Shown here: positions 1-64,000 of the stretch, piece by piece
How the letters are laid out: the number at the start of each line of letters is the position of its first letter
How positions within the stretch are numbered: position 1 is the stretch's first letter
From: an uncultured Alphaproteobacteria bacterium
GTDB taxonomy: Bacteria; Pseudomonadota; Alphaproteobacteria; RF32; CAG-239
DNA length: 64,000 nt
Reading direction: 5' to 3'
Assembly: GCA_910585375.1 (NCBI GenBank)
Contig: CAJUCZ010000002.1
Location: 43,285 to 107,284, forward strand
Translations under genes and position numbers: made by a program
The notes under the pieces: generated by a model
What the model was told of the DNA's origin: nothing
Seen by the model: only the letters and a program-made list of their open reading frames with translations
The model's database searches: none

Positions 1-83
1 CGCAACCAGACTGGATACCTTGCAAGGCAAACGCTGGGAACAAGGATATCATAACAGACGCGGCGGTCGCGAATAAAAACTGA

Positions 84-113
84 TAAAAAATCCGGAGACA
101 TTTCCGGATTTTT
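84..113. terminator. Bidirectional hairpin terminator aatccgga-gacattt-tccggatt plus T-run
   Basis: Perfect 8-bp stem followed by T-run, between a possible upstream + strand gene end and the XRE gene end. Confidence 0.5.
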
Positions 114-136
114 TTATTTCCGCCGGCTTTTGTTTT

Positions 137-649
137 CTATTCCTGAAAGGGTTTGTCTGCCTGAGTTGCAGCCATTGCCAGAATTTGAAGCAAATTAAAA
201 ACATTGCCGGCAACCATCCGGTTACGAATTTTAAAATAATTAGACAGCAATTCCTGCGCTTCATTTGTATTTTCCGGACAAGCCGACAACGGATTATTGT
301 CACTGTCATCAATAATGTCAGGATGTTGTATAAAGCTTCGCGGACTTTGGTTCGCAACCTCCTGCGGCATATCTTCAAAAAAGAAGTTAAGGTCGGTTTT
401 AAGAAGTTTGCTTATATCCCATAAGCGGCTGGCGCCAATCCGGTTGTTCCCTTTTTCATATTTTTGTATTTGCTGAAAACTTACGCCCATCAGTGCGGCA
501 AATCTTTCCTGACTCATTCCCAAAAACTGCCGGCGCATCCTGATTCGTTGACCGACATACACATCTATAGGATTGGGAGCTCCGTCCGGACAACGGCCGC
601 GACTGTTGCTTTTAATAATTTTCTTGGTAGTCCTGTCAGATTTTTGCAT
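137..649 (-). CDS. XRE-family helix-turn-helix transcriptional regulator (start moved to internal ATG with AGGAGG RBS)
   Basis: Cro/CI-type HTH motif GQRIRMRRQFLGMSQERFAALMGVSFQQIQKYEKG. The track ORF extends to 697, but the ATG at 649 is preceded by AGGAGG 9 nt upstream. Confidence 0.55.
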   Translation of the reverse strand: MQKSDRTTKKIIKSNSRGRCPDGAPNPIDVYVGQRIRMRRQFLGMSQERFAALMGVSFQQIQKYEKGNNRIGASRLWDISKLLKTDLNFFFEDMPQEVANQSPRSFIQHPDIIDDSDNNPLSACPENTNEAQELLSNYFKIRNRMVAGNVFNLLQILAMAATQADKPFQE

Positions 650-997
650 ATAATCAATCCTCCTGGGTATGTAAAAAAACAAACTCCACCTTAACATTAA
701 GGTGGAGGAGCTCCTTACACGAGAATAGTGTAGCCATTATTCACCATAACCCAGTTATGGCGTAACCACAAACGAGTTATGGCTATTACCTGACACTCCT
801 CCGCAGTTAACGTATGAAGTGTCAAATCTTCTGCTACATAACAGTTTGACTATGTTATATTCTCGGGTTAGGATTCCCTGTACTTTATAATAATACGCAG
901 AAATACCTGCACCTGAGATTGTAAAGCCAAAAACTGAAAAATCAATTAAAATTTATCCCACGCCAAAGAAAAACAATTTTATACTAAAATATAGGTC

Positions 998-1310
998 TTG
1001 GAGCAAAACCTGAAAACAAAGCCCCTCTCCCTCTCTTGAAAGAGAGGGTTGGGGAGAGTTGATTAGCCCGATTACCGAACAACTTCTTAATCTTTGGAGC
1101 AAAGAGGTAAAATTAAAGCACAATCTCTCGTCCGGCACGATTTGGGTGCCCTTTGCGAATAGCTTAGGTTTTGGAGCAAAAACCAAAAATGAAGCACGGA
1201 GACGGAGAGCGTAGCGAGGTTAATTTTGCTATGAAACCTTAGCAAATGAGCGTAGGGCTGCCTTTTTGGTTACTTTTTGGCAGTCAAAAAGTAACAATAA
1301 AAAATAACCA
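998..1310. repeat. Three tandem degenerate ~80-95 bp repeats, each starting TTGGAGCAAA, each followed by a local hairpin
   Basis: TTGGAGCAAA at 998, 1094 and 1171. Repeat heads align as ttggagcaaaRNNNNaaaaNNaaagcNc. Hairpins include 1022-1058 (ccctctccctctcttg aaa gagagggttggggagag) and ggcacgatttgggtgcc. Confidence 0.5.
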
Positions 1311-1319
1311 ACTCTATGA

Positions 1320-1600
1320 AGAAACCAAAACCCGAAAATAAGAAAAGAAAAACGACGGTAAAAGAGAGCGAGCGGCGGAGGGAAAGCAAACGGAATAAGG
1401 GGGTGAGAAAGAGAAAGTGGGACGGGAAAAGAAAGTGGCAGGGAGTGATAGGGTGGAAAGAGAGAGGAGAGAAAACGGGGACGGGGAGATAAGAGAGAGG
1501 AAGAAGAGGGAAGGAGAAAGAGAGAAAAAAGTGAGAAAGAAGAAACAAGAAAAAGAAGGATGAATTCAGAGAGAAGGAAAAATTACAAAAAAAATTCTTG
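1320..1600. repeat. Roughly 280 bp polypurine (GA-rich) / polypyrimidine tract, potential H-DNA-forming
   Basis: Almost no T on the + strand, so all three frames lack stop codons by composition. This explains ORF-track entry 1270..1608(-) and a 59-aa K/R-rich + frame. Confidence 0.6.
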
Positions 1601-1698
1601 AATTTCAAAATTTTTATGCTATAAATACATCATACCTTTCATAATACAATTTGAGAGTGGGGCCAAAAGCCCCGCTTTTTTGTTAGAGGAAACAATAA

Positions 1699-2199
1699 AT
1701 GCAACAAAAACACCCGTTACAAGACCTGCTGGAACCGGTCATTTCCGGCCTCAATTACGAGGTTGTCCGGATTCTGACCATCGGCCAGAAAAATCCGACC
1801 CTGCAGATTATGATTGACCGTCTGGACGGCAAAGACATCACCGTTGACGACTGTGCCACGGTCAGCCGTGCCGTATCCGCTCTTCTGGATGAAAAAGATC
1901 CGATAAAAGACCAGTATTCTCTGGAAGTCAGCTCTCCGGGGCTGGATCGCCCTCTGACAAAACCTGAACATTTCAAACGTTTCTCCGGCAACGAGGCTCG
2001 GATTGAAACTTCTGTTGAAGTTGAAAAACGCAAACGTTTCAAAGGCTGCCTTAAAGGCGTTGATGACCAAAACCGCGTCCACATTGACATGGACGGCACG
2101 GATTATGCCATTGCTTTTGACGACATCAGCAAAGCCAAACTGATTTTAACCGATGAGCTTCTTCAGGCCGCTGCCGAAGCTCAGGCTATTGAACTTTAA
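1699..2199 (+). CDS. rimP: Ribosome maturation factor RimP
   Basis: Conserved position immediately upstream of nusA; length 166 aa with a RimP-like N-terminus. Confidence 0.8.
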   Translation: MQQKHPLQDLLEPVISGLNYEVVRILTIGQKNPTLQIMIDRLDGKDITVDDCATVSRAVSALLDEKDPIKDQYSLEVSSPGLDRPLTKPEHFKRFSGNEARIETSVEVEKRKRFKGCLKGVDDQNRVHIDMDGTDYAIAFDDISKAKLILTDELLQAAAEAQAIEL

Positions 2200-2225
2200 T
2201 TTCAAATTTTAACAAAGGACTTAAA

Positions 2226-3734
2226 ATGCAAAATACCGAAAGTATGCCAAGACCTGAAATTATCTTAGTCGCCGATACGGTCGCCCGTGAAAAAAACATT
2301 GACCGCGAAGACGTATTCACCGCCATGGAAGTCGCCATTCAAAAGGCCGGCCGCTCCAAATACGGCTTTGAGCATGACATCCGCGCTCACATCGACCGCA
2401 AAACCGGTGCCATTTCTCTGGCGCGTTATCGTGAAGTTGTTGAAGAAGTTGAAAACGAAGTTACCCAGTTGACCGTTGATCAGGCTCGCGATTATGACGA
2501 AAACGCCAAAGTCGGCGATTTTATCATCGATGCCCTGCCGCCGATTGATTTCGGCCGCATTGCCGCCCAAACCGCCAAACAGGTCATTGTCCAAAAAGTC
2601 CGCGATGCCGAACGCAACCGCCAGTTTGAAGAATATAAAGAAAAAATCAACACTATTGTCAACGGTACGGTCAAACGTATTGAATTCGGCAACGTCATTT
2701 TGGATATTGGCAAAACCGAGGCTGTTTTACGCCGCGATGAGATTATCCCGCGGGAAAAATTCAAAAACGGCGACCGCGTCCGCGCTTATGTTCTGGATGT
2801 CCGCCGCGAAACCAAAGGCCCGCAGATTTTCTTGTCCCGCACCTGTCCTGAATTTATGGCAAAATTGTTTGCTTCCGAAGTTCCGGAAATTTATGACGGC
2901 ATTGTCAAAATTGTGGCTGTTGCCCGCGATCCGGGATCAAAAGCCAAAATCGCCGTCAAAACCGACGATATGACAATTGACGCCGTCGGCGCCTGCGTTG
3001 GTCTGCGCGGTATCCGCGTTCAGGCTGTTGTCACCGAACTGCAGGGCGAAAAAATTGACATTGTTCCGTTCAGCGAAGACAAGGCTCAGTACATTGTCAG
3101 CGCTTTGGCACCGGCAGAAGTCAGCAAAGTCGTGCTGGATGAAGAAAATAACCGCATTGAAGTCGTTGTCCCGCAAGAGCAGTTCTCTCTGGCAATCGGC
3201 CGCCGCGGTCAAAACGTCAAACTGGCATCCCAGCTGCTCGGCTGTGACATTGATGTCCTGACCGAAGAACAGGAACAGGAACGCCGCTCAAACGAAAACA
3301 AAGTCCGCTCCCAGCGCTTTATGGAAGCTCTTGACGTTGATGAAATGATTGCCCACCTGCTGATTGCCGAAGGTTTTTCAACCGTCGACGAGATTGCAAT
3401 GGTCGCCCTGAACGAACTGGCCGAAATTGAAGGCTTTGACGAAGATTTGGCTGCCGAACTGCAAAACCGCGCAAAAGCTTTTGTAGAAAAACGCAATCAC
3501 GAATTTGAAGAAAAGAGCAAATCCCTCGGTCTTGACAAAGAAATTCAGGCTATTGAAGGCCTGGATCAGGATATGCTTTTGACATTGGCTTCAAAAGGTG
3601 TTAAAACCATTGACGATTTGGCCGATTTGGCTGCCGATGAACTGATTGAGATTTTGGGTGAAAATTCGCTGACCGAAGTCGAAGCCGAAAAAATCATCAT
3701 GGCTGCCCGTGCCCACTGGTTTGAAGAGGAATAA
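2226..3734 (+). CDS. nusA: Transcription termination/antitermination factor NusA
   Basis: 502 aa with S1 and KH regions in the rimP-nusA-infB context. Confidence 0.9.
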   Translation: MQNTESMPRPEIILVADTVAREKNIDREDVFTAMEVAIQKAGRSKYGFEHDIRAHIDRKTGAISLARYREVVEEVENEVTQLTVDQARDYDENAKVGDFIIDALPPIDFGRIAAQTAKQVIVQKVRDAERNRQFEEYKEKINTIVNGTVKRIEFGNVILDIGKTEAVLRRDEIIPREKFKNGDRVRAYVLDVRRETKGPQIFLSRTCPEFMAKLFASEVPEIYDGIVKIVAVARDPGSKAKIAVKTDDMTIDAVGACVGLRGIRVQAVVTELQGEKIDIVPFSEDKAQYIVSALAPAEVSKVVLDEENNRIEVVVPQEQFSLAIGRRGQNVKLASQLLGCDIDVLTEEQEQERRSNENKVRSQRFMEALDVDEMIAHLLIAEGFSTVDEIAMVALNELAEIEGFDEDLAAELQNRAKAFVEKRNHEFEEKSKSLGLDKEIQAIEGLDQDMLLTLASKGVKTIDDLADLAADELIEILGENSLTEVEAEKIIMAARAHWFEEE

Positions 3735-4306
3735 TGGCAACCGCAAAAGAAATAAGAAAATGCATCGTCAGCGGCGAGGTTATGGAGAAGGAAAATCTTC
3801 TCCGCTTCGCCCTTACGCCCGACAGACAGATTGTTCCGGATTTTAAGAAAAAAATTTCCGGCACAGGAATTTACGTCGGCAACGCAAAGAGCACCCTTGC
3901 CGCCGCGATTGAAAAAAACTTATTTTCCAAAGTCTGCAAAAAAAAGGTCAAAGCCGATGAGCAATTAATCATTCTGGTTGAAAACCTGCTCAAAAAACGC
4001 GGTCTGGAACTGGTTTCGCTTTCCCGCAAGGCCGGAATCCTGCTGACCGGATTTGAAAAAGTCTGTGAAGCCGTAAAAAAAGACAAAGTCGCTTTTATAA
4101 TGGAGGCCTCTGACGCCGGAACCGACGGACATAATCGGATTTTATCCGTATCTGGGGGATTGGAAATTTTTAACATTTATAGTGTTGAGGAGTTAGACAA
4201 GGCATTAAACAAAACAAACACTGTTCACATAGCTTTCAAAAAAAGCGACATGGCCAAATCAGTCCGTACGGAACTGACAAGAATTAAAAATTTTCTAAAT
4301 TCATAG
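3734..4306 (+). CDS. YlxR/DUF448-family RNA-binding protein with L7Ae-like C-terminal part
   Basis: Sits between nusA and infB as in many bacteria, and overlaps the nusA stop in an ATGA arrangement. Confidence 0.6.
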
Positions 4307-4337
4307 ACAAAGACGCAAAATACGGAGAAGAATTTAT

Positions 4338-6815
4338 ATGACAGAAGATAATGCAAAAAATAAACTCACATTATCGGGAAAACTCACACTAAAACTGGGC
4401 GATAAAGCCCCGAACAAAGGCAGCGAAGGCAAAAAGGTCATTCAGGTGGAAGTCCGCAAAAAACGGATAATCTCCCCTTCGGCATCAGCCAACAGCGAGT
4501 CCAAAGTCAAAATCGACGAGGCAACCGCTGCAAAATTAAAGCTGATCGCCGAGGCTAAAGAACACGAAGCACAAAAACGCCGCGAAGAAGAAGAACGCGA
4601 AATCGAACGCCGCCGAGAGGAAGAAGAAAGAAAGAAAAAGCAGGAACAGGAAAAAGCTGAAGCTGCCGAAAAAGCCATACAAGCCGAAAAATCAGCAGCA
4701 CAGGAAAGCAAAAAAATTCAGCAGCCTGAAAACAAACCTGCTCCGGCAGCCGAAGACAAAGGTTTCAAATCCAAAGACAAAAAATCTAAAGATTTTGATG
4801 ATGACGATGATGATGACAGTTATCATAAAAAAGGCAAAAAGTCTGTTGCTGAAAAAACATCATCACGCGAAGATGCTTTTGAACAGGAACGCAAAAAAAT
4901 CGTTAAACGCAGCTTTGAGCCGCAGCGCCGCGGCGGAAAGCTGAACATCAATGCAATCTCTGACGATGACGATGATGACTACGGCTTCGGAGGCCCTCGC
5001 CGCCGCTTTAAGAAAAAACAGCCCAAACCGGTCGTTGTTCAGCAGCCGCAGGAAAAAATCATCAAAGAAGTTACCATTCCTGAAATTATTACCGTTCAGG
5101 AACTGGCAAACCGCATGGCCGAAAAAAGCGCTGACGTTATCAAAAAACTGATGTCTTTGGGCGTAATGGCCACTATTAACCAACCTATTGACGCCGATAC
5201 CGCACAGATTATTGTTGAAGAATTCGGACACAAATTCAAACGTGTTGCCGAAAGCGATGTTGAACTCGGTCTGAGCGGACCGGAAGATAAAGCCGAAGAT
5301 ATGAAACCGCGTCCGCCGGTCGTAACCGTCATGGGTCACGTTGACCATGGTAAAACCTCATTGCTGGACGCTCTGCGCGAAACCAACGTTGCTGCCCGCG
5401 AAGCCGGCGGCATTACCCAGCATATCGGCGCATACCAGATTCAGGTAGAAACCGGCGACCGCATTACCTTTATCGATACGCCGGGTCACGAAGCCTTCTC
5501 GGAAATGCGTGCCCGCGGAGCCAAAGTAACAGATATCGTTGTCTTGGTCGTAGCCGCCAATGACGGCATTATGCCGCAAACGGTTGAAGCAATCCGCCAC
5601 GCTCAGGCCGCCGAAGTTCCGATTGTTGTTGCCATTAACAAAATCGATCTTCCCGGCGCTGACCCGATGAAAGTCAAAACCGCTTTGCTCAACCACGGCA
5701 TTGCCGTAGAAGAGCTTGGAGGGGAAAGCTTATGCGCCGAAGTTTCTGCAAAAAAACGCATTAACATCGATAAATTGGTTGAAGCCATTTTGCTGCAGGC
5801 CGAAATTCTGGATTTGAAAGCCAATCCCAACCGTAAAGCCGAAGGCACGGTTATCGAAGCTAAAATGGAAAAAGGCCGCGGCAGCGTTGCAACCGTCTTG
5901 GTTCAAAGAGGCACCATGCATATCGGCGACATTTGTATTGCCGGCAAAGAATGGGGTCACGTCCGCGCTATGTTTAATGAAACCGGCCACAAGATTTTTG
6001 AAGCCGGACCGGCAACACCGGTAGAAGTTCTGGGTTTACAGGGGACGCCTTCCGCAGGTGACGACTTCGTTATTGTTAATGACGAAAATCAGGCCAAAGA
6101 AGTAACCGGCTACCGCATTCGCAAAGAACGCGAAGCCAAACTGGTTAAGAGCGCCAAATCCGCCATGGAACAAATGCTTGATAAAATTAAATCCGGTGAA
6201 GTCAAGCACCTGCCGGTTATTATCAAAGCCGACGTTCAGGGCTCGATTGAAGCCATTGAAGGCACGATTAAAAAACTGTCCAACGATGAAGTCAGCGTCC
6301 AGATTCTGCACTCTGCCGTCGGCCCGATTTCTGAATCGGATATCTCTCTGGCTAAAGCGTCCAATGCCTTTATCATCGGCTTTAATGTCCGCGCCAACCC
6401 GCAAGCCCGCGACATGGCCAGACGCGACGGCGTAGACATTCGTTATTATTCAATCATCTACGATGTTGCCGATGACGTGAAGAAAGGTCTGGAAGGCATG
6501 CTTTCGCCGGAACTCAAAGAAAAGATTCTGGGATACGCCGAAATCCGCGAAGTCTACAATATTACCGGCGTGGGCAAAGTTGCCGGCTGTATGATTACGG
6601 AAGGACTGGTAAAACGCGGTGCCAAAATCAGATTGCTGCGTGATAACGTGGTTATCCATGACGGCAGCCTCGGCCAGCTCAAACGCTTCAAAGACGATGT
6701 CAAAGAAGTCAAAGAAGGTTATGAATGCGGTATGAGTTTTGAAAATTATAATGACATTCAAAAAGGCGACTTTATTGAATGTTACGAGATTGAAGAAATC
6801 GCCGCCACATTATAA
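4338..6815 (+). CDS. infB: Translation initiation factor IF-2
   Basis: 825 aa with GTPase motifs GHVDHGKT and DTPGH, and a charged low-complexity N-terminal region. Confidence 0.95.
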
Positions 6816-6821
6816 AAAGCA

Positions 6822-6850
6822 ACAAAAAAGCCTCTCTTAATGAGAGGCTT
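6822..6850. terminator. Bidirectional rho-independent terminator (aagcctctc-ttaat-gagaggctt)
   Basis: Perfect 9-bp stem flanked by A- and T-runs between convergent infB and the 6855..8045 ORF. Confidence 0.7.
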
Positions 6851-6854
6851 TTGT

Positions 6855-8045
6855 TTACTCACAAACAACTTTGCCGGACGCAAGATCTTCGGCCAAAGCA
6901 TCATTTTCCTTTTCGCTGTTCAGATAAGCATCCGCTTTCTCCTGCAAACCCAGTTTGTCAATAATCTCACGGGCCCCAGCGGCATGATTGCCGTTTAACA
7001 TTTTGCCCAATAAAACAATATTATTATTAAACTCACCGTTACGGTTCACAAAATCCAGCTGGCGTAAAGCCTCAAAATCATTCTCGGCAATCAACACAAT
7101 CAGCTTTTCCGTCACATAGGGAATCTGACTGGCAATTTTATTCACAATTTCTCTGGCTAAAATCTGTTCTTTTTCCGGATAACAAAAGTTTTTCAGCTTT
7201 TCCAGCAGCTCAACGGCTATGGCAACGGAAAGCGGCGGCTGACGGGAAATCACCCCAAGACACTGCGGCCAGAGCTCTGATTTCCAGTTCATCAGCAACC
7301 GGCAAATTTCATCGGCATTATTACAAGTAATAACCTGCTTCAAAAGCACAAGCGTTTCCTGCTCTTTTCCCAATATCCACGCCAAGTGGCACAAATTATA
7401 AAGATCAGAAGCAGCAGCACCTTTTTCCTCTGGAAAAATCCGGCTCAGCAAAGCCAATTCTTCAAAGGCATACACCATTTCTTTATCCAAATACGCAAAA
7501 CAGTTTCGGCACAGAAGCTCTTTTTTCTTCAGTTTGCGGGCTGACTGCACAAAGCACGTCAGAAGTTCAAACAAAAGACCGTTCAATTCCGGATTTTTCT
7601 GCAGCTGCGCTTTATTGGCGATCAGAAAAATACTGACTTCGCGCAGCAAATCTTCACTGACTTCGCCATGCTCCATCCAATACGTCAGAAGCTTGGCACA
7701 CCAGAAGCAATCATACTCCAGAGACGGATGTTTTAATGTACTGATAAATAAATCCTGCCAATCCGATGCCTGATGGAAAAAAGACAGAAACCTATTTTCC
7801 AAACCGGATCTTCTGCTCATAAGATTAACCATTCCGTTAAGCAAAACACTTCGGCAAACACAAAACTTGTCATCAGGACAAGATTGCTCGTCTTCTACAT
7901 CCAGAAAATAAAAATCCTCATAAGAGAATTTGTTTTCCAATAAAATCTGCTTCACCATCCAACGTTTGACAATAAAACGCCGGTTTTCGTTCTCACCGTT
8001 AAAAAATTGTGAAATTTGCTTTCGGCTGATTTTTTTCTGCTTCAT
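6855..8045 (-). CDS. Hypothetical protein, 396 aa, no recognisable domain
   Basis: Long uninterrupted ORF with its own terminator. It occupies the position where rbfA-truB-rpsO-pnp normally follow infB. Confidence 0.5.
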   Translation of the reverse strand: MKQKKISRKQISQFFNGENENRRFIVKRWMVKQILLENKFSYEDFYFLDVEDEQSCPDDKFCVCRSVLLNGMVNLMSRRSGLENRFLSFFHQASDWQDLFISTLKHPSLEYDCFWCAKLLTYWMEHGEVSEDLLREVSIFLIANKAQLQKNPELNGLLFELLTCFVQSARKLKKKELLCRNCFAYLDKEMVYAFEELALLSRIFPEEKGAAASDLYNLCHLAWILGKEQETLVLLKQVITCNNADEICRLLMNWKSELWPQCLGVISRQPPLSVAIAVELLEKLKNFCYPEKEQILAREIVNKIASQIPYVTEKLIVLIAENDFEALRQLDFVNRNGEFNNNIVLLGKMLNGNHAAGAREIIDKLGLQEKADAYLNSEKENDALAEDLASGKVVCE

Positions 8046-8197
8046 AAGTGATATAATTTAATAAATATTAATAATAAAATTTGGAAACGCGATTATACCA
8101 GCCTTTTTTTATTTGACAAGTTTTTAATCACTATTGAGTTTTGGGATTAAAAACGCTATATAATAAAACAGTTTGACTATTATTTTAAGGAATTGAA

Positions 8198-10063
8198 ATG
8201 AAATCGGGAAGAAATCTTGCAATCTGGCTGGCCATATTCGTTGTCCTTTCTCTGATAATGAATATTTTTAACGCCTCCCAACAGGTGAAAGATTATAACA
8301 AAGTCGCATTCTCTGAGTTTATGAATTATGCGGATAACAAACAATTGTCAGAGGTCACGGTCGAGGGGCCGAACATCACGGGCGTCACGACTAACGGTGA
8401 AAAATTCATCACCTATGCACCTTATGATCCGACAATGATTGAAACCATTCGTAAAAGCGGTGCCAAAGTTGAAGCCAAACCTGTTGATACCTCGGCAAAT
8501 ACATTCTGGGGTGTTCTGATTTCATGGTTCCCGATGATTCTGCTCATCGGCGTGTGGATTTTCTTTATGCGTCAGGCCAACTCGGGTAATAATAAAGCCA
8601 TGAGCTTCGGCAAATCGCGCGCCAGACTGATTGAAAATACCAAAAAAGTCACTTTTGCCGATGTTGCCGGTTGTGATGAAGCCAAAGAAGAACTGGAAGA
8701 AGTCATAGAATTCTTAAAAGAACCTGCAAAATTTCAGCGTCTGGGCGGAAAAATCCCGAAAGGCGTATTGCTCGTCGGCCCTCCGGGAACAGGTAAAACC
8801 CTGCTGGCCAAAGCTGTTGCCGGCGAGGCGAATGTTCCGTTTTTTTCCATTTCCGGTTCGGACTTTGTGGAAATGTTTGTCGGTGTCGGAGCTTCCCGCG
8901 TCCGCGATATGTTCCAACAGGCCAAAAAGAACTCCCCCTGCCTGCTTTTTATTGACGAGATTGACGCTGTCGGCCGGCACCGCGGTGCCGGATTGGGCGG
9001 CGGCAATGATGAGCGTGAACAGACCCTGAACCAGCTGCTGGTTGAGATGGACGGCTTCGAAGCCAATGAAAACGTTATTGTTATTGCAGCCACCAACCGT
9101 CCTGACGTCTTGGATCCGGCATTGCTGCGTCCCGGACGCTTTGACCGTCAGGTTACAGTCACCAATCCCGACAAAAAAGGCCGTGAAGAAATCTTGAATG
9201 TCCACGTCAAAAAAGTTCCGCTGGCCAAAGATGTCAACATTTCGGTCATTGCCCGCGGAACCCCCGGTTTTTCCGGCGCCGATCTGGCCAACTTGGTTAA
9301 TGAAGCGGCATTGCTTGCCGCCCGCAAAAACAAAAGGAAAGTAACATCAAAAGATTTTGATGAAGCCAAAGATAAGGTTCTGATGGGCGCAGAGAAAAAA
9401 TCTATGGCAATGGATGAAAAAGAAAAAACCCTGACCGCTTATCATGAAGCCGGTCATGCCATCTGCTCATTATATGTTGAAGAAACAGACCCGATTCATA
9501 AAGCTACCATTATCCCGCGCGGGCACGCTCTGGGTATGGTTCAGCAACTGCCGGAAAAAGACCAGTATTCTTATTCCCGTGCTAAAATGCTGTCACGCCT
9601 TGTTATTATGATGGGCGGCCGCGTTGCCGAAGAATTGAAGTTTGGTTACAACGCCGTTACCTCGGGCGCTTCTTCCGACATTGCCGCAGCCACCAATCTG
9701 GCACGCTCAATGGTCACGGAATGGGGAATGAGTGATTTGCTCGGCCCGATTTTATATGCCGAAAACTCCGGCGAAGTCTTTTTGGGCAAATCGGTCACTC
9801 AAAACAAAAACGTAAGCGAAGAAACCGCCAGACTGGTCGATTCTGAAATCAAACGTTTGGTAACGGAAGGCCATGACAACGCCAAAAAACTTCTGCAGGA
9901 AAAAGAAAAGGAATGGGAACTTCTGGCTCAGGCACTGATTGAATACGAAACCCTGACCGGTGACGAAATCAAAAAGGTCATCGCCGGAGAAAAGCTTGAT
10001 AAAAGTGACGAAGGTCCGGTCAGCGAAGAAAAGCGAACCCACTCTTCCGTTCCGGAAGTATAA
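8198..10063 (+). CDS. ftsH: ATP-dependent zinc metalloprotease FtsH
   Basis: Walker A GPPGTGKT, second-region-of-homology motif, HEAGH zinc site and an N-terminal TM segment. Confidence 0.95.
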
Positions 10064-10087
10064 TCTTCCTTTGGCCGGAATATCTGC

Positions 10088-10123
10088 AACTGCCTGCTCA
10101 CGCAGGCAGTATTGCGTTTAAAT
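10088..10123. terminator. Hairpin element ctgcctgctcacgcaggcag+tattgcgtttaaat (copy 1 of a repeated terminator module)
   Basis: Near-identical (about 33 of 35) copy at 23416-23451 after grpE. Confidence 0.55.
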
Positions 10124-10197
10124 AAAAAAACAACTTTGTAATCTGCCTCACTTCCGAAAAAAGAGATTATAAAGCTGTTTTTTAATCAATTATAAGA

Positions 10198-10863
10198 TTA
10201 TTCTTGCGTGGTATTTTTATACAACCACTCTTTGAATTCAACCACATTCCTGACTTCCGGAATCCAACTGAGTTCTTCCGGCAAATCCGACGTAAATTCG
10301 CACCGCATGCGCACCGGATGAGCACCGCTGTCAATCGCCGCATATTGATTGTAAATACGGTCATCGACCAAAACCGTTTCTTCGGCTTTCAGGCCATATC
10401 TTTTATAACAATCACGCAACATATCCTCTTTTGCCGTATCATGCATAAATTTCCCGTGCTGCACACATTCAATTGTCAAAAAGTCAGTAACTTCAGCTAA
10501 CAACGTATTAAGAAATTTCTTCTTTGTTTCCACGTCAAATGTCGCAGACATTGTAAACTGGCGATACCCTTTCTGATTCAATTCTTTCAGAACCTCAATA
10601 ACATTCGGATATAAGGGGCGATGACAAAAGAACTCCGGAGAATGACAAAAGTCATAATCAAGTTCCGCTCCCAATTCAGGATGAGTTTTAAGTTCTAATG
10701 CGCCATATTTCGGACTGACCGGCAAAACCTTCGGAAGATCCTCCCACTGAATATTTCCATATTTGGGCGCATATTTTGGATGCTTGGTTAAAAAATTATA
10801 ATAAGCAAAATTCAAATTTGCCAACACGCCGTCAACATCCCAAAAAATATTCTTAATCTTCAC
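10198..10863 (-). CDS. HAD-superfamily hydrolase (5'(3')-deoxyribonucleotidase-like)
   Basis: N-terminal DVDGVL motif typical of the HAD fold. Confidence 0.55.
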   Translation of the reverse strand: MKIKNIFWDVDGVLANLNFAYYNFLTKHPKYAPKYGNIQWEDLPKVLPVSPKYGALELKTHPELGAELDYDFCHSPEFFCHRPLYPNVIEVLKELNQKGYRQFTMSATFDVETKKKFLNTLLAEVTDFLTIECVQHGKFMHDTAKEDMLRDCYKRYGLKAEETVLVDDRIYNQYAAIDSGAHPVRMRCEFTSDLPEELSWIPEVRNVVEFKEWLYKNTTQE

Positions 10864-10962
10864 ATTTCCTCCTACACCTTCGTTAGGGAATAAAAATTTC
10901 TCATCCCGTTTAACAATAAAAATTACAGAAACAATGTACTATAAAACCCATTTTTCTGCAAC

Positions 10963-10991
10963 AAAAAAAGCCTCCGGATAAAGGAGGCTTA
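10963..10991. terminator. Terminator hairpin aagcctcc-ggataa-aggaggctt downstream of trxA
   Basis: Perfect inverted repeat with a flanking A-run. Confidence 0.6.
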
Positions 10992-11008
10992 ACTTATAAA
11001 GCAGCTCA

Positions 11009-11323
11009 TTAAGCGTGAGAAGAAATCCAGGCTTCCAAAGAGGCTTTTGAATTTAATCCGACTTTGGTATCAACCTGCTTGCCGTCTTTGAACAAAAACA
11101 TTGTCGGAATACTGCGGATTCCGTATTGCGCGGCCGTATTCGGTGCTTCATCCACATTCATCTTGCAAATTTTTACAGTGTCGCCCATAGACTTGGAAAC
11201 CTCTTCCAAAATCGGACCGAGCTGACGGCAGGGACCGCACCATTCCGCCCAAAAATCTACCAGCACCAAACCTTTTGACTTCAAAACCTCAGCATCAAAC
11301 TGACTGTCGACTATAGACTGCAT
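11009..11323 (-). CDS. trxA: Thioredoxin
   Basis: WCGPC active site; 104 aa. Confidence 0.9.
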   Translation of the reverse strand: MQSIVDSQFDAEVLKSKGLVLVDFWAEWCGPCRQLGPILEEVSKSMGDTVKICKMNVDEAPNTAAQYGIRSIPTMFLFKDGKQVDTKVGLNSKASLEAWISSHA

Positions 11324-11413
11324 TAGACTTTCCTTTCTTCATATAGTTTTACGTTTCTTCTAATATAGTAAATCTTTTTTCAATATTAAAGAGGAATCGC
11401 ACAAAATTCAGAT

Positions 11414-14400
11414 TTATTCTGCCAACGGCATCAAATCGGCAGTATCTGTCCATAGAATCAGCGGAACAACCTCTTTTTCGGGATAAATTCGCGCCAGCAA
11501 ATCTTTATAAGCCTGCATCTGCTTTCGATAAGCCGAGGGAATATCTTTAACGGACTTTGCTGCCGGTCGGTTGGTTTTATAATCCACCAGCAACACTCTG
11601 TCTTTTTCAACAATCAGCCTGTCAACCTGTCCTGAAATAATCCGGCCGTTAACCTCGCCCATAATCGGAACCTCTGCTTTTGACTCGGCAGAAAAGACTG
11701 CCGAAAATTCCGGATTTTCCAACAGGCGCACGACCTCATCGGCAATTCTTAGTTTTTCCGCAGACGGCAAATCCGGCACATTTTTTTGCAAATAGTCATC
11801 AATAATGCCGCGTCCGTCTTTGGCATAAACCTCCGGCAAAAACTGCAAAAGTTTGTGAATAATCAATCCGCGTCGATACCGGCTTTTTCCATGGCTCCCG
11901 ATTGGCGATGCCAGTGCAGGCTCTTCCTCATCCTCTTCCAATTTTGACGGGCTCAGCGGCCTTGCCAGCGCACTTTCTGTTTCCGGTTTTTCCTTAAGCC
12001 AGACAGCAGTACATTCAGGATAATCCGGTTTCTCCGACATTTTTTTAGGCTTAGGCTCAAACGCCTGCGGACATTCATAGGCAATAATATCGTCCTGCTC
12101 CGCCGTCCCGATTTCCCGCAGCGATTTCTCACAAATTTTATACCATGATTCCTCATGCGGCTTAGAACGTTCACTGTTATAGTAGCCGCAAATTGCCAGC
12201 AAATCTTCCGCTCTGGTCAAAGCCACATACAAAAGCCGCCTATACTCACGCAAGGCATTCTGCTTTTCGGCTTCTTTTATTTTAATGCAGTTATCGTCAT
12301 AATCCTGCGATGACAGAGGATAGTAAAACAAATCATCCCACAACATGCCGCCGGAATTTTTTACGCTCACTACACGCCCCGTATCCGGCAAAATCACAAT
12401 CGGCGCCTGCAAACCTTTTGAACCGTGAACCGTCATAATGCGCACGGCATCGGCTTCACTCTGCTCCAGCTCGCGCTTAATCTCCACCTCACCGCCGCCG
12501 ATCCAGTCAATAAAACCTTGCAGCGTCGGAATATGCTCTTGCTCATAAGCAATTGTCAAATTCATAAATTCGTCCAGACCGTCTTCGGCCTCATACCCCA
12601 GCCGCGATATAAACTTTTTCCTGCCGTCCTGCCGATTCAAAACCTCGGCATAAATCTCAAACGGCCGCAAAAATCCGGCACGGGAACTCAGCTGCTGCAA
12701 ACGCTGATAAACATTTCCATAAGCCGCATCGTCTTTCAGCCGGCTCCACAAGCTCACGCCTTTGCCGCGCTCACAACACAGTTTTTCCAAATCTTTGTCA
12801 TCCAGCCCGAACAAAGGAGATTTTAAAACCTCGGCCAAAGTCAGATCATCTGTCGGCAATAACAAAAACTTGCCGAACGAAACCAAATCCTGTACCGCAA
12901 TCTGCTCCAAAAGTTTAATCTTGTCCACGCCGGCAATGCTGACACCGACACTTTTGCAAGCGCGTACCAACTCTTCCACAAAACGGTTGCGCCGTTGCAC
13001 CAAAATCATAAAATCCTTATACCTGACCGGCCGCTTTTGCGACTTCAGTTCCTGACCGTTTTCCACCATCTGCTTAATACGTCCGGCAATTTGTCCGGCC
13101 AGTCTTGAACTTGTCGTTTCCACACTCACGCGTTCCATTGACGGCAGCCAGACGTCTTTGTTCTCCCCCTCTTCCGGCTCGACCAGCGGCCAGAGTTCAA
13201 CCCGTCCGGCTTCTCCGGCCCGAAAAGGGATATGCGTGATATCCTCGCCGTCATCCGCCACGCCGTCACGCCCCGGAAGCTGGCGGAACACATGGTTTAC
13301 CGTTTCCAAAACGGCCGCAGTTGAACGGAAAGACACTTCCAAATTAACCACGTCAAAACCATCAGGCCTCTCTTGTCGCGCTAACTGCGAAAAATATTGC
13401 TGCATATCGGCAAAACCTTTTGGATCCGCCCCCTGAAAACTGTAAATTGACTGTTTTTTATCTCCGACCGCAAACACGGTCTTGCGCACGTTTCCAACAC
13501 CGGCATCATCAAAAAAATGCTGGGTTAACGCCCGTATAATCGCCCATTGGTCAGGAGAAGTATCCTGCGCCTCGTCAATCAGAATATTATCTATGCCGCC
13601 GTCCAGCTTAAACATTACCCATTGTGAAACGCCTTTGTTTTCAAGCAGCTGTCTGGTTGTTACAATCAAATCCTCATAATCCATTTTGGAACGGATTTTC
13701 TTAAAATGATTATAAGCCGAAATCAAATCTTCCGCCAAAAGCAAAACCGCTCTTGTGCTGTCCGCGAGCCTGACCGCCGCCAGTTTTTTCCTTAAATCGC
13801 AAAGTCTCTGGGCTTCTGCATAAAAAACTTCTTCAAAATCAGGATACGCCGCCAATACCGCTTTTGTCGCCGCTTTTGCCGGAAGCCCGCCGTCTTTGTT
13901 CAAAAAACACGCGGCATAATCGTCAAAATCTTCCGCCCGCAAAGGCTGTTCCAACAATCCGGCAAGCTTTTGGGCTTTTTCTTTCTCTTTAACCCCGCCG
14001 GACATCCAGCCCTGCATCAGCATAAACGCTTCTTCCCGTGCAAATCCTGTCACAAATTCTTTCTTAAGGGCCGTTTCGCTGCAATTCTCAGACAAGCCGA
14101 GCCGCCGCAAAAGCTCGGCCGCAATCGTATCAACATTTTGATACCGAGCCAACATTTGCGAAATCTTATTACGGTTGGCCGCAATCGTATTCATAATTTC
14201 GGGAAAAGAAAACTCGCTGACCTTTCTTGTCAGAAAACTCAACGCCCGTCCGGCAGGACTATCCGGCTCTTCTTCAATCTTTTTCAACAGACGGGATTGA
14301 ATTTCGGCCAGCGCTTCGGCAGCCGCACGGTCATCCATCACCTCAAAATAAGGAGAAATATGCGCCTCCAGCGGAAAACGTTTCAAAATCTCCTGACAAA

Positions 14401-14812
14401 AGGCATGAATTGTCTGAATTTTCATTCCCCCCGGCGTATCCAGCAAAACGGCAAACAGCCGCCGCGCCGCGGCTTCCAGCTTTTCCAGCCGCTCCCGATC
14501 TTCCGGCAGTTTTCCGAGTAAGGCTTCCAATTCCCCCAACAATTCCGGCTCCGGCATAACCGCCCACCTGCTCAGCCTTTCGGAAATGCGGCTGCTCATC
14601 TCAACAGCCGCCGCTTTTGTATAAGTCAGACATAAAATCCGCCCCGGATTGCCGCCGCCCAGCAAAATCCGCAACACCCTGTCTGAAAGAACCTTTGTTT
14701 TTCCTGTTCCGGCCGAAGCCTGTACCCATACCGATTTTTTCGGATTCGCCGCCCGCCGCTGTTGTTCTGTTGCCCGCCGGCTGCGGTTTTGTCTTTCCTG
14801 CTCAATCATCAT
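11414..14812 (-). CDS. addA: Double-strand break repair helicase-nuclease AddA (UvrD-like helicase plus C-terminal nuclease)
   Basis: 1132 aa with Walker A AGTGKT and UvrD-like motifs; immediately downstream of addB with an 11-nt overlap. Confidence 0.85.
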   Translation of the reverse strand: MMIEQERQNRSRRATEQQRRAANPKKSVWVQASAGTGKTKVLSDRVLRILLGGGNPGRILCLTYTKAAAVEMSSRISERLSRWAVMPEPELLGELEALLGKLPEDRERLEKLEAAARRLFAVLLDTPGGMKIQTIHAFCQEILKRFPLEAHISPYFEVMDDRAAAEALAEIQSRLLKKIEEEPDSPAGRALSFLTRKVSEFSFPEIMNTIAANRNKISQMLARYQNVDTIAAELLRRLGLSENCSETALKKEFVTGFAREEAFMLMQGWMSGGVKEKEKAQKLAGLLEQPLRAEDFDDYAACFLNKDGGLPAKAATKAVLAAYPDFEEVFYAEAQRLCDLRKKLAAVRLADSTRAVLLLAEDLISAYNHFKKIRSKMDYEDLIVTTRQLLENKGVSQWVMFKLDGGIDNILIDEAQDTSPDQWAIIRALTQHFFDDAGVGNVRKTVFAVGDKKQSIYSFQGADPKGFADMQQYFSQLARQERPDGFDVVNLEVSFRSTAAVLETVNHVFRQLPGRDGVADDGEDITHIPFRAGEAGRVELWPLVEPEEGENKDVWLPSMERVSVETTSSRLAGQIAGRIKQMVENGQELKSQKRPVRYKDFMILVQRRNRFVEELVRACKSVGVSIAGVDKIKLLEQIAVQDLVSFGKFLLLPTDDLTLAEVLKSPLFGLDDKDLEKLCCERGKGVSLWSRLKDDAAYGNVYQRLQQLSSRAGFLRPFEIYAEVLNRQDGRKKFISRLGYEAEDGLDEFMNLTIAYEQEHIPTLQGFIDWIGGGEVEIKRELEQSEADAVRIMTVHGSKGLQAPIVILPDTGRVVSVKNSGGMLWDDLFYYPLSSQDYDDNCIKIKEAEKQNALREYRRLLYVALTRAEDLLAICGYYNSERSKPHEESWYKICEKSLREIGTAEQDDIIAYECPQAFEPKPKKMSEKPDYPECTAVWLKEKPETESALARPLSPSKLEEDEEEPALASPIGSHGKSRYRRGLIIHKLLQFLPEVYAKDGRGIIDDYLQKNVPDLPSAEKLRIADEVVRLLENPEFSAVFSAESKAEVPIMGEVNGRIISGQVDRLIVEKDRVLLVDYKTNRPAAKSVKDIPSAYRKQMQAYKDLLARIYPEKEVVPLILWTDTADLMPLAE

Positions 14813-17681
14813 TGTCTTTCACCGACCATTCTTTAATCCGCGCCAAATGCTCATAATCCGAATACTCCGGAATATTCTTCGGATTCGGCTGGCATACATA
14901 AGCGGTAGTTTCAAATTCAAAACAGTTGATATATTCTCTGAGAATTTCCAGATTATCCTGCAAAACCTGCTTTATATCCTCGGAAATTTCCGTTTCCTGC
15001 CGTCCCAGTTGCCAATAAATCAGCTTCGCCGCTTCGCGGGCCGGAATTCCGGCAAAACCGCCGCCTTCGGCAATTAATCCCTCAATCGGCAGCTGGGGCG
15101 CTTTTCCGGTACAAACCTCCTTGACCTTGCGCGCTTTTCCGGTCTTATAGTCAATGATATTGATTTTTCCGTCCTTTGTCTCATCAACACGGTCGGCAAT
15201 CGCTTTCAGTGTAAAGTCCCGTCCTGCGGTTTTAATTGTCAAAGAGCCTGACACTTCGGTATGCACTCTGGCTATCTGTGGACGGTATTCTTTTTCCTGC
15301 TGCAAAAACCAATCAACCGATTTCTCAAAATTCGGCCACCAAAAAGCTCTGGTTTCCTGCGCGACCTTATTTTCGGAAAAATAATCCTCACCCAATTTAA
15401 GCAATTCCTCTCGGGCATTTTCGGGCAGTTGCTCCGGATATTTATTGTTAAATTCCTGCAAAACCGCATGAACAATTGTACCGTAATCAGAAAAATCAAG
15501 CTTTTCTTCTACCTCTTCCAACCGTTTGAGCTTTAAAATATAACGGGCATAAATCTCATAGGGATCGCGCATCCACTTCTCAATGGCACTTGCCGACAAG
15601 GCATTCGGCCGCAGCCTGATCTCCGGACGCGGTGCCGGCGGTTTTATGCTGATAACCTTTTCCGGCTTGTCCAACTGTTTTGCCCAATAGCCGTAAGGGC
15701 TGAGCTCTCTGTCCGCTACCTTTTGCCCGAGAGCCTTCAAAACGGTTTCCAACCGCAGCCACCAGCGCGATTTTACCATCGGCGTTCCCTGCACCCGTTC
15801 CGCCCGCGTTAAATAAACAGTTTCGCCGCAAAGCAGCCGGAAAAAATCCAACGCGGCAATCCCTATAGCCTTTTCCGGCAGAGGAAAACCAAAATCTTTT
15901 TTCATCGGCCGCGACATCCACGGATCGGAAGATGCCGTCTTCGGCCAAACACCTTCGTTGACTTCCCCGATAATCGTAACATCAAAACGGTTCAGCCGTG
16001 CTTCAATCGGTCCGAGAATTTTCAAACGCGGATGTCCGCCAAACTTCGGACGCACGTTCACACCACTCATTAAGGCATCCAACAATCCGCCGTATTCTTT
16101 TGTCTCTATCTCACCGAGCACCTCGGCATTCTCATATAAATCGGCAATAAACTGCGCGGCAGCCTCGCCGTCGTCTCCCTGCCATAAAACCTGTTCTCCG
16201 CTTTTCTGCGGTGTTCCGGCCAACAGTTCGGCCGTTTTAATGTGACAAGCCAGCAAATCTTTGAAAAGCACTTTATCATGCCGCAACAGCTCTGACAATT
16301 CCAGCAGATTGTCTGAAATTTCCTGCAAAAAGGCCCCGCAGGCATCAGCCTGACCGCCGGCTTTGCGCCACCATTTTTCCAAATCACGCACCCGCAGACG
16401 GATATCGGCGGCTTCCTGCCCCATTCTCAACAACGGATGTTTTAACAATGCCAAAAGTTTAAGACGCGATTCGCTCTCCGCCGCCTGCGCCGTCAACCGC
16501 AAAAATATGCCGACAGCCGTCAGACTGAGCGGACGTCCGGCAGAATCATCAACCGTCACATCCCAACGTTCCAACTCCGCCGACACCCGCCGTGCCAGAT
16601 TTCTGTCAGACGTCACCAAAGCCGCCGTTTTCTCTGGCGTTTCCAACACCTCACGCATAATCAGCGCAATAGCCAGCGCTTCTTCCCGCAAATCGCCGCA
16701 GTTAAGCAGATTGATGCCGTGCCACGCTGTCTCGTCAAAACCTTTCTGCCCGATTTCCAACCAGCGGTTGGTCACGCCCGCCGGTCTCATAACCTCAGAC
16801 GCAAAAGCCTCCCGTTCCCTGTTCTCCGGCGATAACACCTCGGTAACCAGTTCCCGCGGCATATCCAAATAATCAAGCAGCTGCTTCAATTCAAATTGCG
16901 GATGCGTTTCATCAAGAACCGCCCAACTCTCGTCATCAAGTTTTCTGTCCAGCGCCGAAAGCCACAATTCGCCATTTGGCAATTCCAACACGGTTTTGAC
17001 CATTTTTCTCATTAAAGGATAAGTCGCCGTCGTACCGGCAATCACAATCCTTTTTTCCGGCCGGTTGCGCTGCCAGATGTCACATTGCGCTTCCAACAGC
17101 CGGTTGCGGCGCGCCACCGGATCAATAACCTGTCTTTCTTCCAGAATCAGCGGCCAGAATTCGGTGATAATCTTCAAAAATCTGAGCGTTTCCTGCCAGT
17201 GTACGGCATAATCATCCGGCACCAGATCAGCCAGTCCGGCAAAATCAAGCTGTTCGTTCTCTGCCAGATCAATCAGTCCCGACAACTCCTGCGCCAGATA
17301 GCAAGCCTGATTCAACGACATTTTTTCCATACCGAAATCACCGGGCTTTGACATAATGATTTTAGTAAACAAAAGGCTGCGTTCCGTACTGCTGATTGCC
17401 GGAAACATTCCCGACAAATATTCCCTGCTGCCGCCGCCGGTTAAAAACAATTCGTCTTCTTCGGCTTCGCCCAACGGCATCATACGGGGCAAAAGCATCG
17501 GCGACATGCCTCCCGCCCGCACAAAAGCATCGGCCAGCGCTTTAACCGCACGCCGGTTCGGCAGCAAAAACAGCACATCGGCCAGAGCCTGCCGATTCTC
17601 CCGATACTCGTCCAAAAATTTCTGCGCCAGAACATCGGTAAAACCGCAACTGGCCGGAACACTGTAAATCTTCTTTTTCAT
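14802..17681 (-). CDS. addB: Double-strand break repair protein AddB
   Basis: 959 aa with a C-terminal PD-(D/E)XK-like DYKTGK motif; operon with addA. Confidence 0.75.
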   Translation of the reverse strand: MKKKIYSVPASCGFTDVLAQKFLDEYRENRQALADVLFLLPNRRAVKALADAFVRAGGMSPMLLPRMMPLGEAEEDELFLTGGGSREYLSGMFPAISSTERSLLFTKIIMSKPGDFGMEKMSLNQACYLAQELSGLIDLAENEQLDFAGLADLVPDDYAVHWQETLRFLKIITEFWPLILEERQVIDPVARRNRLLEAQCDIWQRNRPEKRIVIAGTTATYPLMRKMVKTVLELPNGELWLSALDRKLDDESWAVLDETHPQFELKQLLDYLDMPRELVTEVLSPENREREAFASEVMRPAGVTNRWLEIGQKGFDETAWHGINLLNCGDLREEALAIALIMREVLETPEKTAALVTSDRNLARRVSAELERWDVTVDDSAGRPLSLTAVGIFLRLTAQAAESESRLKLLALLKHPLLRMGQEAADIRLRVRDLEKWWRKAGGQADACGAFLQEISDNLLELSELLRHDKVLFKDLLACHIKTAELLAGTPQKSGEQVLWQGDDGEAAAQFIADLYENAEVLGEIETKEYGGLLDALMSGVNVRPKFGGHPRLKILGPIEARLNRFDVTIIGEVNEGVWPKTASSDPWMSRPMKKDFGFPLPEKAIGIAALDFFRLLCGETVYLTRAERVQGTPMVKSRWWLRLETVLKALGQKVADRELSPYGYWAKQLDKPEKVISIKPPAPRPEIRLRPNALSASAIEKWMRDPYEIYARYILKLKRLEEVEEKLDFSDYGTIVHAVLQEFNNKYPEQLPENAREELLKLGEDYFSENKVAQETRAFWWPNFEKSVDWFLQQEKEYRPQIARVHTEVSGSLTIKTAGRDFTLKAIADRVDETKDGKINIIDYKTGKARKVKEVCTGKAPQLPIEGLIAEGGGFAGIPAREAAKLIYWQLGRQETEISEDIKQVLQDNLEILREYINCFEFETTAYVCQPNPKNIPEYSDYEHLARIKEWSVKDNDD

Positions 17682-17828
17682 AACGGAAAGTTTAAGCCGG
17701 ATTCCCGATTAGTCAACAAAAAACCGGATTTTCCATAAACAACTGTGCAAGTTATCAAATTTTGCCAAATAAAGGGGTTGCCATTCCGAAAAGAATAGAA
17801 TAAAAGGAAAACAGATAAGGAAACTCAA

Positions 17829-18572
17829 GTGCAACAGAACTTCAAAGTAAATGACTATGAAAATAACCGTCTGCCCACCAAACTGGCGGCGCTTCGTATT
17901 GCCGGCGAATATTTGCAGACGCGGATTCGCAACGGTTCAAATCCCAAAATCATTTATGAACACGGAGTTCATGTATTTAACGTTGCCAAAATCGCCCGTG
18001 CCATTGCCCGTCAGACCGGCGGCAGCCTGAATCCGGAAAAAGCATACATCCTCGGACTGCTGCATGACGTTGGCCGGATTAAAGACGAGACTGTGACCAA
18101 AATTCCGCACGGCATTGAAGGCTTCCGCTATCTGACCCGCCTCGGTTATCCCGGCGTCGCACCTGTCTGTCTGACCCACAATTTTATTGACAAAGACATA
18201 AAAGCCGGCGACTACCCGACATACAGCCCGAAACTATTTGAGCAGACCAAACAGTTTTTATCTGAAATCGAATATAATGATTACGACCGCCTGATTCAGT
18301 TGGGAGACCTGTTTTCGCGCGGCAAAGAAATTTTGAGTATCCGCCAGCGTCTGGATAAAAATAAACAGTTTTACAAAATCAAAAACCTGTCTTATGAAGA
18401 CAAGGCCTTCGCCTTAAGAGATTATTTTGATGACAAATTCGGCATTGACGTTGAAAAAATCGTCGCCGACACCTTTGATTTGACCAAACATACCAAAGGC
18501 GCTGCAACTTTCTTCTTAATTCCGCCGCAATATGCTTATGCACCGCGCCGCAGTTTCAGCTTTGTAAAATAA
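17829..18572 (+). CDS. HD-domain phosphohydrolase (GTG start)
   Basis: LLHDVGR HD motif. Confidence 0.55.
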   Translation: MQQNFKVNDYENNRLPTKLAALRIAGEYLQTRIRNGSNPKIIYEHGVHVFNVAKIARAIARQTGGSLNPEKAYILGLLHDVGRIKDETVTKIPHGIEGFRYLTRLGYPGVAPVCLTHNFIDKDIKAGDYPTYSPKLFEQTKQFLSEIEYNDYDRLIQLGDLFSRGKEILSIRQRLDKNKQFYKIKNLSYEDKAFALRDYFDDKFGIDVEKIVADTFDLTKHTKGAATFFLIPPQYAYAPRRSFSFVK

Positions 18573-19273
18573 TCCTCAGCAACCGCTGTTGCTTCCGGAT
18601 TGCCGACATGAAACCATTTTCCCTGATGAATATGGTAACCCAAACGCTTTTCGCGTTCCAGCCGGTCAAAAATATCAATCAGCCAATAGCGCCCTTCAGG
18701 CTCGTTGTCAAACACCCGCGGATGAACAACCAATACCCCGCCGTACAAATAGGCAGCTTTTGCATCCCTGTCGCGGCGTCGTTCCAAAAAGCCGTCCGTA
18801 TTAATGTTATAATCGCCGTTTCTGGCCGTATCATAAGCATTTTCCAACGGCTGAAGCATCAGCATCATATCATGCTTATTCTCATCCCAAGCCGTTATCA
18901 TGTCTTTTATCAGGCAACGGCCGGCCGCTTCCGTCCATAAAGCATCGCTGTTAACCACCACAAAGGCTTCCCTTTTCATTTTGGGCAAAGCATGCTTGAT
19001 ACCGCCGCCGGTTTCCAGAGCCTCTGCTTCTTCTGAAAAAATAAAATTTAAACCGCCTTTTTGCTGCAAATGCTTTTTAATCATTTCGCCTTTATAACAC
19101 AAATTGACGACACAATCTTTGATTCCGGCATCCCGCAACCGCTCGACATTATAATCAATCAGCGCTTTTCCGGCAACCTCTACCAATGGTTTGGGCTTAT
19201 CATCCGTCAACTGCAGCATTCTTTTGCCGCGGCCGGCCGCCAAAATAAAAGCCTGTGTAATTTTTTCCGCCAT
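18536..19273 (-). CDS. Sugar-phosphate nucleotidyltransferase (MurU-like)
   Basis: N-terminal LAAGRGKRM nucleotidyltransferase signature. Convergently overlaps the HD gene by 37 nt. Confidence 0.6.
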   Translation of the reverse strand: MAEKITQAFILAAGRGKRMLQLTDDKPKPLVEVAGKALIDYNVERLRDAGIKDCVVNLCYKGEMIKKHLQQKGGLNFIFSEEAEALETGGGIKHALPKMKREAFVVVNSDALWTEAAGRCLIKDMITAWDENKHDMMLMLQPLENAYDTARNGDYNINTDGFLERRRDRDAKAAYLYGGVLVVHPRVFDNEPEGRYWLIDIFDRLEREKRLGYHIHQGKWFHVGNPEATAVAEDYFTKLKLRRGA

Positions 19274-19287
19274 TTCTCCGCCTTCCC

Positions 19288-19890
19288 TTATGCAAAACAG
19301 TCTTCTATCAGCTTTGCAAAAGCCCGCCCGCGATGAGAAACTTTGGCTTTTTCTTCCGGCGTGAAATTGGCAAAAGTCTTGTCAAAACCGTCCGGCATAA
19401 ATACCGGATCAAACCCGAAACCTTTATTTCCGCTCTTCTCCGGAACAATCCGTCCGTCTACCCGCCCTTCAAAAACTTTTGTTTCCTGCTCAGGCACGGC
19501 CAAAGCCAGCACACAGGAAAAATGCGCCGACCAGTTATCCGTCTTTTTTTCGTTCAATTCGCCGATCAGCTTGTCCATCGCCTTGTCAAAATTGCGTTTG
19601 CCGTCCGCATCTTTCGGCGCATATCGGGCCGAATAAACCCCCGGCCGCCCGTCCAGAGCATCAACGCACAAACCGGAATCATCTCCCAAACAGGGCAGAC
19701 CGGAAAATTTCGCCAGCGTTTCTGCCTTCAGGCGGGCATTTTCCTCAAAGGTCGTTCCGGTTTCTTCAACATCGGGCAAAGCCAAATCATCAGCCGACAC
19801 GACTTCAACGTCAAACCGTGCCAGCATATCTCTGATTTCAGCGACTTTTCCCTGATTATGCGAAGCAATAACAAGCTTTTGCAATCTCAT
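19288..19890 (-). CDS. rdgB: dITP/XTP pyrophosphatase (non-canonical purine NTP pyrophosphatase)
   Basis: Ham1 family; conserved rph-rdgB pairing. Confidence 0.85.
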   Translation of the reverse strand: MRLQKLVIASHNQGKVAEIRDMLARFDVEVVSADDLALPDVEETGTTFEENARLKAETLAKFSGLPCLGDDSGLCVDALDGRPGVYSARYAPKDADGKRNFDKAMDKLIGELNEKKTDNWSAHFSCVLALAVPEQETKVFEGRVDGRIVPEKSGNKGFGFDPVFMPDGFDKTFANFTPEEKAKVSHRGRAFAKLIEDCFA

Positions 19891-20622
19891 TTATTTTATC
19901 CCCAAAGCTTCTTTCTGTTTGGCAATCAGTTCGGCAATCCCTTTTTTGGCCAGCCCGAAAAGCTTGGCATACTGCTCTTCATCAAACGGTTTTTCTTCCG
20001 CCGTCCCCTGAATCTCCACAATCCTGCCGCTCTCTGTCAGCACAAAATTCATATCAGCCTGCGCCGAAGAATCTTCCAAATAATCAACATCCAAGATTTC
20101 TTCCCCGTTATGAATGGCACAGGACACGGCCGCAACAAACTCGCGAATGGGATTAACGACCAGCTTTCCGTCTTTGCGCAGTTTCTCAATTGCCAGATAC
20201 AAAGCCACAAAACCGCCGGTAATGGAAGCCGTTCGGGTGCCGCCGTCCGCCTGAATAACGTCACAGTCAATGCAAAAAGACATGTCTTTCAGCTTTTCCA
20301 GATCAACCACTGAACGCAAAGCCCTGCCGACCAAACGCTGGATTTCCTGTGTCCGTCCTGAGGGTTTTGTCGTCTCCCTTGCCACGCGGACCTGTGTCGA
20401 ACGCGGCAACATTCCGTACTCTGCGGTAATCCAGCCGCGGTTTTGTCCTTTCAGCCAGACCGGAACCTTATCCTGCACGCTGGCAGTACAAACCACATGA
20501 GTCCCGCCGCATTTAATCAGACAGGATCCCTCGGCATATGGATTAAAATTCGGAATAATTTCAACTTTTCTAATCTCGTCAAATTGTCTTTGTGAATGTC
20601 TCATTTTAATTTTCCGTCCCAT
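19891..20622 (-). CDS. rph: Ribonuclease PH
   Basis: 243 aa with RNase PH family motifs. Confidence 0.9.
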
Positions 20623-20627
20623 AACTG

Positions 20628-22652
20628 TTAAACAATTTTGCCGGTTTTGAACAGCTTGTAATATTTATAGACGCTGCCGTCTTCCACATCCCAGCTAAAA
20701 TCCTTTTCCATGGCACTGACAGCCATCTGTTCCAGTTTTTCCGGATTCTGCTCAAAAACTTTTGTGCTTTTTACCAACACCTCGGCAAAAGCCTCCACAT
20801 TATTTGTAAGTTTTCCGGCATCTGCGGAAGACCCGAAGACTTGCTCTTTTTCACCATAAAAGACCAAAGTCCTGAACCCGTCGGCACCGTCTTCAATCGT
20901 ATCGACCAGCCCGCCGGTTGACATAGCCGCCGGCAGCGTTCCCTTCGCCATTGCCTCCATCTGAGTCAGGCCGCAAGGCTCAAAACGGCAGGGCATCATA
21001 TAAAAATCACTCGCCAGCTGAATTGCATAAGCAAACTCGTCTTTATATCCGCGGAACACGAAAATTCGTCTGGCAGCCTCTGGATTTTTAGCAGCCACTT
21101 TATCTTTCAACTTTGTCAGATATTCAAAATATCGGGCATCGCCGGCACCGCCCAAAATCCAAATCGGAGCCTCTTTATATTTATATTCTTTCAAAAACTT
21201 CACAATCGCTTCGGCAGCAATATCGTAACCTTTTTGTTCAACCAAACGGCTTGTCGCACAAAACATCGGAACCGCATCTGATTTTTCCGCCAAATCGGAA
21301 ATATCTTCAAACTTATAAAAATTCACAAGCGGCAGCATTTTTTGCTTAAAATCGCCGTCTGTTGCCAATCTCGAAAGCAGTTTGATAAATTCTTTTTTAT
21401 TATGCTTTTTGACGGCAATATTCTTCTCATCATAAAATTCAAATTTCGTGCCGCCAAAATAATTGTTGATTCGCTCAATTTTATCGGCCAGCGGCGCAAT
21501 CAGTTTCTTGTCATATCCGTTAACGATGCCGAAAAAGTTTCCGTTTTTCTGACGTATGTCCAGCAGCTCGGCAAAATCATACCCGAACTCTTTTTTGGAA
21601 ACCTCCTGCGCATAGTTTTTTGAAACGGTCACCAACCGATCCGCCAACTGCAGATTACAACCGGCCTGATTATAAGTTGCATTCACGGCCAGCGTTTTTT
21701 CAATACGGGGATTGCCGTTCCAACATGCTGCGGCAGAAGAAACAACCGGTTTCACGGCATCTTCATACAAAGAGTTAAGGATTTTGACCGTATTTTTATA
21801 ATCCCACCCCTGATACCCCATATGATGGACCAGATGGATAATCGGAATATTGCAAATTCTGTCAGCCAGTGTTTTTTTCAAACGGCCTTTTTCTGCCAGA
21901 TAAGGGGCCAGATATTTGCACAAACCTGCCAAAGCGCCACTGTGCCAGTCATTGGCAATCAGAATATTGGGAACATTAAGGCCGGAAAGCTTTCCTTCCA
22001 GAATAGCTTTCAGCAAAACATAAACGCTCTTTGAAAAAAATGCAAAACGTTCAACCTCGTCAACACCTTGCTTGTTAAAGACATAACACCCGTCCTGACA
22101 ACCGGGATTCCGATAATCCGTTGCAATAGAAAAAAACCGCCGGTTAGCCAAAAAAATGTAATTGCAACGGCCGTCATCAGCGGTATAAATTTTAACTTTG
22201 AATTTGCGGACCACACGGTTTTTTCCGACAAAAGGAACATTAATCTCGCCGATCTTCAGAACATTGACCGAACGTCCCTCAGCACCGGTATAAACATTTT
22301 TGCGCAGACTTGCCTTTTTATGAGAAGTATCGCCTGTATAAAGCGGCGTAACGATGCTGATTTTATCGCCGCCTGAAGCAAAAACTCGGTTAAAAGCTTC
22401 CGGCAGTTCCGTTGCAACAACACCCAAACCGCCAACTTTCATAAACGTTGCCGTTTCGGAAGAAATCATCCATGCATCAACATTTTTTATTTCCGGCCAT
22501 TTTTTTTCAGACACACATTGCTCTTTTGCCGTATTTTTAATCCGTGTCTCGGCGGCATCGACACCATCCGGTATTTTTTTCAAATAGTCCCGATAATTAT
22601 ATTGTGACAATAACCTTAAACCTATTTTTCCTTCCACAGGCCTGTGCTTCAT
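20628..22652 (-). CDS. GT5-family glycogen/starch-synthase-like glycosyltransferase with insertions; start moved to the [11 protein letters not shown]
   Basis: [20 protein letters not shown] and FEPCGL motifs. The track N-terminal 71 aa translate an AT-rich divergent promoter region that overlaps grpE. Confidence 0.6.
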
Positions 22653-22794
22653 TTCATACTCTTTCAACCCGGCAAGACAATGCAGTTTCTTACATATTTT
22701 CTGCAATAAAAGACTTCTGCTATTGACTTGTCTGCCAATAATTACTAAATAACTTATATATACAATCAATATCCTAAATTTTAAAGAGGAAAAG

Positions 22795-23394
22795 ATGAAA
22801 AAAGAAAAAATAGTTGATAACCGGAATACTGAGGAAAACCAAGCCCCCGAAGAGGATGCCGGCACGCTGGAAAACGAAGATGATACAATTGAAGAAAGCG
22901 TGGAAGAAGCCGTTGATTTAAGTCAGGAAATTGAAAAACTAAAAGCTGAAAACCTTGCTTTGAAAAATGAATTTCTAAGAGCTTATGCCGATGCCGAAAA
23001 CACCAAAAAGCGTTGTACTCAGGAAATTGAAAAAAACACCAAATATGCCATTTCATCTTTTGCCAAAGACCTGTTAAGCGTTGCCGACAACCTTCATCGC
23101 GCGATTGAAGCACTTCCGGAAGCAGAAAAAGCCAAATGTGAAGAAGCCAAAAATCTGCTGAAAGGCGTGGAACTGACAGAAGCCGAATTGATGAAAGTCT
23201 TTAACAAATTCGGAATTCAGAAAGTTGACAGCATGGGAAAAGTCTTTGACCCCAATTACCAAAGAGTTATTCAGGAAGTTGAAGACAAAGAAAAACCGGC
23301 GGGAACAATCATTGCCGAACTCCAAACCGGCTATACGATTAACGACCGCATCCTGCGCGAAGCCATGGTCGTCGTTACCAAAGGCGGAAAATAA
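22795..23394 (+). CDS. grpE: Nucleotide exchange factor GrpE
   Basis: 199 aa of GrpE family; no dnaK downstream. Confidence 0.9.
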   Translation: MKKEKIVDNRNTEENQAPEEDAGTLENEDDTIEESVEEAVDLSQEIEKLKAENLALKNEFLRAYADAENTKKRCTQEIEKNTKYAISSFAKDLLSVADNLHRAIEALPEAEKAKCEEAKNLLKGVELTEAELMKVFNKFGIQKVDSMGKVFDPNYQRVIQEVEDKEKPAGTIIAELQTGYTINDRILREAMVVVTKGGK

Positions 23395-23415
23395 ACACCG
23401 GTAAAAACAAATCCG

Positions 23416-23451
23416 TATCTGCCTGCTTATGCAGGCAGTATTACGTTTAAA
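23416..23451. terminator. Hairpin element atctgcctgcttatgcaggcag+tattacgtttaaat (copy 2 of the repeated terminator module)
   Basis: Near-identical to 10088-10123. Confidence 0.55.
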
Positions 23452-23551
23452 TTCCCAAATCATTTTATCCGGCACAAATTTTCTTGACAAAATATCGATA
23501 AACATATATCTTTCTTCATGAAATTTAATTAATTATAAATTATTATTTATT

Positions 23552-24451
23552 ATGGAAAATCTTTTGATTATTTCTATCAGTTCAGCACTGGTTGGATTTT
23601 GCATTTTATATGGTGCAGCTAAATTAAAACAACTTCTTAAAGAATTTGAAAAGCAGAACATTACCCCCTCGACATCTACTGCTCCGGAACAAATTGTCAA
23701 AATTTACTGGACAGAAGAAAATTACCAACGGAAGCGGACAAGGGTCTGGCTGCTTATGATTGGCATCTCGGCAACAATTATGTTGTTTGGATTCGGTGGA
23801 AGCTATTGTTTACAGAACAAGGAAAAATGGGCAGCTGAAGCAGAACAAAAAAAACAGGAAAAGCTCCGGAAATTAAACTGTTCACCCAAAGTTGAACAAT
23901 CCAAATCTGCAGATCAAATCCCGTGGTATTCTGAAGAGGCCGTTTTAAACCGTTTTGCCCGGTACAAAACCGCAAAATTGGATAAAACAGAGCTTAAGCT
24001 TCAGGCGCTGCAAAAAAAGATAACAGAAATCGATGCTGCAAAACCAACATCCGGCTATACAGAAAAAGAAATCTGTTATCATGAAAAAAAGACAGCCTTG
24101 TGTGCAGAAAGAGACAAACAAATTACAGAATTGGAAAAGATAAAAAAGCTTACACTGCAAAATTGGAGCTTGTGTATCTTAAATGTCCTATTTTATTTCT
24201 TTTTCCCTTTATCAAGTATTATACTTTGTTTTACTAATATAAATGAGGGGCGCTACAAAGTTTTTCTCTGCAAAATTGTTTTAACAATCATAATCCTCTA
24301 TTGGTTGCTTTTTATAAGCGGTAGTTTTACATTCGGCTTTTATATGTTACCGGTTGATTATTCTGTCACAATTTTACTTAGCATGATAGTAACAATCACG
24401 TACGGCTGGTGTTCCATTTATTCAATAAAACAATTTCATCGAAATGCATAA
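23552..24451 (+). CDS. Hypothetical membrane protein with a central coiled-coil, low GC
   Basis: N-terminal TM, K/E-rich central helix and C-terminal multi-TM region. Codon usage is AT-rich relative to neighbours. Confidence 0.45.
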   Translation: MENLLIISISSALVGFCILYGAAKLKQLLKEFEKQNITPSTSTAPEQIVKIYWTEENYQRKRTRVWLLMIGISATIMLFGFGGSYCLQNKEKWAAEAEQKKQEKLRKLNCSPKVEQSKSADQIPWYSEEAVLNRFARYKTAKLDKTELKLQALQKKITEIDAAKPTSGYTEKEICYHEKKTALCAERDKQITELEKIKKLTLQNWSLCILNVLFYFFFPLSSIILCFTNINEGRYKVFLCKIVLTIIILYWLLFISGSFTFGFYMLPVDYSVTILLSMIVTITYGWCSIYSIKQFHRNA

Positions 24452-24589
24452 TTTCAAACAAATCTGACCGCGGGGCAATTTTTGCCCCGCATTTTTTGTA
24501 CCAGACTTCCATAGGAATAATCTTAAAAAAATGCTGTTTGTGAAGCAAAAACTGATGTACAAAAAATAAGAAGAAAAGAAACAAGCATG

Positions 24590-24950
24590 ACTGGTCTTAA
24601 AAAATTAAAACTTGATATATGAGGCAGATAATAAGAAAAGAAAATTTTGGCGACAGAAGTGTATAGAGACATACATGACTTACCAAAATTTCCTTTTCTG
24701 TATTAGGTGCCCATAGTTTTATAAAACCGCGGAGAATGAGTCGAATAATAAGATTTTAGGGTGGAGAAAGCGGAGTGTACAAAGTAGTACATGAGCATTT
24801 CTCCAACCCGCTAAATCTGTATTAGTCGGCCATTATGCGCGTTTTTTAAAACTTGATAAAGGCCGATGCTATTTGTGGAGCAAAATTCGACGTGTACAAA
24901 AAATAGTACACGAGAATTTTGAAACGCAAATTTGATCGGCCTTTTGCAAG
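24590..24950. repeat. Cluster A of nested palindromic repeat units (3 units)
   Basis: Units are bounded by (g)ataataaga ... ctgtattag, with a gYgtac-N6-9-gtacRYga core and self-complementary arms. Inter-unit motif tataaaaccgcggagaatgag; terminal ttatgcgcgtttttt. Confidence 0.7.
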
Positions 24951-24952
24951 TT

Positions 24953-25690
24953 TTATATCATGGCCATTCCGCCATTAATATTAATAGTCTGTCCCGTAAT
25001 ATATTGCGCTTCATCAGACGCAAGGAATGCAACAACGTTTGCAATATCCTGAGCTTCACCAAGCTTGCCTTCCGGAATTTTGGCCAAAAGAGCGGCTTTA
25101 ACATCATCTGGCAAAACATCTGTCATCGGCGTGCGGATAAAGCCCGGAGCAATTGAGTTTACGGTAATGCCGCGCGAACCGACTTCCTGAGCCAGACATT
25201 TGTTCATGGCAATCATACCGGCCTTGGAAGCGGAATAGTTGGCCTGACCGGCATTTCCGGTAACGCCGACAACCGAGGCAATACCGATAATACGACCGAA
25301 ACGGCGCTTCATCATGCCGCGAACGGCAGCTTTTGCCAATTTGAAACCGGCTGAAAGGTTAACATCCAAAACCAGTTGCCAGTCTTCATCACTCATTCTG
25401 ATAAAGAGATTGTCGCGTGTCAAACCGGCATTGTTTACCAAAATATCAATACGGCCAAGTTTTTCCTCAACTTTTTCAACCAAAGATTTTACATCTTCAG
25501 GATTTGTCAGGTTGGCGGTAAAAACCTCAACATTGGAACCCAACTCTTCCTTCAGCTTAAGCATCGGCTCTTCACGCATATCGGTCAAAGCCAGAGTTGC
25601 CCCCTGAGCATGCAGCGTACGGGCGATTTTATCACCCAGTCCGCCGGCGGCACCGGTAATCAGGGCAACTTTTCCATCTAATCTAAACAT
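24953..25690 (-). CDS. fabG: 3-oxoacyl-[ACP] reductase
   Basis: SDR with GxxxGxG; fabD-fabG order. Confidence 0.9.
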   Translation of the reverse strand: MFRLDGKVALITGAAGGLGDKIARTLHAQGATLALTDMREEPMLKLKEELGSNVEVFTANLTNPEDVKSLVEKVEEKLGRIDILVNNAGLTRDNLFIRMSDEDWQLVLDVNLSAGFKLAKAAVRGMMKRRFGRIIGIASVVGVTGNAGQANYSASKAGMIAMNKCLAQEVGSRGITVNSIAPGFIRTPMTDVLPDDVKAALLAKIPEGKLGEAQDIANVVAFLASDEAQYITGQTININGGMAMI

Positions 25691-25714
25691 ATATTTTCTC
25701 CATATTGTAATGAG

Positions 25715-26659
25715 TTAAAAACTTTTTGCGAGTTCTTCGATTTCAGCAGGCGAACCGGCTGATACGGTACTGATTTCTTTGTCGCTTCTCTTAATAATTC
25801 CCGAAAGCACTTTACCGGCACCCAACTCAACGGCATTGGTAACGCCTTGCTCTTTCATATAAATAACGGTTTCACGCCAACGGACGGATCCGGTAACCTG
25901 CTCAACCAAATGCTTTACAATTTCCTTCTCATCAGTAACGGCCTCAGCCAACACATTGGCAATCAGCGGAATTTGCGGCTTATGAGCTTCAACCTCAGCC
26001 AGAGCTCTGGCCATAACTTCGGCCGCCGGCCCCATCAACGGGCTGTGAAAAGGTGCGCTGACCGGCAGTTTGATACATCTTTTGGCACCAAATTCCGGCG
26101 CGATCTCAACAGCTTTTTCAATTGCCTGAATATGCCCGCTCAAAACGACCTGACCGTCGGCATTGTCATTGGCCGCCACACAGGTATATCCGCCTTCGGA
26201 ACAAGCCTCTGCCAGAGCCACGACATCCTTGAAAGACACACCGATAACGGCAGCCATACCGCCCACGCCGACCGGCACGGCTTTTTGCATGGCATCGCCG
26301 CGCGTTCTGAGCAATCTGGCTGTATCAGCCAAAGAAAACACACCGGCGGCACAAGCAGCGGAATACTCGCCGAGAGAATGTCCGGCAACAAAACTGGCCT
26401 TGTCTTTGAGCAACACACCAAACTCTTTTTCCAATACTCTGACAACGGCCATCGAGTGAGCCATCAAAGCCGGCTGCGCATTGGTCGTCAGCGTCAAATC
26501 ACTTTCCGGCCCTTCAGACATAATCTTAAACAAATCCTGCGAAAGAGCGTCGTTAACTTCCTGAAAGACCTCTTTGGCCGACTTAAAATTTTCTGCCAAT
26601 TCCTTGCCCATGCCCACAAATTGTGAGCCCTGACCCGGGAATACAAAAGCATATTTCAT
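25715..26659 (-). CDS. fabD: Malonyl CoA-ACP transacylase
   Basis: GHSLGE active-site motif. Confidence 0.9.
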   Translation of the reverse strand: MKYAFVFPGQGSQFVGMGKELAENFKSAKEVFQEVNDALSQDLFKIMSEGPESDLTLTTNAQPALMAHSMAVVRVLEKEFGVLLKDKASFVAGHSLGEYSAACAAGVFSLADTARLLRTRGDAMQKAVPVGVGGMAAVIGVSFKDVVALAEACSEGGYTCVAANDNADGQVVLSGHIQAIEKAVEIAPEFGAKRCIKLPVSAPFHSPLMGPAAEVMARALAEVEAHKPQIPLIANVLAEAVTDEKEIVKHLVEQVTGSVRWRETVIYMKEQGVTNAVELGAGKVLSGIIKRSDKEISTVSAGSPAEIEELAKSF

Positions 26660-26859
26660 TAAAACCTCTTTATTCTTATTAATATCGCGTTAAGGTTTAT
26701 CGATTATTGTTATAAAGTCAAGACAAAAACCCATTTTATACTATCGCAAAGCAGCAACAGAGAAAGAAAAAACGGCTGAAATTTATTGCCAAAATTAAGA
26801 ATTCTTTGAGAATTTCCGGCATATAATCCAGCCAAAACAAAGAAAACGGATATCTGATC

Positions 26860-29139
26860 ATGGCCAAGAAAAAGAAAAAAGAAAAAAGTTTTATTGTCAA
26901 AACCCTCTGGCGTTTCTGGGGTGCACTGTTGCTTCTGCTTTCGGTATATGCCTTGCTGAGCTGTGCCTTTTATCATATTGATGACAATTCTTTTCTGCTG
27001 GCTTCCGCAACACCGGTCAAAAACTTTTTAGGACACGGCGGCGCAAACACGGCCGCTTTCATCTTCAATTATTTCGGCATAGCGCTTTTTCCTTTTTTAT
27101 GCGCCGCTCTCTTCTGGGGTTTTAGCCTGATACGCCTGAAAAGGATGGAATTTGCAATCTGCCGCTCTTTGTCTTTTATTTTCGGCATTTTAACATTTTC
27201 CATGTTTTTAAGCCTTCTGCCCGACGTTACCGGAACTTTCCGGCTCGGCGGCACGGTCGGCAATTTGTTTGCCGGACATACCCTGACCTTATTCAAAAAG
27301 TTTTACGTTTATGGCTATGCCGATTGGATTTTCGGCACGATATTATTGCTGTCTTCAATATTCTTCTTCAACTTTGCCGCCGGAATCACATATCGCAACT
27401 GGTTTGCCCTTGGCCGCCGCATTGCCGGCTGGATTAAAACCGCCGCTTTATGGACTGTTGCCGCTTTCCGCTATATTTTCAGCTTTGCACCGCAATACCG
27501 CGAAGAAAATCCGGCAAAAACGGAAAAAGAAAAATCTCCGCGCCGCAAAAAAGAAAAAGCCGCCAGAGAAGAGAAAAAAGAACCCGGATTTGAAAAGTCC
27601 AAACCCTTCACGCCGGAACCCGCCGGCGACAACTACCAATACCCAAGCATGGACATCTTGTCCAAACCCAAAGAAAAAAGCACCCATACCGTCAGCCAGA
27701 AAGAACTGGATAAAATCGCACTCGATTTGGAAAACGTCCTGCAGGAATTCGGTATTAACGGCAAAATCGTCAAAATCCGCCCCGGACCGGTCGTCACGCT
27801 TTATGAACTTGAACCTGCTCCCGGCACCAAAACTGCCCGCGTTATCAGTCTGGCAGACGATATTGCCCGCTCAATGAGCGCCGTTTCCGTCCGCATTGCC
27901 GTTGTTCCGGGCAGCAACACCATTGGTATTGAAATGCCGAACCCGACCCGCGAAATCGTCTACCTGCGCGAATTGCTTGACAGCGACGAATTTCAAAATG
28001 CCAAAGGTGCATTAACCGTCACGCTGGGCAAAGACATCGGCGGCAAAAACATTTATGCCGACCTTGCCAAAATGCCGCACCTACTGGTTGCCGGTACGAC
28101 CGGTTCCGGTAAATCCGTCGGCGTCAACACCATGATTCTGTCGCTGTTGTATAAAATGCGTCCCGATGAATGCAAACTCATCATGATTGACCCGAAAATG
28201 CTCGAATTTTCGTTATATAACGGAATTCCGCACCTGTTGACACCGGTTATTACAGATCCGGCCAAAGCGGTTATCGGCTTAAAATGGGCGGTCAAGGAAA
28301 TGGAAGACCGCTACCGTGCCATGGCTCAACTGAACGTCCGCAACATTTCCGGTTATAATCAGAAACTGCGCGAGCTTAAAGCCAGCGGACAAAAGATAAA
28401 ACGCACCATACAAACCGGATTTGATGCCGAGACCGGCGCGCCGATTTATGAAGAACAAGACTTAGACCTTACGCCGCTGCCTTATATTGTCATTATTGTT
28501 GATGAAATGGCCGACCTGATGCTTGTCGCCGGCAAAGAAGTTGAAGCCGCCATCCAGCGGCTGGCACAAATGGCGCGTGCCGCCGGCCTGCACCTGATTA
28601 TGTCCACCCAGCGCCCGTCCGTAGACGTCATCACCGGCACTATCAAAGCTAACTTCCCGACCCGCATAAGCTTTCAGGTTACTTCCAAAATCGACAGCCG
28701 TACCATTCTGGGCGAACAAGGCGCCGAACAACTGCTCGGCATGGGTGATATGCTCTATATGCCGGCCGGCCAACGCCCGTTGCGCGTTCACGCCGGATTC
28801 GTCAAAGACAGTGAGATTGAAAGCATCGTCGAATTCTTAAAAGCGCAAAAAGCACCGGAATATGTTGAAGGCGTAACTGAAGGACAGCTGAACGAAAAAG
28901 ACAGCGGTGCCGTCTTTGACAAAGGCAACTTCGGCGGAGGCACCGGCGGCGGGGAAGATGATTTGTATGCTCAGGCCGTAGCCATCGTCAAAAACGATAA
29001 AAAAACCTCCATCAGCTATGTCCAGCGCCGTCTGAGAATTGGGTATAACAAAGCGGCAACATTGATTGAGCGCATGGAAGAAGAAGGCATTATCAGCGCC
29101 CCCGACCATGCCGGCAAACGGGAAATTCTGGAAGGATAA
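26860..29139 (+). CDS. ftsK: DNA translocase FtsK
   Basis: N-terminal TM region, proline/lysine-rich linker, Walker A GTTGSGKS and C-terminal gamma domain. Confidence 0.9.
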   Translation: MAKKKKKEKSFIVKTLWRFWGALLLLLSVYALLSCAFYHIDDNSFLLASATPVKNFLGHGGANTAAFIFNYFGIALFPFLCAALFWGFSLIRLKRMEFAICRSLSFIFGILTFSMFLSLLPDVTGTFRLGGTVGNLFAGHTLTLFKKFYVYGYADWIFGTILLLSSIFFFNFAAGITYRNWFALGRRIAGWIKTAALWTVAAFRYIFSFAPQYREENPAKTEKEKSPRRKKEKAAREEKKEPGFEKSKPFTPEPAGDNYQYPSMDILSKPKEKSTHTVSQKELDKIALDLENVLQEFGINGKIVKIRPGPVVTLYELEPAPGTKTARVISLADDIARSMSAVSVRIAVVPGSNTIGIEMPNPTREIVYLRELLDSDEFQNAKGALTVTLGKDIGGKNIYADLAKMPHLLVAGTTGSGKSVGVNTMILSLLYKMRPDECKLIMIDPKMLEFSLYNGIPHLLTPVITDPAKAVIGLKWAVKEMEDRYRAMAQLNVRNISGYNQKLRELKASGQKIKRTIQTGFDAETGAPIYEEQDLDLTPLPYIVIIVDEMADLMLVAGKEVEAAIQRLAQMARAAGLHLIMSTQRPSVDVITGTIKANFPTRISFQVTSKIDSRTILGEQGAEQLLGMGDMLYMPAGQRPLRVHAGFVKDSEIESIVEFLKAQKAPEYVEGVTEGQLNEKDSGAVFDKGNFGGGTGGGEDDLYAQAVAIVKNDKKTSISYVQRRLRIGYNKAATLIERMEEEGIISAPDHAGKREILEG

Positions 29140-29173
29140 CCTGGCTTTACAATCCCAATAACAAGGAAAATCA

Positions 29174-29695
29174 ATGACCAGAGAATTCAAGGTTTCTAAA
29201 TCCCGTTGTTACATTATCAGTTTTATAACATTTTCAGCGGTTCTTTCTTGTGGCATCCTTCTTTTTCTTTACGCGGGAAATCCTAAAAAAAACATAGATC
29301 TCATTTTCTGTGGTATTATTTGTTTATTTTCCTCATATCAGTGCTTAAAATTTTTACAGTTCGGAAATCAAAAAAAATCTATCTTAAGCATAACCCCGCA
29401 AGGAATTATAGATAACCTTTGCAAATATGGCTTTATCCACTATTCCGAAATTATAAATATCGAACTGATAACCTACAAAAATAATAAAATGATAGAAATT
29501 AATGTTTATGACCTCAGTAATATTTTACAAAGACTATCAAAGTTCCAACAATTTTACAAAAAAATAGACAGGCCATTTTTCAGAAACAATATTCGAATCC
29601 CTACCTTTATTTTTCAAGATGATCCCAAGGAGATTGTCAATACTCTCCGCAATGCCTTAAACGAATATCAGCACCAAACAACAAATAATAACTAA
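29174..29695 (+). CDS. Hypothetical small membrane protein, low GC
   Basis: Two N-terminal TM helices and an AT-rich composition; followed by repeat cluster B. Confidence 0.4.
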   Translation: MTREFKVSKSRCYIISFITFSAVLSCGILLFLYAGNPKKNIDLIFCGIICLFSSYQCLKFLQFGNQKKSILSITPQGIIDNLCKYGFIHYSEIINIELITYKNNKMIEINVYDLSNILQRLSKFQQFYKKIDRPFFRNNIRIPTFIFQDDPKEIVNTLRNALNEYQHQTTNNN

Positions 29696-29699
29696 CTCT

Positions 29700-29978
29700 G
29701 TGTCTCTGGAAAGTCTTGGCAAGCGCAGAAAGCGTAAGCAACCGCAGCAAGCCTGGATGCCTAAGTCAGATAATAAGAAAAAAGAATTTTAGCGACAGAA
29801 GTGTACGTAGTGGTACATGACTTAGCTAAAATTCTTTTTTCTGTATTAGGGTTTTATAAAAACGCGGAGAAAGAGGCTGGTAATAAGAAATAAAAAAGGA
29901 AGTACCGCAGCGTACATAGTAGTACGTGAGGAAACTTCCTTTTGCTATTTCTGTATTAATAGCCCTTTATACGCGTTT
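29700..29978. repeat. Cluster B of nested palindromic repeat units (2 units) plus the cttggcaagc...gcaaccgcagc sub-repeat
   Basis: Unit B1 has a perfect 18-bp stem agaaaaaagaattttagc/gctaaaattcttttttct around a gtgtacgtagtggtacatgac core. Unit B2 is flanked by the inverted tataaaaacgcgg / cgcgttttttata. Confidence 0.7.
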
Positions 29979-29979
29979 T

Positions 29980-32391
29980 TTATATTTTCATCTTGTAGAA
30001 GGACCGATATACAAATATCAACCCCAACAATAAGAAGAAAATACCCAGCCCCAGAGAAACACATCTCGGAGCGGCAACAGCCATTTCTACTGCCAGCAAT
30101 CCGAACAAAGTCGTAAACTTGATAATCGGATTGAGAGCAACGGAAGACGTATCTTTGAACGGATCACCGACCGTATCGCCGACAACAGTAGCGTCATGCA
30201 ACGGCGTACCTTTCTCATTCAAATCAACCTCAACCACTTTCTTGGCATTATCCCATGCGCCGCCGGCATTCGCCATAAACAGCGCTTGGAACAAACCAAA
30301 CACGGCAATTGAAATCAGATAGCTTGCAAACAGGTTTGCATCAAAGCAGGCAAACGCAATCGTAAAAGAAAAGATTACGATAAAGATGTTAAACATGCCC
30401 TTTTGCGCATAGATTGTGCAAATTTTTACAACTTTCTGAGAATCTTTCTTAGACGCAGCTTTTTTACCGTCAAGTTTGATGTGACTCTTAATAAAGTCAA
30501 CCGCTCGGTAAGCACCGGTCGAAACCGCCTGCATGGAAGCGCCCGAGAACCAGTAAATCACCGCACCGCCGAGAATCAGGCCGAACAGAACTTGCGGATC
30601 CAGCAGATTAAGCTTCAGGTTCAACAGCAAAATGATTGAGAAAATCATCGTTGTAGCTCCGATAACCGCCGTACCGATAAGAACCGGCTTGGCCGTTGCC
30701 TTAAAGGTGTTTCCGGCACTGTCATTAGCTTCCAGCAAATGCTTTCCTTGCTCAAAATTCGGTTTAAATCCGTATTTTTTCTCAATCTCTTTGTCCACGT
30801 TTTTAACGCTTTCAATCTGAGACAGCTCAAAAACGGACTGTGCATTGTCGGTAACCGGACCATAGCTGTCTACGGCAATAGTCACCGGCCCCATGCCAAG
30901 CATCCCGAATGCCACCAGACCGAAAGCAAAAACCGACGGATAAACCATAAAGTCGCCCAAACCGGACTGCGCGGTAAAGAAAGCGATAACCATCAAACCG
31001 ACCATGACCATTCCCTGCCAGAAAGCGGAAAAGTTACCGGCAACGATACCGGAAATAATGTTCAGAGAAGCACCGGCTTCACGGCTGGATTTGACGATTT
31101 CCTGAACATGCTGTGACTTGGACGATGTAAAGATTTTGGTAAACTCCGGAATCAGAGCCGCCGCCAAAGTACCGCAGCTGATAATCAGAGAAAGACGCCA
31201 CCACAAATCCGGACTGATATCGCCGATCATCACATAAGAAACACCAAAAGTGACGGCAATCGAAATGATTGAAGTAAACCAGATCAGGCTTGTCAGCGGT
31301 TTTTCAAAATCAAAGAATTCTTTTTTGCCGTAAAGGGCAGAAGAAACTTTATTGTTAAACCAGTAAGAAATCAGCGATGTAATAATCATCAGGATACGCA
31401 TTGCAAAAATCCAGACAATCAGACGAGCCTGAAAATCAATACCGTTCGGCATCAACGCCAAATCGCCGTTCGGGGCATACATCATGCCGGCACCGAGAAC
31501 GATAAAGCTGATAAGAGCCACGCCGGTCACGCCGTAAGTTTCAAAACCATCGGCAGTGGGTCCGACGGAGTCGCCGGCATTATCACCGGTACAGTCGGCA
31601 ATCACTCCCGGATTGCGAACGTCATCCTCACCGATTTTGAAAATAATCTTCATCAGGTCGGCCCCAATATCGGCAATCTTTGTAAAAATGCCGCCGCAAA
31701 TACGCAAAGCTGCCGCACCCAGAGATTCGCCGATGGCAAATCCGATAAAGCAGGCGCCGGCGCTTTCTTTCGGCACAAACAAAAGAATGGCAATCATCAT
31801 AATCAGCTCAACGCAAATCAGCAAAACGCCGATAGACATGCCGGAACGCAACGGCAGGCTCATAACCTTATAAGCCTTGGCTTCCAAAGAAGAAAAAGCC
31901 GTTCGGGCATTGGCATAGTTGTTAATGCGCATACCGAACCAAGCCACGGAATAAGAACCGAGAATTCCCAAAACTGACCAGGAAAGAATAGTCAGAACTT
32001 TGGGCATCGGCGTTGCGTTAAGATAATAGAAATAGTAGAAAATACAGACCGCAATAAACACTTCCAGAACCAACAGCAGTTTAGCCTGTTGTTTCATATA
32101 AGTTTTGCAGGTTGCATAAATCAGTTCCGAAACCTTCAGCATGGCATCATGAGCCGGCATTTTTTTGATCTTAAGAAACTCATACAAACCAAAAAGCATA
32201 CCCAAAACACAGATACTCATGCCATACAGCAAAATCTGCGAACCCAGAACAGAATAACCGAAGATGTTGTATTCCACATCCAAAGACGGAATTTTGAGGT
32301 CAATTTCAGAAGCATATGCCCCCTGAACAACCCCGACCAGCGCCAGCATCAGCGCACCGGCAAAGGTCTTAAAATTTTTCAAACCAAACAT
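29980..32391 (-). CDS. hppA: Membrane-bound proton-translocating pyrophosphatase
   Basis: 803 aa, multi-TM, with H+-PPase signatures GDTVGDPFKDT and DNAGG. Confidence 0.9.
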   Translation of the reverse strand: MFGLKNFKTFAGALMLALVGVVQGAYASEIDLKIPSLDVEYNIFGYSVLGSQILLYGMSICVLGMLFGLYEFLKIKKMPAHDAMLKVSELIYATCKTYMKQQAKLLLVLEVFIAVCIFYYFYYLNATPMPKVLTILSWSVLGILGSYSVAWFGMRINNYANARTAFSSLEAKAYKVMSLPLRSGMSIGVLLICVELIMMIAILLFVPKESAGACFIGFAIGESLGAAALRICGGIFTKIADIGADLMKIIFKIGEDDVRNPGVIADCTGDNAGDSVGPTADGFETYGVTGVALISFIVLGAGMMYAPNGDLALMPNGIDFQARLIVWIFAMRILMIITSLISYWFNNKVSSALYGKKEFFDFEKPLTSLIWFTSIISIAVTFGVSYVMIGDISPDLWWRLSLIISCGTLAAALIPEFTKIFTSSKSQHVQEIVKSSREAGASLNIISGIVAGNFSAFWQGMVMVGLMVIAFFTAQSGLGDFMVYPSVFAFGLVAFGMLGMGPVTIAVDSYGPVTDNAQSVFELSQIESVKNVDKEIEKKYGFKPNFEQGKHLLEANDSAGNTFKATAKPVLIGTAVIGATTMIFSIILLLNLKLNLLDPQVLFGLILGGAVIYWFSGASMQAVSTGAYRAVDFIKSHIKLDGKKAASKKDSQKVVKICTIYAQKGMFNIFIVIFSFTIAFACFDANLFASYLISIAVFGLFQALFMANAGGAWDNAKKVVEVDLNEKGTPLHDATVVGDTVGDPFKDTSSVALNPIIKFTTLFGLLAVEMAVAAPRCVSLGLGIFFLLLGLIFVYRSFYKMKI

Positions 32392-32620
32392 ATAATTTTC
32401 CTTATAGTTGATATTAACAAACCAACAGAAGCCAGACAGTTTCCCGCTGTGGTTATACCCGATATCTTATTCTTTTTTTCTAAACAATAGGTTAAGAATC
32501 GGCAAATATAATTTTCTGGCTCAGTCAACCAAAATATTATTGGAAAAGAAAAAGATTTATTTTGGAATTGTCCTTTGCCTGTGCTATGATAATTGTTGAA
32601 TGATTTTGAGGAGACTGACG

Positions 32621-32878
32621 ATGAAAAAATTATTGATATTAGGGGCATTGCTGGCTGTTGGCGCCTGCGCCGCTTCAGAACCGAAAGTAAAAGAAACCTA
32701 TCCCTACGGCATGAACGAAAAAGAATGGAACCAGCTTTCCATAAAAGACAAAGCTGCCATCCGCAGAGATTTTTATTTCTATGAAAAAGGCTCGACTTCT
32801 TTTGTCAATCCGCAACTTGTTGTCGAAGGCCGTCAGGACAGCAATCAAAATGTTTTTTTAAAACAGGAAAACAAATAG
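32621..32878 (+). CDS. Small lipoprotein (start moved to MKKLLILGALLAVGAC with GAGGAG RBS)
   Basis: Signal peptide plus lipobox VGAC. Confidence 0.5.
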   Translation: MKKLLILGALLAVGACAASEPKVKETYPYGMNEKEWNQLSIKDKAAIRRDFYFYEKGSTSFVNPQLVVEGRQDSNQNVFLKQENK

Positions 32879-32918
32879 ACCGACAAAAAAAGAAAACGTT
32901 AATCGGTCGATAAAATAA

Positions 32919-32947
32919 AAACCCCGCTTTTTGGGGTTTTCATTTTG
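32919..32947. terminator. Bidirectional terminator aaaacccc-gcttttt-ggggtttt
   Basis: Perfect 8-bp stem between convergent genes. Confidence 0.7.
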
Positions 32948-32948
32948 C

Positions 32949-34538
32949 CTATCTTCCGCGGGCATCGTACATTGCCAGCCTCAAATTATTATCTTGCTGC
33001 AACGTTGCCACAAACTTCCCTTTAAATTTGCCGGCTCGGTTCATCAGCCCGTTGTAATCATTTGTTTTTTCTCCGCCCCTTTTATGATGCTTATTAATAA
33101 AGTCAATCCGCGCTTTAACCATATGATCATAAAAATACTGCTCGTTTTTCGCTTTGCCGGCAATACCGTTCGCCAGTTCCACAATTTTGTCCGTCCGTCG
33201 CACGTTCTTGCGTCCTCTGGCCTCATAAATTCCGTTGGCAATAATCTGTGACGCCGTCTTTGACGAATGGTTCACGCGAATGTCAAACAGCAATAAGGCA
33301 ATGCTCTCATTTTTAAAATCGCCGATTCTGTAATAATCATAAAAATCTTTTTTATAAATAAGCTCGCATTGCTCTTTATTCAGATTCTTAATATTTCCGG
33401 CAGTCGGGAAATCAAGTTCTTCCGCCAGTTTTTTATTATTCTTCCAAAAATTCTTTAAGGTAATGCTGGTAATTCCCATTTGGGTCGGATAATCCCATGA
33501 CACATTGCGATAACCGCCCTCATGTTTGAATACAACTCCCATAAAACGTTGAAATTTTTCATCATCCAACCCGTATTCCGCACGGATTTTTTGCGGCAGC
33601 TTTCCTTTTTTTACGGCTGTTTTTTCCAATGTTTTCTCTTTAATGCCGACTTTGATCTGCTCCGCTTTTTCACTTACCGCAATTCTTTTCTCCGACACAA
33701 CCTTTTTCTTTGCCTGCACCTTCCTTTGTCCTTCAACCGGCTTAATCACCTCGGGCATAACGGCCGCTTTCATCTCCCTGGCATCAACTTCCGCTTTCGA
33801 AAGCTTTTCAGTCTTGTCTTTTGCCTTTTCCTTTTGCTTTTCCTGCAGCTGCTGATGAGCATACAAGCCGCCGGTCAGGGTTAATGTTGTCAGGGCTGCC
33901 CCGACAACAGCTTTTCTGGAAGCCTGACAAAACCGATCAGCCCCGATTCTGATGCGATGAGCTTTATCAGCTCGCTGTAACAAAATTTTTGCCCCGTTGT
34001 AAGCGGACTTCGCCCCCTTTGCCATAAAAGCGCCAAACGCTGCCGCCTTATCTTTAGCTTTTTCCCAAAGATAACGGTTGTAAACGTCTTCCATATTCTC
34101 AATATTGTCCAAACCGAGTTCGGTCAGCCGCCCCTGCCCGATACCGCATTCGTTAAGCTTTTGCATATAAGCTGCAGCCCGCCGATAATCCCGATACGCC
34201 GACCGCATAATTCCGTCCGCAATATCGCAGTCTTTTTTATCGCTGTCCCGTTCGTCAAACGGCACCACGAAAGTCCCGCCGTTAAACACGATTTTACGCG
34301 GTTGAAGCCCGGCGTCTTTATAACGCGCGATATCCCGATACTGACGGCTGAAATAATCACGGACAAACTTCTTTTTTGCCTCACCTGCTTCTAAAGAACT
34401 TCTGATATAAAAACACGGAATAATAACCGGCCGGTTATCAATTGTCATAACCTGCGGCGTCATATTAAAACCGGCATATTCCCGTTTTAAAAAACGAAAT
34501 ACGGCATCATTCGGAAGGTTATCGGCATTCTTGCTCAT
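32949..34538 (-). CDS. Membrane-anchored protein with C-terminal GH108 lysozyme-like (peptidoglycan-binding) domain and a novel ~220-aa N-terminal domain
   Basis: C-terminal VFKHEGGYRNVSWDYPTQMGIT resembles the GH108 N-terminal signature; one central TM AVVGAALTTLTLTGGLYA; K-rich coiled linker. Start moved to MSKNADN (GGAGA RBS); a TATAAT lies upstream in what the track translated. Confidence 0.5.
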   Translation of the reverse strand: MSKNADNLPNDAVFRFLKREYAGFNMTPQVMTIDNRPVIIPCFYIRSSLEAGEAKKKFVRDYFSRQYRDIARYKDAGLQPRKIVFNGGTFVVPFDERDSDKKDCDIADGIMRSAYRDYRRAAAYMQKLNECGIGQGRLTELGLDNIENMEDVYNRYLWEKAKDKAAAFGAFMAKGAKSAYNGAKILLQRADKAHRIRIGADRFCQASRKAVVGAALTTLTLTGGLYAHQQLQEKQKEKAKDKTEKLSKAEVDAREMKAAVMPEVIKPVEGQRKVQAKKKVVSEKRIAVSEKAEQIKVGIKEKTLEKTAVKKGKLPQKIRAEYGLDDEKFQRFMGVVFKHEGGYRNVSWDYPTQMGITSITLKNFWKNNKKLAEELDFPTAGNIKNLNKEQCELIYKKDFYDYYRIGDFKNESIALLLFDIRVNHSSKTASQIIANGIYEARGRKNVRRTDKIVELANGIAGKAKNEQYFYDHMVKARIDFINKHHKRGGEKTNDYNGLMNRAGKFKGKFVATLQQDNNLRLAMYDARGR

Positions 34539-34633
34539 GGAACTGTCTCCGCTATATACTTTAGCAGTATTATAACAAAGACCGGCCATGGAATCAATAA
34601 AAAAGGGCTGCCGGAAAGACAGCCCCCGTTTTT

Positions 34634-34924
34634 TTACTCTTCAAAACGGTCAAACAACATTTTCAGCTCTTCGATTTTTTCCGTTTTAGCTTGTTCATTG
34701 TCAAAAGACTGGGCAACGCAAGACTGCAAATGGCGTTTAAGAATATTCCCCTCTACTGCCCTGATTGCAGAACGAACAGCTTTAAGCTGAATCAAAATCT
34801 CGGGACAATACCGGTTTTCCGCAATCATCTTTTTCACGCCTTCCAATTGTCCGATCACACGATTCAGGCGCGGAACCTCTGTCTCATGGCATGGCGGATC
34901 CGGCAAATTTTGTTCGTTGCTCAT
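34634..34924 (-). CDS. CsoR/RcnR/FrmR-family metal-sensing transcriptional repressor (Cys-His-Cys type, CsoR-like)
   Basis: 96 aa DUF156 fold with conserved Cys (RYCPEIL) and HLQSC ligands. Confidence 0.75.
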   Translation of the reverse strand: MSNEQNLPDPPCHETEVPRLNRVIGQLEGVKKMIAENRYCPEILIQLKAVRSAIRAVEGNILKRHLQSCVAQSFDNEQAKTEKIEELKMLFDRFEE

Positions 34925-34935
34925 AACCTTGCCCC

Positions 34936-35115
34936 TTATTTGCAGTTACATTTGTCACTGCATTTATGCGTCTCGTTACATTGACAATCGTCTCCGCAGG
35001 TACAATGCTCATTGCATCCGCAATTCTCGCCGCATTGGTGCGTTTCGTCACATTTGCAGTTCTCTCCGCAGGTACAATTCGGATTCTTGCATTTAGGATT
35101 GTTGCAGTTTCTCAT
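34936..35115 (-). CDS. Metallothionein-like Cys-rich small protein (59 aa, 16 Cys), not in ORF track
   Basis: Translates to MRNCNNPKCKNPNCTCGENCKCDETHQCGENCGCNEHCTCGDDCQCNETHKCSDKCNCK; RBS aaggagaaagta before the ATG; 11 nt upstream of the CsoR-like gene on the same strand. Confidence 0.65.
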   Translation of the reverse strand: MRNCNNPKCKNPNCTCGENCKCDETHQCGENCGCNEHCTCGDDCQCNETHKCSDKCNCK

Positions 35116-35130
35116 TACTTTCTCCTTTCA

Positions 35131-35172
35131 ATACCCCCTATGGGTAAATTCAATATACCCTGTTGGGGTATA
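35131..35172. promoter_or_regulatory. Two CsoR-type operator palindromes (ATACCCcctatGGGTA and TATACCCtgttgGGGTATA) upstream of the metallothionein-like gene
   Basis: The second has perfect 7-bp arms, TACCC...GGGTA-type as in known CsoR operators. Located in the divergent intergenic region with the pirin gene. Confidence 0.55.
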
Positions 35173-35258
35173 AAAGTCAATAGCCTTTAAGCACTATAAA
35201 ACTTGAAAGCTCAGACCCCAGACATATATCCGAAAGAAATACAATCAGGAGAAAAAAA

Positions 35259-35966
35259 ATGCATTTTTTAAGACCGGCGGCGGAACGCGGCCAGACCCGG
35301 ACCAAATGGCTGAACAGTTATCATACTTTTTCATTCGGCAACTATTATGACCCGCAATTTATGGGTTTCAGTGATCTCAGAGTCATTAATGACGACATTG
35401 TCGAACCAGCCCGCGGTTTTGACATGCACCCGCACAATAACATGGAAATCATCAGCATTGTTTTGAGCGGAGAACTGGAACATAAAGACAGTATGGGAAA
35501 CGGTTCCGTCATCCGTGCGGGCGAAATACAAAAAATGACGGCCGGCAGCGGCATCCTGCACAGCGAATTCAATCCCTCTGACAAAGAACAGGTACACTTT
35601 CTGCAAATTTGGATCATGCCGGATTTGAGAGACCTGCGCCCCGATTATCTGCAAAAGAAATTTTCGGAAAAAGAACTGAAAAACCGCCTGCACCTGATTG
35701 TCTCGCCTGACGGCGCCGACGATTCAATCCAAATTCATCAAAATGCCGAAATTTATCAAAGCCTGCTCGATGCCGGCCAAACGGTAAAATATAAAATTTC
35801 CGCAAATCGTGCCGTTTGGCTCCAAATCGCCGCAGGTTCCGTCACCTTGAATAATACGCCGCTGGTAGCCGGCGACGGTTATGCCCTATGGAACGAAGAT
35901 ACGGAAATAGAACTCCGCGGCATTGACAACCAAAGCAACATCTTGTTGTTCAACCTGAGCAAATAA
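35259..35966 (+). CDS. Pirin-family protein (cupin, quercetin 2,3-dioxygenase-like)
   Basis: FDMHPHNNMEIISIVLSGELEH metal-binding motif. Confidence 0.85.
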   Translation: MHFLRPAAERGQTRTKWLNSYHTFSFGNYYDPQFMGFSDLRVINDDIVEPARGFDMHPHNNMEIISIVLSGELEHKDSMGNGSVIRAGEIQKMTAGSGILHSEFNPSDKEQVHFLQIWIMPDLRDLRPDYLQKKFSEKELKNRLHLIVSPDGADDSIQIHQNAEIYQSLLDAGQTVKYKISANRAVWLQIAAGSVTLNNTPLVAGDGYALWNEDTEIELRGIDNQSNILLFNLSK

Positions 35967-36071
35967 CCTTTATCAAAGCAGAAAGCTTTAATCTCTGTAC
36001 TAACAGGAAAGTCAGGTTGAAATCTTCTTGTACCGACTTATTTGATAAGCATTACAACAAAGGAGGATAAT

Positions 36072-36332
36072 ATGTACACACCGGCTCAGGGAGACAAAGT
36101 AAAAATCAGGGACTTTTCTAACCGCCCGTTTCAGGAAGATGATGAAAAAAACTTCTTTGTAAAAACCATTGCCGAAGAAAAGCTGATTGATTCCGCAGAA
36201 GGGCTTGACGATGAAGAAGAATTTGAAAAAGACATGCTTAATTACGGCGATTTTGAAGACCTTCCCGACAGCGACCGGGAAACAATCTGCCGCAGTAAAG
36301 GCATAAAAATAGATAATTGCCTGAAATTGTAA
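36072..36332 (+). CDS. Hypothetical acidic small protein (start moved to MYTPAQGD with AGGAGG RBS)
   Basis: ORF followed by a strong terminator at 36353-36388. Confidence 0.4.
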   Translation: MYTPAQGDKVKIRDFSNRPFQEDDEKNFFVKTIAEEKLIDSAEGLDDEEEFEKDMLNYGDFEDLPDSDRETICRSKGIKIDNCLKL

Positions 36333-36487
36333 TCATAAACTCCGTCAAAAAAAAGATTCCGCCAAACATGGCGGAATTTTTTTCATACCGCCTATCATAC
36401 CTTTTTATCCCCCGTCAGCTTCCCGACTTGATAATTTTTCGTCAGGAATTATCTTATATAATATAAAAAAATTTTTCAGAGAAAAAA

Positions 36488-37594
36488 ATGCCGTTAACTT
36501 TCAAAATAACACATCAGACTTTGGAACTTGACCTCGGCGGAAATTTTTCCGGCTACGATAATGAGGTCGAAAAATCAGATTTGTTCAATGCGTTGCCCAA
36601 AAGCAAAAAACTTCTGGTTAACGCCGAAAATTTAAAAAATTGGGATTCGACATTGGTCGTTATTCTTTATAATCTGGCCAAACAGGCCGGACAACGAAAA
36701 ATTCCTTATGACTATTCCTCTCTGCCCGACAATCTGCGCCGGCTGGTTTCTCTGGCCTTGGAGGTTGACCGCCGGCCGCCTGCACCGCCAAATCGGAAAT
36801 CTCCCTGGCTGGAAACTCTAGGCGGCTGGGGAATCAGCGTTTATTCAGGTTTTATCGGCGGTCTGAAATTTCTCGGCCGGACAATGGCTTCAATCGGAAG
36901 ATTCCTGCACGGCAAAGCTGTCATGCGGCCGGTTGACTTTTGGTTTGCAATGGAAGACTGCGGTTATCGGGCCGTTGCCATTGTTTCTTTGGTCAGCTTT
37001 ATGGTCGGGTTAATTTTGGCTTTTGTCGGTGCCATTCAGCTTCAGACTTTCGGCGCCCAGATTTATGTTGCCAGTCTGGTTACCATCGGCATGACCCGTA
37101 TCATGGGAGCCATTATGGCCGGAATTATCATGGCCGGCCGCACCGGAGCGTCTTATGCCGCCGCGATTGGAACCATGCAGGTAAACGAAGAAATTGACGC
37201 CCTCAAAACCATGGGAATACCGGTTACGGATTTTTTGGTGCTGCCGCGGACGCTGAGCCTTATTCTGACAATGCCTGTCCTGACCGTCTTGGCAGATTTT
37301 ATGGGTATCTTCGGCGGAACTTTTGTCGGAACTGTTATGCTTGATATTTCACTGCAGGAATATATTAAATATTCCGTTGATACCTTTAGTATGAAAAACT
37401 TTCTGGTTGGTATCTTCCATGGTTTTCTGTACGGGCTGATCATCTCGCTCTGCGGCTGTTACTACGGCGTCAACAGCGGCCGCAACGCGGACAGTGTCGG
37501 TAAGGCCGCAACCAAAGCCGTTGTTTCCGCCATTGTCTGGATGATTGTCGTAACGGGCATTCTCACTTTTGTATTTAAGGCGATGGGAATATGA
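36488..37594 (+). CDS. MlaE-family ABC transporter permease with an N-terminal STAS-like domain
   Basis: Multi-TM MlaE/YrbE-like core; operon with ATPase, MCE and lipoprotein genes. Confidence 0.75.
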   Translation: MPLTFKITHQTLELDLGGNFSGYDNEVEKSDLFNALPKSKKLLVNAENLKNWDSTLVVILYNLAKQAGQRKIPYDYSSLPDNLRRLVSLALEVDRRPPAPPNRKSPWLETLGGWGISVYSGFIGGLKFLGRTMASIGRFLHGKAVMRPVDFWFAMEDCGYRAVAIVSLVSFMVGLILAFVGAIQLQTFGAQIYVASLVTIGMTRIMGAIMAGIIMAGRTGASYAAAIGTMQVNEEIDALKTMGIPVTDFLVLPRTLSLILTMPVLTVLADFMGIFGGTFVGTVMLDISLQEYIKYSVDTFSMKNFLVGIFHGFLYGLIISLCGCYYGVNSGRNADSVGKAATKAVVSAIVWMIVVTGILTFVFKAMGI

Positions 37595-38355
37595 AAAAAC
37601 AGCAGCCTGAAATAGAAGTCAGCAACCTGACCTTGGGATACGGGGATTTTATCCTGATGAAAGACATCAGTTTTCAGGTTAATAAAGGCGATGTCTTTAT
37701 CATCATGGGCGCCAGCGGCGGCGGCAAAAGCACGCTGCTGAAAGCCCTGACCGGCCTGCTGCAGCCGTTCAGCGGACAAATCTGTATCGGCGGCACCGAT
37801 TTTACGACAGCCACGCCAAGACAAAGAAACGAAATCATGCAACATTGCGGCATACTCTACCAAAGCGGCGCCCTGTTCAGCTCTATGACTCTGGCCGAAA
37901 ACATTGCCCTGCCGCTGCAACGCTATACAAATTACTCCGCCCGCCTGATAAAAGAACTGGTCTCATTAAAGCTGGCGCTTGTCGGGCTGACCGGATTTGA
38001 AGACTTTTATCCGTCCGAAATCAGCGGCGGCATGAACAAACGCGCAGGACTGGCCAGAGCATTGGCACTTGATCCCAAAATCGTTTATTTTGACGAACCT
38101 TCTGCGGGACTGGATCCGATAAGCTCCAAACTGCTGGACGACCTGATTCTGGATATCAATCACAGTCTGGGAACCACCATCGTTGTCGTTACCCACGAAC
38201 TCGATTCAATTTTTACCATCGGCAGCAACTCAATCTTTTTGGACGCCGATACCAAAAGCATTGCCGGTTACGGCAACCCCAAAGAACTGCTAAAAACAAC
38301 CACAAACCCCAAGCTTCGCGAATTTCTGACCCGTGGAGGAGAAAAAAATGCCTAA
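37591..38355 (+). CDS. ABC transporter ATP-binding protein (MlaF-like)
   Basis: Walker A GASGGGKST, LSGGM signature and Walker B. Confidence 0.85.
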   Translation: MKKQQPEIEVSNLTLGYGDFILMKDISFQVNKGDVFIIMGASGGGKSTLLKALTGLLQPFSGQICIGGTDFTTATPRQRNEIMQHCGILYQSGALFSSMTLAENIALPLQRYTNYSARLIKELVSLKLALVGLTGFEDFYPSEISGGMNKRAGLARALALDPKIVYFDEPSAGLDPISSKLLDDLILDINHSLGTTIVVVTHELDSIFTIGSNSIFLDADTKSIAGYGNPKELLKTTTNPKLREFLTRGGEKNA

Positions 38356-39109
38356 ACAACCCAATAAAACCCTGATTGGCCTTTTTATCGCCGCCGGTAT
38401 TGCCATTATCGTCATAACGGCAGGTATATACGTCAAAAATAACTTATTAAGCAACAAAAAAAATACCGTCGTCATGTATTTTGAAGAATCAATCAAAGGT
38501 CTGAATGTCGGTTCTTCCGTTGTCTTCAAAGGAGTGGAAATCGGAAACGTCACCAAAATCGGCATTATCGCCGATCCCGATTCCATGGACTTCAGCATTG
38601 TGGTTTTTGCCGAACTCAACAACCAAAACATCAAAGCAATCGCCGAATACCGCAACAAAAAGAAACTTCTGGAAACGATGATACAAAAAGGCCTCCGCGC
38701 CCGTTTGACAACCAAAAGCTATGTCACCGGACAACTGATGATTGAATTTGCCATTTTGCCCAATTCTCCGGCATATACCCAACCCAACAAACAAGACTAT
38801 TTGGTTGTACCGACAACCTTATCTTCTCTGGCCGAACTATCAAGAGATCTGCAAAGCCTGCCGGTCAAACAAAGCATAGACAATTTCAACAAATTCTTTA
38901 CCGGCCTCAACAATCAAATGCCACAAGTTGAAAGCATTATCGATAAAATAGATACATTAATCGGCAACAATCCGCGTGCCGTCACCGGAACATTGTACAA
39001 CTTCAACCAGACCATGACCGGCATCCGCGATGCCGCCAATGCTTTCCGCAACTTAACCGATTACCTTGAACGTCATCCGGAAGCAATTTTGAAAGGAAAA
39101 GAAAAATGA
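38333..39109 (+). CDS. MCE-domain substrate-binding protein (MlaD-like)
   Basis: N-terminal TM followed by an MCE domain. Confidence 0.75.
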   Translation: MEEKKMPKQPNKTLIGLFIAAGIAIIVITAGIYVKNNLLSNKKNTVVMYFEESIKGLNVGSSVVFKGVEIGNVTKIGIIADPDSMDFSIVVFAELNNQNIKAIAEYRNKKKLLETMIQKGLRARLTTKSYVTGQLMIEFAILPNSPAYTQPNKQDYLVVPTTLSSLAELSRDLQSLPVKQSIDNFNKFFTGLNNQMPQVESIIDKIDTLIGNNPRAVTGTLYNFNQTMTGIRDAANAFRNLTDYLERHPEAILKGKEK

Positions 39110-39675
39110 AAAACGCCATAACCCTGTGCCTGTTCTTTCTTCTTTGCGGCTGCCTGAGCTTCAGTGACAGCCCGCCCTCTCAGTTCTATATGCTTGAAAC
39201 TCTGCCCGCCGAACCAATCAGCAGAAAAATATTGAATATCGGCATTCAGGAAGTCCAAATTCCCGAATATGTCAGCCGTCCGCAAATCGTAACAACCAGA
39301 AACACTGTTGAATACAACATCTCGGAATTCAACCGCTGGAGCTCGCCCCTTTCCGGTATCATCCAACGGACATTGGCTTCGGATATGGCTTACCTGCTGC
39401 CGAAATCTTTTATCAAACCCGCAAGTATCATAAGCGACAACTATACTTACACCATATCGTTGGAAATCAACCGTTTTGACGGCGAGTTTGGCAAAGACGC
39501 CAAACTTGAAGCCTGGTGGTATATATTAAACCGCACCGGCACAATCCTTTACCGCGGTCAAAGCAATTTGTCACAACCTGCCGGTACCGGCTATGAAGAG
39601 TTAGTTTCTGCCCAAAGCCGCCTGCTGGCCGGACTGGCTGAACAAATTGCCGCAAAAATCATAACACTGCAATAA
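39106..39675 (+). CDS. ABC-transport auxiliary lipoprotein (PqiC/YmbA-like)
   Basis: Lipobox LCGC; conserved position after the MCE gene. Confidence 0.6.
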   Translation: MKNAITLCLFFLLCGCLSFSDSPPSQFYMLETLPAEPISRKILNIGIQEVQIPEYVSRPQIVTTRNTVEYNISEFNRWSSPLSGIIQRTLASDMAYLLPKSFIKPASIISDNYTYTISLEINRFDGEFGKDAKLEAWWYILNRTGTILYRGQSNLSQPAGTGYEELVSAQSRLLAGLAEQIAAKIITLQ

Positions 39676-39682
39676 AACCAAA

Positions 39683-39712
39683 GCTCCCTTACCAAAAGGG
39701 AGCTTTCTTTTT
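39683..39712. terminator. Terminator aagctccc-ttaccaaaa-gggagctt plus T-run
   Basis: Stem-loop with T-run after the MCE operon. Confidence 0.65.
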
Positions 39713-39727
39713 TAAGCAAAAAATAAA

Positions 39728-40702
39728 TTACTTTTCTGCAGCTTCATCCTCCAACCTTTGCCGTAAATAAGCCGCAGCCATCAAAACCGCCGCTTTCGAC
39801 GGCGCTGAATCTGCCAGCGCATTCAACATCATAAAATCATGTATTGTTCCGGCAAAGCGTAAAGAAACAACCGCCACACCGGCTTCATTCAATTTACGGG
39901 CAAAAGCCTCGCCTTCATCACGCAAAACATCATTTTCATCCGTTATTACCAACGCCGGCGGCAACCCTTCCAAAGCATGCGGCTCAGCCCGCAACGGACT
40001 GGCCAGAATATCATTGCGGTCCTGCTCATTCGGAGCATATTGCTGCCAAAACCATTCCATAGCCTTTTTTGTTAACCATGGCCCGTTAGCAAATTCCAAA
40101 TATGATTCCGTCTCAAAAGCCGCATCCGTTACCGGATAAAATAATGCCTGCGTCTTAATTTCCGGCTGATTGCCGTTTGCCTTTGCCATTAATGTCATTG
40201 CAATCGCCATATTGCCGCCGACACTGTCACCGGCAACAGCCAGACGGGATGCATTGGCACCATATTTGTCGGCATAAGCCGCAATATATTGCAAAACCGC
40301 AAACAAATCGTCAGTCGTATCCGGAAATTGCGCTTCCGGAGACGGCATATAAACCGGAAAAACCACCACTGCCGGAATTTTTGCCGCCAGTTCCGCCACC
40401 AGACAGGCGTGCGTCTTGTCATCACCCATAACCCAGCCGCCGCCGTGAATATAAAACACCAGCGGCAAAACTTTTCTATTACCTTTCGGAGAAACAATTT
40501 TTACCGGCATTTTGCGGCCGCTGTTGGTTTCTACCTCAATATTTTCAATCTTCACCGCCGGCATGGAAGCTCCGGCTTTTTGAACTTCAGACAAAACGTT
40601 TCTGGCCTCCTGTGGCGTCAGTTCATAAAGCGGCCGGCCTCCGGATTTTTGCAAATCATCAACAAAATCCTGCACCTTGTTCATCAAAAACACTTTTTCC
40701 AT
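39728..40702 (-). CDS. Alpha/beta-hydrolase esterase/lipase (HGGG family)
   Basis: HGGGW oxyanion motif and GDSVGG nucleophile elbow. Confidence 0.75.
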   Translation of the reverse strand: MEKVFLMNKVQDFVDDLQKSGGRPLYELTPQEARNVLSEVQKAGASMPAVKIENIEVETNSGRKMPVKIVSPKGNRKVLPLVFYIHGGGWVMGDDKTHACLVAELAAKIPAVVVFPVYMPSPEAQFPDTTDDLFAVLQYIAAYADKYGANASRLAVAGDSVGGNMAIAMTLMAKANGNQPEIKTQALFYPVTDAAFETESYLEFANGPWLTKKAMEWFWQQYAPNEQDRNDILASPLRAEPHALEGLPPALVITDENDVLRDEGEAFARKLNEAGVAVVSLRFAGTIHDFMMLNALADSAPSKAAVLMAAAYLRQRLEDEAAEK

Positions 40703-40844
40703 ATCATCCTCCTTTCGAAAAAGGTTATACTTGAAGATATAAAGCCAAATTCCACAGATTCAAGCACTTGTTGACTTCCTTTTCGCATTATGATAAGTTC
40801 AACGGGTTAAAATAAGAATATGTCAAATTAAATACTTTTATGTC

Positions 40845-41699
40845 ATGAAAAACTTTATTATTACTCAAAAAGACAGCCTTTATATTTTATGGCTGTGGGA
40901 CAGTATAAAAGAAGATTTTGAAAAACTGGCCGAAGGCCCTTGGGCACAATGCCGCGCCCTTTCAAAAGAAGCACTGATTGGAAATGCTGCCGACGACTTC
41001 CGTTTTTTCGGAATAAGCCGCGATAAGCTGTTCCAATCGCCGGAACATTGCTCGGAAGTTGACAACCGCAACGACTGTTTTCTCTATAAAAAAGAAAAAA
41101 ACTGGTACCTGCGCACAGACAAATTCTCTGACACCGACCGACTTCTGGGAACGGCAGATTACTATGACACTCCGTTTGGAAAAAGATTTTTTTATGTTCA
41201 ATTTCTTCCTAAAAAAGAATATATATTGAGCTTTGTCTGTAAAGGAACATCAGAAGTCTTTCAAAAAAAATACGACAAACCGTATTTTACCGGCAAAGAA
41301 TATGTTGTTGCCGACAGAAACGACGGATATTCCGATATCTACAGCTATGGACTTCCGTCAACAAAAGAACTGATAGAAATACCGTACTGCAACAAAACAA
41401 GAATTTACGGCTACGTAAAAAAAGCGGAGGCCTATAAGCTTTTGGCCGAAGAACAATATATAAGCACGTTCCAAAATGCCTATCTGGTCTTCAAGGAACA
41501 CCAAACAGCCGGATTGTTCGCCATAGATCAGGAAGAAACCAAACTGGTTGCCGAAGGAAAATACAAAACGCACCAATGGAAAAATATTTTTTATTTGAAT
41601 GGCAAAGGCTATCCGTATACTTACAACGTTGTTGAATGGGACAAGGTTTTCTTGACACCGGCCGGCAAAATCAAAAATTTCTTCAAAAAACTGTTCTAA
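40845..41699 (+). CDS. Hypothetical protein (284 aa)
   Basis: ORF with terminator; its last codons FKKLF-stop are duplicated at 42423-42443. Confidence 0.45.
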   Translation: MKNFIITQKDSLYILWLWDSIKEDFEKLAEGPWAQCRALSKEALIGNAADDFRFFGISRDKLFQSPEHCSEVDNRNDCFLYKKEKNWYLRTDKFSDTDRLLGTADYYDTPFGKRFFYVQFLPKKEYILSFVCKGTSEVFQKKYDKPYFTGKEYVVADRNDGYSDIYSYGLPSTKELIEIPYCNKTRIYGYVKKAEAYKLLAEEQYISTFQNAYLVFKEHQTAGLFAIDQEETKLVAEGKYKTHQWKNIFYLNGKGYPYTYNVVEWDKVFLTPAGKIKNFFKKLF

Positions 41700-41783
41700 A
41701 AAAGCAAAAAGCCGGAAAGCCAAAAGCTTCCGGCTCTTTTTGTTACAATTTTAAATAATCCTCAAAAGACACATATTCCCGAC
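41681..41783. repeat. Direct repeat copy 1 (~100 bp: gene-end + bidirectional terminator + remnant 3' end of a 42484..43206-like gene)
   Basis: Matches 42423-42524. The minus strand of copy 1 still reads REYVSFEDYLKL-stop. Confidence 0.65.
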
Positions 41784-41892
41784 ATTCTGCATCAATTTAT
41801 AACATAACTTTTTTGTTTAGACCGGCTGAAACACCGGTTTTTTACGATTATCTTTCAGCTGTTCAATCATTTTTAACAAAAGGAGAAAAAAC

Positions 41893-42378
41893 ATGGCTTC
41901 TAAAAACAATCAACTTAACATATTCTTGTCCAATCTTGCTGTTATGAATATCAAAATTCACAATTTGCATTGGAACATTATCGGTGCCGAGTTCCCTGTT
42001 ATCCACAAAATGACCGAAAAACTTTATAAAATGATCCAACTGCAGTTTGACGAAGTTGCCGAAGCAATGAAAATGCAAAACGAAATGCCATTTGCTTCTA
42101 TGGCAGACTATCTGAAAAATGCTACCATCGACGAAATTGAAAGCAGAGATTTTAACGCTTATGAAGTTTTGGAAGAGCTTGATGCCGACTGCCAGACTAT
42201 TATGGATTTGGCCAAAGACATCCGTGACGAAGCTGACAAAAAGGACAACTTCCTTATCGCAAACCTTTTCGAAGATTATCTGGCTGTTTATGCCAAAAAA
42301 TCCTGGATGATTCGCACCATGCTCAAAGAAGATGCTATTCCGCTGGAAGAAGATGAAGAATCAGAAGACGACGAATAA
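41893..42378 (+). CDS. dps: DNA-binding ferritin-like protein Dps
   Basis: Dps/ferritin-like four-helix pattern NLHWNIIGAEFPVIHKMTEKLY; acidic C-terminal tail. Confidence 0.75.
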   Translation: MASKNNQLNIFLSNLAVMNIKIHNLHWNIIGAEFPVIHKMTEKLYKMIQLQFDEVAEAMKMQNEMPFASMADYLKNATIDEIESRDFNAYEVLEELDADCQTIMDLAKDIRDEADKKDNFLIANLFEDYLAVYAKKSWMIRTMLKEDAIPLEEDEESEDDE

Positions 42379-42422
42379 TCAGTCTGCCGACAAAACCGGC
42401 CGCCTTCACAGACGGCCTTTCC

Positions 42423-42524
42423 CTTCAAAAAACTGTTTTAAAAAGCAAAGAGCCGGAAAGTCAAAAGCTTCCGGCTCTCTCTGTTACAAACTCAAATAAT
42501 CCTCAAAAGACACATATTCCCGAC
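42423..42524. repeat. Direct repeat copy 2 (includes remnant PFKKLF-stop plus terminator plus the genuine 3' end of 42484..43206)
   Basis: About 90% identical to 41681-41783. Confidence 0.65.
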
Positions 42525-43206
42525 GTCCCGGTATCTCACCATCGAGAATCTCAGCCCCGATACAATTCCCGGTAATATACAGAGGAACAACTTTTCTCAT
42601 TCTCCCGTTTATTTGGGTATAAACTTTATCGCAAAACTTCTGCACCCGCACCGCTCTAAAATACTCATTATACGGCTTGGCATATTTCACCAAATGCTGC
42701 CACGGCACATTTTTACAAAACTCTTCCGGCGTTACCAAATACGGATTGGTTTTCTTTTTGCCGGTTTTCTCGTCAAACTCGGTCTTATAAAACACGGCAC
42801 CGATACAATAGCCGGTCTGTCCCTGAAAAGGCGGCAACATCAACGCATGAAACGAAGAATAACCATTTTTTTCAAGCTTCACCCCGTAACCGGCCGGATC
42901 AATATAAAACCGCTCAAAAGTCAACACATCGTCAGGACAATCCTGACAGGAAACCGCTGTATCGTCTTCTTTTACCAGACTGAAATAAGCATGGTTCCTG
43001 TACACCCCATCCTCAATCGTAACAAAAGACTGCAGAAACATTGATGTTGTTTCATTCATAAAGATTGCTGATTTTCTTTCCTGCCATAAGGAATCAGAAC
43101 CGATTTCGCTGGCAACAATCTTAAAGTCCAGACAACATTTTGCATCTATCGGGCTAAAACGCCCGTCCCACCAGTTGGGAACAAATTTTTCCGAATAAAT
43201 TTCCAT
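42484..43206 (-). CDS. Hypothetical protein (240 aa)
   Basis: ORF; C-terminus REYVSFEDYLSL. Confidence 0.45.
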   Translation of the reverse strand: MEIYSEKFVPNWWDGRFSPIDAKCCLDFKIVASEIGSDSLWQERKSAIFMNETTSMFLQSFVTIEDGVYRNHAYFSLVKEDDTAVSCQDCPDDVLTFERFYIDPAGYGVKLEKNGYSSFHALMLPPFQGQTGYCIGAVFYKTEFDEKTGKKKTNPYLVTPEEFCKNVPWQHLVKYAKPYNEYFRAVRVQKFCDKVYTQINGRMRKVVPLYITGNCIGAEILDGEIPGRREYVSFEDYLSL

Positions 43207-43420
43207 AATTATAAATTCTTAAGTAAATAATTCTTTATCGTGGTCAATATTACTATTATCCCACAAAAGAGTCAACCGGCTTTCTCAAACGGCAAACCTC
43301 AAATAACATAGGATAGATTTTCTTATTCTGTTGTCATCTGTTACAAAAAAGGATTAGATAAGACCTAATAAAAAGCAAACCGCTTTTTATACATAAATCA
43401 ACTACGTAAGGAGAACAGCA

Positions 43421-43771
43421 ATGGATGCTGCAAAAATAAAACAACTTTTTAATGAATATTTTATCAATACTTTGAAAAATGACTACGTTAACTATCAGGG
43501 ACGTGCCAACCGCCCGATGTATTGGTACTTTGTCTTGTTCAACCTCATTATAAGCATTATCATTTCAATCATCGCCGGCGCAACCGGATTACATATCCTG
43601 TCCAGCTTGTATTCTCTGGCCCTTTTCTGCCCGGGTGTCTGCCTCGGCATTCGCCGTATGCATGATTTGGGAAAAACCGGCTGGTGGATTCTGGTACCGC
43701 TTTACAACATTTATCTCCTCTGCCTCAAAGGCGAAGATAAAGACAATGCTTACGGCAAACCTGTCAAATAA
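43421..43771 (+). CDS. DUF805-family inner membrane protein
   Basis: GRANRPMYW ... RRMHDLGKTGWW motif pattern. Confidence 0.65.
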   Translation: MDAAKIKQLFNEYFINTLKNDYVNYQGRANRPMYWYFVLFNLIISIIISIIAGATGLHILSSLYSLALFCPGVCLGIRRMHDLGKTGWWILVPLYNIYLLCLKGEDKDNAYGKPVK

Positions 43772-43905
43772 GATCCGCCTTATTTTATAAAGCCTGCTCA
43801 ACGCAGGCTTTTTTTGCATCAAAAACGGCTTAATCTTAATTATTGACAATTTTAATATATAGCACATAATATACATATAAGTCAAACTATATAAAGGAAA
43901 AAAAT

Positions 43906-44412
43906 ATGAAAAAGTTTATATTATTTTTATCCGCATCATTCTTACTCCCCCTAAAAGCCTTTGCCAATCCGGCCTGTGCCGTATGTACCGTAGCAATCGG
44001 AGCCTCTGTCGGCATTGCCAGAAAACTCGGCATAGAAGACTCGATTGTAGGTTTGTGGGCCGGAGCATTGCTGACATTACTCGGCTACTGGACAATAATA
44101 TTTTTTGATAAAAAAAATTGGCACTTTTTCGGGCGAAATTTTTTGCTCATGCTTATTTCTGTCGGAATGATCGGCTTTATTTATATAAGTGAAGTAAGCT
44201 ACCAACCGCGGATTATTTGGCAGATTTTTTACCTCGACCCTATTTTGTTCAGCTCAATGTTAGGCATGCTTATCTACATATATTCGCAAAAATTCTACCA
44301 ATGGATGAAAATGAAAAACGACGGACATGCCCATTTTCCGTTTGAAAAAGTTGTTTTGCCGCTCATCCTCCTGCTCCTGACCAGCTTTTACCTGACCTGT
44401 TTTCCTGTTTGA
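43906..44412 (+). CDS. Hypothetical membrane protein with signal peptide
   Basis: ORF with several TM segments. Confidence 0.4.
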   Translation: MKKFILFLSASFLLPLKAFANPACAVCTVAIGASVGIARKLGIEDSIVGLWAGALLTLLGYWTIIFFDKKNWHFFGRNFLLMLISVGMIGFIYISEVSYQPRIIWQIFYLDPILFSSMLGMLIYIYSQKFYQWMKMKNDGHAHFPFEKVVLPLILLLLTSFYLTCFPV

Positions 44413-44440
44413 AGACAACACCCAACATAAATAAATGCCA

Positions 44441-44485
44441 CCTGCAAGAGGCGGCATTTATTTATGGCGTACCCGGACGGGGATA
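44441..44485. repeat. Copy of terminator hairpin + tRNA-Arg 3'-end fragment (aaataaatgccRcctgcaagaggcggcatttattta-tggcgtacccgg...)
   Basis: Near-identical to 44820-44878 at the genuine tRNA 3' end. Confidence 0.6.
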
Positions 44486-44676
44486 GGGACAAAAAACTGA
44501 CCAACGTCAGATTTTTGGCACGTATCCCTAGCTTTACTTGTTGAGCAAGGAAAGCGGCAGCAACCGCAGCGAAACTAAGAAAGCTTGGAGCCCTCCCCGT
44601 GAAAACAAGCTCCTGCGATGTTTGAACGGAAGGGTACATCACAAAAAATCCCCAGCAATGCAGGGGATTTTGAAGT

Positions 44677-44696
44677 GGCGTACCAGGAGGGATTAC
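44677..44696. repeat. Second displaced tRNA-Arg 3'-end fragment (tggcgtaccaggagggatt)
   Basis: 19 of 20 identical to the tRNA-Arg 3' end at 44856-44875. Confidence 0.55.
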
Positions 44697-44855
44697 TCTT
44701 CGCTTCGCTCCAAGTTGCACTGGCGCTCGTTCGCTTTGCTCACCGGCGTTCTCCCGCCCGCCTCTCTCTGGTAGTCAAACCCACTTACTCGTGGGTTCAA
44801 ATCCACCGCTCCACAACATAAATAAATGCCGCCTGCAAGAGGCGGCATTTATTTA

Positions 44856-44932
44856 TGGCGTACCCGGAGGGATTCGAACCCACGACCCTCGGCGTCGGAG
44901 GCCGATACTCTATCCAACTGAGCTACGGGTAC
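44856..44932 (-). tRNA. tRNA-Arg (anticodon CCG)
   Basis: Manual fold: acceptor GTACCCG/CGGGTAC, D-arm GCTC/GAGT, anticodon stem TCGGC/GCCGA with loop CTCCGAC, T-loop TTCGAAT, encoded CCA. One U-U mismatch in the T-stem. Confidence 0.8.
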
Positions 44933-45081
44933 ATAAACTGTCGCAAACAGTATTACAACAAAATTTTCAATAATTCTACAAAAAAAGTCATTTATCTCAA
45001 TTTTTTCTTGACTTCTAGCAAAATTGTAGTTATTAACAAGCCAACAGGTTTATTTTATGGTTAAGACAAAGGATTATAACA

Positions 45082-45375
45082 ATGGCTAAAAAATGTGATA
45101 TCGCAGGAACCGGCGCTATGAGCGGAAACAACGTTAGCCACGCTAACAACAAAACCCGCCGCCGCTTTTTGCCGAACTTGCAGAATGTTTCTCTGCTGAG
45201 CGAGACATTAGGCAAAATCTTCAAACTGAAAGTTTGCTCCAAAACTTTGCGTTCTATTGAACACAATGGTGGTTTGGATGCTTACTTGGAAGCTACTTCT
45301 AATACAAAATTGACTGAAGAAGCAGTTAAAATCAAAAAATCAATTGCAAAAAGCAAAGCTGCTGCCGCTGAATAA
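45082..45375 (+). CDS. rpmB: 50S ribosomal protein L28
   Basis: N-terminal AKKCDIAGTGAMSGNNVSHANNKTRRRFLPNLQ matches the L28 family. Confidence 0.85.
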   Translation: MAKKCDIAGTGAMSGNNVSHANNKTRRRFLPNLQNVSLLSETLGKIFKLKVCSKTLRSIEHNGGLDAYLEATSNTKLTEEAVKIKKSIAKSKAAAAE

Positions 45376-45534
45376 GCGCTTTCTTCAGAAGTTTTTATCA
45401 AGAACTCCCTCGGGAGTTCTTTTTTTATCCCCATAATTAACAGCCTGTGCAAAATCTGCAGCGAAATATTTTGAGTTTTACAAAAATCTTCGCTATAAAA
45501 AATCAAATAAAAAACATCAGGACTGTTATAGATT

Positions 45535-47010
45535 ATGGAAAATATAGATACCGCCAAACTGCCGCAAAATATTGAAGCCGAACAAGCGCTCCTCGGAGCA
45601 TTGCTTGCCAATAACAAAGCCTTTGAAAAAGTCTCCGAATTTTTAAAACCGGAACACTTTGCCGATCCGGTTCACGCCAAAATTTATGATATCATTTCCA
45701 AGCTCATCAGCAAAGGGCACATTGCTGACGTTATCACACTTAAAAACTACTTCGAACAAGAAGGGTTGCTTGATGAAGTCGGCGGCTACAAATATCTGGT
45801 CCAACTGGCCGACAGCTCTTCTCCGCTGACCAATGCCGAATATTATGCACAGTTTATTTATGACAAATACCTGCGCCGCGAACTAATTAACACCGGTTTT
45901 GAAATTGTCAACGAAGCCACAAAAGAAGATTTGGACTCCAACGCTTTTGACCAAATAGAAAGCGCCGAAAAAAAACTGTTCGAACTCTCCAATCAGGGCG
46001 ACACCCGCGGCGGCTTTGTAGACTTTTCCGAAGCCTTGAACAATTCATTGCACCTTATTGCCGAAGCCTATGAAAAAGACGGCAAAATCTCGGGTCTGCC
46101 CACCTCTTTGGATGCCCTTGATTACATGATTGGCGGCCTGAACAAATCAGACTTAATCATTATCGCCGGCCGTCCGGCCATGGGCAAAACCGCTCTGGCC
46201 ACCAATATCGCCTACAATGTTGCCGAATATATGGCCAATAACAAAAATCTGGATCCCAAAACCCGCGGTGTTGCATTTTTTTCACTGGAAATGTCCGCTG
46301 ACCAACTGGCAAGCCGTATTCTTTCCACCGTCACACAGACTAACGGTAAAAAAATGCGAAACGGCGAACTCGACAAAGCTGAATTTATGCGCATTGCCGC
46401 TGCCGTTCAGGAACTGGAACAAATTCCGCTTTACATTGATGATACGCCGGGCCTGAATATCAATATGATTCGTACCCGTGCCCGCCGTCTGCGCCGCAAT
46501 AAAGGACTCGGCGCCATTGTAATCGACTATATTCAATTAATTGTCGGCTCAGGCAGCAAAAAGAACGAAGGCAACCGCGTACAGGAATTGTCCGAAATTT
46601 CCCGCGGCTTAAAAATACTTGCCAAAGAACTGAACGTGCCGGTTATTGCTCTGTCACAGCTTAACCGCGGCGTAGAGCAGCGTGACGACAAACGTCCGGT
46701 CATGTCGGACCTGCGTGAATCCGGCTCAATCGAACAAGATGCCGATATTGTTATGTTCGTCTTCCGTGAAAATTATTATATTCAAAACGAAGAACCCAAG
46801 CAAAAAGCAGGTGAAACGCCGGAACACTTCCAAAAGCGTCAGGAAGAATGGGAAGAACGCCTGCGCCGTACCAAAAACATCGGTGAAGTTATTATCGGCA
46901 AACAGCGCCATGGCTCAACCGGTACGGTGCAACTGTTCTGGAACGGCGAATTTGCTCAATTCGGCAATTTGGCCAAAGACGAATACTTGCCGGAACAAGC
47001 CCGAGATTAA
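45535..47010 (+). CDS. dnaB: Replicative DNA helicase DnaB
   Basis: 491 aa with Walker A GRPAMGKT and DnaB N- and C-terminal domains. Confidence 0.9.
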   Translation: MENIDTAKLPQNIEAEQALLGALLANNKAFEKVSEFLKPEHFADPVHAKIYDIISKLISKGHIADVITLKNYFEQEGLLDEVGGYKYLVQLADSSSPLTNAEYYAQFIYDKYLRRELINTGFEIVNEATKEDLDSNAFDQIESAEKKLFELSNQGDTRGGFVDFSEALNNSLHLIAEAYEKDGKISGLPTSLDALDYMIGGLNKSDLIIIAGRPAMGKTALATNIAYNVAEYMANNKNLDPKTRGVAFFSLEMSADQLASRILSTVTQTNGKKMRNGELDKAEFMRIAAAVQELEQIPLYIDDTPGLNINMIRTRARRLRRNKGLGAIVIDYIQLIVGSGSKKNEGNRVQELSEISRGLKILAKELNVPVIALSQLNRGVEQRDDKRPVMSDLRESGSIEQDADIVMFVFRENYYIQNEEPKQKAGETPEHFQKRQEEWEERLRRTKNIGEVIIGKQRHGSTGTVQLFWNGEFAQFGNLAKDEYLPEQARD

Positions 47011-47033
47011 TCCTTTATCATAACAACAACTTG

Positions 47034-47068
47034 CGGATATGTACCTGTGTAACCAAGGTACATATTTT
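47034..47068. terminator. Terminator atatgtacct-gtgtaacca-aggtacatat plus T7
   Basis: Perfect 10-bp stem followed by a T-run after dnaB. Confidence 0.7.
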
Positions 47069-47094
47069 TTTATTAACTTTAAATTAAATAAATA

Positions 47095-47123
47095 TTGACA
47101 TTTAATGAAAGGTGGGGTATAAT
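47095..47123 (+). promoter_or_regulatory. Perfect consensus sigma70 promoter TTGACA-17 nt-TATAAT upstream of pilin paralog 1
   Basis: TTGACA at 47095-47100, 17-nt spacer, TATAAT at 47118-47123, AAGGAG RBS at 47137-47142. Confidence 0.7.
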
Positions 47124-47146
47124 TTATGTCATAAACAAGGAGAAAA

Positions 47147-47530
47147 ATGATGAACTTCCTCAGAAAAAACATTTGGACAATCTGCCTGATTCTGGCCTTT
47201 GTCCTCATTTCAGGATCAGCTATGGCGGCAACGGGCAGTCAAAGCAGCCTTATGGGTATTGCTAAACAAAAAGCCTTCACTACTTTCAACAATGTCAAAA
47301 ACATCATCTTTATCGTTGGCGGTTTCGGTCTGGTTTTGCTGGCCTTCAACGCCATCTTCGGCAAACTCAAATGGACGGCTTTTGCCTCGCTGGCCGTTGG
47401 TTTGGCAATTTTAGCCGCCGCCGGTGCTATCGTCCGTTACGCAACCGGTGATACAAACTTAAATGCCACAGGTCAGGGAGCTGACAGTTTTGGCGATACT
47501 TTCCAGCAATCTGCCGCAGACACTTACTAA
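47147..47530 (+). CDS. TrbC/VirB2-like type IV secretion pilin paralog 1
   Basis: Cleavable signal peptide (AMA), two hydrophobic segments separated by GK(L)KW, and a C-terminal IVRY. First 31 codons are identical to paralog 2. Confidence 0.6.
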   Translation: MMNFLRKNIWTICLILAFVLISGSAMAATGSQSSLMGIAKQKAFTTFNNVKNIIFIVGGFGLVLLAFNAIFGKLKWTAFASLAVGLAILAAAGAIVRYATGDTNLNATGQGADSFGDTFQQSAADTY

Positions 47531-47555
47531 AAGCATAAGGCGTTGCCTGAACAAC

Positions 47556-47644
47556 GCCTTATTCCTCGGAGAGAAACCCTTGCAAGTAAACCCAATTTAC
47601 GAGATTAATTTTCTCACCGGATTTCTCTCCGCCTCTTTTTATTA
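47556..47644 (+). other. Conserved 3' structured element copy 1 (10-bp stem cggagagaaa...tttctctccg enclosing ~45 nt), candidate ncRNA/3'UTR element
   Basis: About 97% identical to 51047-51135; follows a terminator hairpin aaggcgttg-cctgaa-caacgcctt. Confidence 0.45.
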
Positions 47645-48022
47645 ATGCCTTCCGCAACAACATCCTTCATGTTTCTTTCCGGTTTTCTTGCAGCAGTCAT
47701 CACCCCGTCCGCAATGACAGACATCATCGTCTCCGCAGTGGCCGCCGCAATCACACCCCTGATTGCCGCACGCACAGGTTTCTTCCGCCGTATTTTTGGT
47801 ATAGTATTCAAACTCACCGCTGCCGTCAGCATTAAACCGCGCAGAAAAACTGCCGGAACTAAAACTAAGTTTACCCGATTCGGCCTGCATAGAATCCGGA
47901 ATTTCGCCCTCGGCAATCGCCTGCTGCATTTTTTCCAATCTTTTCTTTTTTCCTTCGCAACACGCACAACCCGAGCCTTGTATCGGTCCTGAAATTAATA
48001 ATTTTGCCAGCCAGCCAAACAT
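47642..48022 (-). CDS. Cys/Gly-rich protein with metallothionein-like C-terminal domain (126 aa)
   Basis: C-terminal ETCACGNQGCDCGGHCGDDDVCHCGRGDDCCKKTGKKHEGCCCGRH. Strong RBS aaggagaaagaaaa before the ATG at 48022. Confidence 0.5.
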   Translation of the reverse strand: MFGWLAKLLISGPIQGSGCACCEGKKKRLEKMQQAIAEGEIPDSMQAESGKLSFSSGSFSARFNADGSGEFEYYTKNTAEETCACGNQGCDCGGHCGDDDVCHCGRGDDCCKKTGKKHEGCCCGRH

Positions 48023-48090
48023 TTTTCTTTCTCCTTAAAATCATTTATAGTATTATAGCGGACAAATCATTAAAAAAAAGGAAAAATGAA

Positions 48091-48528
48091 GTGCGGGAAC
48101 ACTTTTGGAAACATAAAAAACTTGCCGATTTTACGGAGGAAGAATGGGAAGCCGTCTGTATGAACTGCGGCAAATGCTGTCTGTTCAAACTGGAAGACGA
48201 AGACAGCGGCGAAATTTACTATACAAATGTCGCCTGCCGTTATTTCGACAAAGAACACTGCCGCTGCAGTTGCTATCAAGAACGCTGCAAACTGGTTCCG
48301 ACCTGCCTGAAACTAACCAAAGACAATGTCGATAAAATCAGCTGGATGCCGCAAAACTGCGCTTATCGCCGGCTGGCAGAAGGCAAAGGCCTGCCGGATT
48401 GGCACCCGCTCTTAAACAATGGTCAGATGGCTGAAGAACATACCATAAAAAACTATTGCATTTCGGAACTCGAAATTGATGAAAATGACCTTGAAGACCA
48501 TATTATCGAGGATTGGGATGAACAATGA
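48091..48528 (+). CDS. YcgN/UPF0260-family (CxxCxxCC) putative metal-binding protein, paralog 1 (GTG start)
   Basis: CMNCGKCC motif and PDWHPL; the N-terminus aligns with paralog 2 when started at the GTG at 48091. Confidence 0.6.
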   Translation: MREHFWKHKKLADFTEEEWEAVCMNCGKCCLFKLEDEDSGEIYYTNVACRYFDKEHCRCSCYQERCKLVPTCLKLTKDNVDKISWMPQNCAYRRLAEGKGLPDWHPLLNNGQMAEEHTIKNYCISELEIDENDLEDHIIEDWDEQ

Positions 48529-49031
48529 GCAACAAAGAATACAGCCTGGAAGCCGCATATGACCCGCAGTCGCGTTATGACGACTTGTCCCGATTCGAAC
48601 CGGAATTCTGGAAAAAGAAAAAATTGGAAGACCTGAACAAAGAAGAATGGGAACTTCTTTGCGACGGTTGCGGCAAATGCTGCCTGAACAAGCTTGAGAT
48701 TAAAGGAAAAATAAAATTCACCAACACCCGCTGTCGCTTTTTGGACTGCCAAAACTGCCTGTGTAAAATATACAGCCGCCGTTTTGAAAAAGTGCCGGAC
48801 TGCCGTGACATCGACCTTGCCGCCATTCGCGAAAAGCCCCGCTGGCTGCCGAAAACCTGTGCATATTGGCTTTTGGACAACGGCTTTGACCTGCCGGATT
48901 GGCACCCGCTGAAAACCGGCTGCGCCGACAGCGTCCATAAAGCAGGAATGTCGTTAAAAGACAAAGATACCGTTTCCGAAACAGGAATAGAAGATTATGA
49001 GAATTACATTATTGACTGGCCGGACCTTTGA
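48525..49031 (+). CDS. YcgN/UPF0260-family protein, paralog 2
   Basis: CDGCGKCC and PDWHPL motifs; tandem with paralog 1. Confidence 0.65.
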   Translation: MSNKEYSLEAAYDPQSRYDDLSRFEPEFWKKKKLEDLNKEEWELLCDGCGKCCLNKLEIKGKIKFTNTRCRFLDCQNCLCKIYSRRFEKVPDCRDIDLAAIREKPRWLPKTCAYWLLDNGFDLPDWHPLKTGCADSVHKAGMSLKDKDTVSETGIEDYENYIIDWPDL

Positions 49032-49707
49032 TTATGCTGCGGCTCTGGGCTACGATATCAAAGTTGTCAAATCGCCCCGTGCCAGCAAGCTGATTTTAAG
49101 AATTGACAATAAAGAAAGGATTCCCGTTCTGACAATACCGCGCTACTGCTCAAGCAAACGGGCTCTTGAATTTGTCCGCAGCAATCAGGAATGGATAGAT
49201 TCCTGCCTGTCCAAGATTCCGCAAATCAGACAGTTTCAGAACGGCGAACAACTGTCGCTCTTCGGCAAAACTTATACCGTCAGACATATGCCCAATGCCC
49301 GCGCCGGCGTCTTTTTTGACGGCGATTCGGTTTGCGTGTCCGGCGGACGGGAATTTTTGCACCGCCGCCTGCGCGATTTTATCAAAGAACAGGCGCAAAA
49401 AAAGTTTCGTCAGGCTTCACAGCGGCTGGCTGCAAAAATAGACTGCCATGTCAACGATGTTTATATCAAAGACACCAAAAGCCGCTGGGGCAGCTGCTCC
49501 AACCGCAATAATATTAACTATAACTGGCGGATTGCCTTAGCGCCGGACTATGTCATAAAATACCTGATTGCCCATGAAGTGTCCCACCTCCGCCATCCGG
49601 ATCATTCCGAAGACTTCTGGAACTGCGTTGCCTCTTTTGAACCGCGCTATCACAAAGGCCGCGACTGGTTGAAAGAACACGGCAAAGAACTTTATATCTA
49701 CGAATAA
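48997..49707 (+). CDS. YgjP-like (DUF45/M48-like) metal-dependent hydrolase
   Basis: HEVSHL zinc motif with the surrounding DUF45 pattern. Confidence 0.65.
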   Translation: MRITLLTGRTFDYAAALGYDIKVVKSPRASKLILRIDNKERIPVLTIPRYCSSKRALEFVRSNQEWIDSCLSKIPQIRQFQNGEQLSLFGKTYTVRHMPNARAGVFFDGDSVCVSGGREFLHRRLRDFIKEQAQKKFRQASQRLAAKIDCHVNDVYIKDTKSRWGSCSNRNNINYNWRIALAPDYVIKYLIAHEVSHLRHPDHSEDFWNCVASFEPRYHKGRDWLKEHGKELYIYE

Positions 49708-49771
49708 CGCCGTCACAAAGCTTGATTCACTCATAAAAAATTTCTATATTATATACAGATATAACCTAATT

Positions 49772-50512
49772 ATGGAGAAATTTCTTATGGAAAACAAAAT
49801 TTATACTGCACCTGTTGAAACGACTGTCGTCAACGAAGGTCTGCGTGAATACCTGATGAAAGTATTCAACTACATGGCCGGCGGCCTCTGCATTACCGCT
49901 CTGGCTTCTTATCTGATTATCAGCAATCCGTCGGTAATGCGGCTGTTTTATAACATCACGCCGCAAAGTGCCGGTCTCTCGGCCTTGGGCTGGATTGCCT
50001 TTTTGGCACCGCTGGTTATTGTTTTTGCCTTCGGCTGGGTTATCAACCGCGGCACCGCTTCTCAGGTTAAAGGCGTCTTTTGGCTGTATTCTGCATTGAT
50101 GGGCGTTTCGCTCTGCCCGATTCTGCTTTTATACACCGGTGAAAGCGTTACCCGTGTTTTCCTGATTACCGCTGCAACCTTTGGTGCCATGAGCCTTTAC
50201 GGCTATACTACCAAACGCGATTTAAGCGGTCTGGGCAGCTTTTTGATTATGGGACTGATCGGTGTTATTATCGCCATGGTCGTTAATATGTTTATGAAAA
50301 GCGAAACCATGTCTTATGCCCTCTCGGTATTGAGCGTTTTGATCTTCACCGGCTTAACAGCCTATGACATACAGAAAATCCGCGCAATGTATGTTGATTA
50401 TGAAGACAATGAAATAACAACCAAAAAAGCCGTTGCCGGCGCTTTGTCATTGTATCTTGACTTCATCAACATCTTCATCAATCTGCTGCGTTTGATGGGC
50501 GACCGCAGATAA
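49772..50512 (+). CDS. Bax-inhibitor-1/YccA-family membrane protein
   Basis: 7-TM profile with BI-1-like conserved loops. Confidence 0.7.
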   Translation: MEKFLMENKIYTAPVETTVVNEGLREYLMKVFNYMAGGLCITALASYLIISNPSVMRLFYNITPQSAGLSALGWIAFLAPLVIVFAFGWVINRGTASQVKGVFWLYSALMGVSLCPILLLYTGESVTRVFLITAATFGAMSLYGYTTKRDLSGLGSFLIMGLIGVIIAMVVNMFMKSETMSYALSVLSVLIFTGLTAYDIQKIRAMYVDYEDNEITTKKAVAGALSLYLDFINIFINLLRLMGDRR

Positions 50513-50594
50513 AATCCGCACCGGAAATTATAATTTCTAAAAAGAGTCTGAATTTTTCAGGCTCTTTTTTTATTAACTTTAAATTAAATAAATA

Positions 50595-50623
50595 TTGATA
50601 TTTATTGAAAGGTGGGATATAAT
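50595..50623 (+). promoter_or_regulatory. Near-consensus sigma70 promoter TTGATA-17 nt-TATAAT upstream of pilin paralog 2
   Basis: Duplicate of the 47095-47123 module with 3 substitutions. Confidence 0.65.
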
Positions 50624-50646
50624 TTATGTCATAAACAAGGAGAAAA

Positions 50647-51024
50647 ATGATGAACTTCCTCAGAAAAAACATTTGGACAATCTGCCTGATTCTGGCCTTT
50701 GTCCTCATTTCAGGATCAGCTATGGCTACCAATACCGGCGGCGGGCAAAACAGTTTGATGGATATTGCCAAAACCAAAGCCGGTACAACTTTTCAGAACG
50801 TAAAAAGCATTGTGTTTATCGTCGGGGGTTTTGGCTTGGTCTTGCTGGCCTTCGGTGCCATCTTCGGCAAAATCAAATGGTCGGCTTTTGCCTCGCTGGC
50901 CGTTGGTTTGGCGATTTTGGCTGCGGCCGGTTCTATCGTCAAATACGCAACCGGCGACAGTAAAGTAAGCGGACAAGAGAGCACTTATTTTGTAGATACA
51001 TTCCAAAATTCCGCAACAGACTAA
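50647..51024 (+). CDS. TrbC/VirB2-like type IV secretion pilin paralog 2
   Basis: Same architecture as paralog 1: identical signal peptide and a diverged mature region. Confidence 0.6.
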   Translation: MMNFLRKNIWTICLILAFVLISGSAMATNTGGGQNSLMDIAKTKAGTTFQNVKSIVFIVGGFGLVLLAFGAIFGKIKWSAFASLAVGLAILAAAGSIVKYATGDSKVSGQESTYFVDTFQNSATD

Positions 51025-51046
51025 AACAAAGGCGTTGCCTGAACAA

Positions 51047-51135
51047 CGCCTTACTCCTTGGAGAGAAACCCTTGCAAGTAAACCCAATTTACGAGATTAA
51101 TTTTCTCACCGGATTTCTCTCCGCCTCTTTTTATC
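51047..51135 (+). other. Conserved 3' structured element copy 2
   Basis: See 47556-47644. Confidence 0.45.
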
Positions 51136-51264
51136 ACACAAAATTCCTTCAAAAAATCATTGACTTGCCGGCAAAAACTGTCTATAAGGAGCTGTAACCC
51201 GAGAATTTCCACTGTTTTGACTTTGGAAATTTTAAATAAATAACTAAAAAACCGGAGAAACAAA

Positions 51265-51399
51265 ATGAAACGTACATATCAACCCAGCAAACTGGTAAGA
51301 GCCCGTCGTCACGGCTTTCGCACCCGCATGGCAACCGTCGGCGGCCGCAAAGTTCTGGCAGCTCGTCGTTTGAGAGGACGTAAAAGACTTTCTGCTTAG
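51265..51399 (+). CDS. rpmH: 50S ribosomal protein L34 (44 aa, below ORF-track cutoff)
   Basis: [44 protein letters not shown]; immediately upstream of rnpA. Confidence 0.9.
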
Positions 51400-51417
51400 T
51401 TTCTGTGAAAGCAAACT

Positions 51418-51831
51418 ATGACTAAAGTTTTTATCTTAAAAAAACGCAAAGATTTTGTAAAAGTCGCCTCGCAAGGTCAAAAAATGGTATCTTCCGCTTT
51501 GATTCTGCAGGCGGCTTTTCATATTCCCGCTGCCAATGCCCTCCCCGGCGGCGCCGGACTGGGCTATACCGTTACCAAAAAAGTCGGGAAAGCACACATC
51601 CGCAACCGTTCCAAACGGCGTTTGCGTGCTGCTGCCCGTGAGATTTTTCCCAAACATGCCCTGTCCGGCGTTTGTTATGTCTTAATCGGCCGGCATAATA
51701 CGGCAACCAGAGACTTCGCCAAACTCAAAGAAGAAATGATTATTGCCTTAAAACGCATTAACAAACTTTTGACCAAAGAGAAAAAGGCTTATGAAAAAAC
51801 TCCTGATTCTGCCGCTGATTCTGCTGATTAA
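51418..51831 (+). CDS. rnpA: Ribonuclease P protein component
   Basis: Basic 137-aa protein in the rpmH-rnpA-yidD-yidC cluster. Confidence 0.85.
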
Positions 51832-52036
51832 AGTCTATCAGTTTTTTATTTCGCCCCTTTTGCCCGGCGTCTGCCGCTACCGTCCGACCTGCTCGCAATA
51901 CACGATTGAAGCGCTCCGCACACATGGGCTTATTAAAGGGCTTTATCTCGGAATTAAAAGAATCCTGCGTTGTCACCCGTGGGGCGGCAGCGGATACGAT
52001 CCCGTCCCGCCAAAAGAAAAACCGCATAAACATTGA
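51791..52036 (+). CDS. yidD: Membrane protein insertion efficiency factor YidD
   Basis: [10 protein letters not shown] and [12 protein letters not shown] motifs. Confidence 0.85.
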
Positions 52037-52138
52037 TAATTGCTTGCCTTAGCGCAGAATATGGATTAAATATGATATAAAATATTTTTTGCCGGCAGCA
52101 AACCGGCATTCAAAGTCAAAAAGGAGCTGTAATAAATT

Positions 52139-53818
52139 ATGAAAGAAGAGACCAGAGGCCTGTTTCTTGCCGTTGTTTTATCCGTTATTGCCATTCTCGT
52201 TACCAACTACCTGTTTCCTAAAGCACCGGCAGCTCCGCAGCCGCAGCAGGAACCGGAAATTGTTGCCTCCGCGGAACCTCTGACGGAGGAAACCGGCAAA
52301 ATTATTGTTGATGAAACACCGCTGACAACAGCCGAAGCCGTTGCTTCTGAAAAACGCATAAAATTTGCCAATACGGACATTCACGGCAGCATCCGCCTCA
52401 AAGGCGCCCGCTTTGACGAACTTTACCTTTCCAAATATAAAACCGGCTTGGAAAAAGACAGCCCTGACATTGAGCTTTTATCACCGTCACGCACAGCAAC
52501 ACCTTATTATGCCGAGTTCGGCTGGCTGTCTAATGACCACAATTTAAAACTGCCTGACGGTTCAACCGTTTGGCAGGCCAAAACCGGTAAATTGACACCT
52601 GAAAACCCGTTGGTTTTGGAATACAACAACGGTCAGGGACTTCGCTTCATCCGCAAAATATCCCTTGATAAAAACTATATGTTTAACATTGAACAATCCG
52701 TTGAAAACAACACCGCAAAAAGTGTCAGCCTTTTTCCTTACGGTTTAATCAGCCGCACTGTTAACTCCGAAAAAGATTCCAAAAGCGCTGTTGTTCACGA
52801 GGGAATGCTCGGCGTTATCGATTCTTCTCTTAAAGAAACAAAATATGCTTCGCTCAAGAAAAAAGGCGATAAGGAAGAATTCAAAACCAACGGCGGCTGG
52901 GCAGGATTCGGTGATCGCTACTGGTTTAGCTCTCTGGTCTTTAACAACAACCAAAACGCCAAAGTCAAATTCATTAAAACCGATGACAATACCTATCAGG
53001 TTGACTACCTTGGCGATGCCGCAACCATTGCCCCCGGCTCTATCGGAACACAGAACATCCGGTTTTATTCCGGCGCCAAAGAAATCAAATTACTGGATAA
53101 ATACACCAAACAATACAACATTGACAAGTTTGATCTGGCGGTTGACTTCGGCTGGTATTACTTCCTGACCAAACCGTTCTTTTACATCTTAGACTTTTTA
53201 TACCGTATCATTGGCAATATGGGCTGGGCGATTCTGCTGTTTGCCGCTCTGTTGCGCCTGCTGATGTATCCGGTTGCCAACAAGTCTTATGAAAGCATGT
53301 CCCGTATGAAGAAAATTCAACCCAAAATGCAGGAATTGCAGGAAAAATATAAAGACGATAAGATGAAACTGCAACAAGAAGTCATGAATTTGTATCGCAA
53401 AGAAAAAATCAATCCGGCAGCCGGCTGCCTGCCTGTTTTAATTCAAATTCCGGTATTTTTCTCTTTATACAAAGTGTTGAACATCTCTATTGAAATCCGT
53501 CATGCCCCGTTTATCGGCTGGATCAAAGACCTTTCGGCGCCTGACCCCTTAACAATTTCCGTCTGGTCGCATTTACCGGTTCCGGCTCTGTTGGATATCG
53601 GTATCTGGCCGATTCTGATGGGTGTCAGCATGTACATTCAGCAAAAACTCAATCCGGCACCGTCCAACAAAGATCAGGCCCGCGTTTTTGCCATGCTGCC
53701 GTTAATCTTTACATTTATGCTTGGCCACTTTGCTTCCGGTCTGGTCATCTACTGGACTTTGAGCAACCTGCTCTCAATCATTCAGCAAAAAGCCATTATG
53801 CGCAAAGTCGGAGTTTAA
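52139..53818 (+). CDS. yidC: Membrane protein insertase YidC
   Basis: 559 aa with a periplasmic domain and conserved C-terminal TM core. Confidence 0.9.
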   Translation: MKEETRGLFLAVVLSVIAILVTNYLFPKAPAAPQPQQEPEIVASAEPLTEETGKIIVDETPLTTAEAVASEKRIKFANTDIHGSIRLKGARFDELYLSKYKTGLEKDSPDIELLSPSRTATPYYAEFGWLSNDHNLKLPDGSTVWQAKTGKLTPENPLVLEYNNGQGLRFIRKISLDKNYMFNIEQSVENNTAKSVSLFPYGLISRTVNSEKDSKSAVVHEGMLGVIDSSLKETKYASLKKKGDKEEFKTNGGWAGFGDRYWFSSLVFNNNQNAKVKFIKTDDNTYQVDYLGDAATIAPGSIGTQNIRFYSGAKEIKLLDKYTKQYNIDKFDLAVDFGWYYFLTKPFFYILDFLYRIIGNMGWAILLFAALLRLLMYPVANKSYESMSRMKKIQPKMQELQEKYKDDKMKLQQEVMNLYRKEKINPAAGCLPVLIQIPVFFSLYKVLNISIEIRHAPFIGWIKDLSAPDPLTISVWSHLPVPALLDIGIWPILMGVSMYIQQKLNPAPSNKDQARVFAMLPLIFTFMLGHFASGLVIYWTLSNLLSIIQQKAIMRKVGV

Positions 53819-53821
53819 AAC

Positions 53822-54466
53822 ATGGAGATAAAACCGGAAGATTTTACCGCTGAACAACTGGACGCAGGACGTAAACTGCTTTCCGGCCCCTGCAGTTTTA
53901 TGCTCGGGGTTGCCCGTTTGGATCAGCTTCCGGTTTCCTCACTCGATGAAATTGCTTTTGCCGGCCGTTCCAACGTAGGCAAGTCTAGCCTGATCAATGC
54001 GCTGACCGGACAGAAAAATCTGGCCAAAGCCTCAAATACCCCCGGCCGCACCCAACAGCTGAATTACTTTAATCTGGGCGATAAAATACTTATAGTCGAC
54101 CTTCCGGGCTACGGATTTGCCCAAGCGCCGGAAAGCATGGTCAAACAATGGCAGAAGGTGATTTTTGCTTATCTTCAGGGACGTGTAAACCTCAAACGTG
54201 TTTTCTTGCTGATTGACTCCCGCCACGGTATAAAAAAAGTTGACGAAGAAATTATGAAAATGCTTGATACCGCAGCGGTTACTTATCAGATTGTTTTGAC
54301 CAAAACAGATAAAATCTCAGCCAAAGCTCTGCAAAAAGTCATTGCCGACACGGAAGAAACCATTAAAAAACACGGGGCTGCCCATATCCGCCTGCTGGCA
54401 ACCAGTTCTGAAAAGAAAAAAGGATTGGAAGAGTTACGCGCCGAAATTGCAGGACTTGCCGGATAA
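53822..54466 (+). CDS. engB: Ribosome biogenesis GTP-binding protein EngB/YihA
   Basis: [15 protein letters not shown]1 motif and DLPGYG. Confidence 0.85.
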
Positions 54467-54635
54467 AGGATATTGACTAAAACTTAGATTCAGACTATAC
54501 TCATAGGTACAAATTTATTATTAACTTAAATTATATTGCCTATGATATAAAAATACACGTATCTTTTTAGTCGTTATCGGAACTCTCTGCACAAACTCAG
54601 ACTTCCCAGTTTTTAACCATTAAAATAAAGATACT

Positions 54636-54803
54636 ATGATTGCAAACGTTTTACATTCATTAAACGGATGGCAGACAGGTCTTCTTTTGTGGGGATGCTT
54701 GGTGATTCTGGTTTACTTATATTCAGCTTATGACTCATATAAGTACCGTGACATCAATAAATATCTCAACAAATTAGAAACGGAAGGCGACACCGAAGGA
54801 TAA
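54636..54803 (+). CDS. Possible 55-aa small membrane protein (below track cutoff)
   Basis: ORF MIANVLHSLNGWQTGLLLWGCLVILVYLYSAY... followed by a terminator; weak RBS. Confidence 0.3.
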   Translation: MIANVLHSLNGWQTGLLLWGCLVILVYLYSAYDSYKYRDINKYLNKLETEGDTEG

Positions 54804-54807
54804 AAAA

Positions 54808-54845
54808 AACAGGATTCCGGCTTCAAAACCGTAATCCTGTTTTTT
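54808..54845. terminator. Bidirectional terminator caggatt...aatcctg with flanking A/T runs
   Basis: aaaaaaaacaggattccggcttcaaaaccgtaatcctgttttttt. Confidence 0.65.
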
Positions 54846-55543
54846 TATCCCATCTTTTTGTAAAAATCTTTTCTCTTCTGTCTGCTCATAGACCACAAAT
54901 TTCCCAATCCGTTAACCGGCTGCACCTCATATTTTGATTCAAAGTCAAAATCCCGCCGCAAAAACAGGCTGGTTGCCTTGGTATAACAATTCATCGGGCA
55001 AAAGCCATAAAAATCAACCTGAATCAAATCGGCTTTTTTCAAAATTGCAACAGATTTCTGATACTCAAGGCTGGTATTAATCCGGTCGCTGTCATCAAGA
55101 ATAATCATTCCTCCGGCAGCCAGTTTTTGCACGGCAGCCGCACAACATTCCGCCCGCCTTTTGCCGTCTACGACAATAACGTCAAACAAATCGTCCTGTT
55201 CGAATATGGCTTTCTCATAAATTTCGCCTTCATCCCGCCAGCGCACGTCCAAATTCGGCTCCGTCATCTCCTGCTGCCATTTTTCAAACCACTTCGGATT
55301 ATCCTCAATACTAACAACATACTTTGCCCTCGCCGCCCAAAAATGCGACGAAGAACCGCAGCCGTATTCAAAAACCTGTTTTTGCCCGTAATCAAACTGT
55401 GACAAATATTCTATCGCCGGAAAAGTATACCACGGGATCGGATTTCCGTCCCGATCTGCACAAACTTTTTCATCAATTGAGCGCTCCAGAGCAAAATCTT
55501 TTTGCAGCATCTCCACCGCTTTGGCAAATTTTTCGCTGAACAT
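54845..55543 (-). CDS. Class I SAM-dependent methyltransferase
   Basis: EYGCGSS glycine-rich SAM motif. Confidence 0.5.
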   Translation of the reverse strand: MFSEKFAKAVEMLQKDFALERSIDEKVCADRDGNPIPWYTFPAIEYLSQFDYGQKQVFEYGCGSSSHFWAARAKYVVSIEDNPKWFEKWQQEMTEPNLDVRWRDEGEIYEKAIFEQDDLFDVIVVDGKRRAECCAAAVQKLAAGGMIILDDSDRINTSLEYQKSVAILKKADLIQVDFYGFCPMNCYTKATSLFLRRDFDFESKYEVQPVNGLGNLWSMSRQKRKDFYKKMG

Positions 55544-55626
55544 AATCCCTCCCGTTGAAAAATGATTTAGCGCATATATATCACATTAGTGCAAAATGCC
55601 AACTTTTTTATTTTAGGAGAAACAAT

Positions 55627-55836
55627 ATGGACATCGTACGCAAAATTGCCTTGATTTTAACAATCATCGGCGCATTAAACTGGGGTTTAATCGGATTTTT
55701 CGGCTTTAACCTCGTTTCTTTTCTGTTCGGAGAAGCCAGCATCTTAACTCAAATTATATACATGTTGGTAGGTATTTCCGCTGTTATTGCTATTTTTGAC
55801 TTGCCCTATTTCCGCGTCAGAATAGAAGAAAAATAA
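55627..55836 (+). CDS. DUF378-family small membrane protein (start moved to MDIVRK with AGGAGA RBS)
   Basis: Two TM helices GALNWGLIGFFGFNLV typical of DUF378. Confidence 0.55.
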   Translation: MDIVRKIALILTIIGALNWGLIGFFGFNLVSFLFGEASILTQIIYMLVGISAVIAIFDLPYFRVRIEEK

Positions 55837-55865
55837 AAAACAAACCGCCGGAAATCAACCGGCGG

Positions 55866-56366
55866 TTATTTTTTTAGCTCATTTTTCCGCCAATGATAAA
55901 CAGAAACATAATACCCCAGAAAATATCCCAAAAAACCAAAAACAATAATATACGGCACGCTGCCGACAACAATACTGTAACCGTACTCTGTTACCATATC
56001 CTTCAACCCGTGCAACAGCCCGTCATCAAATTTTGAGACAATATAACCATAACTCATATTGCTTTCCAACCCGCGCATTTTGTTGCCGGTCAAATAAAAA
56101 GCATACATAATCGGCAAATTCGTAAAAGTATTTGAAACAAAAGTCCAAGCCAGCCCGATAACCAGACTGAAACGCCATTTCAAACGCCTGCCGATAACCC
56201 AGATAATAAAGACAAAAGGCATTTGCACCGGAAAAGGAATAAAAGAACCGCCCAACCCGATCATTGTTGCCCGAGCCACATAGCGGGGATCCTTATGCCG
56301 CCGCTTCATCGGCATAATAAGTTTCCGCTCAAAAAACAGTTTCCACTTGTCCAAAAATTCCTTCAT
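55866..56366 (-). CDS. DUF2062-like membrane protein
   Basis: ORF with three or four TM segments. Confidence 0.45.
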   Translation of the reverse strand: MKEFLDKWKLFFERKLIMPMKRRHKDPRYVARATMIGLGGSFIPFPVQMPFVFIIWVIGRRLKWRFSLVIGLAWTFVSNTFTNLPIMYAFYLTGNKMRGLESNMSYGYIVSKFDDGLLHGLKDMVTEYGYSIVVGSVPYIIVFGFLGYFLGYYVSVYHWRKNELKK

Positions 56367-56430
56367 TCGTTTTTCCTGTAATACAAACCTAATGATAATT
56401 TATATATACCAAATATATAAAAATTAAACC

Positions 56431-57459
56431 CTAGCGGATTAATCGCGCCGCTTTGGAAGAAATTTGCATCAACGTATAACTGACAATTTCCTCCACCGGC
56501 ATATTCGTCGTTTTGCAGTCCCGCTCACACTTATACAGCAGTTCAATAACGCCCAGCACGTTATTTTTGTTCCAGATGTTGAGCTGGCGCTTAAAACTCC
56601 CTTCCCGAAAAAAGATAATGCGGGGAATCAGCCGTCCCATTGCCCGCTCAATACTGTCACCGTTTTCCATATAAGAAAGTGCAGTCAGAATTTTGTTAAA
56701 ATGATACGTCAGCGTCCGGACGATAGAGATTGGCTCATTTCCTTCGTTAATCATTTTCTGATAAGCCCTGAGCGCCTTGTCTTTATCTCCGCCGGCCGTA
56801 AAATAACAAACATCGTCACTGCTGGAAGCCGAGGCATCAGAAACCACGGCCGCAACATCCTCACTGCCAACCGCCTTTTTTTCTCCCATATAGGTAATCA
56901 GCTTTTCAATCTCACCCAAATTAGTCTTCCGGTCATTGGAAAGGCGGGAACACAAAAGCTGCAAAGCCTCATTGCCGATACTGTAGCCGTTCTCTCCCAA
57001 TTTGCCGCGCACGGTCGCAAAAACATCTTCGTCACGGTCATCATAACAGGCAATAACCCCCATATCTTCACGCGATTCGCCCAAAGCCACCAAGGAAGAT
57101 TTCTTGTTCAGACTACCGGACGAAACAATAATCAACGTATCAGAAAGAGAATTATCCAACAACGTCTTCAAATGCTTGGTCAGATTGTTATCGGCATCTT
57201 TAATCACAATCACGCGCCGGCCGCCCATCAGCGACCTGCTGGAATACTCCGCCGACAAGGCACCGACATCGGAAAGAACATCGGAGCAGTTAAAGTAAAC
57301 CACCTGAAAAGGATCATAAATATCAGGGCTGATGCATTTGGTCAGATTTTTGACATATTCCACCTGCAAACCTTCATTACTGCCGTAAACCAAAAAACAC
57401 TTAATCTGTTCTTCCGGTTTTTTGCAGAATTTTTCAATTTGCGCCTGTTTATAAATCAC
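56431..57459 (-). CDS. holA: DNA polymerase III delta subunit
   Basis: 342 aa in the conserved leuS-lptE-holA context. Confidence 0.75.
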   Translation of the reverse strand: MIYKQAQIEKFCKKPEEQIKCFLVYGSNEGLQVEYVKNLTKCISPDIYDPFQVVYFNCSDVLSDVGALSAEYSSRSLMGGRRVIVIKDADNNLTKHLKTLLDNSLSDTLIIVSSGSLNKKSSLVALGESREDMGVIACYDDRDEDVFATVRGKLGENGYSIGNEALQLLCSRLSNDRKTNLGEIEKLITYMGEKKAVGSEDVAAVVSDASASSSDDVCYFTAGGDKDKALRAYQKMINEGNEPISIVRTLTYHFNKILTALSYMENGDSIERAMGRLIPRIIFFREGSFKRQLNIWNKNNVLGVIELLYKCERDCKTTNMPVEEIVSYTLMQISSKAARLIR

Positions 57460-58007
57460 TAATAATTCCCCCGCATTCCGAGCTCACGGTGAAAATAGGC
57501 CCCCAAACGCAAAGCAATGTCATTAGCAATAATCTTGGCCGCATCCGATTGTGTTTTTTTCTGTGCCATCGTTGTCGAATAAGGATTGGCCAAAATATCA
57601 TAACTCACAAAAGACACACTGTCACCGCGAACAAGCATCTCATTGTTTTGAGAAGAAACCAGCTCATAAACAACCGAATAACGAACTCTTTCGCGTGTTG
57701 CCGTAATATCCCGCCGCAAAGCCTGTTGAACAACTTCTTTGCCGCGCAATGTCACATATAAACGATACTGCGGCTTATCCGGCATACCTCTCGGCGTAAT
57801 CAAATCCAGCAGCTCGTTCCGAACTTCCTGCCCAAAACGCTCAGCAATCGGTTCAACCTTGACTTTTGCCATTTCCGATGTTACCGAGGTATCAAAGTTT
57901 CCGCTGAAATACCATCCCGAAGTATCTTCCCGTTGCGCATACAAAGGCTCAAAACCACAGGCTGATATACAAAACAAGGCTAAAAATCCACCGATTACTT
58001 TCTTCAT
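57459..58007 (-). CDS. lptE: LPS-assembly lipoprotein LptE
   Basis: Lipobox ISACG; position between leuS and holA. Confidence 0.7.
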   Translation of the reverse strand: MKKVIGGFLALFCISACGFEPLYAQREDTSGWYFSGNFDTSVTSEMAKVKVEPIAERFGQEVRNELLDLITPRGMPDKPQYRLYVTLRGKEVVQQALRRDITATRERVRYSVVYELVSSQNNEMLVRGDSVSFVSYDILANPYSTTMAQKKTQSDAAKIIANDIALRLGAYFHRELGMRGNY

Positions 58008-58127
58008 CTTCGTCCTTTTTATAAAAAAAACTTACTTATAGCAAATTTAACCGCATTTCCAATGCAAGTCCATAATTTTTTACGCAAAAGCCCACAAATA
58101 AGAAAAACGTTTACAATGACAGATGTT

Positions 58128-58596
58128 TTTTCAGGCCGCTGTAAAAACCGCGATAGAAGCGCTAAGCAAAAACAATCGCAGCTCCGGTTGTTTTTGTCTG
58201 CAAACTCTTTGGAACATCTTGGCAAGCAAGGAAAGCGTTAGCAACCGCAGCGAGCTTAGATGCCTAAGGTACAAAATAGTACATGAGCATTTCTCCATCC
58301 CGCTAAATCTGTATTAGTCGGCTATTATATGCGGTGTTTACAAAAATTACGGAGAATGAGGCTAGTAATAAGAAAAAACCTTTAAGGCGACAGGAGTGTA
58401 CGTGGTGGTACATGACTTAGCCTTAAAAATTTTCCATATTAAGCGCCCCTTCAGGCCGCTGTAAAAAACGCGATAGACGCGACGGATAATAAGAAAAAGA
58501 AAATCCGGCGACAGGCGCGTACATAAACGTACGTAACTTAGCCGGATTTTCTTTTTCTGTATTAGGCGTCCGTATTGCGCGTTTTTTACGCGACAA
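58128..58596. repeat. Cluster C of nested palindromic repeat units (3 units) inserted between leuS stop and lptE start
   Basis: Unit C3 has a perfect 17-bp stem agaaaaagaaaatccgg/ccggattttctttttct around a gcgtacataaacgtacgta core. Also holds duplicated ttcaggccgctgtaaaaaRcgcgataga modules and the cttggcaagc...gcaaccgcagc sub-repeat. Confidence 0.7.
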
Positions 58597-61063
58597 GGTT
58601 GATAATTTTGTTGGGCACCACTATAACCTTTTTAATCTCTTTGCCCTCAAGCTGACGCTTAACATTCTCAAGAGAAAGGGCTGCTTTTTCAACTTCTTCC
58701 TTCGGGGCGTCCTTCGGCAGATCAATCGTGCCGCGCATTTTGCCGCAGATCTGAACGGCATAAGTCACGGTATTTTCTTCCGCCAGTTTGGCATCACCTT
58801 TCGGCCAAGGTTCTTTAATCGCCAAAGTCGAATGCCCCATACGCGCCCACATTTCCTCAGCCAGATGCGGTGTAAACGGACACATCAAAAGCAAAAGGTT
58901 TTCATAAAGCTCAGGCGCAATCTCATCCAAAGAAGACAAATGGTTGACATAAGTCATCAACGAAGAAACCGCCGTATTAAACTTCATCTGATCGATTCTC
59001 TCGGTTACTTCAAGAATGGTTTTGTGCATCATCTGAATATCTTTAGCCGAAGCCTTGGCATTTTTGGTAACTTTTCTGAACAGATTATAAATCTTGCCGA
59101 CAAAACGGTACACACCGTTCAGACTGTCTTCCGACCACATTGCCACTTGGTCAAACGGCCCGATAAACATTTCATAAAGACGGAAACTGTCTGCACCGTA
59201 ATTGTTGACAATATCATCCGGATTAATTACGTTGCCTCGTGATTTTGACATTTTCTCACCGTTCTCGGCCAAAATCATACCATGCGACGTCCGGCGCTGA
59301 TAAGGTTCCTTCATCGGCACATAACCGCAGTCATAAAGAAACTTATGCCAAAAACGCGAATACAGCAGGTGCAGCGTCGTATGTTCCATGCCGCCGTTAT
59401 ACCAGTCAACATTCATCCAATAATCCAAAGCCTCTTTGGAAGCAAACGCCTTATCATTATGCGGATCGCAATAACGCAAAAAATACCATGAGGATCCGGC
59501 CCAGTTTGGCATTACGTCCGTTTCTCTGCGGGCATGGGCACCACATTTCGGACAAGTTGTATTAACCCAGTCTGTTGCCTTGGCTAAAGGAGAATCGCCG
59601 TTATCATTCGGCAAATAGTCTGGAACTTCAGGCAAAGTCAGCGGCAACTGGTCTTCCGGCACCGGCTGCCAGCCGCAATGTTCGCAATAAACCATCGGAA
59701 TCGGCTCTCCCCAGTAACGCTGGCGGGAGAACACCCAGTCCCGCAGCTTAAAGTTCACCTTAGGCTGCCCAAACCCGCCATTCTCGGCAAATTCAACGGC
59801 AGCTTTCATGGCGTCTTCTTTGTTCATGCCGTTCATAAAACCGGAGTTGATATGTTCTCCGTCTTCTTCCCAGGCTTTTTCGGATATATCGCCGCCGGCT
59901 AAAACCTGAATAATCGGCAATTTAAACGCCTTGGCAAAATCATAGTCACGCTGGTCATGCGCCGGCACCGCCATAATTGCGCCGGTTCCGTATCCGGTCA
60001 GAACATAATCGGAAATAAACACCGGAATCAAAGTGCCGTTAAATGGATTTCTGGCCTTAATGCCTTTAAGCTCGACACCGGTTTTGCTGTCATCCATCGT
60101 TCTTTGCAACTCAGACTTTTTGGCCGTTGCCTCAACATAAGCCTGAACTTCGGACGGATTTTCAAATCGCTGCATTAATGCCGCGACAAATTCATGTTCC
60201 GGCGCCATAACCATATAGGTAACGCCAAAAGCCGTATCCGGACGCGTGGTAAAGACTTTGAGCTTTTTGCCGTCCAGCGGAGTCCCCTGCACATCGGTCA
60301 AATCAAAATCCAGCTCCGCTCCTTCCGAACGGCCAATCCAGTTAACCTGCTGCGCTTTAACCCTGTCAATAAAGTCCAAATCATCCAAGTCATTAATCAA
60401 ACGGTCGGCATATTTTGTAATCGCCACCATCCACTGCTCTTTATCCTTACGCACAACCTGTGCTCCGCAACGCTCGCAACAGCCGTTGACAACCTCTTCG
60501 TTGGCCAGACCAACTTTGCAGGACGGACACCAGTTGATTGCCATCTTGTTTTTATAAGCCAGACCTTTTTCAAAAAGCTTAATAAACATCCACTGCGTCC
60601 ATTTGTAATATTCCGGATCACAAGTGTTAAAAGCCCTGTCCCAATCAAAGCTGAACCCGATTGACTTCAGCTGGCGGGTAAAGTTTTCAATATTGGCCTT
60701 GGTCGAAACGGCAGGATGCACGCCGGTTTTAATGGCATAATTTTCCGCCGGCAGACCGAATGCGTCAAACCCCATCGGATACAAAACATTAAAACCCTGC
60801 ATTCTTTTTTTGCGGGCAACCACGTCCAAAGCGGTATAAGAACGCGGATGTCCCACATGCAGGCCGGCACCCGACGGATACGGAAACTCAACCAGAACAT
60901 AATATTTTTCTTTGTTCTTATCAATATCAACCTTATAGGCTTTTTCTTCATCCCAAATACTTTGCCATTTTTTCTCAATTGTTTTAAAATTATAGCGGTC
61001 TTCCATCGCCCATTCCTTGGCCCATTCTTCAAAAGAGCCTTTTCCATTATATCTGTCAGTCAT
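58586..61063 (-). CDS. leuS: Leucine--tRNA ligase
   Basis: 825 aa with HVGH and KMSKS motifs. Confidence 0.95.
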   Translation of the reverse strand: MTDRYNGKGSFEEWAKEWAMEDRYNFKTIEKKWQSIWDEEKAYKVDIDKNKEKYYVLVEFPYPSGAGLHVGHPRSYTALDVVARKKRMQGFNVLYPMGFDAFGLPAENYAIKTGVHPAVSTKANIENFTRQLKSIGFSFDWDRAFNTCDPEYYKWTQWMFIKLFEKGLAYKNKMAINWCPSCKVGLANEEVVNGCCERCGAQVVRKDKEQWMVAITKYADRLINDLDDLDFIDRVKAQQVNWIGRSEGAELDFDLTDVQGTPLDGKKLKVFTTRPDTAFGVTYMVMAPEHEFVAALMQRFENPSEVQAYVEATAKKSELQRTMDDSKTGVELKGIKARNPFNGTLIPVFISDYVLTGYGTGAIMAVPAHDQRDYDFAKAFKLPIIQVLAGGDISEKAWEEDGEHINSGFMNGMNKEDAMKAAVEFAENGGFGQPKVNFKLRDWVFSRQRYWGEPIPMVYCEHCGWQPVPEDQLPLTLPEVPDYLPNDNGDSPLAKATDWVNTTCPKCGAHARRETDVMPNWAGSSWYFLRYCDPHNDKAFASKEALDYWMNVDWYNGGMEHTTLHLLYSRFWHKFLYDCGYVPMKEPYQRRTSHGMILAENGEKMSKSRGNVINPDDIVNNYGADSFRLYEMFIGPFDQVAMWSEDSLNGVYRFVGKIYNLFRKVTKNAKASAKDIQMMHKTILEVTERIDQMKFNTAVSSLMTYVNHLSSLDEIAPELYENLLLLMCPFTPHLAEEMWARMGHSTLAIKEPWPKGDAKLAEENTVTYAVQICGKMRGTIDLPKDAPKEEVEKAALSLENVKRQLEGKEIKKVIVVPNKIINLVA

Positions 61064-61077
61064 ATTCTCTCTCTATA

Positions 61078-61512
61078 CTATTTGTACAAACTTGCTCTGT
61101 ATAACTCCCTTGCTTTCAGGAGAATTCTGTCTTCCATTGCACTTTGCAGTCGGCTGCCGGCTTCAACGTCATACCACTTTCCGTTTTTCAACATTCTCTT
61201 TTCAACACTGACTTTAATACCGTTGCTGCGCAATTCCTTCGTCAATACCTGAACCTTGACTCTAAACAGCTCTCGGGGATAGCCTTCCATTCTGAACCAG
61301 TCGGTCACAATCAGCCCCTTGGACGGATTCTCCGTTTTCAACGGTGTAAAACTCATCCTCTCCAGCGCCGCGCGCCACAAAAACTCATTTACCGGCAGTT
61401 TTTCGGCCGCTTCCGGCTTTTTATTATCAGCCCACGGATTCATCCACGAAAAATATGAGCAGCCGCCGGTCATAACCACAGCCGCCAGCAAAGTCAAAAG
61501 TGCTTTTCTCAT
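61078..61512 (-). CDS. DUF3576-like lipoprotein
   Basis: Signal peptide plus lipobox TGGC. Confidence 0.5.
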   Translation of the reverse strand: MRKALLTLLAAVVMTGGCSYFSWMNPWADNKKPEAAEKLPVNEFLWRAALERMSFTPLKTENPSKGLIVTDWFRMEGYPRELFRVKVQVLTKELRSNGIKVSVEKRMLKNGKWYDVEAGSRLQSAMEDRILLKARELYRASLYK

Positions 61513-61661
61513 TTTGTTACATTCCTTAAAAAAACAAAGTTTTGCTCAGGTTATAATAAATTCTTTCAAAAAACAAGAGTCCAAAATAAAAATTTCACAC
61601 TTGTAATTATGGCGGAATCTCACTAAAATAACGCACAACAATTCACCCGAAGGGAAAAAAT

Positions 61662-62954
61662 ATGAATGACCCCCGCCGTCTGGCCGTTGAAACTTTGCAA
61701 AATATTTTGGAAAACAAACGTTTTTTCAATGAGATAAAAAAAGAAGAAGCCTTTGCCGCCCAAAAAGAACAGGGCTTTTTAAATATGCTGATTCTCACGT
61801 CACTGCGCCGTTTGGTCTTTCTGCAAAAGGTCATTTCCGTTTTTGCCGCCAAAAAACTGCCGGACAAACATGCTTTTGCCCGCTATGCTTTGATTCTTGC
61901 CGCCGCCGAAATTTTATTTTTAGAAACGCCGGATTATGCCGTCCTTAACAGCTACGTCAATCTGGTCAAAAAACAAAACGACAAATATATCGCCGGCTTT
62001 GTCAATGCGGTTTTGCGCAAAATCACCGCCGCTAAAGAAGAACTGTTAAGTACCGGCAACGGTATTTTCTTTCCCGAAAACTTTCGCAGACTTCTGCAAA
62101 AGGATTATACCGGAAAACAAATTTCCCTCATTGAAACGGCTGCTGTCAATGAAGCCCCGCTTGACTTAACCGTCAAAAACAATCCTGAAATCTGGGCGGA
62201 AAAGCTTGACGGCATCCTGCTGCCCAACGGCACCGTCCGCTTGGAAAATACCGGAAAAATCGAAAAACTTTCCGGATACAAAGAAGGCTGCTGGTGGGTA
62301 CAGGATTTTTCAGCCTCTCTGGCAGCCAAAACTTTAAGCAAGCCGGAAAATAAAAACATTCTTGACCTTTGCGCCGCTCCCGGCGGAAAAACCGCACAAT
62401 TGCTTGCTGCCGGCGCACAAGTTGCCTCTCTTGACATTTCGGAAGACCGGCTTAAAACACTGAGCGAGAACATCCGGCGCCTGCAACTCCCGCAGCCTCG
62501 GATTATTTGTACCGATGCATTGTCTTATCTGGAAAATACGACCGATACTTATGATGCCGTTTTGTTGGACGCGCCCTGCTCGGCAACCGGCACCCTGCGC
62601 CGCCACCCTGAAACCGTCCATATTAAAAGCGCTGCGGACATTCAAAAAATGGCCGCATTGCAAAAACAAATTCTGGAAAAAATTTCCAAAGTGATAAGAA
62701 ACGGCGGAGAACTAGTTTACTGTACTTGTTCCATTGCCAAAAACGAAGGTGAACGCCAAATAACCTCCTTCCTGCAACAGCATGCCGAATTTCGCATTAT
62801 TCCGCTTTCTTCCGAGAACTTTTCGCTTTACCCCGGACAATTGCCCGATGACATGTTTACGCCGCAAGGCTTTGTCCGCACGCTGCCTTATCACCTTTCG
62901 GCACAAGGAGGCGCCGATTCTTTCTTTATTGCCAAACTGCAAAAGGTAAAATAA
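61662..62954 (+). CDS. rsmB: 16S rRNA (cytosine967-C5)-methyltransferase RsmB/Sun
   Basis: NOL1/NOP2/Sun catalytic region DLCAAPGGKT with PC and TC cysteine motifs. Confidence 0.8.
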   Translation: MNDPRRLAVETLQNILENKRFFNEIKKEEAFAAQKEQGFLNMLILTSLRRLVFLQKVISVFAAKKLPDKHAFARYALILAAAEILFLETPDYAVLNSYVNLVKKQNDKYIAGFVNAVLRKITAAKEELLSTGNGIFFPENFRRLLQKDYTGKQISLIETAAVNEAPLDLTVKNNPEIWAEKLDGILLPNGTVRLENTGKIEKLSGYKEGCWWVQDFSASLAAKTLSKPENKNILDLCAAPGGKTAQLLAAGAQVASLDISEDRLKTLSENIRRLQLPQPRIICTDALSYLENTTDTYDAVLLDAPCSATGTLRRHPETVHIKSAADIQKMAALQKQILEKISKVIRNGGELVYCTCSIAKNEGERQITSFLQQHAEFRIIPLSSENFSLYPGQLPDDMFTPQGFVRTLPYHLSAQGGADSFFIAKLQKVK

Positions 62955-62957
62955 ATC

Positions 62958-63866
62958 ATGGCCGACACAGAAGAAAAAACATCCGTTGCCAAACCGCCGG
63001 TTTACATTCTGGGAAATACGCCGCTCGGCCAATACCTCGCAGCTAAATTTATCCTTAAAGGCGAAAACGCGGTTATCATTGCATCCCGACAAAACTGCCC
63101 GACAGAAATAGAAATCAGCTTGCGCGAAGAACACAGTCTGAAAAAACAAAAATTCAGTATTCCTTGCCGGCACTATTCATCGGAAAAAGCCAAAATGTTG
63201 ATAATAACCTCTCCGAACAACCGCCTGAAATCAGAACTGATGCTGCTGTCTGCCGCCCATTTTTCTGCCGCGCCGATCATTGTTTTCTCCATGCTTTCAG
63301 ACTTTCGGATTATTGAAAGCCTGCTCAAACACAACACGATAAGAGCCGGCTTTGACGGCTGGCTGCAAACCAAAGACAACCAGATTTTTATATTGGGCGG
63401 CGAACCGCAGGTAACTTTGTCCAAACCGTTTAACACGCTGGAATATTCGCTTAAGGCCTTAAGCTATTTTCACGGCGCCGAAATTTTATGCCAAACCTGT
63501 GAGGATAAAAATCAGGTTTTTTGGCAGGCCTTTGCCGGATATGCCGTTTCTGCACTCGCCTCGGCTCACTACCGGCAAAGCATTTTTAATATCCTTAAAA
63601 ACAAAGACAAACAAAACCTTATCAATACCGCCGTTAATGAAATCTGCTCACTGGCCGCCGCAGAAAACATTTCTTTGACATCCGAGGAAATTCTGAAAAA
63701 AATTTACAATACGCCGATAAACTACACTTACGGAACACAAACTCCGAGTGATTCGACCGGAAGAGAACTTTACAACATTCACGGCATTATCACCAATACC
63801 GCCCGCAGGCATAACATTGCCGTTCCGGCCTTAAAACAACTGCATCCCCAAGATATTTCCGTATAA
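62958..63866 (+). CDS. Ketopantoate-reductase (ApbA/PanE)-like protein with degenerate NAD(P)-binding motif
   Basis: N-terminal YILGNTPLGQYLAAKF in place of GxGxxG; length and C-terminal region fit the family only loosely. Confidence 0.35.
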   Translation: MADTEEKTSVAKPPVYILGNTPLGQYLAAKFILKGENAVIIASRQNCPTEIEISLREEHSLKKQKFSIPCRHYSSEKAKMLIITSPNNRLKSELMLLSAAHFSAAPIIVFSMLSDFRIIESLLKHNTIRAGFDGWLQTKDNQIFILGGEPQVTLSKPFNTLEYSLKALSYFHGAEILCQTCEDKNQVFWQAFAGYAVSALASAHYRQSIFNILKNKDKQNLINTAVNEICSLAAAENISLTSEEILKKIYNTPINYTYGTQTPSDSTGRELYNIHGIITNTARRHNIAVPALKQLHPQDISV

Positions 63867-64000
63867 AAACACATTGATTGTTGAACAAATAAATTAATGA
63901 GTTACAATAATTTGAAAAATCAGAAAGACTCAGGCGATGAATTTTGAAAACACTCTTTTGATAATCTGCACGGCCGCAAGCTTTTTCTTGGGCTTTGGCT

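Follow-up and report, generated by a model that had tools for sequence, protein, structure and literature searches.

What are the palindromic repeats that lie at gene 3′ ends in the 64,000-nt stretch of alphaproteobacterial DNA analyzed here (the window), and do they belong to the host, to a mobile element, or to both? The preliminary description saw an interspersed family of nested palindromic units, MITE- or REP-like in kind, and both points are supported here. The hairpin repeats are a lineage-specific family of non-autonomous palindromic elements of gut and rumen Alphaproteobacteria, occurring in at least 61 alphaproteobacterial MAG species from these habitats and on many gut metagenome contigs. 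A covariance model of the inner unit, built from 131 distinct exact-pattern copies, recovers six full units in the window, all on the plus strand as originally written. With one 5′-truncated and one divergent copy, these make up three clusters (A, B, and C), and the earlier count of at least eight units of ~80 bp was therefore a fair one. Inner units have a G+C content of 25 to 42%. The family could not initially be assigned to any described one, and this still holds: at the gathering threshold Rfam has no family for the repeats (tRNA is the sole scoring match in the window), and at a permissive threshold it returned hairpin noise only (E ≥ 0.2). Likewise, cluster A used as a blastn query (word size 11) had no match in E. 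coli (20,395 records; 5,426 genomes), whose genomes carry REP, BIME, and ERIC; a plasmid search gave no match to the repeats; and a literature search found no account of the family. A pattern search of IMG/VR gave 0 matches among phage contigs, and a phage origin was rejected on that basis.

The ~80-nt unit lies inside a larger element, a palindrome of ~125 to 130 nt that runs TAAAAA…TTTTTA. Biologically, the strand that matters is the complement of the one first described, which is antisense to the fabG, H+-PPase, and leuS mRNAs. In mRNA sense, the 5′ half consists of TAAAAA, a variable stem of 4 to 5 nt, TATAATGG (or CTCTGTGG, TTCTATGG, and others), a 3-nt stem, and CTAATACAG; the apical part holds two variable stems, TCA-YGTAC-N6-GTACR-CTCC, and the stem complements; and the 3′ half reads TCTTATTA, a 3-nt stem, CTCATTCTC (or CTCACATATC), a stem, and TTTTTA. 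Together these parts form one long imperfect hairpin in which bulges and internal loops are fixed (full-element folds, −37 to −57 kcal/mol; z, −5 to −10), and 114 of 152 elements (75%) are followed by four or more T residues in a row. For a terminator the shape is atypical: the stem is 50 bp long, and its A-run can pair with the U-run. Elements are solitary or form head-to-tail arrays with a spacing of 0 nt, so that junctions read TTTTTA directly followed by TAAAAA, and clusters of mixed orientation are absent (0/143; replicate set, 0/139). Of the motifs initially called conserved, the ends TAATAAGA and CTGTATTA and the core GTAC-N6-GTAC stand, but the extension "gacttag" is confined to the A1, B1, C2, C3 subtype. 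Similarly, nesting was correctly recognized, since each unit has its own outer stem, but the "second module" between units and its "inverse" are not separate modules; they are outer arms, or the junction of two elements.

Clusters A, B, and C begin on the stop codons of fabG, H+-PPase, and leuS, respectively, which are minus-strand genes, and all of the elements and fragments located below lie on the minus strand. In cluster A, the first TAA of A3 (24848..24955) is the fabG stop codon (24953-24955). A3 is a divergent member found through a weak covariance-model match of 18 bits; it has the GTGTAC…GTACAC core and TAAAACTTG…CAAGTTTT ends of the family but not the CTAATACAG/TCTTATTA motifs, and it folds as one hairpin (−44.1 kcal/mol; z, −10.3). 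A2 (24722..24848; inner unit 24742-24828, 98 bits) is complete, with TAAAAAACGCG, outer arm, inner unit, outer arm, and CGCGGTTTTA in that order, and forms a single hairpin (−41.5 kcal/mol; z, −6.6). A1 (24607..24721; inner unit 24625-24709, 64.6 bits), also complete, has a core mutated to GTAT…ATAC and folds as a hairpin of −36.7 kcal/mol (z, −8.0). In cluster B, the complete element B2 (29857..29982; inner unit 29877-29962, 87.8 bits) starts with the TAA (29980-29982) that ends the H+-pyrophosphatase gene (identified by Pfam) and folds at −52 kcal/mol in mRNA sense and −53.8 kcal/mol on the other strand (z, about −9.6). The B1 inner unit (29767..29852; 68 bits) has its distal outer arm replaced by a fragment of a different element, termed L, and has orthologs at loci L078 and L051.

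Cluster C follows the same pattern, beginning with the complete element C3 (58462..58588; inner unit 58483-58568, 78.8 bits), which supplies the leuS stop codon with its first TAA (58586-58588). C3 ends in a perfect 11-nt terminal inverted repeat (TAAAAAACGCG/CGCGTTTTTTA), folds as a hairpin of −57.1 kcal/mol (z, −9.3), and is identical in other strains but for one loop SNP. In this position, between leuS and lptE, strong termination could do harm. Element C2 (58341..58461; inner unit 58362-58445, 52 bits; hairpin, −38.7 kcal/mol; z, −5.0) is degenerate at its proximal end, with TTAATATGG where CTAATACAG is expected. C1 (58269..58340; nhmmer partial match) is a proximal half only, severed by an L insertion right after the second core GTAC, which is directly followed by CTTAGGCATC; its equivalent at locus L082 is uninterrupted. 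Distal to the L element, comparison with loci L082 and L088 identifies 58100..58160 as leftovers, comprising an outer-arm-like piece (GCTTCTATCGCGGTTTTTACAGCGGCC) and the final bases of an older unit (…TTTTTCTTATT); in those two loci the position holds an intact unit or the same leftovers. Window genes use ordinary short terminators too, one of which lies at 6825-6850.

From where its copies sit, L is a separate, putative small insertion element that appears to target the core of the hairpin unit. The complete copy in the window (58161..58268; ~107 nt; BLAST with the L consensus) begins CTTAGGCATC… and finishes with a terminator-like hairpin of canonical form (AAAAACAACCGG…GATTGTTTTTGCTTAGC); the rest shows no strong folding (z, +0.9). 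At locus L002, L occupies one fixed position in three otherwise intact units. The fragment in cluster B (29703..29765; L-consensus BLAST and junction listing) is the 5′ part of L and abuts the end of B1 directly (…TCTTATTATCTGA followed by CTTAGGCATC…). A third piece, previously read as a partial unit at 44539-44590, is a fragment of L instead (44537..44577; BLAST match to L positions 11-49) and lies between two copies of a tRNA-Arg 3′ end (direct repeats 44423-44480 and 44814-44871).

The position of the window clusters recurs across the family: read in mRNA sense, an element in most cases provides, with its first TAA, the stop codon of the gene upstream of it. The median distance from stop codon to inner unit is 19 nt, which is the length of an outer arm; it is 15 to 26 nt in 61 of 102 clusters, the stop lies within the element in 17 more, and the replicate set shows stop-codon fusion in 100 of 114. 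Abutting stops are enriched in TAA (81% versus 67% genome-wide) and depleted in TGA (4% versus 15%). The upstream gene is in sense in 102 of 110 clusters (replicate set, 114/116), a bias seen also in co-directional contexts (67 in sense versus 2; replicate set, 74 versus 0) and when distinct upstream gene families are counted (61/68), and overlaps of more than 30 nt with a called ORF are confined to 7 of 143 clusters. As a "target," only TA or TAA recurs 5′ of the elements, which is too short to explain stop-codon specificity; selection must therefore contribute. The exact placement on stop codons, together with a hairpin and T-run, would suit a host cis-element and nothing more, i.e., a standard intrinsic terminator or 3′-end stabilizer that is inherited vertically, undergoes gene conversion, and is not mobile. 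The occupation of the same gene ends across many species (e.g., infB in eight), the stability of arrays among strains, and the covariation of stems adjoining the T-run fit as well. Window genes also have ordinary short terminators, however, and this, with the replication bias, pairing, and turnover described below, leads us to consider a purely host-encoded signal unlikely.

At ~100% of loci the mRNA-sense strand coincides with the leading strand, which is rich in G; the replication strand is read here from GC skew and gene-strand bias and not from a mapped origin. GC skew of this strand is positive at 118 of 118 loci (mean, +0.128; replicate set, 116/120) and still positive inside oppositely oriented genes (+0.057); the orientation-corrected component of the skew is positive at 74 of 76 loci (p about 8e-20; replicate set, 71/74), and neighboring clusters have the same orientation in 24 of 25 pairs. 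The resulting absence from lagging-strand genes (reversed skew at 0/118 and 4/120 loci) is unexplained by a host terminator or stabilizer. It bears also on cut-and-paste transposition. IS630/Tc1-like targeting of TA has been proposed for RUP and Correia elements, and MITEs of this kind, with wrongly placed or oriented copies purged by selection, would be <200 bp and A+T-rich like the present elements, would carry terminal inverted repeats with TA at both ends (TAAAAA…TTTTTA), and would leave array junctions that amount to TA+TA; the depletion of TGA stops fits too. A symmetric element with terminal inverted repeats is nonetheless expected in both orientations, so selection alone would have to yield the 118/118 polarity. 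Moreover, the outermost bases of the supposed inverted repeat (4 to 5 nt past the A-run) are the most variable and covarying, the opposite of what a transposase-binding end should be, and no related IS with matching ends (TAAAAAnnnnTATAATGG) was seen in the ~1.8 Mb of carrier DNA searched with Y1-transposase queries. We consider this route unlikely.

Complete replication polarity could alternatively reflect a host function at the DNA level, in replication or chromosome structure, such as priming or restart on the lagging-strand template, polarity signals, or sites for nucleoid proteins. BIMEs bind gyrase and IHF, and in the present elements the 16-bp dyad YGTAC-N6-GTACR and the fixed asymmetric bulges resemble a protein-recognition site; complementarity that is Watson-Crick only (see below) is in keeping with such a role. 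It leaves the fusion to stop codons, the presence or absence of elements at orthologous sites, and their tandem clustering unexplained, however, and no candidate protein was identified, making it a very unlikely explanation overall.

The preliminary description also pointed out that arms differ in sequence between copies yet remain complementary, and the enlarged set of copies confirms this far above chance. Across 30 consensus pairs, 96.3% of cells are paired, compared to 75% in shuffles and 35 to 50% with slid partners; double-change cells number 875, against 267 in shuffles, and double changes occur at 17 of the 30 pairs. The outer arms covary as well (for example, one pair is represented as TA:47, CG:46, and GC:13). 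It was further argued that such covariation implies selection for a hairpin structure; selection for an RNA hairpin does not follow from the covariation by itself. G·U accounts for 23 cells of the consensus pairs (0.6%), about as few as A·C (28 cells, 0.7%), with Watson-Crick pairs at 95%, and in the outer arms, read on the mRNA-sense strand, G·U (87) is less frequent than A·C (138). Because G·U is no commoner than A·C, arm complementarity looks DNA-templated, i.e., kept or copied at the DNA level, rather than RNA-selected. The wobble statistics for these pairs give no sign of RNA-level purifying selection, and the missing excess of G·U counts against a host terminator or stabilizer. In fold energy, the originally described strand is the more stable in 107 of 131 copies and the other strand in 23. 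The mRNA-sense hairpin is slightly weaker because a conserved G·U of the non-mRNA strand becomes C·A in mRNA sense (121/131 copies); we therefore discounted the energy test as the effect of this one conserved pair, the variable stems showing no asymmetry and the outer arms leaning weakly the same way. A cruder arm-against-arm alignment had given a contradictory wobble count, caused by the conserved internal loops, and was set aside.

These pairing data also bear on the suggestion of a structured small RNA, in which every unit would be an independent gene or non-coding RNA transcribed from a TATAAT in its outer arm. The commonest subfamily does have a perfect TATAAT 7 nt before CTAATACAG, with a T-run after the element, and the opposite strand carries tandem G·A/A·G pairs and a conserved G·U flanking the apical stem. 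In other subfamilies, however, TATAATGG is replaced by CTCTGTGG, TTCTATGG, or CAATACGG, the box covaries with its pairing partner, and no −35 element is conserved; an own promoter was accordingly rejected as not general across subfamilies. With no Rfam match, no G·U enrichment, a high copy number, and a position fixed at stop codons, nothing supports a free-standing small RNA, and we regard this option as highly improbable.

The arrays change by duplication and by recombination between conserved modules. Orthologous arrays at 85 to 90% identity differ in the number and type of their units, one genome has two loci that share a duplicated 270-nt block of two units, and the infB 3′ end, which has no element in the window, carries arrays in eight other species. 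Presence/absence and unit turnover between species, along with identical multi-unit blocks at unrelated loci, are difficult to reconcile with a vertically inherited host signal. Among strains of the window's species, which were found via exact LptE identity, arrays are identical. The close relatives compared offered no clean pair of empty and filled sites from which a target-site duplication could be read, the metagenome loci being without a near relative of the window, and several metagenome contigs end inside arrays. A search for orphan half-elements flanking an ORF, which would mark an autonomous parent, found none and uncovered the L insertions instead.

We also searched ~1.8 Mb of DNA flanking the elements in carrier genomes by tBLASTn with Y1-transposase queries (an E. 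coli RAYT sequence and IS200 TnpA); there was no TnpA and only one RAYT-like pseudogene. This fragment (locus L034, 7764-8000) is a weak tBLASTn match that hits the NCBIfam model REP_Tyr_transpos (E, 1.2e-9); the gene is interrupted, abuts nth, and has two database relatives only. It was rejected as the partner enzyme, having no unit beside it and unrelated GTAGG palindromes of its own, and the metagenome loci included in this search (0.9 Mb) gave no further RAYT. Mobilization of REP or REPIN elements by a RAYT (REP-associated tyrosine transposase) might otherwise account for hairpin repeats in extragenic 3′ regions, for mosaic, BIME-like clusters with linker motifs, and for their use as targets by another small insertion element (L), and the RAYT-like fragment does come from a carrier MAG. 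Yet the 131-copy consensus lacks a GTAG or CGTC tag, the elements are 125 nt rather than 20 to 40 nt, inverted doublets are absent (0/143 and 0/139 clusters), and the one RAYT-like gene is disqualified by its interruption, its lack of a flanking unit, and its own palindromes. RAYT-driven mobility is thus quite unlikely.

The explanation that we favor, while granting it only an even chance of being correct, is a MITE- or REP-like palindromic element inserted strand-specifically in the manner of single-stranded DNA transposition and co-transcribed as a 3′-UTR hairpin with a U-run. Elements would spread, or would have spread in the past, as a folded single strand inserted strand-specifically into the lagging-strand template, following the logic of IS200/IS605-type and REP-type elements, with the enzyme encoded elsewhere. 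Strand-specific insertion would explain the replication lock, head-to-tail arrays, conserved extrahelical bases, and Watson-Crick-only complementarity. Once inserted, an element would form the 3′ UTR in transcripts of the gene before it, and its hairpin and U-run could serve as a factor-independent terminator, as a barrier against 3′ exonucleases, or as both; a ribosome halted at the TAA would open the outer stem only. The elements probably also serve as transcript-end hairpins.

A more far-reaching possibility, which we view as doubtful but worth stating, is that the repeats form an unrecognized class. They might be single-strand-mobilized hairpins that capture leading-strand stop codons, supplying both stop and transcript end, with a structure-specific enzyme unrelated to RAYT or TnpA; or the host might have domesticated them to link the termination of translation and of transcription with co-directional replication. 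L would in either case be specialized on the GTAC core.

REP, ERIC, and Correia elements have been known for decades, but how they move and whether they benefit the host are largely unsettled. The present repeats are an undescribed relative of these REP/ERIC/MITE-type repeats whose rules are unusually clean (~95% joined to the stop codon of a gene in the same orientation, ~100% of one replication polarity, head-to-tail, Watson-Crick only, and with fixed bulges), a regularity that opens the mechanism to testing. The rules point to insertion of a single strand coupled to replication, and they suggest that the stop of translation and the end of the transcript are connected. In practical terms, the elements are landmarks for gene ends and for the replication strand in a gut lineage that has not been cultured, and they break metagenome assemblies; they should be masked or modeled when MAGs are annotated.

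Compared to known systems, the family shares features with several and matches none in full. MITEs are defined as non-coding, A+T-rich elements of <200 bp with terminal inverted repeats, terminal TA, and a target-site duplication (PMC2229807); the present elements agree in size (125 to 130 nt), composition, and terminal inverted repeats, with ends such as TAAAAAACGCG…CGCGTTTTTTA. Rickettsia palindromic elements (RPE) are likewise alphaproteobacterial palindromes of about 100 to 150 bp but lie in frame inside protein-coding genes, whereas the present elements stay outside coding sequence except in supplying the stop codon (7 of 143 clusters overlap an ORF by >30 nt); this distinction is drawn from the positions of the two kinds of element. 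Integron attC sites (e.g., the ~125-nt Vibrio cholerae repeats) are similar in length, in being imperfect palindromes of variable sequence and kept structure with extrahelical bases, and in forming arrays of a single orientation polarized relative to replication. Unlike attC sites, the present elements have no RYYYAAC/GTTRRRY core sites, their ends being TAAAAA/TTTTTA, and they are dispersed behind housekeeping genes without cassettes rather than assembled in an integrase-linked cassette array. In the layout of intrinsic terminators, a stem is followed by a T-run; this is seen here in 114 of 152 elements, with the gene in sense (102/110 and 114/116), although the stems are far longer than usual.

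REPs are described in one account as imperfect palindromes of 20 to 40 nt with a GTAG or CGTC tag (PMC3733652) and in another as targets for some ISs (PMC1525189). Like REP, BIME, and REPIN sequences, the present elements are extragenic 3′-end hairpins in mosaic clusters with linkers, thought to act on transcript ends and targeted by insertion elements, and single-strand hairpin recognition of the REP type would fit their fixed bulges. REPs and REPINs usually occur as inverted pairs with a tag, however, whereas these elements are 125 nt long, untagged, and strictly head-to-tail, with no cognate RAYT found. IS200/IS605 elements resemble them in an orientation tied to the lagging-strand template (here at 118/118 and 116/120 loci), in hairpins with extrahelical bases, and in insertion by a short sequence without obvious duplication (PMC5027513). 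They differ in having two distinct subterminal hairpins with a 4- to 5-nt target, in place of one symmetric palindrome at which only TA/TAA recurs, and in using a Y1 (HUH) TnpA, none of which was found in the ~1.8 Mb of carrier DNA. ERIC/IRU (127 bp) and the Correia/NEMIS elements of Neisseria come close in form: both are ~100 to 160 bp, A+T-rich, nearly fully palindromic, and bounded by TA, and both occupy transcribed intergenic DNA by gene ends, where they become part of the transcript as long RNA hairpins. What an ERIC copy does to the mRNA upstream of it depends on its orientation, and its hairpin has been proposed to be remodeled by a ribosome close to the stop codon (PMC2229807). ERIC nevertheless has no sequence similarity to the present family (0 matches in 5,426 E. 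coli genomes). Both ERIC and Correia elements occur in either orientation and at varied distances from genes, whereas the elements described here are gene-locked (~95%), replication-locked (~100%), and start on the stop codon, and, in further contrast, it is their terminal stems that vary and covary and their internal motifs that are invariant.

The palindromic repeats reported at three loci (A, B, and C) of the window were confirmed by a covariance model, which we built from 131 distinct copies of the inner ∼80-nt unit. The model returns six full units in the window, all on the + strand in the orientation of the preliminary description (24625-24709 and 24742-24828 at locus A, 29767-29852 and 29877-29962 at locus B, 58362-58445 and 58483-58568 at locus C), along with a weak match to a divergent copy at 24860-24942; nhmmer adds a 5′-truncated copy at 58268-58319. 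Units fall into two subtypes, …GCGACAGGAG-YGTAC…GTACR-TGACTTAGC… and …GCGGAG-YGTAC…GTACR-TGAGC…. The fourth site, 44539-44590, previously taken for a partial unit, is a piece of a separate ∼107-nt element (the L element). The window itself is a chromosomal segment (G+C content, 44.9%) carrying fabG/fabD, ftsK, an H+-pyrophosphatase (H+-PPase) gene, dnaB, and leuS-lptE.

RNAalifold folds the 131 copies into a single hairpin of 30 pairs, with double changes in 17. Paired cells amount to 96.3%, versus 75% in shuffles and 35 to 50% with slid partners, and double-change cells number 875, versus 267 in shuffles; with values this far above the controls, the compensatory covariation of the arms is upheld. 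Invariant features of the unit are a basal TAATA/TATTA with a one-base bulge, a basal A·G mismatch, an asymmetric internal loop, and an apical stem, YGTAC-N6-GTACR, in which Y and R covary 65:64; a G·U adjoins tandem G·A/A·G in 121 of 131 copies. Pairing extends past the unit through three covarying flanking pairs and then an outer arm of ∼20 nt per side, which also covaries (e.g., AATG/CATT swapped for TGTG/CACA) and terminates in an A-run or T-run. Because the hairpin continues through these arms, the complete element measures 125 to 130 nt; what had been described as a second module is the T-run arm of one element meeting the A-run arm of the next. Complete elements fold as one hairpin on either strand (−37 to −57 kcal/mol; z, −5 to −10).

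Element position is tied to stop codons. Across the window and the loci from metagenome-assembled genomes (MAGs), nhmmer identified 206 units in 143 clusters, none of mixed orientation. With the original orientation as + and a simple ORF call, the flanking gene strands are (−,−) at 67 clusters, (+,−) at 35, (−,+) at 6, and (+,+) at 2, so the element follows the 3′ end of an oppositely oriented gene, whose mRNA carries the reverse complement, CTAATACAG…TCTTATTA. Counted per distinct upstream gene family, this rule holds in 61 of 68. The median distance from stop codon to inner unit is 19 nt, the length of the outer arm; the distance is 15 to 26 nt in 61 of 102 clusters, the stop lies inside the element in 17 (TAA of TATAATGG or of CTAATACAG), and in 8 more it abuts a variant element missed by the search. 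Typically the stop is the TAA that opens the palindrome, gcg TAA AAAACGCG … CGCGTTTTTTA, and element-associated stops are enriched in TAA (81% versus 67% for all called genes) and depleted in TGA (4% versus 15%). In the window, the arrays start on the stop codons of fabG (24953-24955), the H+-PPase gene (29980-29982), and leuS (58586-58588), and at locus A the convergent gene, on the + strand, retains its own ordinary terminator (24470-24490).

Elements are also polarized with respect to replication. Of 25 pairs of adjacent clusters within a locus, 24 agree in orientation, and all 118 loci listed show positive GC skew on the mRNA-sense strand (mean, +0.128), with 68% of coding bases co-oriented with that strand. 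Skew within opposite-strand genes is still +0.057 (75% of those genes positive), and 74 of 76 loci keep a positive component once orientation is corrected for (p ∼8e-20). Since the skew survives this correction, gene orientation does not account for the polarity, and GC skew points to the mRNA-sense strand as the leading, G-rich strand at every MAG locus listed. The mRNA-sense strand is the sequence borne by the lagging-strand template, and lagging-strand genes at the 118 listed loci are without an element. Throughout the window and the carrier loci, the skew reaches unusually high values (−0.118 for the window's + strand; mean across loci, 0.12 to 0.13) and separates into a replication component of ∼0.11 and a transcription component of ∼0.06. 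Repeating the position and polarity analysis on 120 metagenome loci gave 114 of 116 clusters with a sense-oriented upstream gene, 74 versus 0 co-directional contexts, stop fusion in 100 of 114, positive whole-locus skew in 116 of 120, and positive corrected skew in 71 of 74. Because a small number of these contigs derive from assemblies shared with the MAGs, the replicate is largely, not wholly, independent.

RNA selected for pairing would be expected to accept G·U much more readily than A·C. In the 29 nonfixed consensus pairs, pair cells comprise 3603 Watson-Crick, 23 G·U, 28 A·C, and 114 others, and the outer arms, on the mRNA-sense strand, have 87 G·U versus 138 A·C. Thus, of the earlier argument from covariation to selection for a hairpin, the covariation stands but the signature of RNA pairing is missing, and with G·U not preferred over A·C, arm complementarity looks as if it is maintained by copying or correction of the DNA. 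This could proceed by propagation from perfect master copies, by intrastrand template switching in quasipalindromes, or through a hairpin intermediate. Unlike the variable arms, the fixed bulges and mismatches are kept in every subfamily, which fits a structure that must be recognized.

Arrays turn over between species. At the 3′ end of infB, the window has an ordinary terminator and eight other species have element arrays, while orthologous H+-PPase and leuS-lptE sites in relatives of 80 to 90% identity carry one to four elements of differing subtypes, some with hybrid outer arms. One genome holds a ∼270-nt two-unit block at two loci, the identity beginning at the A-run. Strains of the window's species differ in the leuS-lptE array by two substitutions only, one in the apical loop of unit C3 and one in a stem of unit C2 at locus C, indicating that change is slow. 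The L element, CTTAGGCATC…AAAAACAACCGG…GGTTGTTTTTGCTTAGC, closes with a canonical terminator-like hairpin (…GCTTAGC) and always has the polarity of the units. At three sites on another carrier contig, L002 (1989-2094, 2224-2330, and 2459-2565), it splits otherwise intact units exactly past the second GTAC of the core, as it does unit C1 in the window (58161-58268); elsewhere, e.g., at 29703-29765, it comes right after a unit end, and a further piece lies at 44537-44577. Its predicted layout of 5′ stem, open stretch, and terminator hairpin resembles that of a small RNA gene.

The window holds other repeats. The tRNA-Arg(CCG) 3′ end and its downstream terminator hairpin are duplicated (44423-44480 and 44814-44871; 391 nt apart, 97% identity), with a third tRNA-like 3′ end (44675-44691) and an L fragment between the copies, an arrangement resembling the scar left by a small element integrated at the tRNA gene. 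Three adjacent blocks of 162, 229, and 106 nt (98%, 79%, and 98% identity) recur ∼3.5 kb apart at 47065-47642 and 50565-51134, suggesting a recent segmental duplication or a paralogous gene-start pair. A 98-nt direct repeat (41686-41783 and 42427-42524; 87% identity) holding a terminator-like hairpin, AAAGCCGGAAAG…CTTCCGGCTCTTT, flanks a 161-aa ORF (41893-42378), and two tandem 72-nt copies (72% identity) occupy an unannotated stretch, 34940-35083, upstream of an ORF at 35259.

Searching a single genome of each species for exact matches to the pattern yielded at least 118 loci. With two exceptions, the matches listed carry titles of uncultured gut or rumen Alphaproteobacteria and represent at least 61 assemblies; the exceptions are an archaeal MAG (a chance match) and a 2.4-kb contig binned as Firmicutes. 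The same pattern occurs in at least 120 metagenome contigs, mostly human gut, and in none of the viral contigs scanned. The repeats match no Rfam entry, show no similarity to E. coli genomes or plasmids, and were not found described in a literature search, in agreement with the initial statement that they cannot be assigned to a described family. The superfamily also includes sister subfamilies with other ends, TAGTAGGCG…ACGCACTA, or the cores CCTAC…GTAGG and TTTAC…GTAAA; those on three carrier contigs (L027 5385-5840, L087 2100-2900 and 5600-6100, L046 1092-1547), with basal motifs GATTAGTGCG…ACGCCTACTA or other cores, are interleaved within the same arrays as the modeled repeats, and the true copy number therefore exceeds what the covariance model detects. 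Several independent assemblies with the window's exact LptE (contigs L242-L246) break off within the repeat array, ∼200 nt upstream from lptE; short-read metagenome assemblies are fragmented by the family.

Over ∼1.8 Mb of carrier DNA, tBLASTn with IS200 TnpA and an E. coli RAYT sequence returned one RAYT-like fragment (carrier contig L034, 7764-8000; NCBIfam REP_Tyr_transpos, E 1.2e-9), which overlaps nth and has two database relatives only, and no further transposase matches in the metagenome loci. In the carrier MAG the RAYT-like gene (L034 7764-8000; L119 1660-2190) appears frameshifted and has its own GTAGG palindromes, with two inverted copies of GTAGGGACGCCCC…GGGTGTCC within the coding sequence. 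No unit lies beside the L034 fragment, and the gene is unrelated to the hairpin family; the search of these loci thus establishes no link to a known transposase.

Beyond the observed anatomy, distribution, covariation, stop fusion, polarities, turnover, and L insertions, we infer the mode of spread, an RNA function, and any interplay with ribosomes. Propagation would be of a single-stranded-DNA type, and restriction to stop codons probably needs selection as well: copies would survive only if they close a co-oriented gene without harm, or to some benefit as a hairpin followed by a U-run. A T-run of at least 4 is present in 75% of elements, and position and T-run make a role in RNA as terminator or 3′ protector plausible. 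In kind, the family is a MITE/REP/ERIC-like palindromic repeat, in line with the MITE or REP-like element among the readings first proposed, and the definitions in PMC2229807 largely apply to it. It differs from those repeats in combining stop-codon fusion with near-absolute gene and replication polarity and in surrounding its invariant inner motifs with terminal stems that vary.

Follow-up and report, generated by a model that had tools for sequence, protein, structure and literature searches.

Introduction

The tRNA-linked repeats of Escherichia coli, the closest described counterpart of the repeats considered here, have been known since 1978 and have so far, to our knowledge, no agreed function. 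Several other families of small repeats and elements resemble parts of the system described below. IS200/IS605 elements transpose as single strands, in a manner coupled to replication; they have hairpin ends, cause no target duplication, keep a constant short left junction, and show a strong bias of orientation relative to replication. The RIMEs of Rhizobium, the ERIC sequences of enterobacteria, the BOX elements of pneumococci, and the MIRUs of mycobacteria are modular intergenic blocks with palindromes of approximately 100–150 bp, and the mycobacterial MIRUs touch neighboring stop codons. We know of no tRNA-linked module in any of these four intergenic repeats.

The E. coli tRNA-linked repeats comprise 22 units at ten loci, one to several at each, and every unit has 18–19 nt in common with the 3′ terminus of the tRNA or rRNA that precedes it (PMC8144298). 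Three of them are small RNAs that arise by terminator read-through, and some units lie between two terminators (PMC8144298). A second point of comparison is provided by the REPIN/RAYT repeats, which are intergenic hairpins, vertically inherited and conserved between related species (PMC3116915, PMC3337134).

The window analyzed here is a 64-kb stretch of DNA (positions 1–64000) from an uncultured gut alphaproteobacterium; exact protein matching assigns it to contig CARAPH010000002.1 of the metagenome-assembled genome GCA_948940615.1. It harbors three copies of a stem-loop (SL) module, one in a unit that follows a tRNA-Arg gene and two in arrays of long hairpin units. The finding is a variant of tRNA-linked repeats together with REP-like mosaic repeats, and not a categorically new system. 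The reading that we prefer, and hold with about even confidence, is that the SL family is a mosaic repeat of tRNA-linked origin that spread to the ends of core genes by replication-coupled copying.

Comparison with described systems

Window positions 44465–44813 and the compared loci L019, L025, and L068 are arranged exactly as are the tRNA-linked repeats of E. coli (rtT/RtT RNA, RF00391, with the rRNA-operon members RrA/B/F). In the window, two units, a and b, lie directly downstream of tRNA-Arg and on the same strand; the copies at 29703 and 58159 follow protein-coding genes instead. However, there is no homology to the E. coli repeats in sequence or structure: the RtT model (RF00391) reaches 16.2 bits (E = 2.4) against a gathering score of 45, and this match falls on unit b, where it reflects only the tRNA-like end. 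The host also differs, being a gut alphaproteobacterium and not an enterobacterium, and the stretch identical to the tRNA is 13 nt long in unit a (18 of 19 nt in unit b). Furthermore, the SL module is here no longer confined to tRNA genes, having become part of dispersed repeats.

The hairpin units of the window share with REPINs and BIMEs their long imperfect intergenic hairpins, compensating changes, clusters of variable number, and vertical inheritance with conservation among related species (PMC3116915, PMC3337134), and each forms one long hairpin, as two inverted REPs do. Unlike REPINs, however, the units contain no GTAG-type REP motif, no RAYT was found within the window, and the units stand in a fixed orientation to the neighboring gene and to GC skew, starting on a stop codon. 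Hairpin ends, the lack of target duplication, a constant left junction, and an orientation bias recall the palindrome-associated elements of the IS200/IS605 group, but no TnpA or TnpB was found, and the constant TAAAA has a mirror copy at the opposite end, which makes it part of the element and not of the target. Terminal inverted repeats and presence/absence variation at orthologous sites are likewise features of MITEs, from which the units differ in having no target-site duplication. Finally, palindromic blocks that occur in varying order between genes are as characteristic of RIME, ERIC, BOX, and MIRU repeats as of the present family, but these bear no sequence relationship to it.

Three homologous copies of the SL module

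A preliminary description of the window had proposed that a segment of about 50 bp at one repeat locus (locus B) recurs at another (locus C) and, in degenerate form, near tRNA-Arg. Both recurrences were borne out, with 29703–29765 corresponding to 58206–58268 and a more distant copy at 44527–44600, although the bounds required correction: the true left edge lies about 12 nt further left than described, at 29703 and 58206. The features at loci B and C that involve this segment are as follows.

29703–29765, + strand: truncated SL module ("F1"), right 63 bp only; core 29728–29748, matched by pattern and profile
58159–58268, + strand: complete SL module, consisting of an A-run/hairpin/T-run (58168–58195) and then the stem-loop (58206–58268), core 58231–58251
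58130–58158, + strand: outer-arm module ttcaggccgctgTAAAAACCGCGatagaa flanking the SL module; second copy at 58449–58480
58269–58317, + strand: half hairpin unit that abuts the SL module precisely at the apical GTAC; same junction type in L196, L202, and L203

Self-alignment of the window supports the homology of the copies. The repeat finder paired 29703–29789 with 58206–58292 (77% identity over 87 nt) and placed 29715, 44537, and 58218 in one family; by our own count, the copies at loci B and C are approximately 86% identical over the core 51 nt. The core pattern GAAAGCGNNAGCAACCGCAGC matches 29728–29748, 44550–44570, and 58231–58251, all on the + strand, against a chance expectation of 0.03. 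An nhmmer profile built from 38 distinct copies recovers the same three copies (E = 8e-21, 3e-15, and 1e-14) and no fourth copy in the window up to E = 10.

The segment at locus C is the right half of the 110-bp module 58159–58268, of which locus B retains the last 63 bp only. At locus B, the motif directly 5′ of the core has drifted (GCAG in place of AAGG), and the same remnant is further decayed at the orthologous sites of other species; this copy is probably a truncated, decaying relic. The preliminary description had further seen in the segment the link that unites all repeat loci into one composite system. The three homologous copies, the membership of the hairpin units in the same family, and the repetitive, mobile behavior of the whole support much of this proposal. 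The sub-repeat does not by itself join all loci, however: locus A (24611–24955) contains hairpin units and no copy of it.

Structure and distribution of the SL module

In its complete form, the SL module consists of an A-run/hairpin/T-run followed by a stem with compensating changes that carries the invariant loop (G/A)AGC(A/G)AGGAAAGCGNNAGCAACCGCAGCGA. Read on the + strand, the A-run/hairpin/T-run always precedes the SL, and it looks like a two-way terminator. The loop, of about 30 nt, is unchanged across some 20 gut alphaproteobacterial metagenome-assembled genomes (MAGs), and 21 columns are invariant among the alphaproteobacterial SL copies. The flanks differ between roughly ten subfamilies, yet they remain mutually complementary. 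Matching flanks pair at a mean of −14.3 kcal/mol, compared with −7.6 kcal/mol for flanks swapped between 10 subfamilies, and none of 20,000 permutations equaled the matching set. The three window copies of the SL, taken alone, fold no better than shuffled sequence (z = 0.5, −0.6, and −0.2), and the evidence for structure is therefore comparative and not thermodynamic.

Existing RNA models do not cover these elements. In a search of the window with Rfam 15, only tRNA passed its gathering score and the SL was uncovered even at E values up to 10; the best Rfam 15 match to the hairpin units reached 25.5 bits against a gathering score of 100. A scan for the core pattern, with one genome per species, returned 61 genome stretches, of which 42 (45 copies) belong to gut or rumen MAGs labeled Alphaproteobacteria, proteobacterium, or Azospirillum; the richest MAGs have 4–8 exact-core copies each. 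The remaining 19 stretches come from unrelated taxa, mostly from coding-looking DNA and without the flanking motif, and were treated as chance matches. The SL module thus belongs to a modular non-coding repeat family that is restricted to a clade of uncultured gut Alphaproteobacteria.

Several other identities were considered for the sub-repeat and rejected. One frame of its minus strand is free of stops, but the stems vary in concert without conservation of sequence, and other copies contain stop codons, neither of which fits a coding sequence. The idea of a guide-RNA scaffold or an IS terminus beside a multi-copy gene was discarded because the apparent gene is another palindromic module without an ORF. 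A phage origin was set aside as well: both viral matches to the core fall within coding DNA and lack the flanking motif, and in viral contigs the hairpin pattern yielded nothing but chance matches.

An invariant loop on stems that differ between subfamilies is the pattern of a recognized sequence, and it is possible, although we consider it clearly less probable than the spread of blocks as DNA, that the SL is above all a functional RNA. The tRNA-linked units would then be small RNAs produced by terminator read-through and trimmed at the tRNA-like 3′ end, as are E. coli RrA/B/F; the loop would bind a protein or a target RNA, and the dispersed copies would be 3′-UTR versions. Against such a role, wobble pairs favor neither strand clearly, in the SL or in the hairpin units.

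Units linked to tRNA genes

The copy near tRNA-Arg had been taken in the preliminary description for part of a degenerate scar. Window positions 44465–44813 are instead a tRNA-linked repeat array that follows tRNA-Arg:

44465–44644, − strand: tRNA-linked unit of type a, with SL at 44527–44600 (core 44550–44570) and A-run/hairpin/T-run at 44497–44510; ends ...TCCGGGTACGCCA, the last 13 nt of tRNA-Arg
44676–44813, − strand: tRNA-linked unit of type b, without SL; ends AATCCCTCCTGGTACGCCA, with 18 of the last 19 nt of tRNA-Arg
44856–44932, − strand: tRNA-Arg(CCG), the gene to which units a and b are linked (ARAGORN, Rfam)
about 44428–44464, 44644–44672, and 44819–44855: terminator hairpins separating the units

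Read along the minus strand, the order is tRNA-Arg(CCG) (44932–44856), terminator, unit b (44813–44676), terminator, unit a (44644–44465), terminator. Unit a agrees with the 3′ end of tRNA-Arg at 13 of 13 nt and then at 16 of 17. The copy lies in a conserved unit that is found in orthologous position beside tRNA-Arg in L025, L046, and L060, and the same unit adjoins tRNA-Ser(CGA) in a fourth species (L038). A tmRNA or another tRNA-like gene at 44.4–44.9 kb was also considered and rejected: ARAGORN reports tRNA-Arg only, Rfam nothing, and there is no plausible tag frame.

The association extends well beyond this locus. Outside the species group of the window, the SL is nearly always found in the unit that directly adjoins a tRNA gene and that ends in the 3′ end of that very tRNA. 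Such SL units occur beside tRNA-Lys, Val, Ser, Arg (including ACG), and Leu, some of them in tandem. In L019, tRNA-Lys is followed by two tandem units of 319 bp with a 19-nt match to the 3′ end of tRNA-Lys; in L068, tRNA-Ser(GCT) is followed by two units of 173 bp with a 15-nt match to tRNA-Ser; and in L025 the array alternates, as tRNA-a-b-a. The SL family therefore originates in, or at least shares a block with, tRNA-linked repeats, and the tRNA-linked unit looks like the original setting of the family. The orientation of the SL relative to the adjacent tRNA is, however, reversed in L016, L019, and L021, which counts against the preferred reading and also against a function of the module as RNA.

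Other features of these units point toward RNA. Five of them, four beside tRNA-Arg and one beside tRNA-Ser, adopt a common four-way junction fold in which the 5′ end pairs with the tRNA-like 3′ end to form the terminal helix. In L038, where the 3′ end of the unit has switched to the sequence of tRNA-Ser(CGA), the 5′ end has changed accordingly, and the terminal helix is thereby kept through changes on both sides. The position of units between two terminator hairpins, moreover, is the layout of the E. coli small RNAs (PMC8144298). That a second, unrelated family of tRNA-linked repeats occurs in a remote lineage of uncultured bacteria, and that its loop has stayed fixed from genus to genus, suggests selection for the arrangement as such; the family also gives a basis for the comparative study of such repeats.

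Direct repeats of tRNA 3′ ends, at several different tRNA genes, are also the classic signature of integration, and the tRNA-adjacent copies could in principle be leftover attachment-site ends of integrative elements, with the SL a conserved sequence near attP and the dispersed copies rearranged fragments. We regard this as improbable. No integrase lies near any copy examined, and no real matches were found among 2.9 million viral contigs. The boundaries of the units are identical in the orthologous tRNA-Arg units, and changes at the tRNA end go together with changes at the 5′ end of the unit, a dependence not expected from integration. The regular alternation of a and b, with a terminator for each unit, likewise resembles the arrays of E. 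coli tRNA-linked repeats and not nested scars.

A separate observation concerns a tRNA gene that is itself interrupted. In L016 (2728–2950), a tRNA-Pro(TGG) is split in the variable region by an insertion of 145 nt that carries an SL module; the two halves fit together, and the gene is not called by ARAGORN. Possible explanations are a pseudogene, a target of insertion, and an unusual intervening sequence.

Hairpin units anchored on stop codons

The dispersed SL copies lie in arrays of a second type of element. The preliminary description had recognized two hairpin units at locus B, and these are real (29771–29848 and 29881–29958; RNA-fold z = −6.4 and −7.2). The units of the three arrays are:

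29771–29848, + strand: hairpin unit B1, palindromic, with TAATAAGA...TCTGTATTA core
29881–29982, + strand: hairpin unit B2 with outer arm CGCGTTTTTTA; its final TTA (29980–29982) is the TAA stop of the minus-strand H+-pyrophosphatase gene (hppA)
58366–58445, + strand: hairpin unit C1, right end degenerate
58487–58588, + strand: hairpin unit C2 with outer arm; 58586–58588 is the TAA stop of minus-strand leuS
24629–24824, + strand: hairpin units A1 (24629–24705) and A2 (24746–24824) of locus A; no SL module
24847–24955, + strand: short palindromic unit A3, TAAAACTTG...CAAGTTTTA; 24953–24955 is the TAA stop of minus-strand fabG

The units are near-perfect hairpins of 80–130 nt and fall into several multi-copy subfamilies with different stems. 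Across 24 distinct copies, 20 of the 33 base pairs show compensating changes, and 95.6% of cells are paired, compared with 78% in shuffles and 40–53% when the partner column is slid. What is conserved in sequence is confined to TAATAAGA/TCTGTATTA, GCGACAGG, and a GTAC...GTAC apex. Viewed on the strand of the neighboring gene, a unit is a palindrome of approximately 130 bp with the ends (G)TAAAAnnCG...CGnnTTTTA(C), the leading TAA being the stop codon of the gene; its terminal inverted repeats are TAAAAAACGCG...CGCGTTTTTTA and co-varying variants.

All three arrays in the window are anchored in this way, on the stops of fabG (24953–24955), hppA (29980–29982), and leuS (58586–58588), and in each the first unit has the stop codon of the core gene within its terminal inverted repeat. 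On the strand of that gene (minus in the window), the array then continues with one to four hairpin units of about 130 bp, an optional SL, and a hairpin with a T-run. The same anchoring is seen elsewhere: a converging ORF ends 19–25 nt from TCTGTATTA at 22 of 29 metagenome loci, and the corresponding distance at genome loci is 21–27 nt, or 125–131 nt where an extra short unit intervenes. Among L207–L299, the far end of the palindrome mirrors the stop codon; in L294, where this codon is TGA, that end is altered accordingly (TGA/TCA).

The SL and the hairpin units are separable. A metagenome scan recovered 39 further loci with true units, none of which has an SL, so that the units are independent of it. 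The version of the module without the tRNA end (F1), which is scattered in the species group of the window, has a right end, ...GATGCCTAAG, that is joined to a hairpin unit in 17 copies and to a different palindromic module in 9. Two observations on the joints of these mosaics may be added. In the window (58268/58269) and in L196, L202, and L203, the CCTAAG of the SL meets a half hairpin unit at its apical GTAY, with different unit types beyond; the recurrence of this junction suggests that breakage is favored at the tip of the hairpin. Several loci of related MAGs in the range L031–L070 contain further hairpin modules in the same mosaics, among them CCCCCTCTTTGCTAAGAGGGGG, GGATTGCCGGATCAAGTCCGGCAATGAC, and one palindrome, approximately 150 nt long, that starts with CCCTTTAACGAGTACTTCTTAG.

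The units start at the stop codon, and on both strands the closing CGCG, or a variant of it, runs into TTTTTTA; judging from sequence, they have, in place, the form of very long terminators. A simple terminator scanner, which is unable to score stems of this length, reports only the small A-run hairpin at 44497–44510 among the repeat blocks.

Conserved structure with variable sequence, one bulged G, and a uniform orientation with a start at the stop codon of the preceding gene are also properties of many integron attC sites. The units might accordingly be read as a cluster of attC sites without its integrase, and the sub-repeat as part of a cassette boundary, but we consider this very unlikely indeed. 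The core sites RYYYAAC (R″) and GTTRRRY (R′) are absent, the ends being TAATAAGA/TCTGTATTA and TAAAA/TTTTA; the window contains no intI; and the units follow one another without cassette ORFs, flanked by fabG, hppA, leuS, and lptE, or stand singly after dispersed core genes.

Orientation relative to genes and GC skew

The gene to the right of an SL (F1) copy converges on the element at 22 of 24 loci, and this consistent orientation relative to the upstream gene is a point in favor of a functional RNA. Orientation is also tied to strand composition. The + form of the element lies on the C-rich strand at 22 of 25 SL (F1) loci and at 30 of 31 unit loci, counts whose significance is somewhat overstated, as all orientation counts here are, since related MAGs are not independent samples. 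Where convergent genes flank a locus, the direction of the genes cannot decide the orientation of the element; at all such loci (11 with SL, 8 with units), the + form is again on the C-rich strand, a bias that a function in RNA does not predict. In the window itself (1–64000), GC skew of the + strand is negative along nearly the whole length, and the gene content of the two strands is roughly equal. Any account of the spread of such repeats has to accommodate two regularities, the start on a stop codon and the link between orientation and GC skew.

Turnover between strains and species

The number of hairpin units at locus B is two, three, three, or four depending on the species, the window having two. 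In L067, a third unit has been inserted between the A-run and the first base of the stem. No target-site duplication accompanies these differences, in that no direct repeat flanks the units and none surrounds the extra unit of L067. L194 and L198 have three and four units, respectively, and have lost the SL core by deletion, and in L196 a degenerate SL is joined to a half unit. The repeats at this locus are old and decaying. Three strains whose LptE proteins are identical differ in the modules present at locus C, including one or two SL modules, and L205, whose LptE is 68% identical, has an empty leuS–lptE spacer of 134 bp with a plain terminator. The repeat family gains and loses blocks rapidly. 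With the SL at locus B truncated in the window and its core deleted in two other species, dispersed copies are not kept everywhere, which speaks against a role of the SL chiefly as RNA.

Origin and spread of the family

According to the reading that we prefer, a derivative of the tRNA-linked unit without the tRNA end would have become one block of a dispersed mosaic. The blocks may then have passed as DNA copies from one gene end to another, through a single-strand mechanism coupled to replication; the candidates are a REPIN/RAYT- or IS200/IS605-like enzyme supplied in trans and template switching from one terminator hairpin to another. At their new sites, the blocks would serve at most as the terminator and 3′-end hairpin of the transcript. 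Copying of this kind is suggested by hairpins that are conserved in structure and not in sequence, by the lack of target duplication, by the GC-skew bias, by insertion beside existing copies, and by persistence across species. REPIN/RAYT systems are known to have such properties (PMC3116915, PMC3337134). IS200/IS605 elements have them as well.

Several observations weigh against such spread. The window contains no transposase, integrase, or HUH enzyme, and a tblastn search of 1.35 Mb of compared loci with an approximate IS200 TnpA query, a search of low power, gave no match. The stop codon is part of the palindrome and not a flanking target, which a simple insertion model fails to explain. With no enzyme found and the stop codon inside the palindrome, template switching is an alternative that is inseparable here from transposition. 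Conservation of the loop across species, furthermore, argues for a sequence-specific function, such as the binding of RNA or protein, rather than for purely selfish spread. An SL that functions above all as RNA is, on account of this conserved loop, the strongest rival to spread as DNA, and the two are compatible.

A more far-reaching proposal, which we think unlikely, is that the SL is an undescribed structured motif read by a conserved host factor and common to tRNA-linked RNAs and mRNA 3′ ends, and that the palindromic units are copied onto leading-strand stop codons without a dedicated transposase, for example, by template switching. If this were true, the repeats would constitute a self-propagating "3′-end cassette" system, of which the tRNA-Pro of L016 would be a further insertion target.

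Gene neighborhoods of the repeat loci

The preliminary description had associated the repeat clusters with acquired, AT-rich cassettes. The gene next to locus B (29174–29695) is indeed AT-rich, with 30.5% GC compared with 44.9% for the window, and encodes a protein of 173 aa without a Pfam domain. Its orthologs, however, of 45–75% identity, occupy the same ftsK–x–hppA synteny in other species, and the gene is thus a long-resident, syntenic, clade-specific one. The anchors of the arrays, moreover, are the stops of minus-strand fabG, hppA, and leuS, and the hypothetical genes of the plus strand lie on the opposite side. Upstream of locus A, the gene for a 299-aa product has a terminator of its own (24470–24490), and locus C lies between leuS and lptE. 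Altogether, the genes around the repeat loci are housekeeping genes: rimP–nusA–infB, ftsH, addAB, fabD–fabG, ftsK, the H+-pyrophosphatase gene, dnaB, rnpA–yidC, and leuS–lptE–holA. For annotation, this means that SL and hairpin blocks are not signs of horizontally acquired cassettes.

The window also contains repeats of other kinds. A duplication of approximately 580 bp (47065–47642 and 50565–51134), with the copies 3.5 kb apart and 79–98% identical, includes a small TrbC-like gene in each copy. A terminator-like hairpin, GCCGGAAAGCCAAAAGCTTCCGGC, forms part of a 98-nt repeat (41686–41783 and 42427–42524; 87% identity). At 34940–35083, in the spacer that separates a csoR-like repressor gene from a pirin gene, two 72-nt copies with 72% identity lie in tandem.

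What the first reader, a model, noticed from the sequence alone, without database searches (positions are those of the whole stretch)
34634..35175. Unannotated metallothionein-like ORF in an operon with a CsoR-family repressor and two CsoR-type operators
A 59-aa ORF with 16 Cys, arranged in repeated C-x-C-G-E/D-N/D-C modules, lies 11 nt upstream of a Cys-His-Cys CsoR-like repressor on the minus strand; it is below the ORF-track cutoff. Its promoter region carries two palindromes of the TACCC-N-GGGTA type (ATACCCcctatGGGTA and TATACCCtgttgGGGTATA) that resemble known CsoR operators. This fits a self-regulated copper or metal-responsive metallothionein module. Bacterial metallothioneins are rare and sporadically distributed, so this is worth confirming. 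The plus-strand track ORF 34966..35190 is its shadow.
Basis: partly seen in the sequence, partly recalled or inferred. Interest (0 to 1): 0.7.

Follow-up and report, generated by a model that had tools for sequence, protein, structure and literature searches.

The report
Overlooked bacterial metallothionein with its copper sensor
A tiny, unannotated gene for a protein that is over a quarter cysteine sits in one operon with a CsoR-type metal sensor that most likely switches it on when copper rises; it represents a metallothionein family found across uncultured gut bacteria that gene finders routinely miss.

Summary
The ORF at 34936..35115 (-) encodes 59 aa with 16 Cys. It ends 11 nt before a CsoR-family gene (34634..34924). 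It is preceded by a sigma-70-like promoter interlocked with two TACCC-N5-GGGTA palindromes, the only two in 64 kb (0.08 expected).

Against close relatives the Cys frame shows 16-24 synonymous vs 3-8 non-synonymous codon changes; the plus-strand shadow ORF shows 1-2 vs 18-30.

The pairing is conserved in both directions. 74 of 79 assessable CsoR-anchored genome loci carry a Cys-rich module upstream, and 60 of 77 peptide-anchored metagenome loci carry CsoR downstream. The operators are conserved in front of it.

The peptide family (28% Cys, almost no aromatic or hydrophobic residues) matches no Pfam or NCBIfam model above threshold and is unrelated to SmtA/BmtA or MymT. It is unnamed in databases and often mis-called as a false N-terminal extension of CsoR.

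Copper is the most likely metal but is not proven. Supporting it are the x-C-H-C ligands, the second-shell Tyr, a RicR-like operator and copper genes beside the nearest homologues. The closest analogue is RicR-MymT of M. tuberculosis. I rate it a new variant of a known kind, of moderately high interest.

The parts
35175..35180 (-). -35 hexamer TTGACT of the operon promoter
   Evidence: Consensus scan, 10 of 12 matches with a 17-nt spacer. Invariant in 10 aligned relatives.
35154..35172 (-). Operator O1, palindrome TATACCCCAACAGGGTATA (core TACCC-N5-GGGTA at 35156-35170). It fills the -35/-10 spacer, and its 3' arm supplies the -10.
   Evidence: Conserved position in relatives. Half-sites match the published RicR operator.
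35152..35157 (-). -10 hexamer TATATT, overlapping the 3' arm of O1
35131..35147 (-). Operator O2, palindrome TTACCCATAGGGGGTAT (core at 35132-35146), 24 bp centre-to-centre from O1. It covers the inferred transcription start region.
   Evidence: The TACC...GGGGGTAT core is invariant in 10 relatives. The transcription start position is inferred, not measured.
35122..35127 (-). Shine-Dalgarno AAGGAG, 6 nt before the ATG of the Cys-rich ORF
   Evidence: Read directly from the sequence. Conserved in alignment A3.
34936..35115 (-). Metallothionein-like gene: 59 aa, 16 Cys, 3 His. An N-terminal CxNPxC motif is followed by two 24-aa seven-Cys repeats.
   Evidence: Purifying selection in this frame only. 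Family conserved upstream of CsoR.
34925..34935 (-). 11-nt intergenic spacer GGGGCAAGGTT. A purine-rich AAGGGG that overlaps the stop codon could act as the ribosome-binding site for csoR.
   Evidence: Read directly from the sequence. Translational coupling is inferred.
34634..34924 (-). CsoR-family repressor gene, 96 aa. Ligand candidates are Cys40, His65 and Cys69; second-shell Tyr39; N-terminal Pro11-x-His13 motif invariant in the clade.
   Evidence: Pfam PF02583 at 88.8 bits. Best NCBIfam hit is RicR, below cutoff. PDB matches GtCsoR 4m1p at 1.2e-14 and InrS 5fmn at 7.7e-14. Clade alignment A1.
34603..34627 (-). Intrinsic terminator, a 10-bp stem (6 GC pairs) followed by a T-run. It ends the bicistronic operon.
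   Evidence: The next gene (GH108 protein, 32949..34589) has its own promoter-like site at 34597..34569.

Best explanation
This is a two-gene operon, promoter/O1/O2 then mt then csoR then terminator. It encodes a cytosolic metallothionein-type metal-thiolate protein together with its own CsoR-type repressor.

Proposed mechanism. With little free Cu(I), apo-CsoR tetramers occupy the two TACCC-N5-GGGTA operators. O1 overlaps the spacer and the -10, and O2 covers the transcription start region, so RNA polymerase is blocked. When cytosolic Cu(I) rises, it binds the inter-subunit Cys40/His65'/Cys69' site, helped by the Tyr39 second-shell network, and CsoR leaves the DNA. The bicistronic mRNA is then made. 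The 59-aa protein, with 16 Cys in CxC modules and no autonomous fold, sequesters Cu(I) in thiolate clusters. I estimate roughly 8-10 Cu(I) by analogy with other metallothioneins. Newly made CsoR re-represses once the metallothionein has pulled free Cu(I) below the sensor's set point, which makes the buffer self-limiting.

In this gut-bacterial clade the metallothionein, and not a CopA/CopZ efflux pair, is the sensor's principal linked output.

Shown here: the gene is real and under purifying selection; the operon anatomy; the conservation of the mt-csoR pairing and of the operators; the CsoR ligand residues.

Inferred: DNA binding by this CsoR, derepression by metal, the identity of the metal, metal binding by the peptide and its stoichiometry.
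For: Gene reality. Between the window and L001, differences by codon position are 1/1/18, giving 16 synonymous against 3 non-synonymous codon changes. Six further relatives behave the same way. All 16 Cys are conserved in the seven relatives compared codon by codon.

Operon anatomy. Promoter, Shine-Dalgarno, 11-nt gap and terminator are all present.

Operators. They are the only 2 sites in 64 kb against 0.08 expected. Across 593 kb of related loci there are 75 strict sites, and 63 of them lie within 200 nt upstream of the called start. Most of the remainder trace to over-called start codons or to Cys-rich ORFs that the first census missed. The -35, O1/-10, O2 and Shine-Dalgarno are invariant while upstream DNA diverges.

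Association. 74 of 79 CsoR-anchored loci carry a Cys-rich module upstream. 60 of 77 peptide-anchored metagenome loci carry CsoR downstream. In-frame fusions of the module to CsoR exist (L045, P0080, P0155).

Metallothionein character. The family is 27.9% Cys and rich in K, N, G, E and D, with about 0.1% Tyr and no Phe or Trp. AlphaFold gives pLDDT 58 and no secondary structure. The only weak similarities are to metallothionein families: Pfam Metallothio_5, snail Cd-MT 6qk5 and sea-urchin MT 1qjl.

Copper.
- The C-H-C ligands align with GtCsoR.
- The RYC tyrosine matches Cu-sensing CsoR, where InrS has RPC and CstR has RDC. Tyr35/Glu81 are described as nearly invariant in bona fide Cu sensors (PMC8643695).
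- The best NCBIfam hit is RicR.
- The operator half-sites equal the RicR operator.
- The closest curated homologues sit beside a copper-translocating ATPase and four-helix-bundle copper-binding proteins. The Legionella one shares the PxH motif and has a TACCCATGAGGGTA operator.
- The ATPase beside the L077 CsoR passes the copper subfamily model TIGR01511 (581 bits against a cutoff of 397).
Against: There are no expression, DNA-binding or metal-binding data of any kind.

Sequence similarity to the Ni(II) sensor InrS is nearly as strong as to CsoR (7.7e-14 against 1.2e-14). The clade also has an invariant N-terminal His13 that could in principle act as a fourth ligand.

One locus (L025) places a CDF divalent-cation exporter between the metallothionein gene and csoR. 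Three loci have a Cd/Zn-type P1B ATPase about 2 kb away.

The Cys spacing most resembles the divalent-metal M3Cys9 beta-domains of invertebrate metallothioneins, although the E-values are not significant.

No CopA or CopZ is present anywhere in the 64-kb window. That departs from the usual neighbourhood of Cu-sensing CsoRs.

19 of the 62 loci with a Cys-rich ORF in the first census lack a perfect-match operator under my strict pattern.
Confidence: 0.72

Rival explanations
1. The cassette has the same architecture, but the sensor responds to and the peptide buffers a divalent metal (Zn, Cd, Ni or Co). It would then be an InrS/NcrB-like H-C-H-C sensor controlling a Zn/Cd-thionein.
For: InrS is nearly as good a structural-sequence match as CsoR. 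His13 is invariant in the clade. L025 inserts a His-rich CDF exporter (PF01545) between the metallothionein gene and csoR. Cd/Zn-type ATPases lie about 2 kb away in L024, L027 and L080. The peptide contains His, and its Cys pattern resembles Cd/Zn metallothionein beta-domains.
Against: Tyr39 in RYC is the Cu-sensor second-shell residue and is absent from InrS (RPC). His13 does not fall at the W position by linear alignment, being about 5 residues off. The same PxH motif occurs in a Legionella homologue that heads a copper-ATPase operon. The nearest curated homologues and L077 are linked to copper genes. The Cd/Zn ATPases have no operator and may simply be syntenic. His is not conserved across the peptide family, ranging from 0 to 5 per member.
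Confidence: 0.17
2. The peptide is a thiol-rich sink for reactive sulfur or oxidants, and the regulator is a CstR-like persulfide or redox sensor and not a metal sensor. This could be relevant in the sulfide-rich gut.
For: The CsoR family includes dithiol persulfide sensors with the same two Cys. The habitat is the animal gut.
Against: CstRs are x-C-x-C and lack the Y-position His. Here His65 is nearly invariant and Tyr39 is invariant. No sulfide-oxidation genes (rhodanese, persulfide dioxygenase, CoA-persulfide reductase) were seen beside the cassette in the loci whose neighbouring ORFs I inspected, although this was not screened systematically. The operator is of the RicR/CsoR type.
Confidence: 0.05
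3. The Cys-rich ORF is a regulatory leader or upstream ORF whose translation (for example sensing Cys-tRNA supply) tunes csoR expression. Alternatively it is a precursor of a modified or secreted Cys-rich peptide. In either case it would not be a metal-binding protein.
For: It is very short, sits directly upstream of csoR with an 11-nt gap, and is extremely Cys-rich.
Against: Purifying selection also acts on non-Cys residues (G, N, P, D/E) and on exact Cys spacing across phyla. The module also occurs fused in-frame to CsoR and to a SnoaL-like domain, and in 142-329-aa multi-repeat proteins. That behaviour fits a folded functional domain and not a leader. There is no signal peptide and no radical-SAM or other maturation gene nearby. 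In several loci the gap to csoR is 450-1660 nt with another gene in between.
Confidence: 0.04
4. The ORF is a chance or shadow ORF, and the real feature is on the plus strand (34966..35190).
For: A 74-aa ORF is open on the plus strand and remains open in relatives.
Against: In that frame, differences between relatives are 1-3 synonymous against 18-34 non-synonymous, while the Cys frame shows 16-24 against 3-16. It has no Pfam hit. Promoter, Shine-Dalgarno and operators are oriented for the minus strand.
Confidence: 0.01

Closest known systems
RicR-MymT of Mycobacterium tuberculosis (a CsoR paralogue repressing a Cu(I) metallothionein)
   Same: A CsoR-family x-C-H-C repressor controls a small Cys-rich cytosolic protein and its own gene through a TACCC-Nx-GGGTA palindrome in the promoter. 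The published ricR operator is TACCCCGCTGGGTA (PMC3944814). RicR is the best NCBIfam hit for the window repressor.
   Different: Here the metallothionein gene and the repressor gene are co-transcribed, with the metallothionein first, whereas mymT and ricR are separate loci of a five-locus regulon. The operator spacer is 5 nt, not 4. The repressor scores 58 bits against the 175-bit RicR cutoff, so it is not a RicR orthologue. The host is a Gram-negative gut lineage.
CsoR-controlled Csp3/Ccsp cytosolic copper storage proteins (four-helix bundles, e.g. Streptomyces lividans; review PMC11672702)
   Same: A Cys-rich cytosolic Cu(I) store is placed under, or next to, a Cu-sensing repressor. The nearest curated homologues of this CsoR on Criblamydia and Legionella plasmids do sit near 'four-helix bundle copper-binding protein' genes.
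   Different: Csp proteins are folded four-helix bundles of about 120 aa. This peptide is 59 aa, predicted to have no helices (pLDDT 58), and has metallothionein-style CxC spacing. It has no Pfam hit to any Csp-type domain.
SmtB-SmtA / BmtA family (Pfam PF02069, cyanobacteria and Pseudomonas)
   Same: A bacterial metallothionein is paired with a dedicated metal-sensing repressor next to it.
   Different: That repressor belongs to the ArsR/SmtB family, not the CsoR family. SmtA-type proteins have about 16% Cys, a zinc-finger-like fold and hydrophobic residues. The family here has 28% Cys and essentially no hydrophobic or aromatic residues. It has no PF02069 hit at E<=1, and hhalign probability is 2.3%.
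Eukaryotic metallothionein beta-type domains (snail Cd-MT 6qk5, sea-urchin MTA 1qjl, Diptera Pfam PF02067)
   Same: The composition is the same, and so is the local Cys spacing C-x-C-x2-C-x-CG-x2-C-x-C with about 9 Cys in roughly 28 residues. These are the only database similarities found. Eukaryote-looking multi-repeat proteins with a related NPxCxCxxCxCGxxCxCG module were recovered by the profile.
   Different: All scores are below significance or family thresholds: 18.2 bits against GA 25, and PDB E-values of 0.08 and 0.56. Common ancestry cannot be separated from convergence in low-complexity Cys-rich sequence. The N-terminal C-x-NP-x-C signature and the linkage to CsoR are bacterial features.
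Canonical csoR-copZ-copA copper efflux operons
   Same: The same repressor family, ligand set and operator type, with autoregulation. One distant member of this clade (L077, an Akkermansia MAG) and the Legionella plasmid homologue have exactly this arrangement.
   Different: In the window and in 74 of 79 related loci the linked gene is a sequestering protein, not an exporter or chaperone. No P-type ATPase or HMA-domain gene exists in the 64-kb window.

Membership tests
CsoR/RcnR superfamily (Pfam PF02583) | Match to the family HMM above the gathering threshold; an all-alpha protomer of about 90 residues | tested here: met
   88.8 bits against GA 22.8, residues 18-92. Nine PDB family members matched.
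Cu(I)-sensing CsoR (SSN clusters 1/23 sensu PMC8643695) | X-Y-Z = Cys-His-Cys first-shell ligands | tested here: met
   Cys40, His65 and Cys69 have the 25/4 spacing and align with the ligand columns of GtCsoR 4m1p. C40 and C69 are invariant and H65 is at least 90% conserved across 26 clade members.
Cu(I)-sensing CsoR (SSN clusters 1/23 sensu PMC8643695) | Second-shell Tyr (MtCsoR Tyr35) directly before the X Cys, and Glu (Glu81) in helix 3 | tested here: met
   Tyr39 (RYC) is invariant and is shared with GtCsoR (RYC) but not with InrS (RPC) or CstR (RDC). A nearly invariant Glu86 lies 17 residues after Cys69, against 16 in MtCsoR. The Tyr criterion is clearly met; the Glu is probably met but its register is uncertain.
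Cu(I)-sensing CsoR (SSN clusters 1/23 sensu PMC8643695) | No conserved N-terminal 'W' metal ligand (x-C-H-C, not H-C-H-C) | tested here: inconclusive
   An invariant Pro11-x-His13 exists. By ungapped extrapolation it is about 5 residues from the InrS His21 / RcnR His3 position. The same motif occurs in a Legionella homologue heading a copper-ATPase operon.
Cu(I)-sensing CsoR (SSN clusters 1/23 sensu PMC8643695) | Genomic neighbourhood encodes CopA and/or CopZ | tested here: not met
   The 64-kb window contains no DKTGT P-type ATPase and no MxCxxC domain. Only 1 of 80 loci (L077) is csoR-copA. The feature is met only for more distant homologues.
Cu(I)-sensing CsoR (SSN clusters 1/23 sensu PMC8643695) | Cu(I) binding that releases the repressor from a GC-tract inverted-repeat operator | not testable with these tools
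   Operator sequences of the right type are present and conserved. Binding and release need EMSA or anisotropy with Cu(I).
RicR (NCBIfam NF052430) | Score above the curated cutoff for the RicR model | tested here: not met
   58.2 bits against a cutoff of 175. It is the best hit, but the protein is not an orthologue.
Metallothionein (operational definition: small, very Cys-rich, CxC/CxxC motifs, few or no aromatic residues, metal-thiolate clusters) | Size, Cys content, motif pattern, lack of aromatic and hydrophobic residues | tested here: met
   59 aa with 27% Cys. The family averages 27.9% Cys, about 0.1% Tyr and no Phe or Trp. There are CxC motifs throughout and no autonomous fold is predicted.
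Metallothionein (operational definition: small, very Cys-rich, CxC/CxxC motifs, few or no aromatic residues, metal-thiolate clusters) | Binds several metal ions in thiolate clusters | not testable with these tools
   This requires expression, ESI-MS metal stoichiometry and UV/CD/luminescence of the Cu(I) or Zn/Cd forms.
SmtA/BmtA bacterial metallothionein (Pfam PF02069) | Match to the PF02069 HMM; zinc-finger-like fold with conserved aromatic and His residues | tested here: not met
   No PF02069 hit at E<=1 for the window peptide or for any of 30 family members.
MymT mycobacterial metallothionein | Sequence homology to MymT | tested here: not met
No NCBIfam hit.
Eukaryotic metallothionein families in Pfam (PF02067 Metallothio_5, PF05522, PF02068) | Score at or above the gathering threshold | tested here: not met
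   The best is PF02067 at 18.2 bits against GA 25. 12 of 30 members give sub-threshold hits.
Csp copper storage proteins | Four-helix bundle with Cys lining the core | tested here: not met
   The model has no helices of 4 or more residues and pLDDT 58. No Pfam domain is found. At 59 aa it is too short for the fold.

The most novel reading that the evidence does not exclude
This is a third, previously undescribed family of bacterial metallothioneins. It is eukaryote-like in composition and Cys spacing and carries a diagnostic N-terminal C-x-NP-x-C-x-C-x2-C-x-CG-(D/E)-x-C-x-C signature. Together with a dedicated CsoR it forms a compact, self-contained 'sense-and-sequester' copper cassette. The cassette is shared by phylogenetically distant uncultured animal-gut lineages (RF32-like Alphaproteobacteria, Gastranaerophilales/Melainabacteria, Elusimicrobia and others), where it takes the place of efflux genes as the output linked to the sensor. 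Natural fusions of the module to CsoR suggest direct Cu(I) exchange between buffer and sensor. The family is almost invisible in protein databases because gene callers skip it or read it in the wrong frame.
Probability: 0.5. Interest if true: 0.75.

Novelty: new variant of a known kind. Interest (0 to 1): 0.63.

Why it matters
According to the papers searched, only two kinds of bacterial metallothionein have been studied functionally: SmtA/BmtA and MymT. A third family would widen the known repertoire of bacterial metal buffering. It is unrelated in sequence, far richer in Cys, and hard-wired to a CsoR sensor.

It would also give a testable handle on copper handling in uncultured, small-genome gut bacteria (RF32-type Alphaproteobacteria, Melainabacteria). 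Dietary and host copper are selective forces in that habitat, and these bacteria apparently pair their sensor with sequestration and not with export.

The compact promoter-operator-metallothionein-repressor unit is also a ready-made, self-limiting metal-responsive part for synthetic biology or bioremediation.

The case also exposes a systematic annotation error. A conserved 33-75-aa gene is either missing from, or mis-framed in, databases of billions of proteins. Only 29 of 1.84 billion cluster representatives match, and several 'long CsoR' entries are artefacts.

Tried and rejected
1. Homology to known metallothionein or Cu-storage families. Pfam and NCBIfam scans of the peptide and of 30 family members gave only sub-threshold eukaryotic metallothionein hits. 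hhalign against MymT and SmtA gave 2.3% probability. A PDB profile search gave only non-significant metallothionein hits. Membership of any named family is rejected.

2. The opposite-strand ORF as the real gene: rejected by synonymous/non-synonymous counts in all six frames.

3. A known RNA element in the leader or palindromes. An Rfam E-value scan gave only two chance-level hits over the terminator. Palindrome O1 was flagged as 'terminator-like' by the consensus scan, but it overlaps the -10 and lies upstream of the transcribed region.

4. A mobile-element origin. There is no phage match and no close plasmid match (the best plasmid homologue is 55% identical). The cassette's GC content matches its flanks.

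5. A structure-based assignment. AlphaFold with a 20-sequence alignment gave pLDDT 58 and no secondary structure, so I ran no fold search, because matches to such a model would be meaningless.

6. My first motif-based locator for CsoR failed on most loci and was replaced by tblastn. My first census window of 800 nt, with a Cys-fraction cut, missed L025 and the SnoaL fusions. This was corrected.

7. The 897-aa 'cluster member' P0151 was checked as a possible metallothionein-transporter fusion. It has no Cys-rich module and is a clustering artefact.

8. Literature searches for a prior description (metallothionein + CsoR; bacterial metallothionein + MymT/SmtA; metallothionein + Melainabacteria; prokaryotic metallothionein + new family) found nothing on this family. 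The library lacks most subscription-journal papers, so absence is not proof.
Full report
1. WHAT IS IN THE SEQUENCE

On the minus strand, 34936..35115 encodes MRNCNNPKCKNPNCTCGENCKCDETHQCGENCGCNEHCTCGDDCQCNETHKCSDKCNCK, which is 59 aa with 16 Cys and 3 His. After a 12-residue N-terminus containing C-x-NP-x-C, the protein consists of two 24-residue, seven-Cys repeats. These correspond to a 72-nt tandem duplication in the DNA, 34940-35011 / 35012-35083, 72% identical.

Eleven nucleotides after its stop codon a 96-aa ORF begins (34634..34924). It matches Pfam PF02583, the metal-sensitive repressor (CsoR/RcnR) family, at 88.8 bits against a gathering score of 22.8.

Upstream of the Cys-rich ORF lie:
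- an AAGGAG Shine-Dalgarno (35122-35127);
- a sigma-70-like promoter, TTGACT-17 nt-TATATT, spanning 35180..35152;
- two palindromes, TACCCTGTTGGGGTA at 35156-35170 (O1) and TACCCCCTATGGGTA at 35132-35146 (O2).

The palindromes are 24 bp apart centre to centre. They are the only matches to TACCC-N3-7-GGGTA in 64 kb, where shuffles expect 0.08. O1 fills the promoter spacer and its 3' arm provides the -10. O2 covers the region where transcription should start (inferred).

A 10-bp GC-rich hairpin with a T-run (34603-34627) follows the repressor gene, and the next gene has its own promoter-like site. The anatomy is therefore a bicistronic, terminator-bounded operon.

2. IS THE CYS-RICH ORF A REAL GENE?

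I fetched 80 genome loci through the CsoR homologue and compared the closest ones codon by codon.

Between the window and L001, differences fall 1/1/18 on codon positions 1/2/3, which gives 16 synonymous against 3 non-synonymous codon changes. For L002-L005 the counts are 20-24 against 4-8. In the plus-strand frame of ORF 34966..35190 the same differences score 1-2 synonymous against 18-30 non-synonymous. All 16 Cys are conserved in the seven relatives compared codon by codon. The Cys frame is the coding frame and the plus-strand ORF is its shadow.

3. IS THE PAIRING WITH CsoR MORE THAN LOCAL COINCIDENCE?

Starting from CsoR, a refined census of the 80 loci found a Cys-rich module on the same strand upstream in 74 of the 79 loci that have room for one:
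- 63 are stand-alone ORFs of 33-75 aa, with a median gap to csoR of 62 nt.
- 10 are embedded in longer proteins.
- 1 is an in-frame fusion to CsoR itself (L045, 137 aa).

Starting from the peptide, a scan of metagenome contigs with the peptide alignment returned 80 loci. Of these, 60 have the CsoR homologue directly downstream, 3 run off the contig, and 17 lack it. Most of those 17 are divergent architectures.

Database entries add two further fusions of the module to CsoR, P0080 and P0155. P0024 and P0030 also look fused, but they may be assembly variants of a species in which the genes are separate.

4. ARE THE PALINDROMES OPERATORS?

Across 593 kb of the CsoR-anchored loci there are 75 perfect TACCC-N3-7-GGGTA sites. 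Of these, 63 lie within 200 nt upstream of the called start of the Cys-rich ORF (or of CsoR in loci without one), typically at -16 to -73, and often as a pair 25-34 nt apart. Most of the remaining 12 trace to start codons I had over-called, or to Cys-rich ORFs that my first pass missed.

An alignment of the promoter regions of ten relatives shows a clean footprint. The -35 TTGAC, the O1/-10 composite, O2 (TACC...GGGGGTAT) and the Shine-Dalgarno are invariant or nearly so, and the DNA further upstream diverges freely.

The half-sites are those of the published RicR operator in the M. tuberculosis ricR promoter, TACCCCGCTGGGTA, in which two G-to-T changes were used to reduce repressor binding (PMC3944814). 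A more distant homologue on a Legionella plasmid, which heads a csoR-copA operon, has TACCCATGAGGGTA about 35 nt before its start.

Binding by this particular protein is inferred and has not been shown.

5. WHAT KIND OF PROTEIN IS THE PEPTIDE?

The 58 non-redundant family members are 27.9% Cys and otherwise rich in Lys, Asn, Gly, Glu and Asp. They have about 0.1% Tyr and no Phe or Trp. The conserved signature is M-x-(K/N)-C-x-N-P-x-C-x-C-x2-C-x-C-G-(D/E)-x-C-x-C, followed by a variable number of CxC modules. In the window's subgroup the third Cys is replaced (KCKNPNC).

AlphaFold with a 20-sequence alignment predicts no secondary structure (mean pLDDT 58). That is expected for a protein that folds only around metal clusters.

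This fits the operational definition of a metallothionein, but it belongs to no named family:
- No NCBIfam hit.
- No PF02069 (SmtA/BmtA) hit.
- Only sub-threshold hits to eukaryotic families, the best being PF02067 at 18.2 bits against 25.
- Only non-significant PDB profile hits, to snail Cd-MT 6qk5 (E 0.08) and the sea-urchin MT beta-domain 1qjl (E 0.56), which share the local Cys spacing.

In a 5.8-billion-protein database the family has 43 members, none of them named. An exhaustive HMM search of 1.84 billion cluster representatives found 29.

Much of this invisibility is artefactual. Several database 'CsoR' proteins of 123-154 aa are the true CsoR extended upstream through a wrong frame of the Cys-rich gene.

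6. WHICH METAL?

The clade's repressor has Cys40, His65 and Cys69 at the X, Y and Z positions. It also has Tyr39 directly before Cys40. PMC8643695 describes Tyr35/Glu81 as nearly invariant second-shell residues of bona fide Cu(I) sensors. In the PDB alignments the Cu sensor GtCsoR has RYC, whereas the Ni sensor InrS has RPC and the persulfide sensor CstR has RDC.

Further points in favour of copper:
- The best NCBIfam hit is RicR.
- The nearest homologues in curated records lie beside a heavy-metal or copper-translocating P-type ATPase and 'four-helix bundle copper-binding protein' genes.
- In L077 the ATPase overlapping the end of csoR passes the copper subfamily model TIGR01511 (581 bits against 397) and has the CPC/YN/MxxSS motifs.

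Points against copper:
- Overall similarity to InrS is nearly as strong (7.7e-14 against 1.2e-14).
- The clade has an invariant Pro11-x-His13. However, this is about 5 residues off the W position, and the copper-linked Legionella homologue also has it.
- L025 inserts a CDF exporter between the metallothionein gene and csoR.
- Three loci have a Cd/Zn-type ATPase about 2 kb away, without an operator.
- The window contains no CopA or CopZ.

I put Cu(I) at roughly 0.7 and a divalent metal at under 0.2.

7. MECHANISM PROPOSED

Apo-CsoR occupies O1 and O2 and occludes the promoter. Cu(I) binding releases it. The bicistronic mRNA then yields the thionein, which sequesters Cu(I), and more CsoR, which re-represses once free Cu(I) has been buffered. 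Because buffer and sensor come from one transcript and compete for the same ion, the circuit is self-limiting. The natural module-CsoR fusions fit a close functional coupling.

The anatomy, the conservation and the ligand residues are shown here. DNA binding, metal release and metal sequestration are inferred from the RicR/CsoR and metallothionein precedents.

8. COMPARISON WITH WHAT IS KNOWN, AND NOVELTY

In function the closest system is RicR-MymT. CsoR-linked Csp3 and SmtB-SmtA are looser analogues.

This case differs in several ways:
- The thionein is a distinct, eukaryote-like family.
- It is co-transcribed ahead of its repressor.
- It replaces efflux genes as the linked output.
- It recurs, with 58-93% identical CsoR partners, in uncultured gut Alphaproteobacteria, Gastranaerophilales, Elusimicrobia and others from human, ruminant and other animal guts.

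Recent papers still list only SmtA/BmtA-type and MymT-type bacterial metallothioneins. My searches found no description of this family, with the caveat that the library is incomplete.

I rate it a new variant of a known kind. The regulatory logic has a precedent. The protein family, the operon design and the distribution do not.

9. LIMITS

All the evidence is comparative.
- The related loci are MAG or metagenome contigs, some of them redundant. The 80 peptide-anchored loci contain 43 distinct peptides.
- My strict operator pattern misses one-mismatch sites.
- The MymT and SmtA sequences were recalled from memory.
- The transcription start and the metal stoichiometry are estimates.

Noticed in passing
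Database proteins P0007, P0008, P0009, P0011, P0027, P0028, P0035, P0060, P0070: Public 'CsoR' proteins of 123-154 aa carry false N-terminal extensions such as ...AADATSIVPAAMTAIAMKSINA.... These are the upstream Cys-rich gene read in a wrong frame. It is a systematic gene-calling error that hides the metallothionein gene.
   Followed up: partly
L028:3409-3930, L033, L041-L043, L048:934-1455, L051, L072: A 173-aa protein fuses an 11-Cys metallothionein-like N-terminus (e.g. MTDTKHCCCSSGCQCGDDCQCTEDNKCCPECKCY) to a SnoaL-like domain (PF07366, E about 1e-23). It sits upstream of the CsoR homologue, with paired operators in front in L048. The function of a metallothionein-SnoaL fusion is unknown.
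   Followed up: partly
L045:3848-4261; also P0080 and P0155: These are in-frame fusions of the Cys-rich module to the CsoR domain (137, 127 and 109 aa). In L045 the same N-terminal module as in the SnoaL fusions is joined to CsoR by a His/Asn-rich linker.
   Followed up: partly
L016:3567-3956, L023:1436-1798, L035:3560-3946, L047:1218-1616, L055, L056: A membrane protein of about 80-130 aa lies between the metallothionein gene and csoR. Most copies have an FHFxCCGLP motif in the first helix, internal CC(C) motifs and a His/Met-rich tail (HHHGCH; HDMSSHMEMNMPHN); L023 has FHFVFCGLP, and the motif falls outside the longest ATG-initiated ORF in L055. There is no Pfam hit, only a weak MerT-like NCBIfam hit (18.8 bits, E 1e-3). 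It may be a thiophilic-metal transporter.
   Followed up: partly
L025:96-263 / 649-1818 / 1885-2190: The layout is operator, 55-aa metallothionein gene, His-rich CDF cation-efflux protein (PF01545, E 8e-44), then CsoR. It is the only locus seen with a divalent-cation exporter inside the cassette, and it is the main hint against a purely copper role.
   Followed up: partly
L148, L153, L154 (human-gut metagenome contigs); L058:3529-3966: These are giant Cys-rich proteins built from the same CxCGxxCxC modules: 287-329 aa with 105-118 Cys (no CsoR within about 0.5-2.8 kb downstream), and 142 aa with 46 Cys directly upstream of CsoR with two operators (L058).
   Followed up: no
P0153 (645 aa), P0154 (232 aa), P0161 (374 aa): Eukaryote-looking proteins carry 3-11 tandem copies of a related NPxCxCxxCxCGxGCxCG module. 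In P0153 and P0154 the repeats are attached to a segment with a GAGGLG dinucleotide-binding-type motif that resembles ThiF/MoeB-type enzymes (recalled from memory, not tested). The module type therefore recurs outside bacteria. Homology versus convergence is unresolved.
   Followed up: no
window 35259..35966 (+) and intergenic 35181..35258: A pirin-family gene (PF02678 + PF17954) is transcribed divergently from the cassette. A TTGAAA-16 nt-TATATC promoter-like element for it is conserved in the closest relatives (seen in reverse complement in alignment A3). The operators lie about 30 nt or more upstream of that -35, so co-regulation seems unlikely but was not tested.
   Followed up: partly
window 32949..34589 (-): The 546-aa protein has a C-terminal GH108 lysozyme-like domain (PF05838, residues 352-441) and a long Lys/Glu-rich central region. 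It lies immediately downstream of the cassette terminator and has its own promoter-like site (34597..34569).
   Followed up: no
Cluster of P0114: An unrelated 897-aa protein (P0151) is listed as a member of the 90%-identity cluster of a 45-aa metallothionein-like peptide. It contains no Cys-rich module, so it is a clustering artefact in the protein collection.
   Followed up: yes
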